The notes below the pieces were generated by a model, which was not told the DNA's origin, did not search any database, and saw only the letters and a program-made list of their open reading frames with translations. From the IMG/VR virus record IMGVR_UViG_3300011217_000001, positions 166,358 through 230,357 of that record: a stretch of 64,000 bases of DNA, one strand, 5' to 3'. The stretch comes from a virus. Taxonomy: Duplodnaviria > Caudoviricetes. Shown one piece after another: positions 1-64,000 of this stretch (position 1 is the stretch's first letter; the number at the start of each line of letters is the position of its first letter). Made by a program: the position numbers and the translations under genes.

Positions 1-885
1 GTGCTGCTTGAACACCTCATCCAGGGACTGATGTTCGACGCTGTCCTTGTCGTAGCCGTTGTCGCGGATATCCTTGCGGATACGAGCCACTGCCGGAGTC
101 TTGGCGAAGTCGCTCAGCAGAGCCCAGCGCTCTTCGCGAGTGAGCCAGGTGGTGCCGAACTGGAACAGGTTGTGGCACGGCGTCAGCGCCATGTGATCCA
201 GGTCTGCCGGGTTCCACGAATCGACCAGCACGCGGCGGCTGTCCGGATCCTTCTTCAGGACTTCGATCGCATTGGCCAGCTGATCGATCTTGCGGGTGGC
301 CACGTAGAACTCACCGCTCGGCATCGGCACGGGGATCAGCGAGATCTCGTACTTGTCAGCGTAGACGCCAGCCAGGAACTCGTCCTTGGTGATCAGTCTG
401 GTATCCTCGACGAAGCGCCACTGCTTGCCGTACACCGGACCCAGGTCACCCTTGCTCTTGACCTTGATCTCCTGCGTAACCGGCAGGCCGAGTTCGACCA
501 GCTTCTCGCCCAGCGCGTGCGGGCTGAGCAGGTTGCGGTTGGCCCAGGCGCTCAGGAACGGATCGTGCGCCACCAGCGCTTCGCGCATGTCCCCCGCCAG
601 CATCGGGGAGGTGACGTATACGTCTTCCGGAGCTGCCCACTCGTCCCAGATCCGCACCTTGTGGTCCTTCAGGTACTGGATGTTGGTGTCACCCTTGATG
701 AGCCACAGCAGCTCATGGATGATCGACTTGAGGTGGATCTCCTTGGTGGTGACCACCGGCAGGCCATCCTTCAGGTTGAAGCGGGTCTGGTAGCCGAAGG
801 TGGCTACGGTGCCGGTGCCGGTACGATCGGTCTTGCTGCGGCCATGCTGGAAAACGTGTCCCAGCATATCGAGGTACTGTTTCAT
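1..885 (-). CDS. thyA: Thymidylate synthase (ThyA), 3' end runs off the window; carries large insertions
   Basis: Not in the ORF track because the stop lies outside the window. Manual translation from ATG 885 gives [26 protein letters not shown]...[27 protein letters not shown]...IWDEWA...[12 protein letters not shown]...IDQL...[13 protein letters not shown]...MALTPCH, with the catalytic Cys. An AAAGGAG SD lies upstream. Confidence 0.97.
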
Positions 886-896
886 AAACTGCTCCT

Positions 897-1259
897 TTAC
901 TTGATTTCGTGCAAATCGAGAAGTGCTTTGGAGATGAGCTTGGTCTTGATGTTGTTGCGACCGGACTTGATCATCTTGGCCAGTCGATGCAAGCCATCTA
1001 CCACGAGGAACTGCTGCCCCTTCGGCGCTCGTACATCGAGCACAACCAGGATGGGCACATCGGTATCGGCCTTCTCCATCCGGTCAGGGTCGGGGGTGGC
1101 GTAATCGAGAACCCACTTCAACTTCGATACGGGCAGAACGGTAATCGTGTACTTGTGGGTCTCACGGAACAGGTCATCCAGGGCGTAGGTCTTTCCGTTG
1201 GAGGAGAAGGTGCTCTCCCTCCCCTCGCTATAGACCCGGATCTTCTTGTGCTTTCCCAT
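897..1259 (-). CDS. Stand-alone ParB/Sulfiredoxin-fold (ParBc-like) protein
   Basis: PILVV...[12 protein letters not shown] matches the ParB-N (I/V)DGxHR motif. 120 aa with no HTH. Confidence 0.75.
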
Positions 1260-1261
1260 GG

Positions 1262-1648
1262 CTAACCTTCGTCCCCGAGCAAGAAGCTACGCAGGGCATC
1301 ATTGGCACGGATAAAGGCTACCGTCTTACCGCCCTGCCTGCCATGGACACGGAACACCTGATCGGCCGGGATAGGAAGTCCTGCAGCCTGGAAGAGCTCG
1401 AAGAGAGAGCCGTACTTTTCAATAGCACGGATCTCTTCGGCGGTATCATCCCCAGGCACCTCATTCGTGTCTACGTACGGACCGGACAGCAGGCGGAGGT
1501 TCGGTTTGCCGTAGGCGTTGTAGTAAGCCAGTACGGCAAGGAGCAGCGAGTCGTTCAGTCGGATCTCACCACCCACATCCATCATGGTGATGGCACCTAC
1601 GCCTTGGCTCATGCCTCGACCGTACTTGATGTAAAAATGCTTCCTCAT
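1262..1648 (-). CDS. Hypothetical protein
   Basis: ORF packed between its neighbours; ATG 1648 with a TAGGAA SD-like sequence. Confidence 0.6.
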   Translation of the reverse strand: MRKHFYIKYGRGMSQGVGAITMMDVGGEIRLNDSLLLAVLAYYNAYGKPNLRLLSGPYVDTNEVPGDDTAEEIRAIEKYGSLFELFQAAGLPIPADQVFRVHGRQGGKTVAFIRANDALRSFLLGDEG

Positions 1649-1661
1649 TGCGCTTCCTAAA

Positions 1662-2075
1662 TCAGAGGGCGGTGCCGAGCAGACGCTCACGGACTTGGAT
1701 CGGCGTGATTGCTTCCCCCGGATCCTTTCCTTCAGGGATCACAGAGAACAGCTCATGCTGCTCCTTGGGCAGAGCGTACACCACCAGCCCCGTCGGCAGG
1801 TTGATGTAGATGTCCCACGTGCCTTCGCGTTCGACACGGAACGAGGTCCATGCGTGCGCCAGAGCGAAGTAGAGGATGTGGCAGTCCTCGGCCAAGTTGT
1901 TGTAGGCCTCTTCCATGTGGGCAGCCATATTAGCCGCCCTCGTGGCATTCTCTTCGTACTGCTTACGCGCCTTGTAGACCAGCACGGTCTGGCGGACGAA
2001 GTAGACCGCAAGAGCCAGCAGGACCACGATCACGATCGCCAGTGCCCAGACCAGATAGGGATAGACAGCGTTCAA
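1662..2075 (-). CDS. Membrane-anchored hypothetical protein, degenerate paralog of 2072..2521
   Basis: N-terminal TM (YLVWALAIVIVVLLALAVYFV), then YINLPTGLVVY. TTG start with an AAGGAG SD. Confidence 0.7.
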   Translation of the reverse strand: MNAVYPYLVWALAIVIVVLLALAVYFVRQTVLVYKARKQYEENATRAANMAAHMEEAYNNLAEDCHILYFALAHAWTSFRVEREGTWDIYINLPTGLVVYALPKEQHELFSVIPEGKDPGEAITPIQVRERLLGTAL

Positions 2076-2521
2076 AACTTCTCCTTTTGGGTTTCGTACT
2101 GCTTGTTGTGTTCCTTGGCACGATCGACCATTTCGTTCAGTGCCGTCAGTGCCGACTTGCCGCCCAGGGTACGGGAGGCGACACGCACATCCTCGATCAA
2201 CCAGTTGAGGTCAACCTTGGGGATGTGGGTAACATCGCCGAACTGGCGCACCAGGGTGTCCAGACGAATCAGGACTTCCTTCTTGTCAGCACCGTCCCAG
2301 CCTTCCATCTTGACCGGCAAATGCTGGAATAGCATCAGTTGGCTGTCGTGGATGTGGAAGTTGATCTGACCGGTGGGCAGGGTGAGGTAGCAGCTCCAGC
2401 GCCAATCGTCATCCCAGCCGTTCTCGTTGGTACGAGAGATGAAGGCCGGGTAGTGATGGGAGAGCAGCGCCAGCAGAAGGTTGCGTTCTGCGTAGGGGTC
2501 CACGGAGGACAAGTCAGTCAT
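2072..2521 (-). CDS. Phage hypothetical protein (LPTGQIxxH...WDG motif family)
   Basis: YAERNLLLALL...YLTLPTGQINFHIHD...WDG. The ATG at 2521 overlaps the end of the upstream gene. Confidence 0.7.
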   Translation of the reverse strand: MTDLSSVDPYAERNLLLALLSHHYPAFISRTNENGWDDDWRWSCYLTLPTGQINFHIHDSQLMLFQHLPVKMEGWDGADKKEVLIRLDTLVRQFGDVTHIPKVDLNWLIEDVRVASRTLGGKSALTALNEMVDRAKEHNKQYETQKEKF

Positions 2522-2789
2522 TTTTCTTACCCTCCCGGTGGGCCATGAGGCGCGGTTCGAGGAGCTTGTACCGGCGCTGCGCGCGAGTCGCCTGATAGTT
2601 AGCCCAGATAGCCAACGCAAAGCAGACGACAGACATTGCCGGATCGAGCGGATGAGTGGGTTGGAAGAGGAAGGTGAGTCCATATGCGATGTCGAAGATT
2701 GCGAGCAACCCAAAGGCGATGAACAGAAGTACGGACCGGCCGTACTCTTTGCGCAGCTCTTCCAGGGACTTGTTAGCCGGATGCTTCAC
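2514..2789 (-). CDS. Small two-TM membrane protein (holin candidate)
   Basis: Two hydrophobic segments (VLLFIAFGLLAIFDIAYGLTFLF and AMSVVCFALAIWANY) and a basic C-terminus. The holin role is inference only. Confidence 0.55.
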   Translation of the reverse strand: MKHPANKSLEELRKEYGRSVLLFIAFGLLAIFDIAYGLTFLFQPTHPLDPAMSVVCFALAIWANYQATRAQRRYKLLEPRLMAHREGKKND

Positions 2790-3499
2790 AACGCGAACCC
2801 TCCAACACCAGCACCGCGTTCCACCAGGTAGTCATCCTCCACCGACCGCAGGATGCCGGCTTGATGCAGCAGGGTCAGCGCTCGGTTGAGCATCATCTCC
2901 TGACCGCAGTCGGTATCCAGAATCGCCACGCGGTTGCGAACTTCTTCGCGAGCCGCTTGGATGTAGTGCTGACGGATGGCCGCGATCTTGTTCGGATCCT
3001 TGGTATCCATCGGGTCCATCTTGCCATGGCGCAGCGCGATGCGCTCCAGCGAGGTACTGACGTTGCAGCACAGCAGCAGCGTCAGGTCCGGCATACCTGC
3101 AGGCAGGATGGTTTCACGAAGACGGTTGAAGTCGTCCTTCTTGCAACCTTCCAGCTTGCACTGGTAAACCAGCGTGCTCAGGTAGGAGCGATCCATCAGG
3201 ACGATCTTGCCCTGAGCCAGAGCAGGCTTGCTGATCTCTTCCCAGATCGAGCGATGCACCGTCAGTGCCAGAGACGCACGCAGGAACGGATCCATCCCCA
3301 GACCCGAGTTGGTGATGACCGGATAGATCTCGCGACCCAGCTTGGTACTGGTCCACGAGCTTGCGATCGCGTAAGGGATTTCGCGGTCTTCGAGGTAGCC
3401 TGCCAGCTTGCCCAGCACGGTCCCCTTGCCAACTGCATCGCCACCTTCAATAGCGATCAGCCGACCCATTCGATTATTGATGCCCATGTTTAGCTCCAT
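2786..3499 (-). CDS. tmk: Thymidylate (dTMP) kinase
   Basis: LIAIEGGDAVGKGT P-loop, IVLMDRSYLSTLVYQ, PDLTLLL and ERIALR are TMK motifs. The true start may be a downstream Met. Confidence 0.92.
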   Translation of the reverse strand: MELNMGINNRMGRLIAIEGGDAVGKGTVLGKLAGYLEDREIPYAIASSWTSTKLGREIYPVITNSGLGMDPFLRASLALTVHRSIWEEISKPALAQGKIVLMDRSYLSTLVYQCKLEGCKKDDFNRLRETILPAGMPDLTLLLCCNVSTSLERIALRHGKMDPMDTKDPNKIAAIRQHYIQAAREEVRNRVAILDTDCGQEMMLNRALTLLHQAGILRSVEDDYLVERGAGVGGFAL

Positions 3500-3530
3500 A
3501 GAGGGAGGGCCAACGCCCTCCCTCTACTGA

Positions 3531-3800
3531 TCAGTGCGCCAGCGCAGCGGCGACGAGGTTGCCGGAGATGATGTCGTGGACCTGCGCCAGCAGGGCCGGA
3601 TCACCTTCGTAGATCTTCTCGGCAGCCGGCTTGTAGGGCAGGGTGACGACGTTCAGCTTGCCGCCCTGCTGCTGCAGGCGACGGGAGGCGCGTTCAGCTG
3701 CTGCTGCACGAGCACGTGCCAGCTGCTGCTTCTGCTGCTCTTCGAGGTAGACCTTGCCCAGTTCGATCTCGATGGCCTGGGTCAGTGCGCGCTTCTTCAT
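3531..3800 (-). CDS. Hypothetical protein (coiled-coil)
   Basis: ATG with a TAGGAA SD; host-like codon bias; followed by a hairpin. Confidence 0.65.
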   Translation of the reverse strand: MKKRALTQAIEIELGKVYLEEQQKQQLARARAAAAERASRRLQQQGGKLNVVTLPYKPAAEKIYEGDPALLAQVHDIISGNLVAAALAH

Positions 3801-3839
3801 TGTTTCCTAGTTCCTTGTGGTGTTTTTTTTTTGCGGGGA

Positions 3840-4166
3840 TTAGCCGCGCTTCTTCTTCTTGTGAAACTTGCGGGGGCGCCGCTGGAACTGGAACAGCTCG
3901 CGCAGTCGTGCCTGCGGGCTGTTCTCTTCCTTCCATACATCCACCAGCGGCTGGATGAAGTTCTCCGGCAGCACGCTCAGATGACTGAAGCGACTGTCGC
4001 ACAGCAGCACGTTCTCCAACAGGCAGGAACGAGCCAGTGCATGCTGCTCATCGGTCGAGGGATCTTTGACCATGAAGCGCAGCGCGAAGGTCCGATTACC
4101 CTTGGGCGGGTCGGTCGGCAGTTTGAGGATCTTGTCCTCATCGGTGATCATCTGGTGAGCGTGCAT
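3840..4166 (-). CDS. Hypothetical protein with a basic C-terminus
   Basis: ORF ends in RRPRKFHKKKKRG. Confidence 0.55.
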   Translation of the reverse strand: MHAHQMITDEDKILKLPTDPPKGNRTFALRFMVKDPSTDEQHALARSCLLENVLLCDSRFSHLSVLPENFIQPLVDVWKEENSPQARLRELFQFQRRPRKFHKKKKRG

Positions 4167-4223
4167 ATTCCGGCGATGTCCGAGGATTGTTCAAATGATC
4201 TTAAACACGTGTTTGTTTTTACG

Positions 4224-4631
4224 CTAATGACGCAGATCTGTCTCCTCAAAGAAGTAGACCGAGTCATAACCTATTAACCTGGCAAACCCAACACCTGAGA
4301 TAATGAACCCATTGGCTGTGGTCATCTTCACAAGAGTCGGAGCTACCCTGTAGTACAGGTCAGTGACCCAACCCAATATCTGCCCGTCGCTGATGACGTC
4401 ATTGAAAGTGCTTTCATAGAAGGTCTCATAGAGCGCTTCGCTCACAGTCTCTTCAAAGAAACCTTCGTCGATAATGCCCTCGGAGAATGTCTGGAAGATA
4501 ACCTCCCCGACAAACATCAGGGTCATCGAGACAAACTCATCGATCTCGTAGGGCTTTAACCGTAATCGTAGCAATGTGCGCATGATGCGCTTGACGTCAT
4601 AACGAGTATCTATTACGATCTCGTGTATCAT
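4224..4631 (-). CDS. Hypothetical protein (lower GC)
   Basis: ATG with an AAGGGAGA SD. Confidence 0.6.
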   Translation of the reverse strand: MIHEIVIDTRYDVKRIMRTLLRLRLKPYEIDEFVSMTLMFVGEVIFQTFSEGIIDEGFFEETVSEALYETFYESTFNDVISDGQILGWVTDLYYRVAPTLVKMTTANGFIISGVGFARLIGYDSVYFFEETDLRH

Positions 4632-4684
4632 ACTTCTCCCTTGGTTTACGGCATAGGAGAGAGGTTGCCCCCTCTCCTATGGAT

Positions 4685-5560
4685 TTACTTGTTGAGCGAC
4701 TTGAACGCATCGCCCATGCGGGTGTGGTAGGAGAACTGCTTGTAGCCGGCGCCGTTGTACAGGCGAGCGAACTCTTCCCAGTCCAGACGCAGCAGCGCGT
4801 CCCACAGGCGCGCATCGGTCTTGATGAAGTTCACGAAGGCCAGCAGGTGTTCGCGTTCACCGATCTTCATGGCTTCAACGAAAGCCTGCACGGTCTGGAA
4901 ACCAGCGCGCTGGTAGTTGAACCCCATGATCTGGAACATGCCGAACGAGGCCGACATCAGCGCAGCGGTGTCGCTGTACTTGCGACCACGTTCCATGAAC
5001 GCCCACTCGGCCGAACCACCGGAGTACAGATCGGTGGGAACGTACTTGCTGGGGTTCTTGTTGTAGGTCGCACGCATGACCTTGCCCTTGTTCAGGCACA
5101 GCTCGGGCTGTTCCTTACGGAGCTTGTCACGCAGAGCGATCATTTCCGAGCGCGGTACGCCCGGCTTGCCGACATCCACCAGGTAGGTGTCGAACTTGTG
5201 GCGCTCCCAGAGGATCACCGGCAGACCGTTGGAGCCGAAAGCATCGCCGGAGGTTTCCACCTTGGCCACCGCCTTGATGGCATTGACCAGGCACGGCTGG
5301 TTCGGCTTGCTCAGCAGCTTGGCTGCATCGATGTAGTCCTGCTCGATGAGCTTCTTGCGCGCCGGCTCGGGAGCCAGACCCAGGGCGGCGAAGGTGGCAG
5401 CGCCAACCAGACCGTCGGCGGTCAGACCCTTGGAGGCCTGGAACTTCTTGACAGCAGCCTCGGTGCCTGGACCGAAGATGCCGTCGTCTTTGATGCCCAG
5501 AGCTTTCTGGACAGCGGCGACTGCCGAGGAGGAGTCGCCCTTGCGGAGGAGCAGAGCCAT
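4685..5560 (-). CDS. Modular endolysin: N-terminal PG_binding_1 domain plus DUF3380-type N-acetylmuramidase
   Basis: LRKGDS...DDGIFGPGTEAAVKKFQASKGLTADGLVGAAT is a PG-binding domain. AVAKVETSG, ILWERHKF, SASFGMFQIMGFN and FARLYNGAGY are muramidase motifs. Confidence 0.92.
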   Translation of the reverse strand: MALLLRKGDSSSAVAAVQKALGIKDDGIFGPGTEAAVKKFQASKGLTADGLVGAATFAALGLAPEPARKKLIEQDYIDAAKLLSKPNQPCLVNAIKAVAKVETSGDAFGSNGLPVILWERHKFDTYLVDVGKPGVPRSEMIALRDKLRKEQPELCLNKGKVMRATYNKNPSKYVPTDLYSGGSAEWAFMERGRKYSDTAALMSASFGMFQIMGFNYQRAGFQTVQAFVEAMKIGEREHLLAFVNFIKTDARLWDALLRLDWEEFARLYNGAGYKQFSYHTRMGDAFKSLNK

Positions 5561-5604
5561 CGTTATACCCTTCTGTGTTAGGCATAGGATGGCTCTGCTG
5601 GCGC

Positions 5605-6306
5605 TTACGGGTTGCGTACCCGGCGGAACACCTTGACGGTGCACTGCTCGTACTGGGCGAACTTGTCCAGCAGGAAGTAGTCCGACTCCAGCCGCTCCCA
5701 CACGTACGGGATGTAGGTGTCGCATACCTTGTTCAGTGTGTAGTCGACCACGGTAGCATGCACCTGCGAGGCACGCTTGATGGCCTCCTCGAACAGACGC
5801 GTGCCGCCAATGACGTAGTACTCCGAGTCGGTCACCTGACGAGCGCGTGCGATCGCTTCGTCCAGATTACGCACCAGGTCAAACTTCTGACCGGTATCGT
5901 ATTCCAAAGTGGTGGAGACCACGATGATGTGGCGATTGGGCAGGCCACTGGCGGGGAGAGAACGGAAAGTCTGTAGACCCATGATCACCGGACAGCCCAT
6001 GGTGGCTGCCTTGAAGTGACGCATGTCTTCCTTGACGTGCCACGGGAGTTCCTGACCCAGACCGATACCGTCGTCGTTCTGCGCGGCAAAGATGACACGC
6101 AGGCGATGATCGACTTCGGAGTACGGACAGGGGACCAGAAGAGTTTGGTCCAGGTCAATTCGCTGCTGATCGGCAGCTGTACTGAAAACGATGTTGGGAT
6201 CTTCCGCTGAAGCGTAGGTTGCGATGCGCTTACCCAGGGAGCGGAACAGTGCAGCCGAGTAGGCGGCTACACGATTACTGTTGCTGTACGTTACCGGGAT
6301 CCGCAT
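5605..6306 (-). CDS. folA: Dihydrofolate reductase with an ~70-aa N-terminal extension
   Basis: IGLGQELPWHVKEDMRHFKAATMGCPVIMGLQTFRSLP, LPNRHIIVVS, YVIGG and CDTY are DHFR motifs. Confidence 0.9.
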   Translation of the reverse strand: MRIPVTYSNSNRVAAYSAALFRSLGKRIATYASAEDPNIVFSTAADQQRIDLDQTLLVPCPYSEVDHRLRVIFAAQNDDGIGLGQELPWHVKEDMRHFKAATMGCPVIMGLQTFRSLPASGLPNRHIIVVSTTLEYDTGQKFDLVRNLDEAIARARQVTDSEYYVIGGTRLFEEAIKRASQVHATVVDYTLNKVCDTYIPYVWERLESDYFLLDKFAQYEQCTVKVFRRVRNP

Positions 6307-6786
6307 CTTCACTTTCCTTGTCGGTACTGGAGACGTGTTCGTAAAGGCCCATGGTCCGGACGATCTGACGATCTTCCTGATGCATGTGGCGCGAGCACAA
6401 CGGATGGTCAACGTCGACCAGAATGTCGCCCTTGCTGAAGTACTCGATCCCCCGGGCGATGGAGGAGGAACGAATACGACCTTCGCCGCAGTGGATGATG
6501 ATGTCTTCGGTCGGCCAGCGTTCGATCAGCTCAGCGATCTGCTTGGCCATACCTTCATCGAAGTGCGGTTCGTAGGTGTTGGAGGAGATCCCGAAGTGCA
6601 GGCGCAGGACTTCCTTGTGTTCGACCTTGAACTTGGGTCGATTGTCGTACTTGCTGCCGATGGAAATGACCACCGACGGCGTGCCGAGGGCCTCGATGTT
6701 GGCCGCGCTCATGTAAGTAGTGCGGCGACTCGGACCAGCCGAGCCAGGTTTCTTGCGGAAGTGACGGAATGCCATGACATGCCCCA
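6275..6786 (-). CDS. Cys-based (PTP/dual-specificity-like) phosphatase
   Basis: IIIHCGEGRIRSS is an HCX5RS P-loop. The start is uncertain; the promoter-like box at 6813-6820 argues against the TTG at 6808. Confidence 0.75.
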
Positions 6787-6876
6787 TTAGATTGAAGTTG
6801 TACCTCAATTGGATAGTGTACGGTCAAATCTTTTTTACAGCGCATATTGGGAGGGGCGTAAAGCCCCTCCCTTATG

Positions 6877-8253
6877 TCATTCATTGGTTACCTGAGCCCA
6901 GTCCAACTTGGACCCGATGAAGATGGTCAGTACCGTCTTCTGCGTGTGCGTGGCGAAGGTGATGCCCTGCTGGGACGGCTCCACGATGAAGTGAGCCGCC
7001 GCCAACGTACCCATCGCTTCCTTCACGTCACCACCTTGCACGTACATGTAGCGAACTGGCATGTTCGGCTCGATCATGTCAACCGAGCTGTTCTCCCAGA
7101 CCACCTGTACGTAGGCACCATTGCGCTTGGCCAGCTGCGAGGACTCGACGAACGGGTTGGAGGTGAACTTGCGCGAACCAGTCTGGACGTTGTTCAATCC
7201 GTTCTCGCGCTGCTCGGTGACGTACTCGGTCGTGTTGAGCGAGTTGTCGACCATGAGCTTGTTGCCCTCTACCTCGCCATAGGCTTCCATGACGTTACGG
7301 CTGTCGTTGTAGCGAACGCCGTTACCGCTGGAGAGCTTCTGACCTTCCGTCGGATCGATGTACTCGATGCCGCCAGTTGCAATGATGGTGGTGTGCGTGT
7401 TGTCGCGCATGTACGTGCGCTCTACGCCCGGCAGCTTGTCGGCGGGTACTGCGATGACCGTAAGCTTGGGACGGGCCGTATTGAAGCGTGTGACGTCGTA
7501 GGAGGGGTACATGTACCAACTGCGTCCATGCAGGTAGTAGCCCATGCCTGCCGAGTAGATACCGCCCTGATGCTCGTGCAGATACAGCGGCGAGTCAACG
7601 AAGCGCGTACCCGCAGGAACCTGTACCAATGGACGTGGCTCCTGATTGGAGTAGTCCACGATGCTCACGCCAGTGATCTTGTACTCGTCGGCAACTTCGA
7701 TCTTCTGGCTGAGGTTGGTCAGGATCCAGCGAGCCAGTCCACCGGGGCGAGAACGCGTCGCGCCTTGGTTGACTGTCATCATCATCAGCTGTTCCAATGC
7801 ATGGTCAAAGACCTGGAACGTGACACGCGCCACGTCAGACAGGTTCATCGCCTCCTTGTTGGCACCGAAGTCCTGCTTCATGGAAACCAGCGGGTTCTTC
7901 GGGTTGACGATACTTGCCCGGTAGGTCTGCACCATCGGTGCTTCATCCGGGGTTTCGGTCGAGCCTGCGACGAACTTGGGCGTGCGGGTGAGGATCATCT
8001 CCAGCGTGTCGTTGTGCGGGAAGATGTCGGAGTAGAACGTACCAGGCTGTACCGCCAGTTCAACGAACATGTGGTCAGCAAAGCGACGGTGGAAGTTGCG
8101 ATCATTATCGACCGAGAGCACACAAATGGTGTCGTACTCAATCTCCGCAGCACGCAGCACGGCCGTCCATTGATACTGGATGGCCTTGGCGCCGTTCTTC
8201 ATGACCTCCTCGATCTCCTCCCACAGGGGCGATTCTCGGATTGTCTGTCCCAT
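6877..8253 (-). CDS. Virion structural protein, phiKZ gp101-like (putative baseplate hub)
   Basis: 458 aa, beta-rich; last gene of a translationally coupled operon syntenic with phiKZ gp98-101. Confidence 0.6.
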   Translation of the reverse strand: MGQTIRESPLWEEIEEVMKNGAKAIQYQWTAVLRAAEIEYDTICVLSVDNDRNFHRRFADHMFVELAVQPGTFYSDIFPHNDTLEMILTRTPKFVAGSTETPDEAPMVQTYRASIVNPKNPLVSMKQDFGANKEAMNLSDVARVTFQVFDHALEQLMMMTVNQGATRSRPGGLARWILTNLSQKIEVADEYKITGVSIVDYSNQEPRPLVQVPAGTRFVDSPLYLHEHQGGIYSAGMGYYLHGRSWYMYPSYDVTRFNTARPKLTVIAVPADKLPGVERTYMRDNTHTTIIATGGIEYIDPTEGQKLSSGNGVRYNDSRNVMEAYGEVEGNKLMVDNSLNTTEYVTEQRENGLNNVQTGSRKFTSNPFVESSQLAKRNGAYVQVVWENSSVDMIEPNMPVRYMYVQGGDVKEAMGTLAAAHFIVEPSQQGITFATHTQKTVLTIFIGSKLDWAQVTNE

Positions 8254-8864
8254 CAGTAATCTTCCCGCTCAGACAGCGTCTGACGAATGCTTTCGGTGAT
8301 CTTGATCCCAGCGCTCTCACGAATGACAGGGCGCTTGACATCACCCAGTGCATTGAGGTGGCGACGACGACGCGAACCGAACAGCGACAGACGATGCTGC
8401 AGGTCGTTGCCGTACTCACCCTTGGCGATCCAGTACTTGGCGCTCTGGTACATGTGAGCTGCAAGCTTCTCCAGCTTGACCAGCTCTTCGATCGGCACCT
8501 TCACTTCCTGCAGGTCAGCTCGGGAGCGTTCCTCCCAGTCCTTCAGCAGTTCCATCAGGTGACGGAATATCTGCACGCTGTCCTTGGTATTGCACAGGGC
8601 GAAGGTGACAGAGTTGTCCAAGAACTCTGCCATCTCCGGAGCCGTCAATGTGGCAGTGACGATCTCATCGGCCATTGCACGATCGACATCCTTGTTGCCC
8701 GTGGAGACCGTGCCGAACTGCGCGATCTCCTTTTCCGAGATCAGGTGAACCTTGGAGATCTGCGCTCGATAGCGGAACGTGAACAGCTTCTGCGCAACGC
8801 TCTTATCCGCAGCCTTGGTGCGCGGACGGAAGACCTTCACTGGTTCGGGCGGGAGGATGCTCAT
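8253..8864 (-). CDS. Conserved phiKZ gp100-like protein
   Basis: ATGA overlap with the upstream stop at 8861-8864; synteny. Confidence 0.6.
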   Translation of the reverse strand: MSILPPEPVKVFRPRTKAADKSVAQKLFTFRYRAQISKVHLISEKEIAQFGTVSTGNKDVDRAMADEIVTATLTAPEMAEFLDNSVTFALCNTKDSVQIFRHLMELLKDWEERSRADLQEVKVPIEELVKLEKLAAHMYQSAKYWIAKGEYGNDLQHRLSLFGSRRRRHLNALGDVKRPVIRESAGIKITESIRQTLSEREDY

Positions 8865-10267
8865 GACGGATTGGACCTGTATGCAATTTTCAAGAGAACG
8901 CACAGGATGGGGATGAAGTAGAAGCGCTCCAGGTTGTCCCAGTAGCCGCATTCGGTTGCCATCTTCATCAGCACCTTGTTGTCCATCGGCTCACCACGCA
9001 GCAGCTTGTGGACCTCGATCTCCATCTTCGTCGAACGCTGTCCACTGCGAGAGTGATAGAAGCGCTCAGTGAAGATGTAGTAGTCCGAATCAGCCACCCG
9101 ATTGATGTCGGGGACGTCTTCCGGAGCATTGCCCAGATCGAGCAACGAGGGGACTGCGGTGGTGCGGATGAGGCGACGGATATCCTTGACTCGGGCACCG
9201 GAGCGCTGCAGCGAGTTGTTGGAGCCAGCCACCACGTTGTTGCGGGTGTAGTTGGCATCCACGTCGGTACGCACTTCGGCAGGGAACACCACGTCGCGAA
9301 CCTTGGTGTAGAAGATGCCGTTGTAGACCACGTGGTCCTTGAATCGGTTCGTGCTCACCAACTGCATCTTGTAGACTGCGGTGGGCAGGATACGACCATT
9401 GAGCGCTGCAATCGCATCCAGAACGGTGAGCTGTTCCATCGCACGATCGCCACCCACGTTCAGCGAACGCATGCGTCCACGGAAGGCGTTCTCGTTGGCC
9501 TCGAAGCATTGCTGCACGAAGCGGACCATGAAAGGGTCGTAGGTGATCGCGCTCTGATCGGGAACGATCAGGGTGTCCAGGTCGTGACTGTAGAAGTCAC
9601 GGAAGTACGACCCCAGCAGATCCTGATACATCTGGATCATGTTGCGCTGGTTGTTGTACAGCTCATCGATGATGAGCGGACTCTGGCCATGATGCAGGAA
9701 GTCACGGACGAAGTGATAGGTCACCGTCGTCTTACGGCGGAAGTCCTCGCGGCGACCAAGGTCGTTGTAGGAGATCAGCTCGTATTCGATCGTGTGGACG
9801 GTGTCCTTGAAGATCGTCTTGCGCTCGGCCTGGGTAACCTGGAACACACCCTCACGACCATCGCCCACGTCAGCGATGAACATGTCGCCGACATTGGGTA
9901 CGAGGCAAGGGTAGATCGTTGCCGAACCGCGCACCTGCATGGACTTGGTGTCTGCTTCCTGCGTCTGCCCGTCGTTGAGGGCGCTGGAGACGCGAAGCTC
10001 CATGCCCTTGATCAGACGGTACGGCTGTTGGTCTGCAGGCTTACCACGCTGCTGGCCACTGACCGCGTTGTCGCGATCGATAACCTGCGAGTAGTAATCA
10101 ACGATCCAACTCTGGCCGCTGACGTACGTCAGCAGGGAAGAGCTCGGGACGTGTCGGGTATTCACCGTCACACCGCGATACTCGGGATTCGTCACGACTG
10201 CCCCAGTCTGACGAAGGGTCGGCTTCGGCGGTCCCTTGTTCGGATCCGCTCCCGTTACGAAGGACAT
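8861..10267 (-). CDS. Virion structural protein, phiKZ gp99-like
   Basis: SLLTYVSGQSWIVDYYSQ and VPNVGDMFIADVGDGREGVF are typical of this family; synteny. Confidence 0.65.
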   Translation of the reverse strand: MSFVTGADPNKGPPKPTLRQTGAVVTNPEYRGVTVNTRHVPSSSLLTYVSGQSWIVDYYSQVIDRDNAVSGQQRGKPADQQPYRLIKGMELRVSSALNDGQTQEADTKSMQVRGSATIYPCLVPNVGDMFIADVGDGREGVFQVTQAERKTIFKDTVHTIEYELISYNDLGRREDFRRKTTVTYHFVRDFLHHGQSPLIIDELYNNQRNMIQMYQDLLGSYFRDFYSHDLDTLIVPDQSAITYDPFMVRFVQQCFEANENAFRGRMRSLNVGGDRAMEQLTVLDAIAALNGRILPTAVYKMQLVSTNRFKDHVVYNGIFYTKVRDVVFPAEVRTDVDANYTRNNVVAGSNNSLQRSGARVKDIRRLIRTTAVPSLLDLGNAPEDVPDINRVADSDYYIFTERFYHSRSGQRSTKMEIEVHKLLRGEPMDNKVLMKMATECGYWDNLERFYFIPILCVLLKIAYRSNPS

Positions 10268-11807
10268 CTTCCATTCTCCTGGCTACAAGTGTGTAGTTGC
10301 CAACGGTGAGCATCACGTGCTCCACTCCGTTGAAATGTTGACCGCGCTGCAACTCCACGCGCTTAATGATGATCTCGATGTCGCGCATTGCGACCGAACC
10401 GTTGGGCAGCAGTTCCGGAATCCAGACGCCATTGGCAAAGCCGCACTGGATCTGAGTGAGTAGCTTGACCAACGCCTTGCCATGCTTGCGCATGCGGTTC
10501 CAGCTGTCGGTGGAAATGCGCTTGAGGTCGTTGACCATGGACAGTCGCAGGTGATACACCTTGCGCATGTCGATCTCCAACCGCTTGATCGCACACCCGT
10601 CAGCAGCCAAATGGACAGCGCCATCGGTAAGCGGAAGGTCGTTCTCAAACAGCGCCAGATGCACCACTGACTTTCCCAGCACCGAGATATGGTTACGCTC
10701 TGCGATGATGAAGTTCATCAGGTCATCGTCAAGCTTCCAGTCACCCAGATGATGCAGGTTGCCGAGATTGCGATCCGATTCAGGTTTGGCTGCAATCAGC
10801 AACGTGATGATCGAGGACGTACCCGATGGAACACGACGCGGTGCCCAGTCATCGAAGTACGGCAGGACCACGCCATCCAAGCAACAACCCGGCGGACGGA
10901 ACAGCTTGCTGAACTGCTCCAGTGCCAAGGTGTCGAAGGACTGTGCCCGGTTGTGTTGGTTGGGTGAGTAAATACCTTCACCAGGCAGCGGACGAATGTC
11001 TTCCGGGATCACCTGGTTATGGATGACCATCGGATACTCGATGTGCGCACCGGTCACCTTGTCGTACTGGAAGACGTAGCTGAAGTCGAACTGCATCGCA
11101 GAGGCCTCACCATCCTTGGTCGGATGATCTGGCAGTGCGGAGAACTCGAACCAGCCCTGCACCTGAATCTGCTGCTCGGCGATAACCAGACGGGGTTCTT
11201 TACCCGCCTGATTGGTAACCACCGTCAGCTTGTTGGTGCCGTGTTCTTCGAGATACTCCTCGAAGTCCTGTCCGTAGCCAGCCTGCTCTTCACGCAGGTC
11301 GTAGATACGGGAGAGGATGTACTGGAACTCCTTGGGGAAGGAATAGCTGTAATCCACCACGTGCAGGTTTTCCATCCGTCCCTTGGCCGTGCGCATGCGC
11401 AGGTCATTGCGGAAGCGTTCTGCGACGGTAGCGTTCTCCGCACGGAACTGGAAGTTGATCCTGGCCATCGTAGCCGAGTAGATCGGGTACACCAGAATAC
11501 CCAACGCCTGATCACTGAAGATGGCGATGTTGTTCTTCTGGTGCGTGTTCATGGTCAGGAACGAACGTTCGTCCACATCCTCCACCACTTCCACGCGCAT
11601 CTTGTTTGCATGGGAGAAGGTGTTGAACTCCTCAGCGGGAGTGAGGGTAGAGCCATTCATGTAACTGGCTCCTGCCACACCGATGTACTGAATGGTAGTG
11701 CCGATCGGAGCCCCGGTGAGCTTCTGGATCTGGCGAACAACATCATAAACCACTGGACGGCTGATGCTGTCGTAGGTCTCGTCGATCGTGATGGAACCGC
11801 TGGGCAT
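10098..11807 (-). CDS. Virion structural protein, phiKZ gp98-like
   Basis: 569 aa; AGAGG SD; synteny. The last ~56 codons overlap the next gene. Confidence 0.65.
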   Translation of the reverse strand: MPSGSITIDETYDSISRPVVYDVVRQIQKLTGAPIGTTIQYIGVAGASYMNGSTLTPAEEFNTFSHANKMRVEVVEDVDERSFLTMNTHQKNNIAIFSDQALGILVYPIYSATMARINFQFRAENATVAERFRNDLRMRTAKGRMENLHVVDYSYSFPKEFQYILSRIYDLREEQAGYGQDFEEYLEEHGTNKLTVVTNQAGKEPRLVIAEQQIQVQGWFEFSALPDHPTKDGEASAMQFDFSYVFQYDKVTGAHIEYPMVIHNQVIPEDIRPLPGEGIYSPNQHNRAQSFDTLALEQFSKLFRPPGCCLDGVVLPYFDDWAPRRVPSGTSSIITLLIAAKPESDRNLGNLHHLGDWKLDDDLMNFIIAERNHISVLGKSVVHLALFENDLPLTDGAVHLAADGCAIKRLEIDMRKVYHLRLSMVNDLKRISTDSWNRMRKHGKALVKLLTQIQCGFANGVWIPELLPNGSVAMRDIEIIIKRVELQRGQHFNGVEHVMLTVGNYTLVARRMEDVLRNGSGSEQGTAEADPSSDWGSRDESRVSRCDGEYPTRPELFPADVRQRPELDR

Positions 11808-11844
11808 GGCCGCCTCTTTCTAAGCGTGGGTCATAACATCGACC

Positions 11845-11902
11845 AAAAAAAAAAAGACTACCAGTATCTCCACTCCCCCGTAGGGGAGTGGAGCCTATGC
11901 TC
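11845..11902 (-). terminator. Intrinsic terminator for the 11920..12303 gene
   Basis: CTCCACTCCCC-CGTA-GGGGAGTGGAG stem; the A run at about 11845-11855 is a U-tract on the minus strand. Confidence 0.7.
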
Positions 11903-11919
11903 GACTTGCCAGCGCCGGC

Positions 11920-12303
11920 TTAGAAGCCGGTGCCGAACAGGCCGTCGCCGTCGCGGTTGTCACGGTTGTTGTACCACCAGTAGGCCAGACCAGCCAGGCC
12001 GCCGACGACCACGCCAGCGATCATGGTCTTGCCCACCCAGCCCATGCCTTCGCGCGGCAGTTCGTCGGCGTAGGCATTCGGGTCGATCAGCTGACCTTCG
12101 GCCATCAGCGATGCGTTGATTTCGCCCATGGCGGCGTCGAAGGTGGCGCGGTCGATCAGGGCACCGGAGACGGTGACCGAGTCGTTCTCGGACAGATCCT
12201 TGATCAGCTTCGGCATCATGTCGCCGTTGATGTTGGCCAGGGCAGCGGCGCGGAGCAGGTTGACGGCGGTGGCAACGTCACGGATCGGGGCATTCTTGGA
12301 CAT
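11920..12303 (-). CDS. Early, C-terminally membrane-anchored hypothetical protein (self-contained transcription unit)
   Basis: GAGGAG SD; TM segment MIAGVVVGGLAGLAYWWY; has its own promoter and terminator. Confidence 0.8.
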   Translation of the reverse strand: MSKNAPIRDVATAVNLLRAAALANINGDMMPKLIKDLSENDSVTVSGALIDRATFDAAMGEINASLMAEGQLIDPNAYADELPREGMGWVGKTMIAGVVVGGLAGLAYWWYNNRDNRDGDGLFGTGF

Positions 12304-12380
12304 GTAACACTCCTCGTATCTAAGGGATACAGCTTTGGGTGGGTTTAACGCCGAGGGAATTGAACTCGACGCTCACATGG

Positions 12381-12409
12381 GTGATATAGGGGTGAAACTT
12401 ATTTGAATC
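12381..12409 (-). promoter_or_regulatory. Putative early (virion RNAP) promoter
   Basis: Minus strand reads GATTCAAATAAGTTTCACCCCTATATCAC, resembling the phiKZ early TATATTAC box. Confidence 0.75.
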
Positions 12410-12464
12410 CCAGTTTTAGGGCATAGCGACATAGGGGAGACCCCGAAGGGTCTCCCCGTACCTA

Positions 12465-13775
12465 TTAACGCTGATGCAGAGCCAGCGAACGTTCCATGAC
12501 GGACATGGTCGAACGGCAGACCACGATGAAGTGGCCCAGGAACTGGCTCATCGGACCGATGGTGCGATGGGTGAAGTTGGACAGGAAGGCCAGCAGCACT
12601 TTCTTGGCGCCGCTGTTCTGCGGGTTCTTCTCCGCATCCGTTGCCGACATCACTGCCTTGCCACGACGATCCAGTTCACTGAAGGCCTTCTCCATGTTCT
12701 GGAAGAAGTTGCCGCCCTCGACCTTCTCCACGAAGCCGAGCATGTCATAGACACGTTCAGCAAGGGAGTGGCACTGCTGTGCCGGGATCGTTGCCATGGT
12801 TTCAGAGCCAGTCGGCTGCTGTGCATCGGAGACCGTACGGACCCACTGCATGCCAGCACCCTGATGACCTGCGGCCACGAACACCAGACCCCAGCCACCA
12901 GGCAGACCACGAACCACCTTGGCAGTACCCGGCTCGAAGCGCGGGTCAGCGAAGGGGACCGAGGTACGGAACTTGGTAGCCATCTTCCACGGATCGAAGA
13001 TGTCCTCGCCGGACTTGACAGCACGCATGGCCTGTTGAGCGCGACCATTGGCGAAGTCACCCAGTGCTTCGTTGACCTTGCCCAGGGTGTCGTTGATGGC
13101 GTTGGGATAGACATCGAACAGGATCTGACCCTGACGCGTCATCTCGCGCAGCGCTGCGTCGATCTGACCCACGGCGGCCGGACTACGACCCTGTACCGCC
13201 AGCGAGTAGGCATCACTGCCCAATGCAACGGTAGCAGATTCCAGCGGCTGACCAGAGGCACCCTTGGCACGAGCCACGATGCGCTGTGCACGACGCTTCA
13301 GGACAGCGATCTGTCCCATGGCGCGTTGGAAGAAGGCAGAGATGGATGCGAGCACATTGCGGATCACGTCCATGATGCGCTGCCAGATACGGGCGATTGT
13401 CTCACCCACACCTTCCATCGAGATCTTCGAACCGATGCTGCTTTCCAGACCCGGTGCCAGACTCTCCGGCAAGCGACCCGTACCAGCCAGTGCCATCTCC
13501 AGAGCGATCTGGGTCAGGGCAGCTTCGTGGGGGGTGGCTTCCTGGATATCAGAGGTGACCAGAGACAGGCGCTGCAGACCATCAGCCAGATCCATCGCGC
13601 GACCAACGTCCTCCAGTTCACCGGGGACGCGAGCGATCTGTGCAACCGAATCGGTGAAGGCGGTCTCCGCAATGTCCTCAGCTACTACCAGATGCGGATC
13701 ACGGGTCTCCACCACGGCTTGGGCAACAGCGTCATCAGCGAAGGCTTCCACGTCGGACGATGTGTAATCATCCAC
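12465..13775 (-). CDS. Internal head/inner-body protein, phiKZ gp93-97 paralog family
   Basis: GTG start with an AAGGAG SD. Acidic propeptide with S/A/G-x-E protease sites (PGLES, ISMEG), then an amphipathic IWQRIMDVIRNVL helix. Confidence 0.75.
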   Translation of the reverse strand: MDDYTSSDVEAFADDAVAQAVVETRDPHLVVAEDIAETAFTDSVAQIARVPGELEDVGRAMDLADGLQRLSLVTSDIQEATPHEAALTQIALEMALAGTGRLPESLAPGLESSIGSKISMEGVGETIARIWQRIMDVIRNVLASISAFFQRAMGQIAVLKRRAQRIVARAKGASGQPLESATVALGSDAYSLAVQGRSPAAVGQIDAALREMTRQGQILFDVYPNAINDTLGKVNEALGDFANGRAQQAMRAVKSGEDIFDPWKMATKFRTSVPFADPRFEPGTAKVVRGLPGGWGLVFVAAGHQGAGMQWVRTVSDAQQPTGSETMATIPAQQCHSLAERVYDMLGFVEKVEGGNFFQNMEKAFSELDRRGKAVMSATDAEKNPQNSGAKKVLLAFLSNFTHRTIGPMSQFLGHFIVVCRSTMSVMERSLALHQR

Positions 13776-13856
13776 GATTGATTCTCCTTGGTTGACGTTA
13801 TAAAGCCGAGGCCCCCGAAGGGGCCTCGGCTCCATGCTTGCGCAGACGAGGCTGTA

Positions 13857-15188
13857 TTAGCCCTTGTACATGCCAGCAGCCTTCTCGCCCAGGGCCAGAA
13901 CCTTGGCGCCCGTGGTGATCAGGTAGCGGGTGATCGCAGCGGCCGGCGCGTCGATCACGTTGGCGCAGGACTTGGCCGCCGACAGGATCTGGCGTGCGTT
14001 GGCCTTGTTCTCGCCGGTCAGCTTTTCCGACTTCTCGGCTTCGGTCGAGAACTTGTCGCCGGCAGCCTTCACCTTGTTGATCAGGGTGTCGATCTGCTGG
14101 AACGCGTTGTTGTACTTGGCAACACGCGTGGCCAGGGCAGCGATTTCTTCGCCGACCTTCTCCAGCTCGCCCTTGTTCGGCACGGAGATCTTGACTTCCT
14201 TGACTTCCACCGGGGTGGCGGTGTAGTCGCGGACGGACACGTTGTAGGTGCCCAGGGTCTCGATCTTCGAGGTCAGGGTGGCGCCCGGCTTCTTGCAGGT
14301 CACGAAGATGGCCTGGTTGCCCGGCAGCGGCTCGGAACGGTCCACTTCCAGACCGGCGAAGCGCTTGTCACCCGATGCGACCTTGGCGCCAGCCACGGTC
14401 GGCACCTGGCCGATCAGGTTGTCGACGGCCTTGGCCGAGGACTCGAAGTTCTTCTCGCTGTCGAACTTCCAGTTGGTCAGGGCGGCGGTGAAGGCATCGC
14501 CGTATTCCCAGGTCTTCTTGAAGAAGTCGTCGAACAGCCAGTCACCCTGCGCGCGCAGGCTCTTGGCGGTGTCGCCCAGACCTTCGACCTTCTTGCCGAC
14601 GGCCAGGCCGCTGGCGATGTTGCCGGCGATGGTCAGCTGCTTTTCCTTCGGCTCGCCTTCCAGGCCCTTGGCAGTGGTCTGCAGGGCTTCGGCGCGGCGC
14701 TTCAGCTTCGGGGCGGCAGCGAAGAGCTTGATGAACAGCTTCTTGATGCTGTCGCGGACCTTGGCGATGGCACGCTTGATGGCTTCCCAGACCTTCTTCA
14801 GCCAGGCCTTGACGTCGGCTTCCATCGACAGGGTGGCCGACTGCTTGGAGCTGTCGCCGCCGAAGGATTCCAGCGAGGCGTGGGTGAACTTGGCCGACGG
14901 ACCCAGCGGGCGCAGGGCGAAGTCGATGGCGCGCTGCGCGTAGCGGGCAGCGACCGGGTCCAGGCCGCCGTTCTTGGCATCGGCTTCCAGCGACAGGGCG
15001 ATGGATTCCAGGGCTTCGGCGGTGTCTTCCAGCTGCTCGACGTTGGTCTGGTCGGCTTCGGCTTCGCCGCCGGCCTCTTCGACTTCGGTCAGGTCAGCTT
15101 CGAGGCTGTCGGCACCGGTTTCTTCGATGTCTTCAGCACCGGTCTCGTCTTCCGATTCCAGGGAGGCGAAAAAGTCGCGAACGCTCAT
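13857..15188 (-). CDS. Abundant internal head/inner-body protein, phiKZ gp93-like
   Basis: Acidic propeptide with ASLE, LSLE, ASLE and LSME sites, then KAWLKKVWEAIK; very strong codon bias. Confidence 0.8.
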   Translation of the reverse strand: MSVRDFFASLESEDETGAEDIEETGADSLEADLTEVEEAGGEAEADQTNVEQLEDTAEALESIALSLEADAKNGGLDPVAARYAQRAIDFALRPLGPSAKFTHASLESFGGDSSKQSATLSMEADVKAWLKKVWEAIKRAIAKVRDSIKKLFIKLFAAAPKLKRRAEALQTTAKGLEGEPKEKQLTIAGNIASGLAVGKKVEGLGDTAKSLRAQGDWLFDDFFKKTWEYGDAFTAALTNWKFDSEKNFESSAKAVDNLIGQVPTVAGAKVASGDKRFAGLEVDRSEPLPGNQAIFVTCKKPGATLTSKIETLGTYNVSVRDYTATPVEVKEVKISVPNKGELEKVGEEIAALATRVAKYNNAFQQIDTLINKVKAAGDKFSTEAEKSEKLTGENKANARQILSAAKSCANVIDAPAAAITRYLITTGAKVLALGEKAAGMYKG

Positions 15189-15383
15189 TGCATTGTCCTT
15201 CTGTATGGGTTGTGCCGGGGAATGACCCAGGCGAGTAACAGCTGTTACAGCATTCCCTGCTGCGGGTTTCTGCTAGTGGTGCGCACCAACAAAATAGATC
15301 CAAATAATACTCGTGAAAAATGCTCACTTGTTTCCAGCGGTGAGCATTTTCCCTATAGAATAGCTTGCGCTATCCTAGAGCTT

Positions 15384-15893
15384 TCAGTCGTTACGCTGCT
15401 GTTTGCTACGACCGAAGATCAGGTACAGCGAGAGGATCATGTCCTCAAAGCCGCCTTCACGCGAGCACCACTTGGTCACAACATAGGCCGAATCGTTCTC
15501 AAACATGCCCAGATCGAGCGGCACGGCGCGAACGATATTGTTCCCATGTGTGGGGAAATCGTCTTCGTTGACCAGATCGTGCCAGTTCATCGCCGACAGC
15601 TTGCGCTTACCGGAATTGATGAAGTTGACCGTATCGACCAGGAAGTCGTAGTTGAATCCCCGCAGGTTCGCATTGGCCTGCTGGTCCTTGGCCCACTCCA
15701 CGAAGTTGTGGAGCAGGCGTCCGGCAACCACCAGCACCTCGGCGCGCTTGGCGAAGGACTGGGTGTTGAGCTTCTGTGCCATGAAGTCGTCGAAGATCTT
15801 GTTGATCTCCGGGTCACCATTGACACGAATCACACCCGAGCCATTCGGCACTCGGCGGAAGTAACGGCGAGGATAGATCAGGAGAGCTGCCAT
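15384..15893 (-). CDS. Conserved phiKZ gp91-like protein
   Basis: AGGAGG SD; KWCSREGGFEDM; synteny. Confidence 0.6.
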   Translation of the reverse strand: MAALLIYPRRYFRRVPNGSGVIRVNGDPEINKIFDDFMAQKLNTQSFAKRAEVLVVAGRLLHNFVEWAKDQQANANLRGFNYDFLVDTVNFINSGKRKLSAMNWHDLVNEDDFPTHGNNIVRAVPLDLGMFENDSAYVVTKWCSREGGFEDMILSLYLIFGRSKQQRND

Positions 15894-15905
15894 CGGTAAC
15901 CCTCC

Positions 15906-16814
15906 TTAGTTGAGGTACTTTTCTTCGTACTTGGCAACCTGCCGGCGCTTGTCCAGCAGGCGGCGACGGGTGTACTCCAGGGCCTTGACGGCCGCCGGTT
16001 CGGAGGTACGGCCAGCGTAGACCTGCTCCAGGTTGAGCAGGCTGTATTCGATGGCACGCGCTTCTTCGACAGCCGCCTGGTAGCGATTGGCCGAGAACAT
16101 GGCCAGGCCAGCACGGATGTGGAAGAACGGGTTCCAGCGCGGGGGCAGGAAGTCCATGCGCAGCGGATCGAGCTTGGCAGCACCGATACCCTGACGCATC
16201 GCATCGTCGTTTTCAGCACGCACTGCTGCGTCGGGAACCGACTTCAGCGCACGGTCCACTTCGACCAGCGGGATCTCCAGCAGCTTGCACACGCCCACGA
16301 AGCCCGGCAGACCCTTCTGGAGCATCTCCAGTTCAGCCTGCGGCATCGTGGAGGCGCCACGCTCGTTCACGTTGCCCTGAGCGGCTGCGGTTTCGCAGTC
16401 GATGGTCCACAGCAGCAGGTGGCGTGCGTAGGTGACGAAGAAGTCCAGCGCGTTGAGGTACTGGAGCACCGTGGCACGACGGTAGTCCAGCTCTTCCTGC
16501 GACACGTCCTTGTTGAAGCTGGTCTTGGTGTAGTTGTGGATCATCGCCACCTTGGCCGGCATCTCTTCCATGAGACGCAGCAGCAGGACCGGATAGTTCG
16601 GGCCCCAGGTACGGTCGGCGTTCTCGAAGGCCTTGCTGACCTCCTGCACCGCACGACTGCGGAAACCGCCACGACCTTCCAGCACCCTCACGCCATTACG
16701 GAACGGGGCGGTGGTCAGTTCGTTGACTTCGTGGTCCAGCGCAGCCAGTGCAGCGGTGATCTGATCACGTCGCAGGGTCTCCTGGAGACCCCGGACGAAT
16801 TCGAGGGCTTTCAT
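15906..16814 (-). CDS. Head protein, phiKZ gp90-like
   Basis: 302 aa, helical; WNPFFHIR; synteny. Confidence 0.7.
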   Translation of the reverse strand: MKALEFVRGLQETLRRDQITAALAALDHEVNELTTAPFRNGVRVLEGRGGFRSRAVQEVSKAFENADRTWGPNYPVLLLRLMEEMPAKVAMIHNYTKTSFNKDVSQEELDYRRATVLQYLNALDFFVTYARHLLLWTIDCETAAAQGNVNERGASTMPQAELEMLQKGLPGFVGVCKLLEIPLVEVDRALKSVPDAAVRAENDDAMRQGIGAAKLDPLRMDFLPPRWNPFFHIRAGLAMFSANRYQAAVEEARAIEYSLLNLEQVYAGRTSEPAAVKALEYTRRRLLDKRRQVAKYEEKYLN

Positions 16815-16832
16815 TTCTTTTGTTTCCTTGGA

Positions 16833-18239
16833 TCAGAAGGAGGGGGCGTTCTGGCTGTTGAGCGCCTTGAAGATTTCCATGATGTCAGCAGTGCTGCTGC
16901 CACCCTTCGACGCGCCCTTGATGTCGCGCAGGTTCAGCTCGGTGGGCAGGTCGATGCCGCGATGGTAGAAGGTGACGCTCTCCCACTTCTCGTCGACCAC
17001 GACCAGCACCATCAGGTAGGAACCTTCGAAGATGCGCTGACGGAAGCGGCCATCGCTGATACGACCGCGTGCATCGCGCTCCAGCTCCTTGACGGTTTCG
17101 CTGGACATCACGCACAGGTTCGAGGCGGTGGCCAGCGACGGGCTGCCACGGAAGATCGCCGCCAGGCCGTTGCTGTTGCGGGTCTTCAGGATGTTCCGGT
17201 AGGTCCGGGTGCTGTCCTGAGCCAGCGTACGGCGATGGTTGTCGATCAGGTCGGTGCAGAAGACGATGTCCTTGACGAACTCCAGCTGACCGGCACGCCA
17301 CATGTGGTAGCGTTCCTTGATGGTCATGTTCTTGGACAGGTCGCCCAATATATGAACCAGGTTCCGGGGGGCGATCAGCGAAGCGATCAGGCGCAGCTGA
17401 ACCGGGAAGCGAGCAGTCTGGCCGTTGTCCGTGACCGACACTTCCAGCATCTTGCCGACGCTGAGGTTGGCAGTGTCCTTCAGAACATCGACATTGGAGA
17501 ACTCGGCGCCAGGCTGCGAGCGTTCGTATTCACGCTGCTCTTCTTCAGCCAGACGACGTTCTTCTTCGGCCATCTGCCGCAGCTCTTCCTGCTTTTCACG
17601 TCGATCAGCGCGGGTGCGCTGGTCGGCGAAGCGGGCTTCTTCCAGCTCCTGCTTACGACGCTCGGCGTCGGCACGACTCTGGTCGCGCAGGCGGTTCTGG
17701 TATTCGCGATCGGCTTCGCCTTCGCGCTGCTCCATCTGACGACGCTGTTCGGCGTTGAAACGGCGGGTGTCCAGAGCCAGGCGACGCTCGTCCAGCTTCA
17801 TGCGCTGCTGCTGGTAATCGTCAGCTTCCAGGCCGTAGCTTTCCAGACCCGGAGTCGGCAGGTTCGGCGAAGGCAGGCCGAAGCGGTAGGACTCCATCGA
17901 AGACATCAGGTAGGCGGAGGCGCGCTGCATGTCAGCCGCGCCCAGGCCGGAACGCTTGGGGTTCAGCGGTTCCAACAGACGCACCACGTCGACACGTCCG
18001 ACGTTGACACGCAGGCTGACCGCCATCATGTAGTAGGCTGCGAAGAGCGAGGTGAGCGACTGCATGATGTCGCCCATGTACGGCTGTGACTGCAGGCGTG
18101 CATCGACCAGCGCGACCGGCTCCACGCGAGTGGGCTGGGACACGTCAATCAGTGACTTGTTGTTCTTTGCGAACAGGAATGGCAGCGACTGGGTCACGAA
18201 CTTCAGCGCGGTATTCGCCAGCACCGATTTGAGAATCAT
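16833..18239 (-). CDS. Head protein, phiKZ gp89-like, with a charged coiled-coil insertion
   Basis: SLIDVSQPTRVEP, NLSVGK and KERYHMWRAGQL; SME/GLE cleavage-type sites. Confidence 0.75.
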   Translation of the reverse strand: MILKSVLANTALKFVTQSLPFLFAKNNKSLIDVSQPTRVEPVALVDARLQSQPYMGDIMQSLTSLFAAYYMMAVSLRVNVGRVDVVRLLEPLNPKRSGLGAADMQRASAYLMSSMESYRFGLPSPNLPTPGLESYGLEADDYQQQRMKLDERRLALDTRRFNAEQRRQMEQREGEADREYQNRLRDQSRADAERRKQELEEARFADQRTRADRREKQEELRQMAEEERRLAEEEQREYERSQPGAEFSNVDVLKDTANLSVGKMLEVSVTDNGQTARFPVQLRLIASLIAPRNLVHILGDLSKNMTIKERYHMWRAGQLEFVKDIVFCTDLIDNHRRTLAQDSTRTYRNILKTRNSNGLAAIFRGSPSLATASNLCVMSSETVKELERDARGRISDGRFRQRIFEGSYLMVLVVVDEKWESVTFYHRGIDLPTELNLRDIKGASKGGSSTADIMEIFKALNSQNAPSF

Positions 18240-18272
18240 TGGAAAGCCCTTTTATCGGAGGTTGAAACAGAA

Positions 18273-19307
18273 ATGGGTACATATCAAGAGGATATCAACC
18301 TGATCTCACAAGGATCAGGCCTTGGTTCCTTCAGCCGAGCATCGAGTGATGCGTTGTACGGCATCAACCATCGCGGCTTGGGCAATCCGATCCCCCTGAA
18401 TACCGACAATCAGGGTCTGATCTTTTTCACCAGGCCTTTGTTGAATCTTGCTTACGACAACGTTGCATCGTGCCGCCAGCTGACACCTCTTTTGACGCCT
18501 GAGGAATACAGCTACCAGCGGGCCATCCGCAGCCTGCTTGATCCGTGGGGTAATGGACCTGAACACCCCGGGATCCGTAAGGCCGTGAATACCCCTCTGG
18601 TCGATCCGAAGCAAGCGTTCATAACGCCGCTGACCAACCACCTCCTCAGTCTGACGGGGTGGCCTGATCAAGAGCTCGATACGTTCACTTCGAAACCGGG
18701 TGCGCACCGGGAAGTTTACACGATGGCCGATGGCATCTCGCGTGACTTCTCAGCCTTCCCACTCACTGCAACTTACCGCAATGTGACAGGCGACCCTATA
18801 ACATTGCTGTATTACGTGTGGATGAAGTACATCGCCGAAGTAACGCAAGGGACGATGCTGCCGTATCCGCAGATGGTGCTGGAAAACGAGATCGACTACA
18901 TGACGCGAATCTATCGCCTCGTGCTCGATCCCACGCGCCAGTACGTGCAGCGAATCACTGCCTGCGCAGGCGCTTTCCCCACGGCCAATCCGCTGGGCGC
19001 GGTGTTCAACTTCAATGCCGATCAGGCCATGAGTCAGGACAGTAAGGAGATCGCAGTTCGTTTCCAGTGCGTTGGTTACGAGCCGTACGACCCGATCCTG
19101 TTTGTGGAGTTCAACTCCACTGTCTGCTTCTTCAACCGCGACATGTTCGACGGTACTCGCGAAGAGAAGATGCAGCGTCTGACCAAGGCTGAGTTGGTCT
19201 ATTTCAATTACAGAGGCTATCCTCGAATCGATCCGAAGTCTGGCCGCCTTGAATGGTGGGTCACCAAGCTCGATTATGAAGATGCCAAGAGGAGACTGCT
19301 GTCGTGA
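18273..19307 (+). CDS. Virion structural protein, phiKZ gp88-like (tube-related baseplate protein)
   Basis: GINHRG...GLIFFTRPLLNL and EIDYMTRIYRLVLD; transcribed divergently from gp89 as in phiKZ. Confidence 0.7.
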   Translation: MGTYQEDINLISQGSGLGSFSRASSDALYGINHRGLGNPIPLNTDNQGLIFFTRPLLNLAYDNVASCRQLTPLLTPEEYSYQRAIRSLLDPWGNGPEHPGIRKAVNTPLVDPKQAFITPLTNHLLSLTGWPDQELDTFTSKPGAHREVYTMADGISRDFSAFPLTATYRNVTGDPITLLYYVWMKYIAEVTQGTMLPYPQMVLENEIDYMTRIYRLVLDPTRQYVQRITACAGAFPTANPLGAVFNFNADQAMSQDSKEIAVRFQCVGYEPYDPILFVEFNSTVCFFNRDMFDGTREEKMQRLTKAELVYFNYRGYPRIDPKSGRLEWWVTKLDYEDAKRRLLS

Positions 19308-22213
19308 ATTCGAGCGATGTTCTGGTGCTGTTGGACAAGGCACGTTACAACCCTGGCGCCATGTTCGAAGTTGGTATCGACATGCTGGAGCAGGCCAACA
19401 GCGGCGAGCTGGTGTTCGTCGACGCCAGCCAGCCGGCTGTGCAGGTCATCGAGATGGCCGCTACTCTGGCCGCTTCGAGCATGCATGAAAGTGCTGCCAA
19501 CACGCGTCGTCAGTTCGCCCGAATGGCATTGGACGAGGAAGAGCTGTACCTGCACATGTCCGACAAGGACTACATCGGCCGCTGGGCTACCCCGGCACGT
19601 ACCACGATCACCGTGGCGATGGCCTTGGAAGAAGTTCTGGCACGCGCTGTCCCGACCGGTGTGAATGGCGTGCAGAAGATGGTCATCCCGCGCAACACCG
19701 AGTTCGTGGTGGCGGGCGTGACCTTCTCGATGCAGTACCCGATCGAGATCCGCATCAACAGCGCTGGCACCGAACGCGTGGTCTACGACGTAACCCGCCC
19801 GTCTCCGCTCATGCCGTTGTCCACCAACCTGCTCAAGACGTGGAAGAGCAGTGCGCAGGGCGGGATCGAGATGCTGTTCATCGAAATCCCCGTGATGCAG
19901 ATGAAGGTGACCAGCAGCAACTTCACCGTCAGTAAGGCCGTGCCGACCAGTGGTGCGATCTCCTTCGCTGGCAGCTACTACGCCACCCGTGCCTATCACC
20001 GTTCCGGTGACGGTCCGTGGGAAGAGATCCCCACGACCGAAACCCGCCAGGTGTTCGACCCGGCTCAGCCGACCCTGTCGCTGCAGGTGTTCTCCGATCG
20101 AGTCAAGTACGCGGTGCCGGAGGTCTACTCCACGGCCGGCACGATCAAGAAGCAGCTGCGTGTGGATGTCTACTCCACCGAAGGCGAGCTGTCGATGATC
20201 CTGTCCAACTACGAGTCCGACGCGTTCGATTATCGCTGGCAGGATTTCGACAACGACGACAACGGCCTGTACTGGGCAGCGCTGGAGAACATCTCCACGC
20301 TGCTGGTCTTCTCCGACGAAGTGGTCACAGGTGGCAGCGGTGCCAAGCCGTTCGAGGTGTTGCGTGAGCAGGTCATGATGAATGCCCACGGCGCTTCCAA
20401 TCAGCCGATCACCCCGTGGCAGATCATCTCCACGCTGACCAACGAGGGTTACTCCTCGGTGAAGACCGTGGACAACCTGACCCGCCGTATCTACAAGACC
20501 TCCCGTCCTCTGCCGTTGCCGGAAGATGGTTCGGTGCTCAGTCCCATCGGCGCAGGTATCATGACCTTCCAGCAGTCGCTGGATGGCCTGAAGAACTACC
20601 CCGGCGTCAAGGACAACGGTGAGCGCGTCACCCTGACCCCGAGCATTCTGTACAAGCTCGACAATGGTCTGGTCAAGATCGTGGAGCAGGACGAGCTGAA
20701 CATGGTCAACGGGGCGATCCCGGAAACCAAGGCTCGCTTGATCAACGCCGAGCGTTACTTGTACAGTCCGTACCACTACGTGTTGGACATCACCGGCAAC
20801 GTGTTCGACGCTCGCGGCTATTACCTGGACAACCCGTCCATCGACAGCCGCAACTTCATCGCCGAGAACGATACGCTGGGGATGACCATCTCCACTGAGA
20901 GCTTCGACATCGAGCGCACCGAGAAGGGTTACCGCATCACCGTGGTCACCGCGTCGAGCGAAGAAGCGCTGGCTCTGCCGGATGAAAGCGTCCATGCACA
21001 GCTGAGCTTCCAGCCGACCGGTGAGAGCGGCCGTGCGTACCTCAACGGCGTGCTGGACGTCAAGCTGGCCAGTGGCGAACGTGCGTTCGTGTTCGAGCTG
21101 GAAAGCAACCTGGACATCAACGCCAACGACGACATGTACCTGACCAACTTCCAGATGTTCGGTGGAAGCACCCGTCCGGTTCCTGTCTCGCTGACCGAGA
21201 GCTTCGATCTGTTCTACGTGCTGAGCGACTTCCGTCCTGTGGATGCGCTGAACACGGATATCGATCTGCTCATGTCCAAGGAGATGCTGCCGGAAGACGC
21301 CATCGGTCTGACCCATGAGAAGTTCAACACCAACATGGGCAGTGCGCTGGACGGTCTGTGGACGGCTTCGCGTTCTGTGACTTCCTCGGAAGATTACAAG
21401 CGCTACGCCGCTGACGTACCTTGGACCTACGAGGAACCGGAGTTCGAGCGCGATCCCAACACTGGCACGATTCTGTACGATGTCGTCAACGGCGAGATCA
21501 AGTACCGGATGCTGCATGCCAAGGGTGAGGTCCGTCTGGATGACGACGGCAAGCCGATGATCCGCTTCATGAAGGGCGACGTCATGCGTGATGCCGACGG
21601 CAACCCGATCGTCGAATCCACCCGCAAGATGACCCGTCAGGTTGACCTGTTCTTCTTGGATGGCAAGTACTGGTTCGCAACCAACCAGGCTTCGCTGGAC
21701 TACCGTGACAGCACTGCGCAGACCGTGGTTCGTTGGCTCACTACCGACATTGCCACCATCCGTGCCAAGTTGCTGGAAGGCACCGAGCTGTACTTCGCCC
21801 CGCAGACCACGCTGGGCAACGTGCAGGTCATGGTGGAGGAAGGTCTGGTCTCGACCATCCCGGCCGAGCAGGGTCTGCGTGTTGGCCTGTACCTGGGCCG
21901 TGCGGAGTACGCCGACGCTCGACTGCGTGAGTCGCTGACGCGTTCGATCAAGCTGGTCATCGCTGATCGCATGATTCAGACCCGCGTGGCAATCGACGAC
22001 ATCCTCGACAAGCTGCGTGAGGAGATCGGCAACGAAGCGATCGCATTCAGTGTGTCCGGGTTGGGTGGTGCAAACAACTTCCCACTCGTCACGCTGATGG
22101 ACGATACTCTGCGTTGCTCTGTCCGCAAGCGTGTTGTCACCAAGAGCGATGATACCCTGGCGGTGGAGGACGACGTGCAGATCGATCCGCTGCGTCACAC
22201 GGTCGCCAAGTAA
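19304..22213 (+). CDS. Large virion protein, phiKZ gp87-like (putative baseplate wedge)
   Basis: 969 aa; LYLHMSDKDYIGRWATP and FSMQYPIEIR; GTGA overlap with the upstream stop. Confidence 0.75.
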   Translation: MNSSDVLVLLDKARYNPGAMFEVGIDMLEQANSGELVFVDASQPAVQVIEMAATLAASSMHESAANTRRQFARMALDEEELYLHMSDKDYIGRWATPARTTITVAMALEEVLARAVPTGVNGVQKMVIPRNTEFVVAGVTFSMQYPIEIRINSAGTERVVYDVTRPSPLMPLSTNLLKTWKSSAQGGIEMLFIEIPVMQMKVTSSNFTVSKAVPTSGAISFAGSYYATRAYHRSGDGPWEEIPTTETRQVFDPAQPTLSLQVFSDRVKYAVPEVYSTAGTIKKQLRVDVYSTEGELSMILSNYESDAFDYRWQDFDNDDNGLYWAALENISTLLVFSDEVVTGGSGAKPFEVLREQVMMNAHGASNQPITPWQIISTLTNEGYSSVKTVDNLTRRIYKTSRPLPLPEDGSVLSPIGAGIMTFQQSLDGLKNYPGVKDNGERVTLTPSILYKLDNGLVKIVEQDELNMVNGAIPETKARLINAERYLYSPYHYVLDITGNVFDARGYYLDNPSIDSRNFIAENDTLGMTISTESFDIERTEKGYRITVVTASSEEALALPDESVHAQLSFQPTGESGRAYLNGVLDVKLASGERAFVFELESNLDINANDDMYLTNFQMFGGSTRPVPVSLTESFDLFYVLSDFRPVDALNTDIDLLMSKEMLPEDAIGLTHEKFNTNMGSALDGLWTASRSVTSSEDYKRYAADVPWTYEEPEFERDPNTGTILYDVVNGEIKYRMLHAKGEVRLDDDGKPMIRFMKGDVMRDADGNPIVESTRKMTRQVDLFFLDGKYWFATNQASLDYRDSTAQTVVRWLTTDIATIRAKLLEGTELYFAPQTTLGNVQVMVEEGLVSTIPAEQGLRVGLYLGRAEYADARLRESLTRSIKLVIADRMIQTRVAIDDILDKLREEIGNEAIAFSVSGLGGANNFPLVTLMDDTLRCSVRKRVVTKSDDTLAVEDDVQIDPLRHTVAK

Positions 22214-22254
22214 GGGCATATCGGGAGGGGCTTTCGCCCCTCCCTCTATGTCGC
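22214..22254. terminator. Bidirectional hairpin between convergent genes
   Basis: GGGCATA-TC-GGGAGGGGC-TTTC-GCCCCTCCC-TC-TATGTCG; no U-tract on either side. Confidence 0.7.
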
Positions 22255-23505
22255 TTAGAAACGACGCATGCGGCGCTTCAGTTCAGCGGTGATCTTCGCA
22301 ACACGACCACGCAGTTCAGCATCGTCGGATGCTACGGCCAGCTTGTTCAGCTCGGAGAAGAAGGCCAACATGCGGTTCAGCGAGAGCGTGAGCAGGCGAC
22401 GACGAGCCGCTGCCATCACTTCCACTGCATTCCACATGACCACCAGAGCACGGGTCTCTTCGGTGATGTTCTTCAGCGCCTTGCTGTAGGTGGAGGCCAC
22501 CCGTGGATCGGACGAGGTGGTCTTCTCCACCGACTTCAGCTTGCGGGCAGCCGCGTTCAGACGAACGGCACCGCGCAGCGAGCTTTCCATCGGGCCGTAG
22601 ACCGAACGGGTCACGAACGCACCATCGACCACACGCTTGACCAGACGATCGATATCGTCCACGGCGACGGGCTGCTGATCCAGCTTGGTGACGGACTGGA
22701 AGATCGCGTTGGCCACCGGCAGGATGTCCGAGTGGATCGACTCGGCCACGAACACACCCGAGGTCACTTCACCGGGGAAGGAGAACATCGGGATCGGACG
22801 GGCGATCTCATCGAGCATGTCCACCAGCACGTCGTTGGAACGCTGGTCGCCTTCACGCACGGTCTGGCCGGAGAGGCGGATGTAGTTGGAGATCTTCTCG
22901 CTGAGCTTCTCCTCCCACTGGTCCAGCTTCTCCCAGCAGGTGCCGAGGAAGGTGGAGTACGGACCGCTGGTCAGCAGGTCTTCGTGGATGGCGCGCATCT
23001 GGCTGAGCATCTCACGATCGTTGCCCAGACGCTTGCGGATCTCCTGCAGCGGCGTACCCTGGAACAGCGGCTCGACTTCTTCCATGGCCTCGCCGAGCGC
23101 CATGACGTTGTTGACCACGACCGAGGTCTTGGCTTCCTTGGTACGGTTGGAGCGGAAATACTCCACCATCCACATAGTCAACTTGATGAGCAGGGCAGCA
23201 GCCACACCCACCAGCGCGCCGATCAGGACAGCCTGGCCGACAGTAATCGCTTCCTGCGCCACCTTCAGGTTGGTGGTCGAGGGTTCCTTGGTGAAGCTCT
23301 TGACCGGAATGCGGCCGAGCTCGATGGCGTGCTCGACGACGAGCTGTTCGGCCATTTCCATCGAGATACCGCCGACTTCAGCGATGCGCTCGATATGACC
23401 GCGCAGTGCTTCCATCGAGGTTTCGATGTCTTCGATCTGGGTCTGCTCTTCAGCGCCGAGGTCTTCGGGGAGCAGGGTGCTTTCTTCGAGGTCAGTAACG
23501 TCCAT
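22255..23505 (-). CDS. Internal head protein, phiKZ gp86-like
   Basis: Acidic N-terminus with SME/AQE sites, followed by the hydrophobic helix AVLIGALVGVAAALLIKL. Confidence 0.65.
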   Translation of the reverse strand: MDVTDLEESTLLPEDLGAEEQTQIEDIETSMEALRGHIERIAEVGGISMEMAEQLVVEHAIELGRIPVKSFTKEPSTTNLKVAQEAITVGQAVLIGALVGVAAALLIKLTMWMVEYFRSNRTKEAKTSVVVNNVMALGEAMEEVEPLFQGTPLQEIRKRLGNDREMLSQMRAIHEDLLTSGPYSTFLGTCWEKLDQWEEKLSEKISNYIRLSGQTVREGDQRSNDVLVDMLDEIARPIPMFSFPGEVTSGVFVAESIHSDILPVANAIFQSVTKLDQQPVAVDDIDRLVKRVVDGAFVTRSVYGPMESSLRGAVRLNAAARKLKSVEKTTSSDPRVASTYSKALKNITEETRALVVMWNAVEVMAAARRRLLTLSLNRMLAFFSELNKLAVASDDAELRGRVAKITAELKRRMRRF

Positions 23506-23963
23506 CAGAACTTCTCGCCTTGTTTGGTGGTGTGCTCTTCGAAACGACGGACCAGGAAACGAATCTGGCGCTGACGCTTCTCATCGCGGAGGGAGTTGAC
23601 GAGATCGAAGCTGATCTCGCCCAGGGTGCCGGAGCTGAGCGCCTGCTCCAGGGCGATGATCGCCGAGGGGTGGCTGGGTTCGTACACCATGCGGTAGCGG
23701 GTTTTCCAGAGGCCCATGGTCAGGCTCTGGATGGCCGGTACGTTCAGGGGCTCGCGCTCGTTGACCTTGGAGATGATGCGGTTGGTCTCGTCCCGGAAGT
23801 TCTGGACGAAGTACGACTCCACGTTCTCCACCGGACCAGACGGCAGTGCCAGTGCGTATGCCATTGCCAGGGCAAGCGCGGCGGTGACCACCTCCAGACG
23901 CTCCTTGCCCATCAGGCCGTCGCAGTCCAGAGCCATGGTCACCGAGTCAGGGATGCCGTCCAT
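23505..23963 (-). CDS. phiKZ gp85-like protein
   Basis: Coupled TGATG overlaps on both sides; synteny. Confidence 0.6.
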   Translation of the reverse strand: MDGIPDSVTMALDCDGLMGKERLEVVTAALALAMAYALALPSGPVENVESYFVQNFRDETNRIISKVNEREPLNVPAIQSLTMGLWKTRYRMVYEPSHPSAIIALEQALSSGTLGEISFDLVNSLRDEKRQRQIRFLVRRFEEHTTKQGEKF

Positions 23964-25270
23964 CAGTTGTTCACCTTCAGTTTGAGTTGGAGTTCGGTGG
24001 AGGTGACGAACAGTCGCGAACGACCGAGCTTCTCCAGTTCACGCTGGGCAGCTACGGCATTGCGTTGACTGCGCGCACGCAGGGAGAAGAAGTTGACGAT
24101 CCGGGAAACCACCGTCTCTTCGGTGCGCACCGCTGAAACGAGCTGACGGGTGGTGTGCAGATCACGCACGAGCTGCTCGACCTTGGAGCGTGGCAGGTTG
24201 CCCTTACGCAGACGACCGATCATGTCACGCTCGATCGCTGCCAGACGCGCTGGAAGGTCTTCGTAGTTACCCAGGTCACGCTTACCATAGAGCAGCGAGC
24301 CGATGGCCGTGGCGATCGCCAGAGGGCCACTGAAGCTGAACGCCATCATGGTGAGCAGCATGCGGGGCAATGCCTGGTACATCGAGGCGAAGTATTCGTA
24401 ACCGAACAGCAGTGCAGAGCCTGCGGTAGAACGACCGAACGAAGACTTGCTGATCTTGACCAGTGCCGAGGCCAGCTCGGCGCCCACACCCATGCGAGAT
24501 GCGTACTGGTCAGCCAACGACTCGATGGCGAAGTTGTCGTAGGTTGGATTGCCCATCTCCGAGCGGATGCGATCGGTGACAGCGGTGATCACCATCACTT
24601 CCACCACGCCCGGATCGGTAGCTGCTGCGACACCATTGGGATCGCTGAGCTTGACGTTCAGGGTCTTCTCCAGCTGCGCCACCAGCTTGAAGCGGATGGT
24701 ACGATCTTCGGTCTGGGCAAAGCCTTCCTTGATCGCTGCCATTGCGTAGTTGGTACGCGTGCTTTCGGCCAGGTACTCCATGTAGGTAAACGGGTGACCC
24801 AGTTCATGCAGCAGGATCGCCACGCGCTCTATGGGAGTGAGGTCGAGTTTGAACCAGCCGGTGGCAAACACGACGTCCACGTCGATCTCGGAGAACACGC
24901 CGGAGACGCGACCGGTCTTGAGATTGACCTCGCCTTCGATCATGTTGCCGACTTCTTCGATCTTCTTCAGCGCTTCCCAGTTGGCCCACTTCTGCGGGGA
25001 GGGCGCGGGGAACCAGGAGTGACCATTTCGCAGTGCCGGGATCAGTACGAAGGCGTCGATGCACTGGCTTTCAAAGACGGAGAAACGGATCTTCATTCCC
25101 GTCAGATCGAAGACCAGTTTGGTCAGTCCCGATTCGTCCAGCTGTCGACCATCGCGAACGGGCACTTCCATCGCCTTGGTGAAGGCGGCGGCCATCTGTT
25201 CGAGTACATGGGGATTGTTCTGGAAGTCGATTGCTTCCTGACTGAGCAACCAGTCGCCGAGGGCGGCCAT
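23963..25270 (-). CDS. Virion zinc metallopeptidase-like protein (M48-like; phiKZ gp83/84 family)
   Basis: AILLHELGH is an HExxH motif; ESLADQYASRMG.GAELASALVKI; an LSQE processing-type site lies near the N-terminus. Confidence 0.75.
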   Translation of the reverse strand: MAALGDWLLSQEAIDFQNNPHVLEQMAAAFTKAMEVPVRDGRQLDESGLTKLVFDLTGMKIRFSVFESQCIDAFVLIPALRNGHSWFPAPSPQKWANWEALKKIEEVGNMIEGEVNLKTGRVSGVFSEIDVDVVFATGWFKLDLTPIERVAILLHELGHPFTYMEYLAESTRTNYAMAAIKEGFAQTEDRTIRFKLVAQLEKTLNVKLSDPNGVAAATDPGVVEVMVITAVTDRIRSEMGNPTYDNFAIESLADQYASRMGVGAELASALVKISKSSFGRSTAGSALLFGYEYFASMYQALPRMLLTMMAFSFSGPLAIATAIGSLLYGKRDLGNYEDLPARLAAIERDMIGRLRKGNLPRSKVEQLVRDLHTTRQLVSAVRTEETVVSRIVNFFSLRARSQRNAVAAQRELEKLGRSRLFVTSTELQLKLKVNN

Positions 25271-25355
25271 AGGGGTTCCTTTGGATCTCTGTGATTATTT
25301 ACTGCTCATAGTGATAGTATAGCCTCAGGAAAAGCGGTACGCAGCGGAGCTTTAA

Positions 25356-27101
25356 ATGACACAGATTAAGCAGGAAGACATCCTCGGTTTGGAATGTAAA
25401 CACGCCGTTTACTGCCACCCGAAAGATGCTCCGTTCGACCTTCTGGTCGTCAAGGAGAAGGTGTACTTGAAGGATGGTCGCGTCGTTCCGCGTATCCGTC
25501 GCTTCAAGGATTACCCGCGTGACTTCTACGTCACCAAGCCGAACTTCCGCAACCACACCGACAAGAAGGAGTGGGAGGACATCGACAAGCTGCAGAAGTA
25601 CACCACGCCTCAGCACAAGCTGCTGGCCAGTGTATCCAAGGCGCTTGGTCGCGGCATGATTCAAGGAGGCATGCCGATTGCTGGTATGTCCCCGTATCTG
25701 TACGGCACCGACATCACCACCCCGGTGCTGCTGAAGCACAGTTACCGCAAGCAGTGGCCGGAGTACATCAGGGACAACCTGGTGGCCACGCTCGACATTG
25801 AAACGGACGTTGTTCACGGGACCGAGGAAATTGTCTCGATCACGCTGGCGTGTAAGGAGAACGTGATTCTCTGCGTCAAGGACTCGTTCGTCGAACACAT
25901 CCCTGAGCCAGAGAAGGCTCTGCAGAACGCGATGGAAACCTACCTCGGCGAGGTCAAGAAGGCACGCAACATCAACTTGCAGGTCCACTTCGGTAAGACG
26001 CCGGGTGAGCTGATCAAGAAGATCTTCGAGCGTGCTCACGAGATCTCGCCTGACATCATCGCCATCTGGAACATCAACTTCGACTTACCCAAGATCCTGT
26101 CTGCTCTGGACAAGGAGCGCATCAATGCAGCTGATGTGTTCTCTGATCCGAGCGTGCCTCCGGCATTCCGCTTCGTCAAGTACGTAGAAGGTCGGGCCAA
26201 GCAGCAGACCGCAACGGGCGCACTGAAGCCGATCCACCCTGCCGACCGCTGGCACAAGATGGAATGTCCCTCTGCGTTTGTCTTCCTTGACGCCATGTGC
26301 GTTTACAAGAAGCTGCGCGTGACCAAGGGTAACGAGACCAGCTACCGACTCGATCACATCCTCAACAAGAACCTGGGTGTGCGCAAGTTGAACTTCGATG
26401 TGGCCGACCACTTGAAGGGGCTGGACTGGCACAAGTTCATGCAGAGCAAGTACCCGATCGAGTACTGCATCTATAACGTGTTCGACTGCGTTGGTATGGA
26501 GATGCTCGATGATGAGACCAACGATCTGAAGCGAGTGATCTCGGTTCTGGTCGAGCACTCCGAGTACACCAAGTTCCCGTCTCAGCCCAAGCGTACCTGC
26601 GACGACTTGCACTTCTTCGTACAGAACGAGGGCAAGGTCATGGGCTCCACCGGTAAGGACATGGTGGATGAGAACGACAAGTTCGTGCTCGGTATGAACG
26701 ACTGGATCGTGACACTGCCTTCGTTCTTGGTCGACGATGGCCTGTGCCTGATCGAAGAGATGCCAAACCATCCCACCGCAATCTTCACTCACGTGGCAGA
26801 CTGCGACGCCGTCGGTACTTACCCGACGCTGGAAGTGGTGATGAACATCTCCAAGGAAACCACGTTGCGCGAGCTGTGTCAGATGCGCGACATTCCTGAA
26901 GACGTCCAACGTGCGCAGGGTATCAACCTCACTGGCGGTACGACCAATGCCATGGAGATCGTGCGTACGCTGTACAATGCACCGAGCATGGACACGCTCC
27001 TGCAGAACTTCAAGCGCGATCGTGGGTTGATCCAGAACCCGGACGTGCTGGACAACATCCATCGCATCGGCGAACGTGTACGTCAGGAAGAGCACGTGTA
27101 A
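25356..27101 (+). CDS. Split family-B DNA polymerase, 3'-5' exonuclease-containing subunit (phiKZ gp82-like)
   Basis: ExoI LDIETD, ExoII WNINFDLP, ExoIII YNVFDC and motif A-like DCDAVGTYP. Confidence 0.88.
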   Translation: MTQIKQEDILGLECKHAVYCHPKDAPFDLLVVKEKVYLKDGRVVPRIRRFKDYPRDFYVTKPNFRNHTDKKEWEDIDKLQKYTTPQHKLLASVSKALGRGMIQGGMPIAGMSPYLYGTDITTPVLLKHSYRKQWPEYIRDNLVATLDIETDVVHGTEEIVSITLACKENVILCVKDSFVEHIPEPEKALQNAMETYLGEVKKARNINLQVHFGKTPGELIKKIFERAHEISPDIIAIWNINFDLPKILSALDKERINAADVFSDPSVPPAFRFVKYVEGRAKQQTATGALKPIHPADRWHKMECPSAFVFLDAMCVYKKLRVTKGNETSYRLDHILNKNLGVRKLNFDVADHLKGLDWHKFMQSKYPIEYCIYNVFDCVGMEMLDDETNDLKRVISVLVEHSEYTKFPSQPKRTCDDLHFFVQNEGKVMGSTGKDMVDENDKFVLGMNDWIVTLPSFLVDDGLCLIEEMPNHPTAIFTHVADCDAVGTYPTLEVVMNISKETTLRELCQMRDIPEDVQRAQGINLTGGTTNAMEIVRTLYNAPSMDTLLQNFKRDRGLIQNPDVLDNIHRIGERVRQEEHV

Positions 27102-27102
27102 A

Positions 27103-27158
27103 GCAAAAAAAAAAGAGTAAGGCTACTGGGCTCCCCATGCGGGGAGCCCAGCTATGCC
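27103..27158. terminator. Bidirectional terminator
   Basis: CTGGGCTCCCC-ATGC-GGGGAGCCCAG stem with an A-run on the left (minus-strand U-tract) and CTATGCCG on the right. Confidence 0.7.
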
Positions 27159-27159
27159 G

Positions 27160-27594
27160 TTACAGCTTGTGGACGTTGTCGAAGATGTCGTTCAGGTGCA
27201 GGTTGCGGCAGCCGTCGATCACGTCCTGGTTCATGCGGCGACGCTGTGCGTTGATGACGTGCAGTTCCAGTTCGGTGTACTGCAGGAACTCAGCGTTGAA
27301 CTCGCGGTTCAGAGCGAAGCCACCGATCAGCGGGATGCACAGGTGAATGTGACCGAAGTACACAGCGACCAGGCACAGCAGGAAGGTGACGATGCCGACG
27401 ACGAAGTTCATCTGACCGATCCATTCCTTGCGGTCGGTCGGGGTGTCACGACCCATGGCAATGAACGCGAAGGCCAGGCGTTCGATGTTGGTCTTCATGT
27501 ACTTGCCAGGCTTGCCGCTCTTGAGCTGCCACAGGAAGTAGCCGGTGATTGCACAGCAGGCCAGCAGGGCGACGAAGATGATGTTGATGATCAT
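27160..27594 (-). CDS. Early multi-TM membrane protein
   Basis: AAGGAG SD; about 3 hydrophobic segments. Confidence 0.75.
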   Translation of the reverse strand: MIINIIFVALLACCAITGYFLWQLKSGKPGKYMKTNIERLAFAFIAMGRDTPTDRKEWIGQMNFVVGIVTFLLCLVAVYFGHIHLCIPLIGGFALNREFNAEFLQYTELELHVINAQRRRMNQDVIDGCRNLHLNDIFDNVHKL

Positions 27595-27644
27595 GGTGAA
27601 ACTCCTTGGATGGGTATTGCAGAAAGGGGATTGATGAGGTACGA

Positions 27645-27740
27645 TTATTCGTACTTGTTCATCTGGTGGAAGTTGAGGAGGTAGATGATGCCCGCAGCCA
27701 CGACGGCGCGGGATGAGACGCGCCAGATCAGGCTGTTCAT
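27645..27740 (-). CDS. 31-aa hydrophobic micro-protein (not in the ORF track)
   Basis: MNSLIWRVSSRAVVAAGIIYLLNFHQMNKYE*. The ATG directly follows the upstream TAA (TAACATG), implying translational coupling. Confidence 0.55.
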   Translation of the reverse strand: MNSLIWRVSSRAVVAAGIIYLLNFHQMNKYE

Positions 27741-27741
27741 G

Positions 27742-28017
27742 TTAGCGAGCTGCCGTCTTGCGGACAGCCTTCTTCGGAGCGGTCTTCTTGCCCTTCAGCT
27801 TTTCTGCGCGGAACTTGGCCAGGCTGGTGACGCCGCCGGTTGCTGCGAACTGCGCGGCCGGGGACAGGTTGACCTTGCCGATCTTGCTGATCTCGTCGCT
27901 GAAGGCAGCCATGGCCTTCTTTTCCTTGCGGTGGCGCACAACTGCGATACCGATCAGAGCAGCGCCGATGACAGCGGTGGCGATCAGAGCGTTGCGTTCG
28001 CTGGGATGCATGTCCAT
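27742..28017 (-). CDS. Early TM-anchored protein with a Lys/Ala-rich tail
   Basis: AAAGGA SD; ALIATAVIGAALIGIAVV; ends KLKGKKTAPKKAVRKTAAR. Confidence 0.75.
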   Translation of the reverse strand: MDMHPSERNALIATAVIGAALIGIAVVRHRKEKKAMAAFSDEISKIGKVNLSPAAQFAATGGVTSLAKFRAEKLKGKKTAPKKAVRKTAAR

Positions 28018-28030
28018 CTTGATTCCTTTC

Positions 28031-28213
28031 TTAGGCGTCAAACTTGTAGGAGGTGTTGCACAGGCGCTTGACCTGCGCATTGCGGGTGGTGTTCTTGTAT
28101 TGCTGTTCTGCGTTGAAGCGACGGGCGCGTTCACGCAGCTCCCAGTCGGAGATGCCGCCAATGGCGTTCACGAGTTCGCGGCGGTTCTGTTCAATACGTT
28201 CGTCAAGGCTCAT
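28031..28213 (-). CDS. Early small hypothetical protein
   Basis: MSLDERIEQNRRELV...; TAGGA SD. Confidence 0.6.
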   Translation of the reverse strand: MSLDERIEQNRRELVNAIGGISDWELRERARRFNAEQQYKNTTRNAQVKRLCNTSYKFDA

Positions 28214-28251
28214 CGGGGGCATTCCTAAGGAAGTGGGGGAGGGGTGTTGCG

Positions 28252-28713
28252 TTAAGCGAGAGCGAGCAGGTTGTCCAGGTCGGTGACCAGAGCGTCGGAG
28301 AAGTCTTCCGGATCGTTCCAGCTACCGCCGTAGGCGAGGGTGAAGCCGTCGGTGGCCAGGACGTTGCCGTATTCACCCTTGGTGGGGAAGCGGCCGACGG
28401 AGCCATCGAAGGTCTTCTTGTTGTAGCCCAGCGGGACGTTGGCGCAGACGCGGCTGGTGGTGTCGCGCTGGAAGATGACCAGGTTGGCGTTTTCTTCGCC
28501 AGCGATGTCCAGCGGGATGATGATGCCGATGCGGCCGTTCTCATCGGTGAAGGTGGCGGTGTGCTGCACGTCGGCATCCACCGCACCGTTGAAGTAGCCG
28601 GTGCCGTTGTGCCACTTCGGATCGAAGGTGATCTGCGGCAGCTTCTTGGCGATCTCGGCGATCATGGCCGAGGACAGGGCGGTGTTGTTGACGTTACGGG
28701 TAACTGCGTTCAT
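28252..28713 (-). CDS. Early hypothetical protein, probably highly expressed
   Basis: First gene after the promoter at 28785; AAAGGAG SD; strong codon bias. Confidence 0.8.
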   Translation of the reverse strand: MNAVTRNVNNTALSSAMIAEIAKKLPQITFDPKWHNGTGYFNGAVDADVQHTATFTDENGRIGIIIPLDIAGEENANLVIFQRDTTSRVCANVPLGYNKKTFDGSVGRFPTKGEYGNVLATDGFTLAYGGSWNDPEDFSDALVTDLDNLLALA

Positions 28714-28784
28714 GGTGTTGCTCCTTTGCTAGTTTCAGGGGTAAGGGATGTGTTGCGGTTTGTTACGGGTACTACTTCACCTGA

Positions 28785-28813
28785 GTTATATAGAACTCAA
28801 GTTTGTTTGGATC
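28785..28813 (-). promoter_or_regulatory. Putative early promoter
   Basis: GATCCAAACAAACTTGAGTTCTATATAAC; 28774-28794 is identical over 21 bp to 31150-31170. Confidence 0.75.
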
Positions 28814-28818
28814 GACTT

Positions 28819-29016
28819 TCAGCGCTTGGCAGCGATCTTCTTCAGCGGCTTCTTGGCCGGCTTGCGCTTGGCGTTGGCGATCTTCACCCGCACTTCGGGG
28901 GACTTCAGTGCGGCGATGACGTTCTGGGAGATGCGGTGGTTGACGTAGGTCAGACCAACAGCCACAACGGCAGCAGCACCCAGGGCGATGTAATCGTTAC
29001 GATCGAGCAGAGACAT
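28819..29016 (-). CDS. Early TM-anchored micro-protein with a Lys/Ala-rich tail
   Basis: AAAGGT SD; YIALGAAAVVAVGLTYV; ends AKRKPAKKPLKKIAAKR. Confidence 0.75.
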   Translation of the reverse strand: MSLLDRNDYIALGAAAVVAVGLTYVNHRISQNVIAALKSPEVRVKIANAKRKPAKKPLKKIAAKR

Positions 29017-29056
29017 TGCAGTTACCTTTGGTAGTTGAGGGAGTTGCGGTGCGCAC

Positions 29057-29176
29057 TTACTTGACGCGACGGTAGCCTTCCAGCTCCGCATAGTCCTTGG
29101 AGAGCTTGATGCCAACCTTCACCGCGTGCTTCAGGACAACCGCTGCGCCAATGACAGCAAGGACATTCTTAATCAT
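29057..29176 (-). CDS. 39-aa basic/hydrophobic micro-protein
   Basis: AAGGAGG SD; MIKNVLAVIGAAVVLKHAVKVGIKLSK... Confidence 0.65.
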   Translation of the reverse strand: MIKNVLAVIGAAVVLKHAVKVGIKLSKDYAELEGYRRVK

Positions 29177-29246
29177 TTCTAGTTCCTCCTTAGGAACGTG
29201 GTAAAAGTTTGCGACGATGGAGGGGGGAGGGGTGAAGCGAGGGGAA

Positions 29247-29615
29247 TTAGTTCCCCTGCTCCAGGATTTCTTCGACGAGCATCGGCACGACGAAGGTAAC
29301 GCGCCAGGTCGTTGCGTCGTAGGTTTCACCGATGATCAGGACGCCGGACAGGCCGTTGTCGTTGAAGGCCGGGGCGATCAGAGCGGGGATGTACTTATCC
29401 CAGTACTCGACCATAGTGGTGAAGCGCACGACGCCTTCAGCGGGGTCGAAGGCCTGCATGATCTTCTGCGGGTCGGACATCATCTCACAGAAGACCTTGC
29501 CGAGTTCCACCAGTGAGGTGGAGCGCGCTTCTGCGATGTTGAAGGAGCCGGGCTTGTAGCAGCTGGCGAGGTTGGCCTGCTTGTAAGCGTCGACGATGTT
29601 GAGTGGGTTCTTCAT
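29247..29615 (-). CDS. Early hypothetical protein
   Basis: AAAGGAG SD; codon bias. Confidence 0.75.
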   Translation of the reverse strand: MKNPLNIVDAYKQANLASCYKPGSFNIAEARSTSLVELGKVFCEMMSDPQKIMQAFDPAEGVVRFTTMVEYWDKYIPALIAPAFNDNGLSGVLIIGETYDATTWRVTFVVPMLVEEILEQGN

Positions 29616-29675
29616 GGTAAAACTCCTTTGCTAGTTAATGGAAGGTTGAAGCGGGTACTGCGGGTGAAGTCCAGA

Positions 29676-30044
29676 TTAGATCTGGACGTTGGGGAGGGTG
29701 AAGTTCAGGGTGTCGTTGCAGCGGCGCTCGTAGCGGTCGTCATCGTCGTACTTGGCCGACACGTCGATGTTGAAGACCACACTGCCGGCGCCTTCGATCT
29801 TCTTGGCCAGTTCACGCTGGATGGCGTACTTGCTGTTGAAGTCGATGGACTGGTGCAGCTCGCGGCTGATGAGATCAACCAGCGGCACGGTGAGCATGAC
29901 GGTGTCCTTGACGATCTGGCTGCTGCGTGCAACCAGGTCGGCGTCGTTCAGGGCGGTGGCGATGGAGGAGACAGCGGTGTTGACGATGGCGATCTGGTTG
30001 TCAGTCAGGTTGCCGCCCAGCTTGGTGGTGTTGACCTTGATCAT
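29676..30044 (-). CDS. Early hypothetical protein
   Basis: AAAGGT SD; codon bias. Confidence 0.75.
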   Translation of the reverse strand: MIKVNTTKLGGNLTDNQIAIVNTAVSSIATALNDADLVARSSQIVKDTVMLTVPLVDLISRELHQSIDFNSKYAIQRELAKKIEGAGSVVFNIDVSAKYDDDDRYERRCNDTLNFTLPNVQI

Positions 30045-30072
30045 TGTAGTTACCTTTGGGTTGTTGAGGGAT

Positions 30073-30474
30073 TTAAATCAATTCGCCACGGAGGACGATG
30101 GTGAGCTTGTCAGAACGATCGGCACCCACGTGGGTGAAGCGTTCCATTTGCAGACGAACAGATGAAGCCACATCAGCCAGAGCGCGTTCGAGTTCGCTTT
30201 GGATCGTCAGCTGATGTGAGTGGTCGATGCCCTCCAGCAGGTCATAGCCCAGGAACAGCGGGAGCTTGATTTCAATCTCCGGCTTGTAGGACTCGCCCTG
30301 CATGGTGTAGTTGGGCTTCTTGTAGTAGTTGGGCAGCCTGTCCGGGTCAGACAGCAGATCGGCGATACGACGCATCACGTCACAACCGATCTTGCTTGCT
30401 GCGTGGTGGAACGTACGGCCACACTTGGTGACGCGTTCCAGATGCACTGGTTCGATCGTTGGTACGAGACTCAT
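30073..30474 (-). CDS. Early hypothetical protein
   Basis: AGAGGT SD before MSLVPTIE. Confidence 0.7.
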   Translation of the reverse strand: MSLVPTIEPVHLERVTKCGRTFHHAASKIGCDVMRRIADLLSDPDRLPNYYKKPNYTMQGESYKPEIEIKLPLFLGYDLLEGIDHSHQLTIQSELERALADVASSVRLQMERFTHVGADRSDKLTIVLRGELI

Positions 30475-30578
30475 CGTTTCTACCTCTGGTTGACTAAAAG
30501 AACAAGTCGCCGAGGGCATACTACCAAGAGCCTCCTTTCGGAAGCCCTTGGTAGGAAGATCAGCGTTTCTTGCGGCGG

Positions 30579-30803
30579 TTACTTCTGCTCCGGGAACTCG
30601 ATGCGGTACTTGACGTGACCGGTGAAATAGCCGGTCGACTGGACGCTGCAGTGATAGGTGTTATCACGGGTCAGCTTGGAAGCCAGGGTGATGTTCTTGC
30701 CGCAGGTGGTGACTTCGTGAGCCAGAGCCTGATCAGCGATGGAGAAAGCGGTGCCGCCCAGGATCAGAGCCAGGACGGTGAAGAAGATGATGTTCTTGAA
30801 CAT
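30579..30803 (-). CDS. Small exported protein with a signal peptide and a Cys pair
   Basis: MFKNIIFFTVLALILGGTAFSIADQALA-HE, an ALA signal peptidase I-type site; two Cys. Confidence 0.7.
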   Translation of the reverse strand: MFKNIIFFTVLALILGGTAFSIADQALAHEVTTCGKNITLASKLTRDNTYHCSVQSTGYFTGHVKYRIEFPEQK

Positions 30804-30887
30804 GGTATTACTCCTTTGAGGGTGTTGCGGAAGGTGTGGGGTAATTGTACTACAGGAAACAGCTCTGTGGAAGGGGCTGAGTAGAAC

Positions 30888-31097
30888 TTAACGCTTGGTG
30901 GACTTCTTGACCGGCTTGCTCATGCCGTTGGCACGAGCGGCGGCATTCAGGCCGACCACGCTCTTGAGAGCCTGGAACTCGGTGCTGTTCAGACGCAGCT
31001 TGCGGCGCTTGTTTTCCAGGTGGAAGCAGTAGGCAGCTGCGCCAACGGCCATAGCGACGACTGCGATTTCACCGGCCAGCTTCAGATTGTTGCTCAT
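30888..31097 (-). CDS. Early TM-anchored micro-protein with a basic tail
   Basis: AAAGGAG SD; IAVVAMAVGAAAYCF; KRRKLR; ends SKPVKKSTKR. Confidence 0.75.
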   Translation of the reverse strand: MSNNLKLAGEIAVVAMAVGAAAYCFHLENKRRKLRLNSTEFQALKSVVGLNAAARANGMSKPVKKSTKR

Positions 31098-31160
31098 GGT
31101 AGAACTCCTTTGAGGGTATAACGAAGGGAATTAGTTTGATTGATGTTGCACTTCACCTGA

Positions 31161-31189
31161 GTTATATAGAGGTGAAAGTTATTGGAATC
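31161..31189 (-). promoter_or_regulatory. Putative early promoter
   Basis: GATTCCAATAACTTTCACCTCTATATAAC. Confidence 0.75.
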
Positions 31190-31250
31190 GACTTTTTAGG
31201 GGTAGAATAGGGGGTAAATAAATACCCCCTAAACGATACTATGGACGGAG

Positions 31251-31379
31251 TCAGTTCCTAGGCTGGCCTCCTTCCAGCTGGAAGATCCGCTTCAGCATCC
31301 CTCCGGGCAGGTGGCCCAGCGGATGCTTAGTGGGTTTGATGTAAACGACCTTAGGGGGTCGTGTTCGTTTGATAGACAA
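31251..31379 (-). CDS. 42-aa basic micro-protein (not in the ORF track)
   Basis: AGGAGA SD plus TTG start; MSIKRTRPPKVVYIKPTKHPLGHLPGGMLKRIFQLEGGQPRN*. A promoter lies upstream and a hairpin (31208-31231) downstream. Confidence 0.55.
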   Translation of the reverse strand: MSIKRTRPPKVVYIKPTKHPLGHLPGGMLKRIFQLEGGQPRN

Positions 31380-31491
31380 GGCTATCTCCTATAGCTAGGT
31401 TGTAAAAGGCAGTACGGCCCGGGGCGATGGTTGCGCCCCGGGCTTTATGCCGCGTAGTGAGGTCTTTGTCTTTGATTGAGACCTCAGCTAG

Positions 31492-31520
31492 GTGTTATAG
31501 GGTTGAAAGGTTTTTGAATC
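31492..31520 (-). promoter_or_regulatory. Putative early promoter
   Basis: GATTCAAAAACCTTTCAACCCTATAACAC. Confidence 0.65.
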
Positions 31521-31583
31521 ACGGCATAAAGGGCATAGCTGCCTAGGAGAACCGAAGTCCTCCTAGGCAGGCTATAAGGCTTG

Positions 31584-32489
31584 TTACAGGCCTTCGAAGT
31601 ACGCGCGGACCTTGCCCTGCTCGTCCTCGCCCAGATGGCGCAGGGCGTACGGCAGATCGGTCTGCGTCAGGGTCATCTTGCGGGTGGCCGGGTTGGCCAG
31701 CAGCTTCATGGTGTCCAGCATGTTGCGGAACGCGTTGAACTCGCGCGCCGGCATGCGGGTGCCGATCTTGTTGAAGCCGCGCATGATGCGGTCGACATGG
31801 AAGTGCTTGGTGTCGTTCTCGGCGAAGATGTTCAGCATGTAGCCGAAGCTGGCACTGAACTGGCCACCTTCCGAACCCAGCACGCGCTTGATGACTCGCC
31901 ACAGACGCAGCTGCAGTTCGACCACACGCTCGGCAGCGATGGCCTTGCCCGGCGCCATTTCCTTCAGGTAGGCTTCCATCTCCGAGCGCACCAGGGTCTC
32001 GGTGTCCAGCTTGCCCATCGGCACGTAGGTGTTGGCCTTGGCAGTGGCCACGCGCGGGGTGTTGGTGTTCGGACCGCTCAGGTCATCCGGCACGGCGTCG
32101 AGTTCGGCGCGGGTATCGGTCGGGGTTTCGACGGGGCTGTCGACGCGCTCGACTTCCGGCGAGTCGGCCTGCGTGGCCGGGTCGACGGTTTCGGTGCCTT
32201 CCACCACCACCGGAGCCGGTGCGGCGTCGGACGATTCAACCGAGGTGGCAGCTTCGGCGGTTTCCTGCGCAGCGGCGGCGGGCTCTTCGCCTTCGATGAC
32301 CAGCGAGGTCAGCAGGGTGATCAGGGCTGCATCGTCCAGATCGACGGCGCCTTCGAAGCGGCCACGTGCGCGGTTGAAGATGACGGTGTTCTTGGTGCCG
32401 TTGATGCTTTCGGCGCCAGCCTGTGCCCACGCCTTGTAGTCGGCATCGGTCCAGTCCTTGAGTCGCTTCTGCTGGTAAGACATGTTCAT
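31584..32489 (-). CDS. Conserved jumbo-phage hypothetical protein with an acidic/Pro-rich linker
   Basis: AAGAGGT SD; strong codon bias; downstream hairpin at 31538-31570. Confidence 0.75.
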   Translation of the reverse strand: MNMSYQQKRLKDWTDADYKAWAQAGAESINGTKNTVIFNRARGRFEGAVDLDDAALITLLTSLVIEGEEPAAAAQETAEAATSVESSDAAPAPVVVEGTETVDPATQADSPEVERVDSPVETPTDTRAELDAVPDDLSGPNTNTPRVATAKANTYVPMGKLDTETLVRSEMEAYLKEMAPGKAIAAERVVELQLRLWRVIKRVLGSEGGQFSASFGYMLNIFAENDTKHFHVDRIMRGFNKIGTRMPAREFNAFRNMLDTMKLLANPATRKMTLTQTDLPYALRHLGEDEQGKVRAYFEGL

Positions 32490-32540
32490 ACCTCTTGGTC
32501 AATGAAGTTGTTGGGCAGCATTGGCATTATGCATACCATG

Positions 32541-33875
32541 CTACGAAATGGCTGCCGTGTAGTCGTACTTGGCAGTGGAGAGCTTCTTGCCGTGCATCAG
32601 TGCCATGAAGCGTCCCATCATGTCCGAGCCGACGTCAGCCAGCAGGGTGGGAATGGCTTCAGGTGCAGATGCCAGCGCATCGCCTACGCAGAACCGGCAG
32701 TAGTTCGAACCGGGCGCGTGACAATAGATGGGCGACCTGACTTCGATCGCACGGGTCTGCAGATCGGCCACATTCTCCTCGGTGACCTGGCCCTGTTTGC
32801 CGCCTTCGAAGTAGTAGTTGCCGATGTAGTACTTTTCCTTACCCTTGGGGATGATCGTGGGGATGCCGTACTTCACCCCACAGTCTTCCGCCTGCACGCT
32901 CACGTTCTGGGCGACACGATAGGTTTCCTTCACCTTCGAGCCGCCAAGTGCGGTCAGCGTGCCACGAGCGTAGGAACCCTCACGCAGGGAGTTGGCGTAC
33001 TCGGGCATGAAGTCAGGGTCCAAACCCTCGTCGAGCGAGGTCGGAATCATCTGGACATGATTGCCCTCCTGGAACGCAGACTCGGCGCCGTGCATGATAA
33101 GCGTCTTCTTACGGACGATATCGAAGGACTTGTTGTCGATGAGGAAGCCCATGCTCTCATCGTCGGCCATGTCGGCGCGGTCCATCGCGATCAGTTCGTT
33201 CTCGATCTCGGCGATCACAGCCGGATCATGCAGGCGATCCTTGTGCTCTGCCAGCAGTTCGTCACGACGCTTGATGATGGCCGGGTTGATGACCAGCGTC
33301 TTCGGAGTGGCTGCCGGTACGCACAGCTGGGTGAGGCCTGCCATTGCCAGCATGGCCTCGGCGAAGCGCTTGTACTGCTCGATGGAGATACCACCGTCAG
33401 GCGGCGTCTCGCTGTCGTCGTACATGCGGCGTTCGAGTTCCGCCTCGATCTTTCGGATGTTGGCCGGGCCATTCAGATACGGCATCACTGCGCCGAAAGC
33501 GTAGACGAACACGTTGAAGTTGAAGAGCAGATTGCCGTAGGTGGTAATCGTCTTCTCACTCAGGTTCGGTACTTCGTCCGGCGAGATCTCCAGCTCGTCC
33601 ATGAAGTCGAACGGCTTGGTCATCGGCTTGATGTCGTCGATGACGATGCGCTCACCACTCTCGGGGTGATGGAAAAAGACCGTCTCACCTTCGACGAACA
33701 GAGCGCACGGATAACCACCCGGCTGCTTGGCACCTTCCGGATCAAGCCACGGGTCGGCCTTCTTGGTGCGGTCCTTGTTGGCCAGATTGGTAATAGCGAA
33801 CGCTTCAATGGTCCACGCCTTCCAGCGATACGCTTCGCTGTTCATGGCGAGGAGGAAATAGTCACGCTTGAGCAT
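32541..33875 (-). CDS. Virion RNA polymerase beta' middle subunit (phiKZ gp80-like)
   Basis: SLDEG...NSLREGSYARGTLTALGG is the bridge-helix region; DCG and RSPIYC...YCRFCVG form the Zn site. Confidence 0.85.
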   Translation of the reverse strand: MLKRDYFLLAMNSEAYRWKAWTIEAFAITNLANKDRTKKADPWLDPEGAKQPGGYPCALFVEGETVFFHHPESGERIVIDDIKPMTKPFDFMDELEISPDEVPNLSEKTITTYGNLLFNFNVFVYAFGAVMPYLNGPANIRKIEAELERRMYDDSETPPDGGISIEQYKRFAEAMLAMAGLTQLCVPAATPKTLVINPAIIKRRDELLAEHKDRLHDPAVIAEIENELIAMDRADMADDESMGFLIDNKSFDIVRKKTLIMHGAESAFQEGNHVQMIPTSLDEGLDPDFMPEYANSLREGSYARGTLTALGGSKVKETYRVAQNVSVQAEDCGVKYGIPTIIPKGKEKYYIGNYYFEGGKQGQVTEENVADLQTRAIEVRSPIYCHAPGSNYCRFCVGDALASAPEAIPTLLADVGSDMMGRFMALMHGKKLSTAKYDYTAAIS

Positions 33876-33957
33876 TGATGAAGTCCCCGTAGGTCTTTCC
33901 GATCAGCCCATTGATTGCACTCACGCGCAGCAGGGGCAGATCCATGTGTTCGATTTC

Positions 33958-34689
33958 TTAGATGGCCGAGGAGAGCACCGACTCCTTGCTCAGGTTGCTG
34001 GCGAGCATGATCGCAACCATGTTCTTGGCCAGATCCTGATCGGTCTGCTGGGGAAGCAGTTCGCGCAGCTGACCCAGATAGAGCGTGTAGTCGTTGCCGC
34101 AGCTGTAACCCTCACGGATCAGCTCAGCCACCAGGTTACCGCCGAAGGTCTGGGTGAAGCCACGGATGCGCAGTCGTGCGCGCGACAGCTCCGGACTCTC
34201 ATCGGCTTCCATCGACACCACCTCAGAGGTGAGTGAACGGATGCGATCGAGCAGACCCTTGTTGACCTGGATGATGAAGGCCAGATACTGGTCGGCCACC
34301 CACTGACCAACGATCTCCAGACCAGCGCACAGGCGCTCGGTATCAGAGGCGTCCAGGTCCAGCTGTTCGAGGAAGAACTGCGGACTGTCGAAGTTGGCAA
34401 ACCGCTGCAGGTCTTCCAGCAGTACCATCTTTTGTTCCATGCTCGCATCGTCGCGAGTGAACACGCCCTGCTGATTCAGCGAGCTGTCCAAGTAACCATG
34501 GAACAAGTTGTCGACCATTTCGATCAAGACGTGGGTTTCCACTTCCTGTCCGCTGAAGTAGACATTCTCCACTTCAGTTTCGATATCGGTGAAGCCCACG
34601 GCAGCCAGCACGTCTTGGACGCGTTCCAGCAGAGCCACTCGCTCAGGGGAACAACCCAGCTGAGCAATGCCAGTCAGTAGACCAGACAT
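33958..34689 (-). CDS. phiKZ gp79-like protein
   Basis: AAAGGAG SD; synteny with gp80. Confidence 0.6.
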   Translation of the reverse strand: MSGLLTGIAQLGCSPERVALLERVQDVLAAVGFTDIETEVENVYFSGQEVETHVLIEMVDNLFHGYLDSSLNQQGVFTRDDASMEQKMVLLEDLQRFANFDSPQFFLEQLDLDASDTERLCAGLEIVGQWVADQYLAFIIQVNKGLLDRIRSLTSEVVSMEADESPELSRARLRIRGFTQTFGGNLVAELIREGYSCGNDYTLYLGQLRELLPQQTDQDLAKNMVAIMLASNLSKESVLSSAI

Positions 34690-34785
34690 GCAAATCTCCT
34701 TTCGTTAAAAAGTACACACACCAGCCTTTATATGAAAAGGCTGCAATTCGTTTTTGACATACCTATCCCCGGAGTGGATGCACAC

Positions 34786-35349
34786 ATGCCCGTTAGCAAC
34801 AAGAATCGCAAGAACACCAATGAACGCAAGCCCTATCGGGCGGGCAAGGATCGTGACCTGACCGCGCGCTCGCTGCGTGAGCTGGAAGACGTCTACTCCG
34901 GTTGTGAAGAACAGCTGGCGCAGGTGCTGCCGGTCTCCCAGCTTCTGCGCGACAAGGCCGCGCTGCAGCAGGTGCCGGTCGAAGATCGCCCCAAGCTGGT
35001 TGAGACCGCACAGGTCGTCAGCAAGGACAGCGGAACCTTCCGTCAGGAGCTGGACAAGATCCGTACCGATCATGTCGAGTTCACCAACTCCGTCACCAGC
35101 CGCGTGCGCAAGACCAGCCGTCCGCGCATGACCGGTGACGAAACGATCCGTGTCATCGAGATCGCTGAGAAGTACAGCGACTGGCAGGGTCGTCACGCCC
35201 GCATCGTCATGCCTAACATCGTCCAGACGCTGGGCTACTACGACGAAGAAACCCGCAACGAGCTGAAGGCCGTCGAGGCCGAAGAAGCCGCCGCTGCGGC
35301 CGCCGCCAGCGCGGCCGAAGAAACCCCGCATCAGGAGAGTGAGCAGTGA
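34786..35349 (+). CDS. Hypothetical helical protein
   Basis: First gene of the plus-strand operon; GTGA overlap with the next gene. Confidence 0.7.
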   Translation: MPVSNKNRKNTNERKPYRAGKDRDLTARSLRELEDVYSGCEEQLAQVLPVSQLLRDKAALQQVPVEDRPKLVETAQVVSKDSGTFRQELDKIRTDHVEFTNSVTSRVRKTSRPRMTGDETIRVIEIAEKYSDWQGRHARIVMPNIVQTLGYYDEETRNELKAVEAEEAAAAAAASAAEETPHQESEQ

Positions 35350-37064
35350 CGCAGGAACCCAACGAGAACACCAACGAAACCCCGGTGACCCCGGCGCCCG
35401 TCGAGCAGGCTGCTCCCGCTGTCGCTGACGATCCGCGTGAGTTCGTGAATACCAACGGCACGCCGGTCGAACCGGCGCAGACCCTGGACGACGTGGCTGC
35501 TGAAGTGGCTGGCGAAAGCCCGCTGGCCGCGCAGGAACGCAAGCTGGCCGCCGACGCCTCGCGTCGTGTTCAGCCCCGCCGCTCCGAGCCGGTCGAACCG
35601 AGCAAGACCGTCACCGTCTCCCGTCCGCTGACCCGTCCGGCCACCACCGATGCCGAGAAGCAGGATCTGGAAAAGGGCTTCCACATCTGGACCCTGAACC
35701 AGACGGCCGAAGAGTTCGCTCCGGTCGGCGAATCCATGAACGAGCTCAACCTGACGGCCACTCCGGAAATCCTCCGCTGGCTGGAAGGTGCTGCTCGTGG
35801 TTCGCGCCTGATGCCCACCGGCAACTACGGTCAGGGCGCACTGGCTCGTGAAGGCTCCGACTGGCAGCAGTCGGTGGACTTCAACGGCGAAGAGATGATG
35901 ATCGGTCGTCCGATCGCCACCGGCGGCAACTCCAGCACCAACGGCCGTGTCTCCGGCGAAGAAGCCAAGAGCCGCCTGAAGGCGCGCCTGGGCGTGGGTT
36001 CGCTGGCTCAGGCTCCGATGTGGCACTCCGGCTTCTGGGTGTCGCTGCAGGCGCCGGGTGAAGGCGAGATGCTGGAACTGGAACAGCAGCTGGGCAACAG
36101 CAAGATCACCCTGGGTCGTGTCTCCGGAGGCTTGGCGTTCTCGGCCAACAACGTCTACCATCAGCTGACCGTGGTGAACTTCGCCATCAGCAAGATGTAC
36201 GACAGCACGCTGAAGGACATCAGCCCGGCATCGGTGAAGTCGAAGATGCTGATCACCGATATCCCGCTGCTCATCCTGCAGCTGGGCCTGATCAACAACC
36301 CCAACGGCTACCCTCTGGCGCGTCCGTGCACCGACCATGCCAAGGAGTGCCAGCACATCGAAGAAGAAGTGCTGAACCTCTCGCGCCTGAAGTTCGTGGA
36401 CCGTCGTTCGCTCAGCCAGAACCAGCGCCGCCTGATGGCTCGTCGTACGCAGAAGATCAACGAAGCAGAGCTGGCCGAGTACGTCAACGGCCACGCTTAC
36501 GCTTCCACGACCCTGTGTGCGATCAGCGACGACGTCTACGTCGAGTTCGCCGTCCCGACGGTGGAGCTGTACGAGAAGTCCTCCTTCGACTGGATCAACT
36601 CCATCGAAGAGCGCGTGGACGCCGCCTTCGGCACCTCGCTGGAAGGGCAGGAACGTGACCAGTACATCCTGGCTCAGTCCCGCATGGCTACCGCGCGCCA
36701 GTACAGCCACTGGGTCAAGCGCATCATCTTCAAGAACGTCGAAGAAGCGACCCCGGGCGTGCTGACCTACGATCCGGCCGTGGACGACGTCGATGACGTG
36801 CGTGAATCGTTCGTGGAGCTGTTGGGTGAAATCTCCAGTCGCCAGGACGTGGTGGAGCGCTTCGTCGAAGGCGTGCAGAAGTTCATCGACTCGGTGACCG
36901 TGGCAATGGTTGCCATCCCGCGTTACACCTGCCGTGTCTGCGGTGCCGAACAGACCGTGGAAAGCTCGCGCCATCCGCGTCTGCTGCCGCTCGACGTGAC
37001 ACGACTTTTTTTCACGCTCCTCGGCCAGCGCACAGCGAAGGCGATTTCCGCCTCAGTGATGTAG
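35346..37064 (+). CDS. phiKZ gp77-like protein (putative baseplate-hub/tail assembly chaperone; four Cys, possible Zn site)
   Basis: PMWHSGFWVSL, PNGYPLARPC...C and YTCRVCG; slippery heptamer near the 3' end. Confidence 0.75.
   Translation: MTQEPNENTNETPVTPAPVEQAAPAVADDPREFVNTNGTPVEPAQTLDDVAAEVAGESPLAAQERKLAADASRRVQPRRSEPVEPSKTVTVSRPLTRPATTDAEKQDLEKGFHIWTLNQTAEEFAPVGESMNELNLTATPEILRWLEGAARGSRLMPTGNYGQGALAREGSDWQQSVDFNGEEMMIGRPIATGGNSSTNGRVSGEEAKSRLKARLGVGSLAQAPMWHSGFWVSLQAPGEGEMLELEQQLGNSKITLGRVSGGLAFSANNVYHQLTVVNFAISKMYDSTLKDISPASVKSKMLITDIPLLILQLGLINNPNGYPLARPCTDHAKECQHIEEEVLNLSRLKFVDRRSLSQNQRRLMARRTQKINEAELAEYVNGHAYASTTLCAISDDVYVEFAVPTVELYEKSSFDWINSIEERVDAAFGTSLEGQERDQYILAQSRMATARQYSHWVKRIIFKNVEEATPGVLTYDPAVDDVDDVRESFVELLGEISSRQDVVERFVEGVQKFIDSVTVAMVAIPRYTCRVCGAEQTVESSRHPRLLPLDVTRLFFTLLGQRTAKAISASVM
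37007..37013 (+). other. Candidate -1 ribosomal frameshift site T TTT TTC
   Basis: In-frame codons are CTT TTT TTC. The -1 frame is open without a stop from 37010 to TAA 37535-37537. Confidence 0.7.
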
Positions 37065-37537
37065 ACCTTGAACAACTCGACCCGAACGGCCATGTAGTCT
37101 TTGATCGTTTCGGGTTGGACAGGGTCGACGAGCTGGGTCCGCACAACCACTTGCTCACTACGGTGAGTGACGAAGTTGATTCCATGTCAGTCCAGTTGAT
37201 GTGCATGGAAGAGTACGATGACTTCTATGGGATCTTTGATCACGACTCTCGTTTCGACGAGGATGGTAAGGATCATCGTCCCATGGCGGCCGTCGCCATG
37301 CATCCCAAAGAGCAATACGGATCCTACGGTCCGCTTGAGCACAAGATGTACCGGTACATGATCAATGGGATCAAGGATCGGTTTGGGGTGACGTGGAGCG
37401 AGTTCCTGCAGCTGTCTCGCAGGGAGACGGAAATCATGTTCAAGGCCAACGCTGATTGGTTGGAGCGGCAAAACAAGCTGCAGGCTGCTGCCGAAGCCGC
37501 AGCACGCGATGCCACCAGCGGAAAGGGTGGCAGGTAA
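37010..37537 (+). CDS. C-terminal (T-like) frameshift extension of the gp77-like protein
   Basis: Track ORF 37115..37537 has only a TTG without a clear SD. FGVTWSEFLQLSRRE resembles the C-terminal motif of tail-assembly chaperones. Confidence 0.65.
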   Translation, partial: FHAPRPAHSEGDFRLSDVDLEQLDPNGHVVFDRFGLDRVDELGPHNHLLTTVSDEVDSMSVQLMCMEEYDDFYGIFDHDSRFDEDGKDHRPMAAVAMHPKEQYGSYGPLEHKMYRYMINGIKDRFGVTWSEFLQLSRRETEIMFKANADWLERQNKLQAAAEAAARDATSGKGGR

Positions 37538-37597
37538 CAAAGAAAAAAAGAAACAGGCATAGCTCCCTCTCCCTTGCGGGAGAGGGAGTATGTCCGT
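37538..37597. terminator. Bidirectional terminator
   Basis: CTCCCTCTCCC-TTGC-GGGAGAGGGAG stem, with an A-run and GGCATA on the left and TATGTC on the right. Confidence 0.7.
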
Positions 37598-37602
37598 GCG
37601 GC

Positions 37603-38910
37603 TTATTCCAGGTAGATCGGGAAGTGTGCGACATGGGCCTCGTTGATGAAGCTAATGTGCGCCATGAAGAACGGAGCAGCGCTGCCCGCAGCGTTCTCCA
37701 TACCGCAACCACCGCAGTGCTCGACACTCATGAAAGAGCTCCTACCATCAACCCTTGAGCGATCCAGGAGGCGATGAAGCGCGTGCTTGGCAGCTTCCTG
37801 ATAAAGGGGTGAGGTATAGATGGGAGTCTTGCCGTCGAGATACTTCAGAATGTCTTCCTTGATCATCTTCTCCTCATCCGGCACGATGTGATTGAACAGC
37901 TTCCCAAGCTCTTCGTTGCGCAGGGTGTTGCCTGCCAGTGTCTGGGTTTCCATCGAGACAATACCGGTCTCTTCGTCCAAGCGGATGAAGAAGCGGTAGT
38001 CCTGATTCCGGAGGTTCATCACGCCACTGGTGCCATTCGTAGCGTAGTGAGCCGCCATCATGCGGTTCTTAGGCCACGTGCGGCACCCTGCCACAAACTG
38101 GGCTACCAGAATATGTTTGGCTTCCACGGTAAGCTCATTCATCTTGCCGGCGAGATCGACTGGACGGACAAGCGAGATATCGCGCTTGAGTTCTTCGCCG
38201 TACTCCATGTAGCCAGGAACGCTACCGTCCCTCGGAACATCGAACATGCTCATGACCAGGGTCTTACCCGGCATCAGCTTCTCATCGACGTACGTCTCAA
38301 ACTCGGTGGACACATCGTCGATATCCACGGTGTGAACCCTGACCGCCGACCTCGGGATATCGAGCGACTTCGCGCAGCCGATGATGCCGTTGTAGACACG
38401 CAGGCTCTTGATGGTCGGGTGGGTGTCGAACAGATACTGAGCCATGGCCTGATTACGGGCAGCCACTGCCTTAATACCTTCGATAGTTACCGGGCCATCC
38501 AGAACGACCGGGTGATCCTTCAGGTACAGTTCTGCGTTGTACTGCAGACTGCTACGCAGGTGGACGCGGAACTCGCCACCGGTGTAGGTCTTGCCGTGAG
38601 TCAGCTTCTTCAGCGTCTCGGCCACGTTGAGAAGATCGTCGACTGCACGGTTACTCATGCGCGCCGCCATGGCGTCCATGTGTTCGCACGGCGGACGAGT
38701 GTAGCCCTTGTAGTCGCCGTCGTTGAGCAGAGCGATCACACGCTCCCACAGGCACGTCTCATTGACGAACCCGATGCGCTCCATGTACTTGGTCATCTCC
38801 TTGACGTGTTCTTCGGTGACGACAGCACCGGCTTCCAGCATCAGACCGAGCACAGTGTGCAGGCGGATCATGTTGCTGCGCAGTTCAGTAGCTTGTTCAG
38901 ACATCGACAT
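37603..38910 (-). CDS. Hypothetical protein (accessory)
   Basis: 435-aa ORF with an AAGGAG upstream; no recognised motif. Confidence 0.7.
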   Translation of the reverse strand: MSMSEQATELRSNMIRLHTVLGLMLEAGAVVTEEHVKEMTKYMERIGFVNETCLWERVIALLNDGDYKGYTRPPCEHMDAMAARMSNRAVDDLLNVAETLKKLTHGKTYTGGEFRVHLRSSLQYNAELYLKDHPVVLDGPVTIEGIKAVAARNQAMAQYLFDTHPTIKSLRVYNGIIGCAKSLDIPRSAVRVHTVDIDDVSTEFETYVDEKLMPGKTLVMSMFDVPRDGSVPGYMEYGEELKRDISLVRPVDLAGKMNELTVEAKHILVAQFVAGCRTWPKNRMMAAHYATNGTSGVMNLRNQDYRFFIRLDEETGIVSMETQTLAGNTLRNEELGKLFNHIVPDEEKMIKEDILKYLDGKTPIYTSPLYQEAAKHALHRLLDRSRVDGRSSFMSVEHCGGCGMENAAGSAAPFFMAHISFINEAHVAHFPIYLE

Positions 38911-38976
38911 CTTTGTTCTTGCTCCTTGGTTGTTTACAGCATATCGCCCCTCCCGGATGGGAGGGGCTTTATGTTC

Positions 38977-39627
38977 TTAGGCCGAGAACTCGGTAGCGCC
39001 TTCAGCAAGCGCTTCGTCTCGTGCGTCGAAGTATTCCTCGACGATGGGCATGATTGCAGTCAGGAACCGGAAGGGGATCGCCAACTGTCCAGCCAGATGG
39101 ATGTAGCCGCAGCGAGGATCGGTGGGGTAGAGCTCACAGGAGCTATCAGCCAAGATAGCGGCCAACATGCTCAGTGCCAGATTCTCGCTGTCCGATGGTT
39201 CCATATCCGGACCGTTCAGGCTGGAAGTGATGAAGCTCAGCCCAGCGGTGATGAAAACGCGACCATTGAGGTTCATCATCTTCATCGTCGTGTCCGGACC
39301 AAGCATGTAGGCCATGCCGGTCAGTACCCGCTTGATCGAGGGGAGCAGGTCGGCAGCACGATTGTCCTGACGCCACTCCTCCTGAATCATCCGATCATCA
39401 GCCCACACGCCAGCGATGACCTGCAGGCGCGGCTTATGGGTAAGCATTGCCATCCAGCGCTTCTGGTAGTGCTTGGTATGGATCGTGCGCCACGCGTTCT
39501 TGAAGTCGCGGCATTCTTCCATGTAATCCCGCCAGTCCTTCTCAACAGGCGTGTGTGCAGTCTGGGGAGGTGCGCTCCCCAGGATCTGCTCGCCGTATAC
39601 CAACTGCGGCGTCTCGTTTGTTTCCAT
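38977..39627 (-). CDS. Hypothetical protein
   Basis: ATG immediately after the helicase stop; AAGGTG SD. Confidence 0.65.
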   Translation of the reverse strand: METNETPQLVYGEQILGSAPPQTAHTPVEKDWRDYMEECRDFKNAWRTIHTKHYQKRWMAMLTHKPRLQVIAGVWADDRMIQEEWRQDNRAADLLPSIKRVLTGMAYMLGPDTTMKMMNLNGRVFITAGLSFITSSLNGPDMEPSDSENLALSMLAAILADSSCELYPTDPRCGYIHLAGQLAIPFRFLTAIMPIVEEYFDARDEALAEGATEFSA

Positions 39628-39628
39628 G

Positions 39629-41173
39629 TCACACCTTGTAAGAGGTAAGCAATGTTCTGTGTCCAATCACTCGGCCGGAGAAATGCTCCAGCTTGTTCAT
39701 GTGGTACTGGACTTGCTTTTCAATCTGGTTGCAGAAGATGTAGTAGAACTCAGGCGTCACCCCGAGGAACTCGCCCTTCATCTTGCGCAGGCGACCAAGC
39801 ACCTGCAGGTTGGATTGGATCGAGTCGATGGAGTCGGTCATCAGGACCACCCACAGGCCATCAACGTCAACTGCCGTACCTGCTGACTGGATCGTACTGA
39901 CCACAATGTCTGCAGTATGCAAGTCAGCGTAATCATCCTCGCCGACGTAGCGGTTGACCTTCTGATCTGGGAACATCGGGGTGATGAACTTAACGATCAG
40001 CGTACACATCTCAACGGTGGAGGCGAAGATCAACATCTTCTTGCCCGGCACCATGCGATTGATGAACGTGGTCTTGGTGATGCCTGCGATCATGGTCAGA
40101 TAGTTGCGCAAGCGCTCCTTGTCTTTCATGATCGACTCTTCGTACGCGGTATGGGAGTAGCCCATGCTGCGCTTGAATCGCATGCCCTTCTGGGAGATCA
40201 ACGTGTAGGACAGCGCCGTGACGGCGATGTACTTGTCGTATTCGATTTCAGGTGATCGTTCCAACTTCGGGAACTTGACCTGATACATCTCGGTGATCTT
40301 GGGATTGCCGTTGACCAGCGTTGCCGACATATTCATCGACTTGGCGCCGTGGGTGTACAAGTCCATCTTGAAGTTCAGATGGAAGTCATTGTGCACTTCG
40401 TCCACAGCGATCACGCCAGCCTTGGTGGCTTCACACAGCATGTCTGGGTTGAGCGGGTAGTCGCCGGATTGACCGCGCGTATGCTCGTAGTCCTTCACCC
40501 AGAGCTGATATGTCTTGTTGGACATGATCGTGAAGTCAACGTCGAAGGTGCCGTCGATGCACGCCTGAAGCATGTTCGACAACGCGCCACCGCCTCGGAT
40601 GACTGCCAGCGACGTATCGGTCTCCTTGAACATCTCACGGAAGTCAAGGATCCACTTGTCGATGTACTTGGGGCGAATGATCAGGATCACTCGCTTCTGG
40701 AGTTTGTAGACAGACTCCAGGAACAACATCGTCTTACCCTTACCGGTCTGGAGGGTGACGACCTTGGTCTTGCCATCGGCAATGAAATACTCATGCAGAG
40801 GAACCTGATAATCGAACAGGTTCTTCGTAGAAATCTTGACGAAGTTTGCGATCGCCGGAGTGTAACCCTCGTGCTCGACAATCTGGATCTTGTTTGGACC
40901 GATGTCGTAGGCGGTGAGGTGGCGCTTCAGCGCTTCGAAGTGATTGATGTGGAACCTGAACTCCGATCTATCTTTGGTCGCCGCAGCGAAGATCGAAGTG
41001 ATGCACTGGATGGACTTACCACGACCTATCGGCTTCCACCCACGGATACCCTGGGCAATAGCGAACTCGAACAACGCAGTCTTACCGAGCGTGTCGAATT
41101 TGGTCGCTTTCACGTAATGCGAATATACGTCAATGCGCATCGCGTAATCGAGCTGATCCACGGATATCTCCAA
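39629..41173 (-). CDS. SF2 (UvsW/Rad25-like) helicase, phiKZ gp75-like
   Basis: LFDYQ Q-motif, LQTGKGKT, VDEVH, MSAT and QVLGRLR. Confidence 0.9.
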   Translation of the reverse strand: MEISVDQLDYAMRIDVYSHYVKATKFDTLGKTALFEFAIAQGIRGWKPIGRGKSIQCITSIFAAATKDRSEFRFHINHFEALKRHLTAYDIGPNKIQIVEHEGYTPAIANFVKISTKNLFDYQVPLHEYFIADGKTKVVTLQTGKGKTMLFLESVYKLQKRVILIIRPKYIDKWILDFREMFKETDTSLAVIRGGGALSNMLQACIDGTFDVDFTIMSNKTYQLWVKDYEHTRGQSGDYPLNPDMLCEATKAGVIAVDEVHNDFHLNFKMDLYTHGAKSMNMSATLVNGNPKITEMYQVKFPKLERSPEIEYDKYIAVTALSYTLISQKGMRFKRSMGYSHTAYEESIMKDKERLRNYLTMIAGITKTTFINRMVPGKKMLIFASTVEMCTLIVKFITPMFPDQKVNRYVGEDDYADLHTADIVVSTIQSAGTAVDVDGLWVVLMTDSIDSIQSNLQVLGRLRKMKGEFLGVTPEFYYIFCNQIEKQVQYHMNKLEHFSGRVIGHRTLLTSYKV

Positions 41174-41214
41174 AGAAAAAATGAGGGGCTGCTAAAACAG
41201 CCCCTCGCTCACTA

Positions 41215-43167
41215 CTAACCGATGACCATCTCATCGAGCACATGCGGCGGACGATGCCGCAGGATGTAGGACTCGACGTCGGTGATCGAACCGATCTGGT
41301 CCTGATAGGCCAACACGCCAGTCAGGGATCGACGGGTCATGTTGTTGCCGAACGTACCGAAGTGCACCGGGTCACCGCCCTTGGGCAGGCGATGGTCACG
41401 GGCTTCCGGATCACGCACCATGGTGGAGTACATCAGTACCTCCAGGTAGGCGATCGGGACAGTCAGCTTGGAGCTGGCCATCTCATACAGTTCGGCGAGA
41501 GCAGAGTCAATGCTGTTGAAGTCACTCAACACACGACGCTTCTCGATGCCCATCTTCTTGCGCTCGGAGCGACCGGAGGATCGCAGGAACGCTTCCATCC
41601 AGCGCATGTAGTCGACCATGTTGATGTGACGCTGGGGCAGCTCGAAAGCTGGCTTGTTCACATCGAACTCGGACATGTCGATCACGATGTTGCCTTCGTG
41701 GTTGATCGTCCAGCTCTTGCGCTTGATGTAGTCCAGGATGTCGTAGGTCAGGTAGGCCTTGCGACCATTCATCTCGACCGGGATGACCATGACCTGTACA
41801 TTGGATCCTTCTCCGATGACCAATTTTACAGCAGTCATCTCGCTCATGCGGGAGATCGGCAGCTGGTCCACTTCCGACACGAAGTTGACGTCGGACAGGT
41901 ACTTCGCTTCCGATGCGTGCAGCACCATCTTGAACTTCTGCTTCCCCATCAGCTCGGTGAACTGAATCTGGTTGGGGTCATCGGCGACCTGGATGTACAG
42001 CTTGTCCATGTCACTGATGTTGATCTCATCCACCGAGGCATTGCTGTCAAGATGCTTGGTGGACAGGATCAGCTGAGAGATCAGCTTACAGAAGACCGTG
42101 GCCGCCACGTGGCCCAGGTTGGTGTCGCGCGGGATGGAGATCCACAGCTCACCGAAGCACGTCGAACAGACCGTACCATGATCCTTGTGCTGACAGTGTG
42201 GCACCGAGCGCATCTTGATCTTGGCGCCATGCAGGTGGCGATCCGTTTCCTGCAGGATCTTCAGCTCACCATCATCGCCGTAGTAGTACTTACCGGCGAA
42301 GGCCTTCAGGTCGCTGGCCTTGATGTTGAAGTTGGTGTAGTACGGCGTACCACAATCACCGCGCTCCACGCGACGCACCACGTTCGCAGACAGCTGCTGC
42401 TTACGGTTGTGGTACTCCGAGTCGGCCAACGGATCCTTGTTGAACAGCAGCGACTTGGAAGCCGACTGCGCCTCGATCATGAACTCGTACAGCGTGTTCA
42501 GACCTTCGATGTAGCCCGACATCACCGGTTCGCGGAACGTCACCGATGCGATATCGGTAATGAAGCCACGAGGGCCGATACACTGGATGATCTGATCGAT
42601 CGATACCAGCTTACGGCGAGCAACCTTGGCCGTTGCGTTGTGGCTCAGGTCCGGTGCTTCCAGCAGCGCTTCCTTGATAGCCGAGTGGGCCTTCTTGATA
42701 CCGCGCTGGGTGGGCAGAGCCGCTGCTTTGGCTGCTGCAATCTCCGGATAGTCCACGACCTCGATCAGGTCCAGGATATCGAGCGATGTGGCGTTCTCCT
42801 CACAGTTCAGCGTGAAGTTGTTGAACACCGCATTCACGATCTCATACAGGAACTTGCAGAGATCTTCGATATCGGCCGGATGCTTCTTGAGGTCGTAGGT
42901 ATCGAACACGTTGAACAGCATCGTGCCCAACATCTTCAGGAACGCCTGGTTGGAGAACTCCTTGTCAGAGTACAGGTGTTCCTTCCTCAGTGGCGTGTCA
43001 GGCCACTCGTTGACGAATCGCCAGATGTAGGAGGACAGGATCAAGTAGCGACCCTTGACCTCCATTACTCCGTCGTCGAACTCGACCTCGTGCAGGCCAT
43101 CGGGAATATCCCAGAGTTCGTCGTGGGACATCGCTGCGACGTCCCGTGCCTTGTAGTACTTGCTCAT
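41215..43167 (-). CDS. Non-virion RNAP beta' C-terminal subunit (phiKZ gp74-like)
   Basis: QCIGPRG, GYIEGL, GDCGT, RSVPHC...VCSTCFG and the trigger loop SQLILSTKH. Confidence 0.9.
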   Translation of the reverse strand: MSKYYKARDVAAMSHDELWDIPDGLHEVEFDDGVMEVKGRYLILSSYIWRFVNEWPDTPLRKEHLYSDKEFSNQAFLKMLGTMLFNVFDTYDLKKHPADIEDLCKFLYEIVNAVFNNFTLNCEENATSLDILDLIEVVDYPEIAAAKAAALPTQRGIKKAHSAIKEALLEAPDLSHNATAKVARRKLVSIDQIIQCIGPRGFITDIASVTFREPVMSGYIEGLNTLYEFMIEAQSASKSLLFNKDPLADSEYHNRKQQLSANVVRRVERGDCGTPYYTNFNIKASDLKAFAGKYYYGDDGELKILQETDRHLHGAKIKMRSVPHCQHKDHGTVCSTCFGELWISIPRDTNLGHVAATVFCKLISQLILSTKHLDSNASVDEINISDMDKLYIQVADDPNQIQFTELMGKQKFKMVLHASEAKYLSDVNFVSEVDQLPISRMSEMTAVKLVIGEGSNVQVMVIPVEMNGRKAYLTYDILDYIKRKSWTINHEGNIVIDMSEFDVNKPAFELPQRHINMVDYMRWMEAFLRSSGRSERKKMGIEKRRVLSDFNSIDSALAELYEMASSKLTVPIAYLEVLMYSTMVRDPEARDHRLPKGGDPVHFGTFGNNMTRRSLTGVLAYQDQIGSITDVESYILRHRPPHVLDEMVIG

Positions 43168-43172
43168 AGTCC

Positions 43173-45284
43173 TCACAGACGCTGGAGGGTTTCACCCGAT
43201 TCGGGATCGACCTGGATCATCCGGAAGCCGAAGCAGCCGAAGATGTGCTTCGGGAAACGCAGGTTGCGTCCCTGACCTCGCGGGGCGACGTTGCGGTCCA
43301 CCGCCGAATCCATGTTACTCGGAGTCGGATGGGTCAGCAGGTTGTACACGATGTTGCCGTGCGTCACCGGGCTGTTGGACTGCTCGATCAGTTCAGCGAA
43401 CGAGCCCTGTGCGATTGCCTCGCCCAGACGACTTTCTGCTTCACCGCCCACTCGGGTCGAACCGGTACGACCGGGTTCGCTGTAACGATCACGCTGCGTG
43501 CGCTTGGCCGGGAAGCCGAAGTGACTGGTCTTACCGGACGATACTGCTGCCCAGTCATTGCCGGTCTTCTCCAGGATCAGGATGTACATCCCGCCGATAC
43601 GCACCTTGTTCTTGGTGGTGATCTTGTTGCCACGCTTGCCGATGAAGGACACCGGACCATACGGCGTCGGGTATTCCTTCTCCAGTTCACGCACCATGTC
43701 GATCGAACGGCGCGGGTTGTCACATGGGATCGTCAGTCGGATCTGGTCCTTCACCACCGATTCGACATGTTCTGCCGCAGAGCCCTGATAGCTGGCGCTG
43801 GTCAGCAGTCGGTGCTTCACCGGGGAACAGATGGCATAGAAGCCAAGCAGGTAGTTCCAGATCTCTTCGATCGAGACCTTCTTGTCGTACATGTCGCGTA
43901 CCACACCCGTGTGATACAGACAGGCCGATGCGAAGTACTGACGATACAGACGACCCATGTTCATGCGCTTGATGCCAGACTCAGCATCCATGACGATGTC
44001 AGCGCGATTGCCGTGCATGTCCACCGGCATCTCTTCACGCTTGCGCACTTCCACGAAGACGCCCTTGTCACCATCCTGCCCCGTGGCCTTGGAACCGATG
44101 TCCGGGATCACCGGGTATTCCACCGTGATCTCGATACGCCAGTCATCCAGCGGCTCGTTGCGGTAGGTGTAGGTGATCTTCTGATCGCCACCGTTGCTGG
44201 GATCGTCAGCGATGGCCTTGACCATTGCTTCTTCCAGTCGCTCGCCCAGCTGGAACGGACGACCACTGCGCTTGCGTTCACGCTCCACGCCATCGACGGT
44301 ATCCACGATCGCCTTGTAATAGCGCGAAGCGGCCGAGTGATAGCGTGCTGGCTGCACTTCCATGCCCACCGGAGTCGGCGGTGCCGAGGTACGACGGTTG
44401 TCATGCCACACCTGGATATCGCGAACGATAGCGCCCGGTGGTGCGTAGATCACATCGTCATGCGGCGGATCAGGAGTCCGCAACGCCTGGGGCGACATGT
44501 GGATCGGTGCGAGGATCGGGTCGTACTCACGCAGTGCGCAGACGATGCCGTCCTCTGCCACCGCCTGACCGATCTCGGGGAACGGCCGGTAGTCGCCGGA
44601 GTCCCGCCCATACATGTTGAGCGGGAAGCGCTTCTTGCCGAAGCTGAAGACGCGGGTCTCAATACCCACCGAGGTGATCGACTCCAGGAAGTCTTCGGAG
44701 ACGATGATACCGTCCTCGATGACCCCCGGCAGCGACATCAGGGCAACCTGCGCCTCGATGCCGAAGTTGTAGTCGCCGTTCTCATCCACGTTGGGTGAGT
44801 CAGCGATGATCGTGCCCTCTGCGATGTGGGCACCCTCGTAGAGCATCTTCTCTGCAGCGGTGGGAACGTAGACGAACCCGAAGTGCTGGTGATGGATGCA
44901 GTGGCGAGGGATCTCGATGCAGTCCAGCCGACCAGCTCGGCTATCGGCATCCTCGAAGATCACCAGCGTGGAAGGATTCTCGCGGATGGACTCGTAACCG
45001 ACCGTGCGCGTGTTGTACTTGGGAATGACTTTGCGAATGATCGCGTTGCACGGCATCTTGATGTTGAAGGTGTACTGACCGTAATCCCACTCCGTACCAG
45101 TGGAAACAACGGGCGGACAAGAACCACGAATAACCTGGGTCTGCCCCATGTGCGATGTCCACATCTGCGCACGTGAGGATGAGGTTTCTGCAGGGAAGCT
45201 GTTGAGTGAACTCAACCCCAGCAACTGAGGTGCCAACTGTTCACGACCCTGGGGGTTGCTGAAGTTGGGCGAATGCTCGGACAT
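43173..45284 (-). CDS. Non-virion RNAP beta C-terminal subunit (phiKZ gp71/73-like), uninterrupted
   Basis: SSSRAQMWTSHMGQ, IEDGIIVS, GSKATGQDGDKGV, MPVDMHGNRADIVMD...KRMNMG and RVGGEAESR. Confidence 0.92.
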   Translation of the reverse strand: MSEHSPNFSNPQGREQLAPQLLGLSSLNSFPAETSSSRAQMWTSHMGQTQVIRGSCPPVVSTGTEWDYGQYTFNIKMPCNAIIRKVIPKYNTRTVGYESIRENPSTLVIFEDADSRAGRLDCIEIPRHCIHHQHFGFVYVPTAAEKMLYEGAHIAEGTIIADSPNVDENGDYNFGIEAQVALMSLPGVIEDGIIVSEDFLESITSVGIETRVFSFGKKRFPLNMYGRDSGDYRPFPEIGQAVAEDGIVCALREYDPILAPIHMSPQALRTPDPPHDDVIYAPPGAIVRDIQVWHDNRRTSAPPTPVGMEVQPARYHSAASRYYKAIVDTVDGVERERKRSGRPFQLGERLEEAMVKAIADDPSNGGDQKITYTYRNEPLDDWRIEITVEYPVIPDIGSKATGQDGDKGVFVEVRKREEMPVDMHGNRADIVMDAESGIKRMNMGRLYRQYFASACLYHTGVVRDMYDKKVSIEEIWNYLLGFYAICSPVKHRLLTSASYQGSAAEHVESVVKDQIRLTIPCDNPRRSIDMVRELEKEYPTPYGPVSFIGKRGNKITTKNKVRIGGMYILILEKTGNDWAAVSSGKTSHFGFPAKRTQRDRYSEPGRTGSTRVGGEAESRLGEAIAQGSFAELIEQSNSPVTHGNIVYNLLTHPTPSNMDSAVDRNVAPRGQGRNLRFPKHIFGCFGFRMIQVDPESGETLQRL

Positions 45285-45339
45285 TCTTGATGCTCCATTG
45301 GCCTAGCGAAAGCAGACTTCAAAACTCTTCTGCTAATGA

Positions 45340-45365
45340 ATGATATAGGTTTGTACTTTTTTCTT
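45340..45365 (-). promoter_or_regulatory. Putative early promoter for the nvRNAP/helicase operon
   Basis: AAAAGTACAAACCTATATCAT on the minus strand. Confidence 0.55.
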
Positions 45366-45376
45366 TTGGAGCGGTC

Positions 45377-45736
45377 ATGCAAGCGAGTCTGCGCAGCGCG
45401 AAACGAGACGATGGGACCGACATCTATTACGACCCTGACTTTCTCCGGATGATTGAATCCCATCTGGGTCTGTTGCGCCGTGATCCGTCCACCCGGTCCA
45501 TGGCTATCCCTGAACGACATGGGTGGAAGAACGAGGGCGACTTGGCAGGGCTGCTCACCGTCATGGACGTCCCAAGGTTCATGCACCACATTGTCATGCG
45601 CGTAAACAACATGCGCAGCAATGAGGACTTCCTCGGGACTGAGACGTCTCTGCTGGTTCCATCTTCTCAGGTTATCGAGAAGCTCCGCTCTCGCTACATT
45701 ACCGAGAAGCGCACTCTGATGACCTCCGGACAGTGA
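45377..45736 (+). CDS. Small conserved protein, LysM/T4 gp53-like baseplate component (inferred)
   Basis: EGDLAGLL...HHIVMRVNNMRSNEDF...LLVP resembles the gp53/LysM-like pattern; GGAG SD. Confidence 0.6.
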   Translation: MQASLRSAKRDDGTDIYYDPDFLRMIESHLGLLRRDPSTRSMAIPERHGWKNEGDLAGLLTVMDVPRFMHHIVMRVNNMRSNEDFLGTETSLLVPSSQVIEKLRSRYITEKRTLMTSGQ

Positions 45737-45789
45737 TCCGGAGGCAAAAAAATAAGCGGGGGGTTTGATCCCCCCGCTTATGCCGTTAC

Positions 45790-47202
45790 TCAGTAGCGAC
45801 GGTCACGACGCCCACGGCCACGGTCATCGCGGTCGTAGCGGTCGTCACGATCACGCCTGCTGCTGCGGCGGTCATCGCGATCATCACGATCACGTTCGCT
45901 GCGGAAGTGGTAATCACGGTCACGACCGCGATCATCACGCTCTTCAGAACGCCAGCCATTCCGAGGCCTCTGATGATATCCACCGCGATCGGAGTAGCCA
46001 TCGCGCCGGCTTCCGGACCTCGAATCGTCGCGATCCCTGGACGACGACGAGTCGCGGAAAGGGGCGCTATCCGCCCGGCCGGTGTAACGGTCGGTCAGGC
46101 TGCTGCGAGCGGGCTCACGTTCGTCATCACGACGATCACGATCACGCCCACGGCTTTCATCGCGCTCACGACGGTAGCGGTCACGGGACTCGGAGAACTC
46201 GCGGTCACCACGGCGTTCGTCACGCAGGGGATCACGACGGTCATCGCGTTCCTCGTTGCGACGGGTTTCCGGCACGCGTTCCGGTTCGGTCGGCTTCTCG
46301 CGTTCCTTGTCGTCGCCCGGCGCGCGGTCTTCGACGGCCACGTTGCCTTCGTTGCCCGACATCGACGGCACCTGCACGGCGAGGTTGTCCAGGTCGTCCA
46401 TGCCATCGAACCAGCTCAGGTCGATATGCAGGTCGTTGACGTCCTCGTTCTTGTCGCGGAACAGCTCGCTGATTTCGTTGATCTGGCTGGCCACCTTGTG
46501 GTAGGCACGCATCAGAGCGTCGAAGTTGGGAGCGATCAGCGCGTTGCTGCCGTAGCTGTAGGTGTTGGGCACGGCACAGCCCGGCACCACCAGGTCCATC
46601 AGGTTGAACAGCGCCTTCGGGTCACGCTTGCGGACCTTGATACCGAACAGCTCGGTCTTTTCCAGATCGATCTGCTCGATGTACGGGAAGTCCACCTTGG
46701 CCACGCGGCTGTAGGTGGTATCACCGATCACACCGCTCTTGCGCAGGAACAGCTTGAACGGCCGGTATTCCTTGTGCTCGGCGAAGGTTTCGGTGATCTT
46801 CTCGAAGGTCTTGACCAGCTTGTCGTCGGCATCAGCCAGCTGGCGCAGCTTCTTGATCGCGGCCGGTGGCAGCGACTTGTGGCTTTCCGGATCGGCAGCG
46901 ATGTCCAGCACATGTGCCATGGTCAGCGTCAGAGCGGTGCCCAGTCGCAGGGTCACCAGCTCCTTCAGCTTCTTCAGCACTTCCGACTCACCCCGGAAGA
47001 TCTTTTCCGAGAGCGGGTGGAAGACCACGACGCCGTCATCGATGCCGCCCCGCAGGACTTCGTCGATGGGCATCGCAGCACGCTTACCGCCGATCAGCAG
47101 TGGGCGCTCCTCGTTGCCCACGAGCAGGGACAGCTTGCCATTTTCGCCCGATACCACATTGAGCGAATCAAGCAGGGAACTATAGAACGGAATCAGCGTC
47201 AT
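45790..47202 (-). CDS. phiKZ gp70-like nuclear-shell-associated protein with a long RD/RE-rich tail
   Basis: VFHPLSE...GES, YSYGS...APNF and VPSMSGNEG; directly follows PicA; about 150 aa of mixed-charge C-terminus. Confidence 0.75.
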   Translation of the reverse strand: MTLIPFYSSLLDSLNVVSGENGKLSLLVGNEERPLLIGGKRAAMPIDEVLRGGIDDGVVVFHPLSEKIFRGESEVLKKLKELVTLRLGTALTLTMAHVLDIAADPESHKSLPPAAIKKLRQLADADDKLVKTFEKITETFAEHKEYRPFKLFLRKSGVIGDTTYSRVAKVDFPYIEQIDLEKTELFGIKVRKRDPKALFNLMDLVVPGCAVPNTYSYGSNALIAPNFDALMRAYHKVASQINEISELFRDKNEDVNDLHIDLSWFDGMDDLDNLAVQVPSMSGNEGNVAVEDRAPGDDKEREKPTEPERVPETRRNEERDDRRDPLRDERRGDREFSESRDRYRRERDESRGRDRDRRDDEREPARSSLTDRYTGRADSAPFRDSSSSRDRDDSRSGSRRDGYSDRGGYHQRPRNGWRSEERDDRGRDRDYHFRSERDRDDRDDRRSSRRDRDDRYDRDDRGRGRRDRRY

Positions 47203-48760
47203 CACGGTCACTCTCGGTCCAGCGGCTACGGCCGCCATTTGTGGGTCGGTCGTCATCACGGTCGTCATCGCGACTACCCATGAAGTTCGAACGGAAGTTG
47301 TTGCGGGAGGCCGCGTTGGCATCCACGGTGGAAGTCAACTCGGTCAGCTCCTGTGCCAGCGAGGCCAGTGCTCCGCTGCTACGGGCCAGAACCGGCACGA
47401 AGGCAGCATCGCTGAAGGACGGCACGATGAACTCGTAGTGACGACCGCCCAGCATGGAGATCTTCACCGTCGAGTCGCCGAACACGTTCACGTCCATCTC
47501 GACGTCGTAGTCGATACGACCACGATTGGAGATGTCACGCAGGACTTCATCTTCCAGCCGGTTCAAGAAGACGTTCATCACCTTCTCCGGCACCTGCTTC
47601 ACATGCTTGCTGAACATGCGGGCGCGGGTTGGATGAATCTCCGGACGGTTGTCGCGGGTCCGGTTGGTAGCGATGAACGCAACCTGCGTCAGCGTCAGGT
47701 CCATCATGATCGCCGGCACGGCGTGGGCCAAGATGGTAGCGGCCACGGTCTCGTTCTTGACGTCAGCCCAGTCATCCTGGTCATCGTTGCGGTCGCGCAG
47801 GCGGGTGCTGTCACGATGGATCACCTTGTTGTGGTGAACCTGCGTAACTTCATCGCGCTCCACGTCCGGGTCGATGTCGATCAGTTCCTGGAAGGTGATC
47901 CAGTTGCCGGTCTTCAGACTGGTCTCGCGGTACAGCGGGCCGAGGAACAGATCGTCGGTGACGTAGTTCTCGGCGATGCTGCCACGAGCCGACTCCAGCT
48001 TCTTGTAGCGGTCGGTGTTCTCGTACTGCATGTTCTCGGTGGTCTTGCTGTATGTGGTCAGCAGATCACTGAGGAAGTTGGCCGAGGTCGAGTTCGACCG
48101 GCGGCTCTTGCAGATGCCGTCTGCGAAGGACGTGCGGGTGTCATGCACGACTTCGTTGCTGGAACGACGGTTGCTCTTGAACGCGCCGAAGGTCATCGAT
48201 GCGAACACGTCTTCAGGACGCATGCGAACATCCATGGAACCTTCGTCCTGCCGCAGGCTCGGCTTGTAGATGCCCGACAGGATGTGTGAGTTCTCAAACA
48301 CCGAGGACATGGTGTCACGGCGATTGCTGCTGTGGTCCACCACATCGCGGATGGTCATGACGCTGTTGAGGTACAGCTTCATGTTCGGATCGATGGCAAC
48401 CTCATTGCCACGACGCGTGCGGGGATCAGCGCCCATGTAGTCGGTGTAACCCGAGAACACCTGACGGTGCCCACCGCCGAAGCGGTCTTCATGACTGACT
48501 TCCATGACGAAGCGGTAACGCTTGTTGTGGTAGCCACCGCTGATATCCACCACACCCGCACTGTGTGCCTGCGGGGAGAGGATGCTACCGGCCAGACCGG
48601 CCAGGGCTTCACGACTGAAGTTGGTGCCATCGTCGGTACGCTCGGCGAAACTGATCAGGTCGTGTCCGTCAATTTCGGCGACGTAGGGTCGCGAGTGCAT
48701 CTGCTGGTACGTTCCAGTTTCCCGGAACAGGAGCTGGATGATGCGGGTTCTCTTAGCCAT
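47180..48760 (-). CDS. picA: Phage-nucleus protein importer PicA/Imp1 (phiKZ gp69-like)
   Basis: ETGTYQQMHSRPY, RYRFVMEV, GYTD, MRPEDVF and PSFSDA; lies between gp68 and gp70. Confidence 0.78.
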   Translation of the reverse strand: MAKRTRIIQLLFRETGTYQQMHSRPYVAEIDGHDLISFAERTDDGTNFSREALAGLAGSILSPQAHSAGVVDISGGYHNKRYRFVMEVSHEDRFGGGHRQVFSGYTDYMGADPRTRRGNEVAIDPNMKLYLNSVMTIRDVVDHSSNRRDTMSSVFENSHILSGIYKPSLRQDEGSMDVRMRPEDVFASMTFGAFKSNRRSSNEVVHDTRTSFADGICKSRRSNSTSANFLSDLLTTYSKTTENMQYENTDRYKKLESARGSIAENYVTDDLFLGPLYRETSLKTGNWITFQELIDIDPDVERDEVTQVHHNKVIHRDSTRLRDRNDDQDDWADVKNETVAATILAHAVPAIMMDLTLTQVAFIATNRTRDNRPEIHPTRARMFSKHVKQVPEKVMNVFLNRLEDEVLRDISNRGRIDYDVEMDVNVFGDSTVKISMLGGRHYEFIVPSFSDAAFVPVLARSSGALASLAQELTELTSTVDANAASRNNFRSNFMGSRDDDRDDDRPTNGGRSRWTESDRDDADSVL

Positions 48761-48778
48761 GCTCTTGTCTTTACTCCG

Positions 48779-50320
48779 TTATGCCAAACGTTCAATGATA
48801 AGCTTTGCCAGATGTGCTCTCAGGTCGGCTGGCGCGACCATGCGGTCGTTGGTGATGCGATTGGTCAATTTCACCAGGGCGGGCGGACAGGTCAGGGTCC
48901 ATTCCACACCGAAGATCAGTTCGGCCATCATGTCAATGGCGATGTATGCCATGTTCTTCTTGCGGTCGGTCTGCGGGCGTCCACCACGAGGTGTCACGTA
49001 GTGGGGGTACAGACGCATCAAGTCCTCGGCCAAGTCCTTGGGGACTCGGTTCCGTTGCTCAGGACCAGAGGCCATTGCATCGACAGGAACCTCGAACCGC
49101 TTGGCCGTGATCAGGCCAGCTAGATCGAAGAACTCCCAATGCCACAGCAGCGCCTGGGTGATGCCAGCAGCTACCAGCGTGGTCGGCAGCAAGAGCGGAT
49201 CAATGCTCTTGGACGACACCGCCGGATCCAGCACGTACTTGATCAGCACCAACGAATGCTCGTTGATTGCCGAGTTGTCCTGCTTGCGAGCGTAGCTCAC
49301 GCAGGTCTCCACCATTGCCGGGTCGATCGTGGGGTCCAGTCGCTGTGCAGCTGCGACGTAGTCCTCGACCCAGATGCGATTGGGCGCCATGTCACCCTGG
49401 GAGAGATTGGTGCGCTCCTTGTACTGCTCGTACCTGGAGATGCGCTCCTGTTCGTCACCCATGTCGCTGTCGTTGCGGAACTTGCTGGTGATCGGACCCA
49501 TCAAGCTCTTGTGCTCGTTCTTCAACGAGTTGCGCACGACGTGGTAGATGTTGATCATGATGTTGTTGTCATCACCGTTGACCGGGAACTCCTCGGTGGT
49601 GAGACGACGAATCAGGATCTTGGCCAGTAGCCAGTCAGGACGTTCCGATGGACCGATACCACCGATGATTGCCGAGTCGGAGGGCTTCTCCTGTTCCAGC
49701 GTTGCATCGACGTACTTGATCAACCACTGTACGCCCGGCATGTCCCACAGCTGGCTTCCGCTGATCAACGGCAGGGCCATCATCTCCTTGAACACCGCGC
49801 CATTGATCTTCTCGGTGCGGGAGATGTATTCACCGAACACCGGCATCAGTGCACGAAGCGCCAGTGCGGTGTAGATGAAGTTGCGGTAGTCCGGTCGGAG
49901 GCAGGTGCGATCATGGAATCGCTTGATGCTGCCGTAGCGACCCTCTTCGGTGTAGGTGTCCTGGATGGCGCTGGGGATACCAGCATTGCCACGCAGACTC
50001 ATCCACTTGGAGATGTCTTCCGGCGTCATCACATCGAACAGATCGCGGATGTGTTTCAGCAACAGGTCCAGCAGGCTGTCGTCAAACACCTTGGCGAAGG
50101 TATTGTACATTGCCTGATAGATCTGCCAGATCTGCTCCTGTTTCTCTTCGGGCAGGTGTGCCCAGTAGGCGTTGAGATGTTTGAACAGCGCCGGCCGGTC
50201 CTTGATCTTGGTCCGATCGTGCATGCTCGTGTTCCAGGTCGTCGCTTCATGGTTGCCATGACTCAGAGTGACCTCGATCACTCCACCACTTCCCGACTCT
50301 CTGGAGATTTCAATTTTCAT
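48779..50320 (-). CDS. nvRNAP promoter-specificity (sigma-like) subunit, phiKZ gp68-like
   Basis: LFKHLNAYWAHLPEEKQEQIW and ALRALMPVFGEYI; synteny. Confidence 0.8.
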   Translation of the reverse strand: MKIEISRESGSGGVIEVTLSHGNHEATTWNTSMHDRTKIKDRPALFKHLNAYWAHLPEEKQEQIWQIYQAMYNTFAKVFDDSLLDLLLKHIRDLFDVMTPEDISKWMSLRGNAGIPSAIQDTYTEEGRYGSIKRFHDRTCLRPDYRNFIYTALALRALMPVFGEYISRTEKINGAVFKEMMALPLISGSQLWDMPGVQWLIKYVDATLEQEKPSDSAIIGGIGPSERPDWLLAKILIRRLTTEEFPVNGDDNNIMINIYHVVRNSLKNEHKSLMGPITSKFRNDSDMGDEQERISRYEQYKERTNLSQGDMAPNRIWVEDYVAAAQRLDPTIDPAMVETCVSYARKQDNSAINEHSLVLIKYVLDPAVSSKSIDPLLLPTTLVAAGITQALLWHWEFFDLAGLITAKRFEVPVDAMASGPEQRNRVPKDLAEDLMRLYPHYVTPRGGRPQTDRKKNMAYIAIDMMAELIFGVEWTLTCPPALVKLTNRITNDRMVAPADLRAHLAKLIIERLA

Positions 50321-50358
50321 TGCTGCGTTCCTGTCTTTATTTGTAGGGCGCCATATGG

Positions 50359-50382
50359 GTAATGTATGGCTGAACTTTTTTT
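50359..50382 (-). promoter_or_regulatory. Putative early promoter for the gp68-70 operon
   Basis: AAAAAAGTTCAGCCATACATTAC; TACATTAC is close to the phiKZ TATATTAC box. Confidence 0.55.
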
Positions 50383-50459
50383 CAGTTGACAGGGAGTGAC
50401 TGGGTACGGGAGCACACGCTCCCGTACCCATATGTCGTTTTGTCTACGGCATCCGGCCG

Positions 50460-51221
50460 TTAGAAGCTGTCGGGCAGGTCGTCGCCGCCGAAGCCGGCGT
50501 CGAAGCCACCGCCGCCACCGGCACCGCCGTTGGACTGGAAGCCACCACCGCCACCACCGCCGTAGCCACCACCGCCACCCTGGCCGCCACGGTTGCCGCC
50601 GTTGTAACCGCCACCACCACCGCCATTGAAGCCGCCTTCACGCGGAGCCGGCGGGACGTACTGCGTGGTCAGCAGGCCACCGACGAACTGCAGCAACATT
50701 TCGGCGTACTGGCCGGCGTACATCAGGCTGGTTTCTTCCTTGCTCAGCGGCGTGCCGTCGGCGTAGGTCAGGAAGTGGTTTTCGCTCGGGCCGAAGTAGA
50801 ACTTCACGTTGGCCTGGTCACGCGCCACCAGACCGATGTAGCAGGAGCCGTCGGCTTCCTTGCCCAGGATGGTCTTGGAGACGGTGTTCTGCTTGCCGTT
50901 GAAGAAGCGGTTGTTGCCCATCACCAGCTGCTTGCCCGGCTCCATCTTTTCCAGGCGCTTGAACATGCCCAGGAAGCCACCGAAGAAGTCGCGGGTGTTC
51001 AGCTGCGCCGAGATCAGACCATCGTCCTTGGCGCCCGGCACGTTGGTGCGGACCTGGATGACGGCCTTGGTGCCGCTCTTGGTGTTGCTCAGGCGCCAGT
51101 TCAGCGCCGGCGGCTTCTTCGCACCCTGCTGGGGTTCGCCGATCATGCGCAGATCCCAGTCGTTCAGGATGTTCGGCGCCACCTTCGGCTGGTTGCTCTG
51201 GTTGTTGTTTCCGTAAGCCAT
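50460..51221 (-). CDS. chmC: ChmC-like nucleic-acid-binding protein (phiKZ gp67-like) with a Gly-rich tail
   Basis: Immediately upstream of gp68; C-tail GGFNGGGGGGYNGGNRGG...DDLPDSF. Confidence 0.72.
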   Translation of the reverse strand: MAYGNNNQSNQPKVAPNILNDWDLRMIGEPQQGAKKPPALNWRLSNTKSGTKAVIQVRTNVPGAKDDGLISAQLNTRDFFGGFLGMFKRLEKMEPGKQLVMGNNRFFNGKQNTVSKTILGKEADGSCYIGLVARDQANVKFYFGPSENHFLTYADGTPLSKEETSLMYAGQYAEMLLQFVGGLLTTQYVPPAPREGGFNGGGGGGYNGGNRGGQGGGGGYGGGGGGGFQSNGGAGGGGGFDAGFGGDDLPDSF

Positions 51222-51278
51222 TTGTCAGTAATTCCCGTGCGGTGCGTTGTACATTCTATCTGCTACCCCCGTCAGTTA

Positions 51279-52121
51279 TTACAGCAGGGAAAGTAGCTGA
51301 CCTTTGATGAGCGGATCCTTGTACCGTCTGATGGAATCGACCACCAGTTCTGAAGTTGAAACAGACGTCCAGTTACGCTCGTCTGCCAGCTCCAGGATCG
51401 CCTTCTTCCACGGGTTGGGACCGGAGAGGAAGTGATTGCTGCCATCGCCGAAGACTTGCAGTGTCAGGCGGTTGAAAGGAACGTTGGTCAGCTCCTTGCT
51501 TCCGCCCAGCTTGGTGTACCACTGCGAGAACGGCTTGATCTTGCCGGTATGCGACTCCAGCAGATCAACGCGTTTGAAACTATACCGGGAGAGCAGGTCC
51601 ACCGGATAATGGGTGAGCATGAAGCTCTCAGGCAGGTTGCTGGGGAAGTCGGTGTCCATGTGCAGGATCGACACGGTCCGTACTTCTTTGGCAATCTGCT
51701 TGGTGACCGCCTCTTCGATTGCAAACAGCGCAATCTGCCGAGGGGTCGTCGGTTTCCAGAGCTTGGCGAACCGGAACTTCTTGTTCAGGCTAATGTACGA
51801 CGGCGCGTAGAACACCACGCTGTTGTTGGCATTGCCTTGGCGCGAGATGGCTGCCGAGATGATTTCCATCTCCTCGGCAACGATGTCAAAGACAGGTGCA
51901 GCTGTCACCAAGTCCTTGCCATCCGCATCCAGGCCGTTGATCACGTTTCGGATCATCGTGCGCACGTTGATGTACACACGCCTCACCGAGTGGATAGGCG
52001 GGGGGCTGACCGGATTGTCCGGGTAGATCCCGAAGGCTCCTTCCAGTGCAAGGGAGGTTCCGATCGAAATCGGAATCTGCCCCAGTTCCCGCGCTTCCAG
52101 CTTACGTTGGATGATGTTCAT
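51279..52121 (-). CDS. phiKZ gp66-like conserved protein (PIN/flap-nuclease-like fold suspected)
   Basis: PISIGTSLALE, YINVRTMIRN, LTHYPVDLL, LLESHTG and QVFGD. Confidence 0.7.
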   Translation of the reverse strand: MNIIQRKLEARELGQIPISIGTSLALEGAFGIYPDNPVSPPPIHSVRRVYINVRTMIRNVINGLDADGKDLVTAAPVFDIVAEEMEIISAAISRQGNANNSVVFYAPSYISLNKKFRFAKLWKPTTPRQIALFAIEEAVTKQIAKEVRTVSILHMDTDFPSNLPESFMLTHYPVDLLSRYSFKRVDLLESHTGKIKPFSQWYTKLGGSKELTNVPFNRLTLQVFGDGSNHFLSGPNPWKKAILELADERNWTSVSTSELVVDSIRRYKDPLIKGQLLSLL

Positions 52122-52131
52122 TCACCTGGGC

Positions 52132-53256
52132 CTATTCGGCAGGAGTGTCAGCTGACTGCACTGCCTCCTGTGCTTCTTTCTCTGTCCGGAGCTTTTCAAA
52201 CACCGGTGCGTAGATACGCTGCAGACGCAGCAGCTCGGCCTTGTCGACCATGCAGTTCTTCCAGTACCGGCTACCCTGGCTATGACCGTCGGCCATCTCG
52301 TACATCAGCTGGAACCCTTCGTGGACGTACTTGCCCTCGATGGACTTCATCTGGAGATGCGCCTTGAAGCGCTGGTTCTGATCCTGGTGTTCGAAGGTGA
52401 AGAAGATCGTGCACTCCTCCGACTCCAGGCTGTGGTGACTGGGAGTGGTCGCAGTGTAGTACGTGCCGTCCTTCATGGACCGCTCGAACATGACGCTGCG
52501 CTCGTGGTACTCGGCCGGCTTCGGGTTGGCGCGCACCAGATCGGCATGGCTAGCGAACCACTGACCCAGTTCGTCAATCATGATCGGGTCGCCGAGCTTG
52601 GCAGCTGCCAAGTCCATCAGCGCTCTTTCCAGCGGATCTTCGACGGCCTTCTTGATCCAGTCCTTCGAGAACACCGCTGGGTTGCTGTGCATCACATCTT
52701 CGTTGCGATGCTTCACGAAGGTCTTGGCGTCGAAGCTGACCATGTTGCCCATGGGGGAGAGGTTGAGCTTGGCTGAGGTGTTGTCATCGACAAACTCCAG
52801 CGTCATCTCGATGCTCTTGTCAGTTGCGCGGTAGAAGCCGGTGTTCTTGTCCTTGGCCTTGATGGTGAAGGTCCAACGACCATCCGGATCACGGACAACG
52901 ATCGGCGCTTCCACCTGATGCAGGAAGTCGGAGGCAATCGTGACGTTGCCGCCGATGAACCGACGCAGGTTGAGGGAGAGCCTACCGTCCCATGCGGTAT
53001 CGCGGTCGTTGAGGTAGTTCACCACGATCGGCAGGTTGGGGATAATCACCCCCGTGTCCCGCAACATCTTGATGGTATCGGCCATCTCACACTCACCTGC
53101 CAACTTGAGGTTGTAGATGAGCGAATGCAGGGAAGCTCCGTAACCGGTGGGGATCGGAGCATGGGGCAGAGCGGTCTTGACAGCTTGTGCCAGGCTCTCA
53201 AACTGGGCACTCAGTTGGTTCAATGCGACGCTTACAGCACTCTCAAACTTGCTCAC
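52132..53256 (-). CDS. Hypothetical protein inserted between the gp65-like and gp66-like genes
   Basis: GTG start with an AAAGGAG SD; no recognised motif. Confidence 0.7.
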   Translation of the reverse strand: MSKFESAVSVALNQLSAQFESLAQAVKTALPHAPIPTGYGASLHSLIYNLKLAGECEMADTIKMLRDTGVIIPNLPIVVNYLNDRDTAWDGRLSLNLRRFIGGNVTIASDFLHQVEAPIVVRDPDGRWTFTIKAKDKNTGFYRATDKSIEMTLEFVDDNTSAKLNLSPMGNMVSFDAKTFVKHRNEDVMHSNPAVFSKDWIKKAVEDPLERALMDLAAAKLGDPIMIDELGQWFASHADLVRANPKPAEYHERSVMFERSMKDGTYYTATTPSHHSLESEECTIFFTFEHQDQNQRFKAHLQMKSIEGKYVHEGFQLMYEMADGHSQGSRYWKNCMVDKAELLRLQRIYAPVFEKLRTEKEAQEAVQSADTPAE

Positions 53257-53268
53257 AGAACTCTCCTT

Positions 53269-54417
53269 TTAGAGAAGCTCATCAATGATGGAACTGCATA
53301 CACCTGCTAACTGGGCCCCTTCGCCCAGTCGAGCCTCGATACGAGGCATGAGTAGTTGTTTTAGGTTGTCAGGTGTGACGGTGATTTCTTCGAATCGATT
53401 TCGCGTATCAGTGAAAAGCGTGCTTTCAGTGACTTTCTCTTTGTTGACCTTGGGGTCATCGAAGACGAGCAGGGGGAACTCTCGACGGATCTCTTTCAGG
53501 CCGAGGATGGCCGGATCGTGGCGATTGCCCTGAAGCCTGACGTAGGAGCCATTGGGTAGCATCCCGAGATCGACCAACGCATTGATCTTCTCGAACACTT
53601 CCGTGGCCATCAGGTTGGAGCAATCAACCGTCTTGTATATCATTGCCTTGTGGTTGACTACGAAGGTGATCTTATCGTTTCCGTCGTATCCAATCTCGGC
53701 CATGACAAAGCCCTTGTCACCTTCTTCACCTTGGGCGAGGCGATCAAAGGAACCGGGTGCAACGATGTTCTTGTACCTGGAAGGCTTGTGGACATGGTTG
53801 ATGAAGATGTAGTGTTTCACGATCTCCGAGTAACGATCCGGGTTATGCATACCGCCTTCACCGTGGATCGCCACCACCTCCGGCAGCTGATGCGTGAACG
53901 CACCATGCATGCAGGCAAAGTCCACCTGCTTCAGTCCGTTGTCACGGAGCAGCTGCTGCACTTCCAACCACGTCCCATCAATGCCCGCAGGCCAGTTGTC
54001 CGGGATGAACAACACATTGATGTCCAGCTTCTCGATGTACTCGATGCACACCGTGTTCTGGTACTTGAAGTCCAGCTTCAGCTGGTTGGCTTCAAGCAGG
54101 GTGGTGAACATGGTGTTCTGCTTGGCGTCGTGGGAATCGGTTCCTTCCAGTACGCGCAGTACGACATCGCAGTCGGCACACACGCGCAGTAGATAGTCAG
54201 CCCACAGCTGGATCTCTGTCACCGCCGGGTTAGGGAAGTACAGGATCTTGTCAAACAGATCGCCATTGATGCATAGCAGGTCCACATCGGCCAGGGTCTC
54301 GTGATTGAAGTGCTCACGCAGATTGGCCAGGATGTGGGTGGTTGGGGTCTTGGCGTGACCGGTGTGGATATCACCGATCTGCGCCGTCTTCAGGTACTTA
54401 GAACTCTTCGAACGCAT
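53269..54417 (-). CDS. sbcD: SbcD/Mre11-like metallophosphoesterase nuclease (phiKZ gp65-like)
   Basis: GDIH, GDLFD, LEGTDSHD, MHGAF, NHVH and PGSFDRL. Confidence 0.85.
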   Translation of the reverse strand: MRSKSSKYLKTAQIGDIHTGHAKTPTTHILANLREHFNHETLADVDLLCINGDLFDKILYFPNPAVTEIQLWADYLLRVCADCDVVLRVLEGTDSHDAKQNTMFTTLLEANQLKLDFKYQNTVCIEYIEKLDINVLFIPDNWPAGIDGTWLEVQQLLRDNGLKQVDFACMHGAFTHQLPEVVAIHGEGGMHNPDRYSEIVKHYIFINHVHKPSRYKNIVAPGSFDRLAQGEEGDKGFVMAEIGYDGNDKITFVVNHKAMIYKTVDCSNLMATEVFEKINALVDLGMLPNGSYVRLQGNRHDPAILGLKEIRREFPLLVFDDPKVNKEKVTESTLFTDTRNRFEEITVTPDNLKQLLMPRIEARLGEGAQLAGVCSSIIDELL

Positions 54418-54997
54418 CGGGAGGCCTGATGTTGGTCTGGCGCGGACCGGAGTCTTCGCCTGCCGCCTTCTCGTCGCCGTCGTCCTCGAACAGAGGCTTC
54501 AGGCCGTAACGGCGGAAGATGCCGTCCATGACGACAGCGGTGTCGTAGTTCACGCCCGGATCGAACACACGCGCAGCCAGCATCTGCTCGGAAGCTTGAC
54601 GGGCCGCGTAGGGGCTCTTGATGCGGATCGCTTCGGTGCGACGGAAGATCTCCAGGAAGGAGGCGTCGTTGGTGATGGCGTAATGCGTGGCGCGCATCGA
54701 CATCAGCGCCGGCAACTGGAACAGCAGCTGTCCGGTATTGTCCACCACGTTGATCGGACGGTTCGGGCTGCCTGCGACATGCACCCACGGCTCCAGGTTG
54801 ATCTCTTCTTCCGTGGAGGCCAGCAGCGGCAGGATGGTGCCCTTGAACGCATGCTCGGTGATGGTCGGCACGTCGGCCGCATTCATTTCGAGGATGTTCT
54901 TCAGCGCCTTCACGAACGGCGCAGCCTGACGCTCAGTCAGGATCTGATCGATCGAACGGGGATCGCTCGACTCGTTGTCTTTGTTGGACATGTTCAT
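54398..54997 (-). CDS. phiKZ gp64-like conserved protein
   Basis: ITEHAFKGTILPLL and WVHVAGSPNRPINVVD...LFQLPAL. Confidence 0.65.
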   Translation of the reverse strand: MNMSNKDNESSDPRSIDQILTERQAAPFVKALKNILEMNAADVPTITEHAFKGTILPLLASTEEEINLEPWVHVAGSPNRPINVVDNTGQLLFQLPALMSMRATHYAITNDASFLEIFRRTEAIRIKSPYAARQASEQMLAARVFDPGVNYDTAVVMDGIFRRYGLKPLFEDDGDEKAAGEDSGPRQTNIRPPDAFEEF

Positions 54998-55049
54998 TGC
55001 CTTGTAAAACCCGGCTACTTAATTCACCGGGTTAGTGGTTACGGCCGGA

Positions 55050-56108
55050 TCAGTGCTGGTGATCGTGCTCGTGATCGTGATCGTGCGCTTCGGCAGCCGG
55101 TGCTTCTTCTTCCGGGACGTCGATCACGATGTTGGCCCAGCGGCGCTTGCCGTCGTTCAGACCGCGAACTTCCAGCTGCTCGCAGACCATTTCCAGCGCG
55201 AACTTCGGGATGTCCTTGGAGACGTCGACCCACTCGCCGTCGACGCGGTTCTTGATCTCGAACTTGTTCGGGCTGACCGGATCGTTCGGCGGGCACAGGG
55301 TGACCAGGACCGAGCGGTCGTTGATCTTCTGCTCGGAGAACTCGACCGAAGTGCGGGCCTTGTTCACGCGGTAGTTGTGGCGGTTGACGATGGTGGTCTG
55401 CACGTTCTTGGACGCCGAGGTCAGCAGATCGTGCAGGGCGCCGAAGGACAAGTAGCCGGCGTCGTCGCGCAGGTCGGAGATGGCGGTGCGCAGTTCGGCG
55501 ATCTGGCTGGCGGTGCCTTCGATCATCTGCTTCAGCGGCTCGGCCAGGCGGGCGGCCAGCTGGCGGTTCTGCTGTTCCAGGTGCTGGACCTTGCGGTTGC
55601 TCTGCTGCAGCTGGTCGTACAGGCGGATCAGCAGTTCGCCGACCTGCTTGTCAGCGACGGTGGCGGCGACGTTGACGAAGTCGTTGGCGTCCATCGCGGC
55701 CGGGTCAGCCGACTCCACGCCAGCTTCGATGTGCGGCGGCAGTTCTTCCAGGGTGTTCAGCTCCAGGGCGGCTTCAGCGCCCTCGAAGCGGTCGGTACGG
55801 TTGCTGTACTGGACACCGATCATGTCGCCCAGGGTGCGCAGGGTCGACGGGCTGTGCATGACCAGCTCGTTGGCGATGGCCGATTCGTTGGCCGGCGTGG
55901 CCACGTTCAGCATCTGCACCAGCTCGTCGCGGAAGGCACCGATGGCCAGCGCAGCTTCGGGGTTCTGCAGGATGGTGATGATCTGGCTGGTAGCCTTGCC
56001 GAGGTCGCCGACAGGATCGTTCTCGAAGTCGGTCATCGCCTGGATCAGCTTGTCCAGTTCTGCGGCAACACGCGGGTCGTTCTTCGGCAAGAAGGCGGTC
56101 TGGGTCAT
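55050..56108 (-). CDS. Acidic coiled-coil protein with a His-rich C-terminus
   Basis: Strong codon bias; ends AHDHDHEHDHQH. Confidence 0.75.
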   Translation of the reverse strand: MTQTAFLPKNDPRVAAELDKLIQAMTDFENDPVGDLGKATSQIITILQNPEAALAIGAFRDELVQMLNVATPANESAIANELVMHSPSTLRTLGDMIGVQYSNRTDRFEGAEAALELNTLEELPPHIEAGVESADPAAMDANDFVNVAATVADKQVGELLIRLYDQLQQSNRKVQHLEQQNRQLAARLAEPLKQMIEGTASQIAELRTAISDLRDDAGYLSFGALHDLLTSASKNVQTTIVNRHNYRVNKARTSVEFSEQKINDRSVLVTLCPPNDPVSPNKFEIKNRVDGEWVDVSKDIPKFALEMVCEQLEVRGLNDGKRRWANIVIDVPEEEAPAAEAHDHDHEHDHQH

Positions 56109-56144
56109 TTCTAATTGTGCCTGTATGGAAAGAAAAAAATAAGG

Positions 56145-56540
56145 TCAGTTGTTGAGCTTCATGATGCGCAACACTGCACCTTGGTAGGTACTGATTTCAT
56201 GCCCAACACAGTAGGCGTAGCCGTTACGAGTAACGGTTGCGGTGATAACCACATGCAGTCGGTTCTCATCGCCCACCACTTTCTCGCTGGTGTCCACTTC
56301 GACCTGTGCGCCATCGAAGTAGTGTGACAGGTGCTGCTGGAGCCTGTCCTCGATTTGTCGCTTCAGCGCTGACTCATCGCTGGCGAAGGCCTGAACGATC
56401 CAGGGGAAGGACTGGACGTTGCCGAGGAACATGGTGCTCTGTGAATACTCGCAGACCAGGAAGTGAGCCACTGCCATGTCGGCAGTTTCCTGAATGCTTC
56501 GTGCAGGGCCTTTGGAAGACAACGTGAAGATGGCGGTCAT
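56145..56540 (-). CDS. phiKZ gp62-like conserved protein (gp25-like fold suspected)
   Basis: EYSQSTMFLGNVQSFPWIV...LQQHLSHYFD. Confidence 0.65.
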   Translation of the reverse strand: MTAIFTLSSKGPARSIQETADMAVAHFLVCEYSQSTMFLGNVQSFPWIVQAFASDESALKRQIEDRLQQHLSHYFDGAQVEVDTSEKVVGDENRLHVVITATVTRNGYAYCVGHEISTYQGAVLRIMKLNN

Positions 56541-56594
56541 TGCGAGCTCCGTTGAAATGCTGCCGCCCCAATATGGGGCGGCCTATACCATTTC

Positions 56595-57218
56595 TTACAG
56601 CTCGTCGTCGAAACGACTGCCGGGGTCATTCTTGCCCAGCTTGGCGTAGTGCGCCATCAGGTGCCAGGACTCGGTGATGTCAACCTGCTCGTCCACCAAC
56701 AGGCGGTCGTTCTCATCGTGCAGGTCTTCATCGTAGGTCGTGGCTTCCCAATCGCAATTTTCATCATCCAGTTCCACCACCATGCCAGTCATGACACGAC
56801 GATAGTCGTAGTGATCTTCGCCAATCTTGCCGGGTTCGAGGTTCTCGTAGCTTTCGCCATAACCAGCTGCGCGGCCCTCGTTGAACAACTTGCGATAGGT
56901 CGGCTCTGCCATCAGCCAGCGCTGCATGCGCGGCTTGGCAGTCTGTAGACCCTTCAGATCGACGATGCGCTTGACTTCATCGCTGATCCAGATGCTCTCC
57001 ACCACACGTGCCGCAGCACGAGCATAGCGAACCGCATCGGAATTGTAGAACCGGTCATGCAAAGCCCTGGCCCGTTCCAAGAACTCTGAACCAGCTCTCT
57101 GGAGACCGGAGGATGCTCGCTCCAGGCGATCGGAGAAGTAAGACTGCAGACCACGGTCTTGCTCACCGTAGAACATGTAGTCGAACGACTCGTCATCCCC
57201 TTCGAAAAATCTGGCCAT
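56595..57218 (-). CDS. phiKZ gp59-like conserved protein (Imp3-like by synteny)
   Basis: LQTAKPRMQRWLMAEP and GEDHYDYRRVMTG; AGAGGAG SD. Confidence 0.65.
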   Translation of the reverse strand: MARFFEGDDESFDYMFYGEQDRGLQSYFSDRLERASSGLQRAGSEFLERARALHDRFYNSDAVRYARAAARVVESIWISDEVKRIVDLKGLQTAKPRMQRWLMAEPTYRKLFNEGRAAGYGESYENLEPGKIGEDHYDYRRVMTGMVVELDDENCDWEATTYDEDLHDENDRLLVDEQVDITESWHLMAHYAKLGKNDPGSRFDDEL

Positions 57219-57330
57219 TACTGCTCCTCTAATGATTGCATATGGTAGGTTGTCGGCGTACTTTTTTAGTCCATGTCAATAGAATCTATGGGATTTACGG
57301 CATAGAGGAGGGCCGTAGCCCTCCTCAGGT

Positions 57331-57840
57331 TTATTCGCGGAAGTAGACCCGTCGCAGCGCAACGTCGCCTGTTCCGCCCAGTTGTAGATACTTGTCTTCG
57401 AACTCGATCGTGCACCGCGCACTGCTGTCTTTCAGCAAAATGACGTCGGGTACGATGTAACGCATCAGATCCTTGATCGACACCTCACGAATCGCGAGCT
57501 GTGTGCCTTCCTTTGTGACGTCCTCCAACAAGATGTGACTGACGCCACTTCCGGTCTTGTAGCAGTCAAGGATGGCGAAGATGATCTCCGCTTCCAGATT
57601 CTGGAGCGGCGGATGAAACGCGTAGGTAGTCTTTCCGTGGAACGTAGCCATCAGCTCAACGCTCTTGGCACGCCCCGACAGCGACACTTCTCCTGCCCGA
57701 TACCGAATCCTCCTTGGATTGGTGTGCTCGGTTACCAGACGGCAATGATCCGCGTATCTGACCTTCTCTTCCTCTGAGTAGTCAGGCGCGAGGGCCTCAA
57801 AAAGCGCCATTGCCACCTTGGCAATTGTCCCCTGTTTCAT
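57331..57840 (-). CDS. Accessory hypothetical protein with its own promoter
   Basis: Promoter-like TTTCAGACCTACACTAT at 57905-57921; downstream hairpin. Confidence 0.65.
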   Translation of the reverse strand: MKQGTIAKVAMALFEALAPDYSEEEKVRYADHCRLVTEHTNPRRIRYRAGEVSLSGRAKSVELMATFHGKTTYAFHPPLQNLEAEIIFAILDCYKTGSGVSHILLEDVTKEGTQLAIREVSIKDLMRYIVPDVILLKDSSARCTIEFEDKYLQLGGTGDVALRRVYFRE

Positions 57841-58027
57841 TTGTGGACTCGTTAGGTGGATAAGGGATACATCACACCATATCCCTTCATCCGTATTCTT
57901 TTAGATAGTGTAGGTCTGAAACTGTTTTGACGACAAAAGAAAAGAGCGGGGGAACTCTTTTCTTCTTCCAACTATTACAGGCCATCGATTGTACAGCAAT
58001 CCCAGCGATCCCTTAACGGGGACTGGA

Positions 58028-58561
58028 TCAGAGTATTCGTGGTACAGGCGTTACCGGCATCATCATCAGACGACGGTCACCTCTGTGACTGTTGATCGTT
58101 ACAAGCATCAGGTTACTGGCGCAGCTATACTCGACTCCCAGATGCAACTTGTCGTTGAGCACAGTGGAGGCAAATGACAGCAGCCGGTTCCTGATGGCTC
58201 CTTCGCGGTAAGGGTGTTCCAGTACGTAGTAGATCCCGCTACGGTCCTTGTCGATCGTCCTCTTGTACAACTCCAGCAGTCTTTCCACGTAATCCATACG
58301 GGCCTGGTTGTTCACTGTCTCGTGAACCTCCGATACCCGCAGGTTACGTTTCTTCTCGCCGTCGTGAGAGAACCCTACGATCTCTACGTTCCGCTTGTTT
58401 AAGCAGACCTTGAAGTCATTGTCCTCATCACACAGGAACTGCTTTCCACCGAAGTGAGCAGGTGTCCTGTAATGACGGCGGGAGAATGACCGAAGGGTTT
58501 GGTGGAGTAAGGTATTCAGCTCATGACGGTTTCCATCACCTTGCGTGTTTGTGGTGTCCAT
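58028..58561 (-). CDS. Accessory hypothetical protein
   Basis: 177-aa ORF; lower GC; terminator-like stem at 57937-57964. Confidence 0.55.
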   Translation of the reverse strand: MDTTNTQGDGNRHELNTLLHQTLRSFSRRHYRTPAHFGGKQFLCDEDNDFKVCLNKRNVEIVGFSHDGEKKRNLRVSEVHETVNNQARMDYVERLLELYKRTIDKDRSGIYYVLEHPYREGAIRNRLLSFASTVLNDKLHLGVEYSCASNLMLVTINSHRGDRRLMMMPVTPVPRIL

Positions 58562-58635
58562 GGGGGATCATCCGTGTGGGATAACAACATAGCGGGGAGG
58601 CCCGAAGGCCTCCCCGTATGCCGCGCGAATCCCCG

Positions 58636-60054
58636 CTATGCTCGTGAGAGCCAATCTGCAATCGTCGAGACTACCGGACCCGGTAGCTTCACGTTATTGG
58701 AGATGGTTCGCGGGGCCATCAAGTCCAGCACCCCGAGGTGGGGTGACAGGCGTTGAAGCTTGTCATACATATCCTTGTCGAGAATCAGGATAACGTTCAA
58801 GGCGTCGCCATCGAAATCTGCATTAGGTCCGACAAGGGTCAGTACCGACATGGAGATGGTAACGTCACGGACGTTGGTCTTGATCTTCGTCACCAAGAAC
58901 CGCTGAGCACTCAGACGGTCCAGGGTTGGATTGCGCTGCAGGATGATCGGCAAGCCGCCGTGCGCGGACTCTTCGATCAGTTCCTTGAAGATGCTGTCAA
59001 TCAACGGGTCATACCGCAGGGTATTGTCGTTGATGTAACGCGCGGCCTCCTTGGGCGTCATGCCCAGCCGCTTGAGCTTGTTCTGGATGTGGAGCTTGTA
59101 GCCGACCACGGCCAGGGACCATGGCAGGTGAACTTCTTCGTAGTGGTGATTCTCGCTGATCGAGGAAATCACCGCTCGTGCACTGAAGAAGAATCGGGAA
59201 CCGAAGATGTGCTTTCGGGCCCAACCTTCACGCGCACCGAAGGGTTTGCCATGGAAGGCCATGTAGTACTGAGTCATCAGCACATTGGCTTTCACTGCTC
59301 GGGACTGGAGGACATCCAGTGTGAGCGGCCTTACCGAGTTCACAGCTCCGGAGATCGTCCGGAATGCCGCAAATGCCGGAGTGGCCATCTGCGTGTCCAT
59401 GAAGAACCCAACGCTGGTGTCTTCTGCCACGAAAGACATCTTGTTGGGGATCGGCAGGTACTTGGAGAAGATTGCTGGGCGGTTCTCGTTGACGAACTGG
59501 ATCAGGTCTGCTTTCTCATCCTTGCGGATGTTGAGCAGGCGCTCCTTCATGAGAATCTCGAAGATCTTGTCGAAATTGTCATGGAAGAAGTTGATGCCCC
59601 GAGGAATGTCTGCACGGCGCAGGCGTTCCATGATGTGCTCGGGATATCGGTTGGCCTTGTAGTACGGATTGACCAGGTATTCCAGAACGTTGAAACCGGA
59701 GTGGGTCATGTACTTGCTGAAGATGACCCAGATCAGTGGATTGATGAAAGCACGCACGCCAGGCGGCGGCGCCATCCACATGTCCGATTCGATGTTGCGC
59801 TCACTGACAACCAGACACTGGTAGCCACACTCAGGACAGATCATCCCGGTGAAGCGACCGCCGGTCAGGTGACCGCACTGGCAGCGCGGCAACACGTCCA
59901 AGGGCGAGTCGCCTTCGTAACGTGTGAACAGTCGTGAGTCGAGCCGCTTTCGATCTTCCTCGGTCTTCAGGTTGTAATCGTTGATGAACATCGGATCCAC
60001 GGACAAGCTATTGAACAGCTTGTTATGGTCGACGATCTCGAACATGATTGACAA
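58636..60054 (-). CDS. Non-virion RNAP beta' N-terminal/catalytic subunit (phiKZ gp55/56.1-like), uninterrupted
   Basis: Zn finger CQCG...CPECG, RKHIFGSRFFFSARAVI, LQRNPTL and the catalytic NADFDGD. Confidence 0.93.
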   Translation of the reverse strand: MSIMFEIVDHNKLFNSLSVDPMFINDYNLKTEEDRKRLDSRLFTRYEGDSPLDVLPRCQCGHLTGGRFTGMICPECGYQCLVVSERNIESDMWMAPPPGVRAFINPLIWVIFSKYMTHSGFNVLEYLVNPYYKANRYPEHIMERLRRADIPRGINFFHDNFDKIFEILMKERLLNIRKDEKADLIQFVNENRPAIFSKYLPIPNKMSFVAEDTSVGFFMDTQMATPAFAAFRTISGAVNSVRPLTLDVLQSRAVKANVLMTQYYMAFHGKPFGAREGWARKHIFGSRFFFSARAVISSISENHHYEEVHLPWSLAVVGYKLHIQNKLKRLGMTPKEAARYINDNTLRYDPLIDSIFKELIEESAHGGLPIILQRNPTLDRLSAQRFLVTKIKTNVRDVTISMSVLTLVGPNADFDGDALNVILILDKDMYDKLQRLSPHLGVLDLMAPRTISNNVKLPGPVVSTIADWLSRA

Positions 60055-60158
60055 GGAACATCTCCGTTAGGGCATAGAGACAAAAAAGAAAGACCGGGGG
60101 TTTTACCCCCCGGCCTCTCAACTACATCGACGCACTACTTGCGCAGTGCGCTTGCTGC

Positions 60159-62135
60159 TTACCAGCGGTTGGAGTAGCGGCCACGACCGAAGGCCGAACC
60201 ACCACGGCCGCCGTTGTCGCGATCGCGACCGTCGCGGTACAGGCTCGACACGCGATCCGAACGGATGGCGTTGCGAGTGGCGTCCGCACGACCACGGCTG
60301 GTGCCCTGGCGGTAGTCCAGGTTCAGGCTGCTGGAGCGCATGTCCATGTCGGCGTCCTGCAGGCCGAGCACCAGGGCTTCGATGAACTCCGAGGTGAACT
60401 CGATGACACGGGCGTAGGCCTTGATTTCCAGCGTCTCGTTGGTGGCGTGACGGAGGATCTCGGTGCGCTTGTGCAGGCGAACGGCCAGCGGCTGGGAGGT
60501 GTCGTCGTGGGTGATCGACAGGTCTTCGACGATGTCCATGTCGTTCTTGCCGAACAGGTTCAGCGCGGCCAGGTAGTCGTCCACTTCACGCGGGTCGCGC
60601 TGGTCGCCGTGCTTGTCCTTGTAGGTGCCCAGGATCACACGGTCTTCCAGGTCGATCGCGATCTTGGTGCCGTCCAGCTCCTTGAAGCGATCACCGAAGT
60701 GACCATCGGTCAGGTTGTCGGCGGCCTTGTAGATCATGTCGGCCACTTCCGCACTGCCCTTGCCGCCTTCCGCTGCTGCCAGCAGTGCCAGCGTCAGCCA
60801 GGACTGGTCGCCGGATTCTTCGATGTGCATGCGCACGACGAGGTCCGGAGTCATGGCGTCTTCGATCAGCTCGTTCAGCGCACGACGATCGAAGTCGGCA
60901 CGCTGGGTGTCGATCAGTTCGCCCTTCGCGCCCGGCTCCAGGTGCGGAGCCAGCTCGTAGCCGATGGCGCCGATGTCACGCAGGTGAGCACGGGCGTCGT
61001 CGTGACGCAGGAACTGATTCACCCACTCCTGGCGACGGTCCATGATGGTGGAGGTCGCGATGGTGAGGAGCAGCAGCTCCATGGTCAGGGCCGAGATCTT
61101 GTTGGCCGCACGGGTGATCACCAGCGCCGGCTGGTACAGCGGATCGATGTAATCGCGGCGGCGATCACGGCGATCACGACGACGGTCGTCACGACCCTGC
61201 GGGATGTAGACCAGGTCCATGTAGCCGTCGAGGCGGGTCAGCGCCACGTCGGTGCTGTGCAGCACTTCTTCGTCGGTAGCATCGTCACGGTCACGATCAT
61301 CGCGGCTGCGGTTCTCGCTGGCGGACAGTTCGATGGCGAAGTCGGTACGGATCGGCAGGCCGCCGGCCGAGATCAGCGGCGTCGGGTTGCTGTCGATGTT
61401 CACGGACAGGACGGTCTTCTTGCCCAGCAGCTGCGGCGAGAAGGGGGTTTCCTGCTGGCCGGTGGCGCGGTCCAGGACGGTGAAGCAGGCCTGGGTGGCG
61501 ATCTGGACGCACTGCTTCAGCTTGGCTTCGTGCTTCTCCGGGTCCACGGTGTTGTGGATGACCAGGGTGCCGGCGTCGTACAGCTCGACGCTGGCGCCGC
61601 TCAGTTCGGCCAGGGCGCGGCTCACCTTGTCGGTCAGGGCCGGGCCTTCCAGGTCGCCGGCGACCAGCTGACGGGTGTAGCTGCTGGAGCCGATGTTGAC
61701 CGGACGGGTCAGGCGGGCGCCGCTGCCGGTGCCTTCCAGGATCAGCTTGAACGCGCCGGTGTACTGGCTGTTGCCCGAACGCTCGTTGAAGTAGATCACC
61801 AGGACCGAGAAGCCGGTCTTGATCTGGTTGCGATCCAGGGCCAGCACGCCGAAGCTGCCGTCGTAGGTCGACTTCAGGTTGTCCTTCAGGATGTCCTGGA
61901 TCTTGTTCTTGACGGTGGTCAGCAGTTCGCCGTTGCCTTCGATCGACATCGGACGGGCCAGATCGGCCTCGATGCTGCTCACGCCCGGACGGCGGCTGGC
62001 ACGGCCTTCGCGCTGGCTGCGGCCTTCATCACGATCACCACGGGCTTCGCGGCGCTCGTTGCCACTCGGCACGGATTCACGTGCACGGTCGCGGGAGGTG
62101 GCCTGGGCGCCGTTTTCTTCGGTGTTCACACTCAT
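60159..62135 (-). CDS. chmA: Chimallin (ChmA/PhuN), major phage nuclear shell protein (phiKZ gp54-like)
   Basis: About 658 aa with very strong codon bias; immediately upstream of nvRNAP beta'N and divergent from the gp52-like gene; GLPIRTDF, LRDIGAIG and RVILGTY; early promoter upstream. Confidence 0.85.
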   Translation of the reverse strand: MSVNTEENGAQATSRDRARESVPSGNERREARGDRDEGRSQREGRASRRPGVSSIEADLARPMSIEGNGELLTTVKNKIQDILKDNLKSTYDGSFGVLALDRNQIKTGFSVLVIYFNERSGNSQYTGAFKLILEGTGSGARLTRPVNIGSSSYTRQLVAGDLEGPALTDKVSRALAELSGASVELYDAGTLVIHNTVDPEKHEAKLKQCVQIATQACFTVLDRATGQQETPFSPQLLGKKTVLSVNIDSNPTPLISAGGLPIRTDFAIELSASENRSRDDRDRDDATDEEVLHSTDVALTRLDGYMDLVYIPQGRDDRRRDRRDRRRDYIDPLYQPALVITRAANKISALTMELLLLTIATSTIMDRRQEWVNQFLRHDDARAHLRDIGAIGYELAPHLEPGAKGELIDTQRADFDRRALNELIEDAMTPDLVVRMHIEESGDQSWLTLALLAAAEGGKGSAEVADMIYKAADNLTDGHFGDRFKELDGTKIAIDLEDRVILGTYKDKHGDQRDPREVDDYLAALNLFGKNDMDIVEDLSITHDDTSQPLAVRLHKRTEILRHATNETLEIKAYARVIEFTSEFIEALVLGLQDADMDMRSSSLNLDYRQGTSRGRADATRNAIRSDRVSSLYRDGRDRDNGGRGGSAFGRGRYSNRW

Positions 62136-62199
62136 TGTTTCTACCTTCTTCTGGTTTTGATGGTTTGCGCGCAACGCATCTTTGGGATACGTCAATTGG

Positions 62200-62228
62200 A
62201 TGATATATGCTTAAAAAGCGTTTAAATC
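62200..62228 (-). promoter_or_regulatory. Putative early promoter of chimallin
   Basis: GATTTAAACGCTTTTTAAGCATATATCAT. Confidence 0.7.
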
Positions 62229-62389
62229 AAATTACGTCGAACGTACGCTCCCCGCATATCTCAGCAGCCGAAGCTGCCGAGGGGTTGTTTCCCTATACCA
62301 TAGGGTGAGAATGCGTATTTTTTTACACGCACTCCCTGCAGCTAGTCCTGCAAATACTGTGTAGCTTACCACTTATTCTGGAGCACTCA

Positions 62390-63484
62390 ATGCTCGACAT
62401 CTTCAACCCCTCAGCGACGTGGAGTCGCGGTCAGGTTGTGATAGGTCGGTTTGAATACGTCCGTCGGCAGCTCCAACAGAACCTGTCCACGGCGATCAAC
62501 TGGCATCGCCAAAATCCGCAGTCCGTAGCCACAACGCACATTCTTTCACGCTTCTTGGCATCCACCTCCGTACCATTGTCCTTGGACGTAAGAACTTACA
62601 AAGATCGCTTCGCCGACATGGCGTTGAACCGGTCGATGTCCATGCAGATGACATCCATCCTGGCCAAGGGTGAGATGACTCGCAATGGGTCGTTCTACGG
62701 TAAGGGCAGCAACGAGGTGGTGATTGCAGACATCTCTGACTTCGATGTCAGTGATATCGAGAACACCTGGCAGGATCTGGAGCCGGTGCGTGTACTGCGC
62801 CATCCCTCCACTGATCTGAACATGCCTTTCCCCAATGGTCGAAATGACTTCGGTGGGATCAGCGTGTTCTTGGTCAACCTGCCCATGCTCGGCGCCCAGT
62901 TCAAGATGTGGTCCGATGCACAAGGAGCCTACCCTGATCGCAACATGGCCATCGTACAGTTCCTGACGCAGTTGCCTCTGGCCAACATGATGCGCTCTCA
63001 GCTGGACGTGGCGCTGTTCAATCGCATGCTGTACCTGCTGATGGGTCTGGACGTACCGAAGACCCGCAACACCAACAGCTTCGCTCTGAACGACTACCAC
63101 GACCTTGTGAACGATGTTCTGGAGCAGTACGTGCATGTCTCCAAGACGCGCCGTGCTGACTTCCCTGCGATGATTGCAGCGCTACCAGCGATCACCAAGA
63201 ACAACGTCCGTGAGGTCATGGACTTCAAGTTGCCGCTGCGCAACCGTTATGTGAACTGGGCTATCACGCTGGCTCACATCCCGGTGATCTCCTATCTGGT
63301 TCAGGCCAACGACGGTCTGTACGGTGAGGTCAATCAGCGCTACTTGAATGAGATCGCCATTGGTCTGAAGATCATGGAAAGCGATCGTTCGCTCAAGGGT
63401 GGGTTGGACGACGCAACCTTCGACAAGTCGATGGACGAGATCAACAACAACATCTCCCGGTTCCTCAACGTACCAGGGACATAA
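62390..63484 (+). CDS. phiKZ gp52-like conserved protein
   Basis: WQDLEPVRVLRHPSTDL and VNLPMLGAQF; GGAG SD; synteny. Confidence 0.7.
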   Translation: MLDIFNPSATWSRGQVVIGRFEYVRRQLQQNLSTAINWHRQNPQSVATTHILSRFLASTSVPLSLDVRTYKDRFADMALNRSMSMQMTSILAKGEMTRNGSFYGKGSNEVVIADISDFDVSDIENTWQDLEPVRVLRHPSTDLNMPFPNGRNDFGGISVFLVNLPMLGAQFKMWSDAQGAYPDRNMAIVQFLTQLPLANMMRSQLDVALFNRMLYLLMGLDVPKTRNTNSFALNDYHDLVNDVLEQYVHVSKTRRADFPAMIAALPAITKNNVREVMDFKLPLRNRYVNWAITLAHIPVISYLVQANDGLYGEVNQRYLNEIAIGLKIMESDRSLKGGLDDATFDKSMDEINNNISRFLNVPGT

Positions 63485-63521
63485 AGCAGAGGCAGGGGCG
63501 CGAGCCCCTGCCTCTATGCCC
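63477..63521. terminator. Bidirectional hairpin between convergent genes
   Basis: GACATA...AGAGGCAGGGGC-GCGA-GCCCCTGCCTCT-ATGCC. Confidence 0.7.
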
Positions 63522-64000
63522 TTACGCGTCTTCTTCCTCTTCTTCTTCCTCAGCTTCCTCGTCGAACCAATCCAGGTCGCTAGAGCCGAAGCTGTCCAGA
63601 TTCGCGTATGCTCCTGCGAATGGATCTTCGTCGGCTTCTTCTTCCTCGATTTCGAGAACAGCTGTATCTTCGTTCGGAGTGGACATGATCATCTCGACCT
63701 TGTCCGACACCAGTCGCGTCAGCCACTTGTTCTTCATGTGGATGTTCAGCGATTCCAGGATCAGATAGAACGGCTCCATCGTTGCAAAGATCAGCTTGCG
63801 GATGTTGACGCCGATGATCACTTCCTTGGGGATACCGATCGTGGAGAGGATCGACTCCGGCAGATACAGAGCGGTGAAGTGCTTCTTGTTGTTCGCCTCC
63901 AACCACTTGATCATGCGCTCAGCCAGTGCACGATCTTCGATCTCTGCCAACCACGCCTTCAGCTTTGCCGGCTTCTCGGTGTTCATGGCAATCTTGATCG
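63522..64000 (-). CDS. C-terminus of the split family-B DNA polymerase catalytic subunit (phiKZ gp50-like); 5' part outside the window
   Basis: GIPKEVIIGVNIRKLI...PFYLILESL...RLVSD; synteny with gp52/gp54; acidic tail. Confidence 0.65.
   Translation of the reverse strand, partial: IKIAMNTEKPAKLKAWLAEIEDRALAERMIKWLEANNKKHFTALYLPESILSTIGIPKEVIIGVNIRKLIFATMEPFYLILESLNIHMKNKWLTRLVSDKVEMIMSTPNEDTAVLEIEEEEADEDPFAGAYANLDSFGSSDLDWFDEEAEEEEEEEDA

Follow-up and report, generated by a model that had tools for sequence, protein, structure and literature searches.

The locus under study lies on the plus strand of the window, i.e. of the whole stretch of 64,000 nucleotides of phage DNA that was analysed. 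A gp78-like ORF of 205 aa (34732..35349), which occupies the position of PHIKZ078 in phiKZ and PA1C, is followed by a gp77-like coding sequence of 572 aa and 63.1 kDa (35346..37064), which starts with GTG at 35346, ends with TAG at 37062-64 and is preceded by a Shine-Dalgarno (SD) sequence AGGAG (35333..35337) located 8 nt 5' of the start codon. The stop of the gp78-like ORF overlaps the gp77 start, and both genes are hence transcribed in one direction. A profile search matched the 572-aa protein to phrog_4585 (E 1e-98, residues 64-568), and tblastn with the same protein yielded PHIKZ077 and 213 phage records. Based on these matches and on alignments, the 572-aa ORF is homologous to phiKZ gp77, which belongs to the core genes of the Chimalliviridae. 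PHIKZ077 is listed as core gene cg18 of that family (supplement of PMC10299810), and gp77 is thus one of the genes defining nucleus-forming jumbo phages. Four cysteines (C328, C335, C529 and C532) are invariant in the gp77 alignment. The gene is flanked by the gp78-like gene and a convergent 435-aa gene, and in annotated relatives by genes for RNA polymerase beta and a helicase. The preliminary description regarded it as displaced into a nucleus/replication block; the gp78-gp77-gp76.4 order is instead a conserved synteny across the annotated members of the gp77 family. Two minus-strand ORFs at 35331-36974 (547 aa) and 36923-37150 (75 aa) are read as antisense artefacts of a GC3-rich gene, in view of their odd composition and of the phrog_4585 match on the plus-strand ORF. 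Likewise, the 13-nt repeat ATGTAGWCYTTGA, with 12 matches in the window versus 2.5 expected, was rejected as a regulatory motif since most of the excess stems from common codons of minus-strand genes, read in antisense.

Near its 3' end, 16 codons ahead of the stop, the gp77-like gene reads CGA CTT TTT TTC and thereby contains a slippery heptamer T_TTT_TTC of the X_XXY_YYZ type (37007..37013) in phase with the 0 frame, exactly as had been described before. The earlier remark that the gene otherwise avoids T-ending codons is likewise borne out: GC3 amounts to 81%, and the only TTT among 17 Phe codons and the only CTT among 49 Leu codons both reside within the heptamer. The -1 frame, previously said to be open from 37010, is actually open from 36830 to TAA 37535-37537, and its earliest ATG, GTG or TTG codon is the TTG at 37115. 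As had been noted, the downstream ORF is devoid of a convincing start; no SD-like sequence was found upstream of this TTG or of the ATG at 37184. A gene caller would place an ORF of 140 aa at 37115..37537, which in our reading represents a truncated call of a longer -1-frame extension (37013..37537; 174 aa plus TAA; matching phrog_12109) rather than a gene of its own. The last 0-frame codons of the short form and the initial 17 codons of the extension share a dual-coding overlap (37013..37064), in which nucleotide conservation is highest: comparison of the window with Xoo-sp14 and L009 reveals only 1 variable column in 58, versus 22% in the gene body. A synonymous change is seen in only 1 of the final 27 codons of the 0 frame.

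This arrangement is retained throughout the family. We compared 41 loci, among them those of phiKZ, 201phi2-1, RAY, SPN3US, RP12 and Vibrio phages, with 26 being from uncultured contigs, and found the layout in every one of them over a range of G+C contents from 43% to 59%. All 41 (i) contain a run of T5-T8 phased as N_TTT_TTN, which takes the form T_TTT_TTN in 37 loci and A/G_TTT_TTY in the other 4, (ii) have the next ORF in the -1 frame, which is open from the run itself or from shortly before it, and (iii) place the run 8-37 codons before the 0-frame stop, with the -1 frame continuing for 123-169 codons beyond that stop. The +1 frame is shut within 1-69 codons, and usually within fewer than 10. 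Homopolymers of T7-T8 predominate, and shorter runs of T5 or T6 are encountered in PA1C (A_TTT_TTC, T5), in PhiPA3-like loci and in Vibrio phages. The comparison of gp77 homologues called for in the preliminary description thus yields a phased run and an open -1 frame without exception. The 0-frame motif FF(T/I)L itself favours T-rich codons, and conservation of the run must therefore in part reflect a constraint on the protein. With the sole TTT and the sole CTT of the gene located in the heptamer and the layout present in 41 of 41 loci, the arrangement exceeds chance. Metagenome scans provided no further close relatives for synonymous-site or covariation tests, and a viral scan for such relatives returned only two contigs, both already part of the comparison.

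The extension is conserved at the protein level also upstream of every start codon that could serve an independent gene. An alignment of the extensions from 36 distinct loci features a motif, G-H-V-V-F-D-R-F-G in the window (37088..37114) and GH[VI]....FG in the family, which precedes every canonical start codon of the -1 frame here and lies upstream of most annotated starts in relatives. In Moabite its position falls within the overlap, ahead of the 0-frame stop, where it could not be translated by termination-reinitiation. The first canonical start of the -1 frame is located 8 to 85 codons past the slip site depending on the locus (85 in phiKZ), and the starts annotated for the downstream ORF are inconsistent among the records of relatives. 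An exhaustive phmmer search with the extension identified 201 relatives, of which the best 150 were examined. All of these are 100-174 aa long except for a single repeat protein of 918 aa, and the matches reach query residues 12-35; they begin at query positions 12 to 70, many of them at subject residues 1-5, and such scattered match starts are the signature of truncated gene calls. Among the same best 150 of 201 matches, drawn from 1.8 billion representative proteins, none is an in-frame fused long form; a search by word index among proteins 322-2000 aa in length, which constitutes weak evidence, found none either. In the comparison of codons, the amino acid is kept in 110 of 140 positions, half of which exhibit synonymous changes, and as judged from this pattern the extension is under purifying selection. 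Its structural model (pLDDT 77) ends in a helix of ~36 residues. Fold searches yielded generic coiled-coil or bHLH-zipper-like matches to this last helix only (Z<=5.8), and in BFVD its own orthologues were the only matches.

We consider a programmed -1 ribosomal frameshift, giving rise to products of 63 and 81 kDa, to be the best and a quite probable explanation for the observed signal and layout, their conservation across the family, and the protein-level conservation of the extension upstream of its start codons. Translation would begin at GTG 35346, and most ribosomes would terminate at TAG 37062 to release the 572-aa short form. At U_UUU_UUC (37007-37013), where tRNA-Phe would occupy the P site as well as the A site, some ribosomes would back up by one base and follow the -1 frame to TAA 37535, thereby producing a long form which, according to the computed translation of join(35346..37013, 37013..37537) on the plus strand, comprises 730 aa (81.4 kDa). 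Product lengths of 572 and about 730 aa had been predicted before, and the same values are obtained here. The long form would consist of gp77 residues 1-556 and the 174-aa helical extension, with the predicted junction ...TRLFF/HAPRPAH..., and the purpose of the slip would presumably be to fix the ratio of short to long form. X_XXY_YYZ sequences are established -1 sites, as is the A-site Phe codon of T7 gene 10 (PMC5009743). In the searchable literature we found no paper linking phiKZ-like phages, gp77 or 076.4 with frameshifting, and no peptide, ribosome-profiling or reporter results on the slip, either here or in any relative.

The RNA downstream of the slip site was inspected for stimulatory signals. 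The 90 nt 3' of the heptamer do not fold better than shuffled sequences (z +0.86), and a hairpin at 37079-37116 (z -2.2) begins 66 nt from the slip site and lacks covariation. Consensus folds computed by clade exhibit little covariation, the respective terms for the two clades being -0.3 and +0.71 kcal/mol, and no stimulatory element is consistently found across the folds of locus and clades. Suppression of synonymous change continues to 37119, about 105 nt beyond the slip site.

The same fusion of 730 aa would result if RNA polymerase, of the phage or the host, added one U within U7 in a fraction of the transcripts. RNA polymerases are known to slip at runs of this kind with the same outcome (PMC5009743), and both the prevalence of T7-T8 homopolymers in the family and the failure to find a ribosomal stimulator are in its favour. 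Yet PA1C, the PhiPA3-like loci and the Vibrio phages manage with T5 or T6 only. Runs of this length are short for polymerase slippage, and slippage of the tRNAs fits them better. Moreover, the phase of the run invariably yields two Phe codons, a requirement of decoding alone, although the conserved FF imposes this phase as well. Contigs that span the run contain T7 without an indel in any of them, an identity at the DNA level that says nothing on the RNA. On balance, we regard transcriptional slippage as unlikely and infer that it is the ribosome that slips. It may also be asked if one deals with two independent genes, the downstream one being initiated at TTG 37115, at ATG 37184 or at a non-canonical codon, so that the openness of the frame further upstream would be incidental. 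The locus is split in this manner in every public record examined, as had been anticipated, and in GC-rich genomes long open frames do arise by accident; at this locus the -1 frame is free of stops over the 61 codons preceding the run. In phages with AT-rich genomes the frame is open too, however, and phiKZ has 85 codons without a start. The offset is -1 in all 41 loci, nowhere among which is the start position conserved; the motif and the phmmer homology precede the first start codon; and neither 37115 nor 37184 has an SD sequence, whereas gp77 and many other genes have sites of the AGGAG type. Two separate genes thus appear decidedly improbable. Finally, homopolymer runs are prone to error in several sequencing chemistries, and the true gene might then be a single 730-aa ORF with T8, or else a decaying gene with a pseudogene remnant downstream. 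This proposition is scarcely credible considering that the same offset, with T5-T8, is present in independent assemblies spanning two decades and different methods, that no indel at the run is seen in four additional contigs, which stem from samples of air, wastewater and soil, that the best 150 of 201 matches do not include the single-ORF form, and that the extension is under purifying selection.

The conserved -1 frameshift of tail assembly chaperones, with lambda gpG/gpGT as the prototype (Levin 1993; Xu, Hendrix and Duda 2004, 2013, as cited in PMC5009743), is a close counterpart of a programmed frameshift in gp77, and the preliminary description had suggested a G/GT-style chaperone pair. 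In lambda, and in gp77 as proposed here, the -1 slip falls a few codons short of the stop codon of an assembly gene and adds a C-terminally extended product to the short one, presumably at a fixed ratio; in both the signal is conserved group-wide; and in both annotation usually misses the extension. Also, gp77 is probably no virion component, its Goslar homologue gp081 being absent from the modelled virion proteins. Membership in the tail assembly chaperones is a different matter. A Pfam search for such families at E<=1 yielded none, and a PHROG search at E<=0.01 returned only phrog_4585, phrog_8054 and phrog_12109, all of unknown function. Lambda gpG has roughly 140 aa, whereas gp77, with 572 aa, is about four times larger and is of another family and fold. 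The annotated neighbours of gp77 are RNA polymerase and helicase genes, and no tail genes are annotated next to it in the records of Xoo-sp14, phiKZ or RAY. The slippery site is a U run in gp77 and G_GGA_AAG in lambda, and fold matches favour proteins like the hub assembly factors gp26/gp51 of T4. Hence, a true tail assembly chaperone pair of the lambda type is highly improbable, while the conserved phased slippery run and the startless -1 extension stand, and a short/long pair of assembly chaperones operating by G/GT-like logic is a reasonable functional analogy.

Two other recoding systems are instructive. In T7, gene 10A/10B is reported to undergo a -1 shift at G_GUU_UUC (Condron, Atkins and Gesteland 1991, cited in PMC5009743), and, as proposed for gp77, an A-site UUC, read by tRNA-Phe, slips to UUU near the 3' end, with the extended form being the minor product. 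The T7 frameshift is, moreover, reportedly affected by a distant 3' element (PMC5009743), and this may be a precedent for the constrained block of gp77 extending to 37119. The extension in T7 is short, however, and 10B is a capsid protein, whereas gp77, which is probably absent from the virion, would gain a conserved domain of 174 aa. In E. coli dnaX, tau and gamma arise from a -1 slip at A_AAA_AAG, driven by an SD-like element on the 5' side of the site and a hairpin on its 3' side. The two systems would share bacterial-type tandem -1 slippage leading to two forms of one protein, but the dnaX slip truncates and depends on stimulators, while that of gp77 would extend and no stimulators were found.

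The suggested comparison with T4 gp26/gp51 led to a mixed outcome, in that repeated matches to BFVD models back it and the sequence tests stay below significance. The model of the gp77 core matches ~15 BFVD models of hub assembly chaperones or hub subunits (E 1e-4 to 1e-2; TM by target 0.45-0.58), a comparison with predictions on both sides, and PF12322 occurs in 14% of the members of an ESM Atlas neighbour cluster. NCBI names the proteins of PF12322 (T4_baseplate) 'gp26 family baseplate hub assembly chaperone'. A Foldseek search of the PDB with the gp77 model was without result (best E 0.23), a VIA-align search over 48,161 chains gave generic helical-hairpin matches only (Z<=6.2), and there was no gp26/gp51-family structure among the PDB matches. 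PF12322 (gathering score 24.5 bits) does not match the window protein at E<=1, nor any protein of the whole 230-kb genome; 3 of 21 gp77 relatives match with E values of at least 0.024, and T4 gp26 and T4 gp51 are found with E 9e-64 and E 4e-52. By hhalign, the gp77 profile scored probabilities of 9-20% against gp26 profiles, and of 9% and 5% against a 17-member profile; hmmsearch of the gp26 HMM against 36 gp77 proteins was not significant. Both T4 gp26/gp51 and gp77 exhibit a C-terminal A-[VI]-P..C..CG ... FF.L pattern with two Cys pairs, and T4 gene 26 is also a two-product gene, being annotated as nested 26 and 26'. On the other hand, gp77 is 2-3 times longer, and in T4 the FF is encoded by TTC TTT, a slippery run is absent, and the second product is in the same frame. 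The predicted gp77 fold appears to resemble that of the T4 gp26/gp51 baseplate-hub assembly chaperones, with a weak link at the sequence level.

Owing to this likeness of folds, the short/long pair may act in baseplate-hub assembly, and the extension, which ends in the helix of ~36 residues, may add a partner-binding or oligomerising module. One may go further and speculate, as a rather doubtful reading, that the helical C-terminal domain re-sorts a fixed minority of a gp26/gp51-like chaperone to another partner or another compartment within the infected cell, with the slip rate being set by a distal 3' RNA element that extends to 37119; if this were the case, the baseplate hub of all nucleus-forming phages would hang on a single recoding event. 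If the ribosomal slip is real, all genome records of the family mis-annotate the locus and lack the long form, and the small 'gp76.4-like' gene is a truncated call with a start that varies by record, so that proteomic, knock-down and transposon screens treating the two ORFs as separate genes would be misread. The slip would then in addition mark the first case of recoding linked to a hub assembly factor of the gp26/gp51 type, and would carry the 'fixed-ratio chaperone pair' logic known from lambda G/GT beyond tail-tube assembly to another step. The frameshift site would offer a simple handle on the role of gp77 by way of slip-dead and always-long mutants.

Beyond the extension, an 11-bp G+C-rich hairpin is evident in the sequence between the convergent genes (37563..37588; either strand). 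It is retained in Xoo-sp14 with a compensatory change from T-A to C-G, and is probably a bidirectional terminator that closes the gp78-gp77 unit.

Our analysis suggests that the gp77-like gene (35346-37064, + strand; GTG start with AGGAG ahead, TAG stop), a homologue of phiKZ gp77, encodes both a 572-residue protein of 63.1 kDa and, by -1 frameshifting, a predicted product of 730 residues and 81.4 kDa with the junction ...TRLFF/HAPRPAH.... The 0-frame codons CGA CTT TTT TTC place a phased T_TTT_TTC heptamer at 37007-37013, with the stop 16 codons on, and this heptamer holds the single TTT among 17 Phe codons and the single CTT among 49 Leu codons of a gene with a GC3 of 81%. The -1 frame opens at 36830 and runs to 37537, its first ATG, GTG or TTG lying at 37115, and no SD-like sequence precedes either TTG 37115 or ATG 37184. 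The preliminary description had the heptamer coordinates, product sizes and junction peptide right and erred on the opening of the -1 frame, which it placed at 37010. A sequence ATGTAG[A/T]C[C/T]TTGA, conserved in relatives, occurs in two copies 33 nt apart (37059-37071 and 37092-37104), each giving ATG-TAG in the 0 frame; the short form hence meets a pair of in-frame TAG stops, the second 11 codons after the first. Similar sequences at other places in the window resemble the antisense of common codons.

The virus record carrying the window comprises 230 kb, and the nearest named relative at this locus is Xanthomonas phage Xoo-sp14 (86% nucleotide identity). The gp77-like ORF follows a gp78-like ORF (34732-35349, + strand; 205 aa) and matches phrog_4585 (E 1e-98), while tblastn with its product retrieves PHIKZ077 and 212 other phage records. 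The family corresponds to core gene cg18 of nucleus-forming phages (Goslar gp081, phiKZ gp077, RAY gp267), which the supplement to Prichard et al. 2023 (PMC10299810) lists as 'hypothetical protein'. Counted from TTG 37115 to the TAA at 37535-37537, the downstream ORF (+ strand; 140 aa) matches phrog_12109, the PHIKZ076.4 family. Two minus-strand ORFs covering the gp77 gene (35331-36974, 547 aa; 36923-37150, 75 aa) were rejected as genes, given their aberrant amino-acid composition and a phrog_4585 match shown for the plus-strand ORF only; we take them for antisense artefacts, arising from the GC3-rich make-up of the gene, that could mislead gene callers.

We compared 41 loci, that is, the window, 26 IMG/VR contigs and 14 named phages (Xoo-sp14, Eowyn, pEa_SNUABM_54, pPa_SNUABM_DT01, PA1C, LucasX, phiKZ, RAY, SPN3US, RP12, FLC8, Yong MS31, BONAISHI and Moabite). 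At all 41, (i) the gp77 homologue is followed by an ORF in the -1 frame, (ii) a run of five to eight T's lies 8-37 codons ahead of the 0-frame stop, (iii) the -1 frame opens at the run or shortly ahead of it and stays open until 123-169 codons past that stop, and (iv) the +1 frame is soon closed. The conserved heptamer and open -1 frame that had been proposed as a check on gp77 homologues are hence both present throughout. The heptamer reads T_TTT_TTN at 37 loci, whereas PA1C has A_TTT_TTC and the other three loci, all PhiPA3-like contigs, have G_TTT_TTT; its first Phe codon is TTT throughout, GC-rich genomes included, and where the second Phe is replaced by Leu the codon is TTG, so that the T run is kept. 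The first canonical -1-frame start lies 8 to 85 codons past the run (85 in phiKZ), and the start of the small downstream gene differs between public records: in phiKZ (2910-3152 of locus L035) it is annotated as 81 aa, in RAY (2532-3080 of L036) it shares 135 nt with gp267, and in pEa_SNUABM_54 (3130-3357 of L003) its start lies 129 nt into the homologous region. Such scatter fits an ORF without a real start. Public runs (X1, X3, X11 and X16) also contain matches to window positions 36700-37400: an air-metagenome contig of 232,020 bases is ∼98% identical, and soil libraries labelled as metatranscriptomic hold contigs of ∼87% identity, whose signal may stem from RNA or from carried-over DNA. 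The run of seven T's is kept in all.

Alignment of 36 distinct extensions, as we call the -1-frame ORF from 37013 to 37537, reveals a conserved motif GH[VI]....FG 25-35 residues past the run, followed by the blocks E.YD..YGI, P..LV.MH..E and F..LPR. Most starts in the annotations lie downstream of the motif, and in the window every start codon does; in Moabite the position of the motif is aligned inside the overlap of the two frames, ahead of the 0-frame stop, which termination-reinitiation cannot explain. When 1.84 billion representative proteins were searched by phmmer with the 175-residue -1-frame translation, 201 relatives emerged at E<=1e-3, and homology extends to query residues 12-35 (nt 37043-37114), so that it passes the TTG on the 5' side and enters the overlap. 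The best 150 of the 201 are 100-174 residues long, save one repeat protein of 918 residues, and many of their alignments begin at residue 1-5 of the relative with the query start anywhere from 12 to 70, as expected where gene callers cut an ORF without a real start. No fused single-ORF form was found among these 150 or in a search of longer proteins; to judge from sequence, the family apparently never resolves into one gene or two properly started genes. The extension is modelled (pLDDT 77.4) as a small, all-over helical domain whose last helix spans 36 residues, and its structure matches are its own orthologues only.

In an alignment of the window, Xoo-sp14 and one IMG/VR contig, variable columns make up 22% of the gp77 body, 1 of 58 in the overlap (37007-37064), 4 of 50 at 37065-37114, 38% at 37115-37183 and 28% in the rest of the extension. 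Among codons with a conserved amino acid, the share with synonymous change is 0.27 in the gene body, 1/27 for the last 27 0-frame codons, 1/16 for -1-frame codons at 37064-37114 and 55/110 in the rest of the extension. Dual coding explains the low variation only up to 37064, and not the suppression persisting ∼55 nt past the 0-frame stop to ∼37119; change returns abruptly near TTG 37115. A block of 139 nt (36981-37119) is near-identical in four relatives that are ∼14% divergent elsewhere. The suppressed block may represent a distal frameshift stimulator or another RNA or DNA element.

As to mechanism, slippage of tandem tRNA-Phe on the ribosome is favoured on sequence grounds: UUC in the A site would slip to UUU as the tRNA-Phe pair shifts by -1 at the run. 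Transcriptional slippage, in which the polymerase slips at the run instead, is a less probable alternative; public contigs across the run show seven T's and no indel, contigs being blind to rare RNA forms. Five or six T's are short for polymerase slippage, and runs of that length occur in some lineages; together with the X_XXY_YYZ form and the precedent of T7 gene 10, where A-site UUC slipping to UUU is in use (PMC5009743), they argue for the ribosomal route. Our search for a stimulator of slippage found none: any fold in the 90 nt after the heptamer is no better than in shuffles (z +0.86). Since elements far 3' of the site have been recorded to affect frameshifting in T7 gene 10 and in IS elements (PMC5009743), the constrained block up to ∼37119 is by analogy a candidate stimulator. 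A hairpin at 37079-37116 (z -2.2, a modest gain over shuffles), beginning 66 nt from the slip site, pairs P-N-G codons with R-F-G codons over about 9-10 bp; its core stem is invariant in four close relatives, so that no covariation is observable, and an extended form of this stem is disrupted by the variable codon 37076-78. Little covariation is seen in the consensus folds for two clades. In the PhiPA3-like contigs (L031, L032, L033: 3852-3877), a hairpin 58-83 nt past the run shows compensation at one or two base pairs, one of which varies C-G / U-A / G-C among the three related contigs and joins the third base of an Arg codon to a codon for Ser or Asn, a switch of serine codon from AGC to UCC being among the changes. 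Such changes hint at a conserved 3' structure in this clade.

Pfam and PDB sequence searches with the gp77-like protein and the extension gave no explanatory match, nor was a convincing PDB structure match found for the AlphaFold model of residues 111-572 (pLDDT 75.8, pTM 0.79). In BFVD, this model retrieves gp77 orthologues and then ∼15 models of 225-290 residues (E 1e-4 to 1e-2, TM by target 0.45-0.58) named baseplate hub assembly chaperone, baseplate hub subunit or 'baseplate hub assembly protein, T4-like'; some GenBank records of the gp77-family gene are likewise labelled 'baseplate hub assembly protein'. PF12322, found in 14% of the members of an ESM Atlas neighbour cluster, covers both T4 gp26 and T4 gp51 (E 4e-52 for gp51), making these two paralogues. 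The sequence link is weak (PF12322 matches in 3 of 21 gp77 relatives, at E of at least 0.024; hhalign probability of 9-20%, over a common A-[VI]-P..C..CG stretch). Our best lead on function, from modelling, is thus an assembly factor like gp26/gp51, and we do not take membership of that family as established. Goslar gp081 is missing from the modelled virion, in keeping with this lead. The gp77 and PF12322 families share an FF.L ending and two Cys pairs; unlike in the gp77 family, however, the FF of T4 gp26 (L043 7803-8429, - strand; ending ...GLKEFFELL) is encoded by TTC TTT without a slippery run. The T4 record lists a second product, 26', the C-terminal 95 residues of gp26 in the same frame.

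The recoding proposed in the preliminary description is upheld, while its lambda G/GT tail-chaperone label is not, there being no family match, the wrong size and no tail genes annotated beside; nor is the gene 'displaced', its order being the family norm. A fixed ratio of short and extended assembly chaperone, neither in the virion, would still be a reasonable functional analogy. We found no literature linking the gp77-family gene or nucleus-forming phages to frameshifting, and none of the annotated records examined carries a frameshift annotation at the locus. The locus would add a further case of a well-known mechanism, here in a 'hypothetical protein' family that is core to a much-studied phage group. 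Finally, an 11-bp G+C-rich hairpin (37563-37588) between convergent genes faces a 435-aa gene and still pairs in Xoo-sp14 through a compensatory T-A to C-G change; a T-rich stretch follows it on the minus strand, which makes a bidirectional terminator its probable role.
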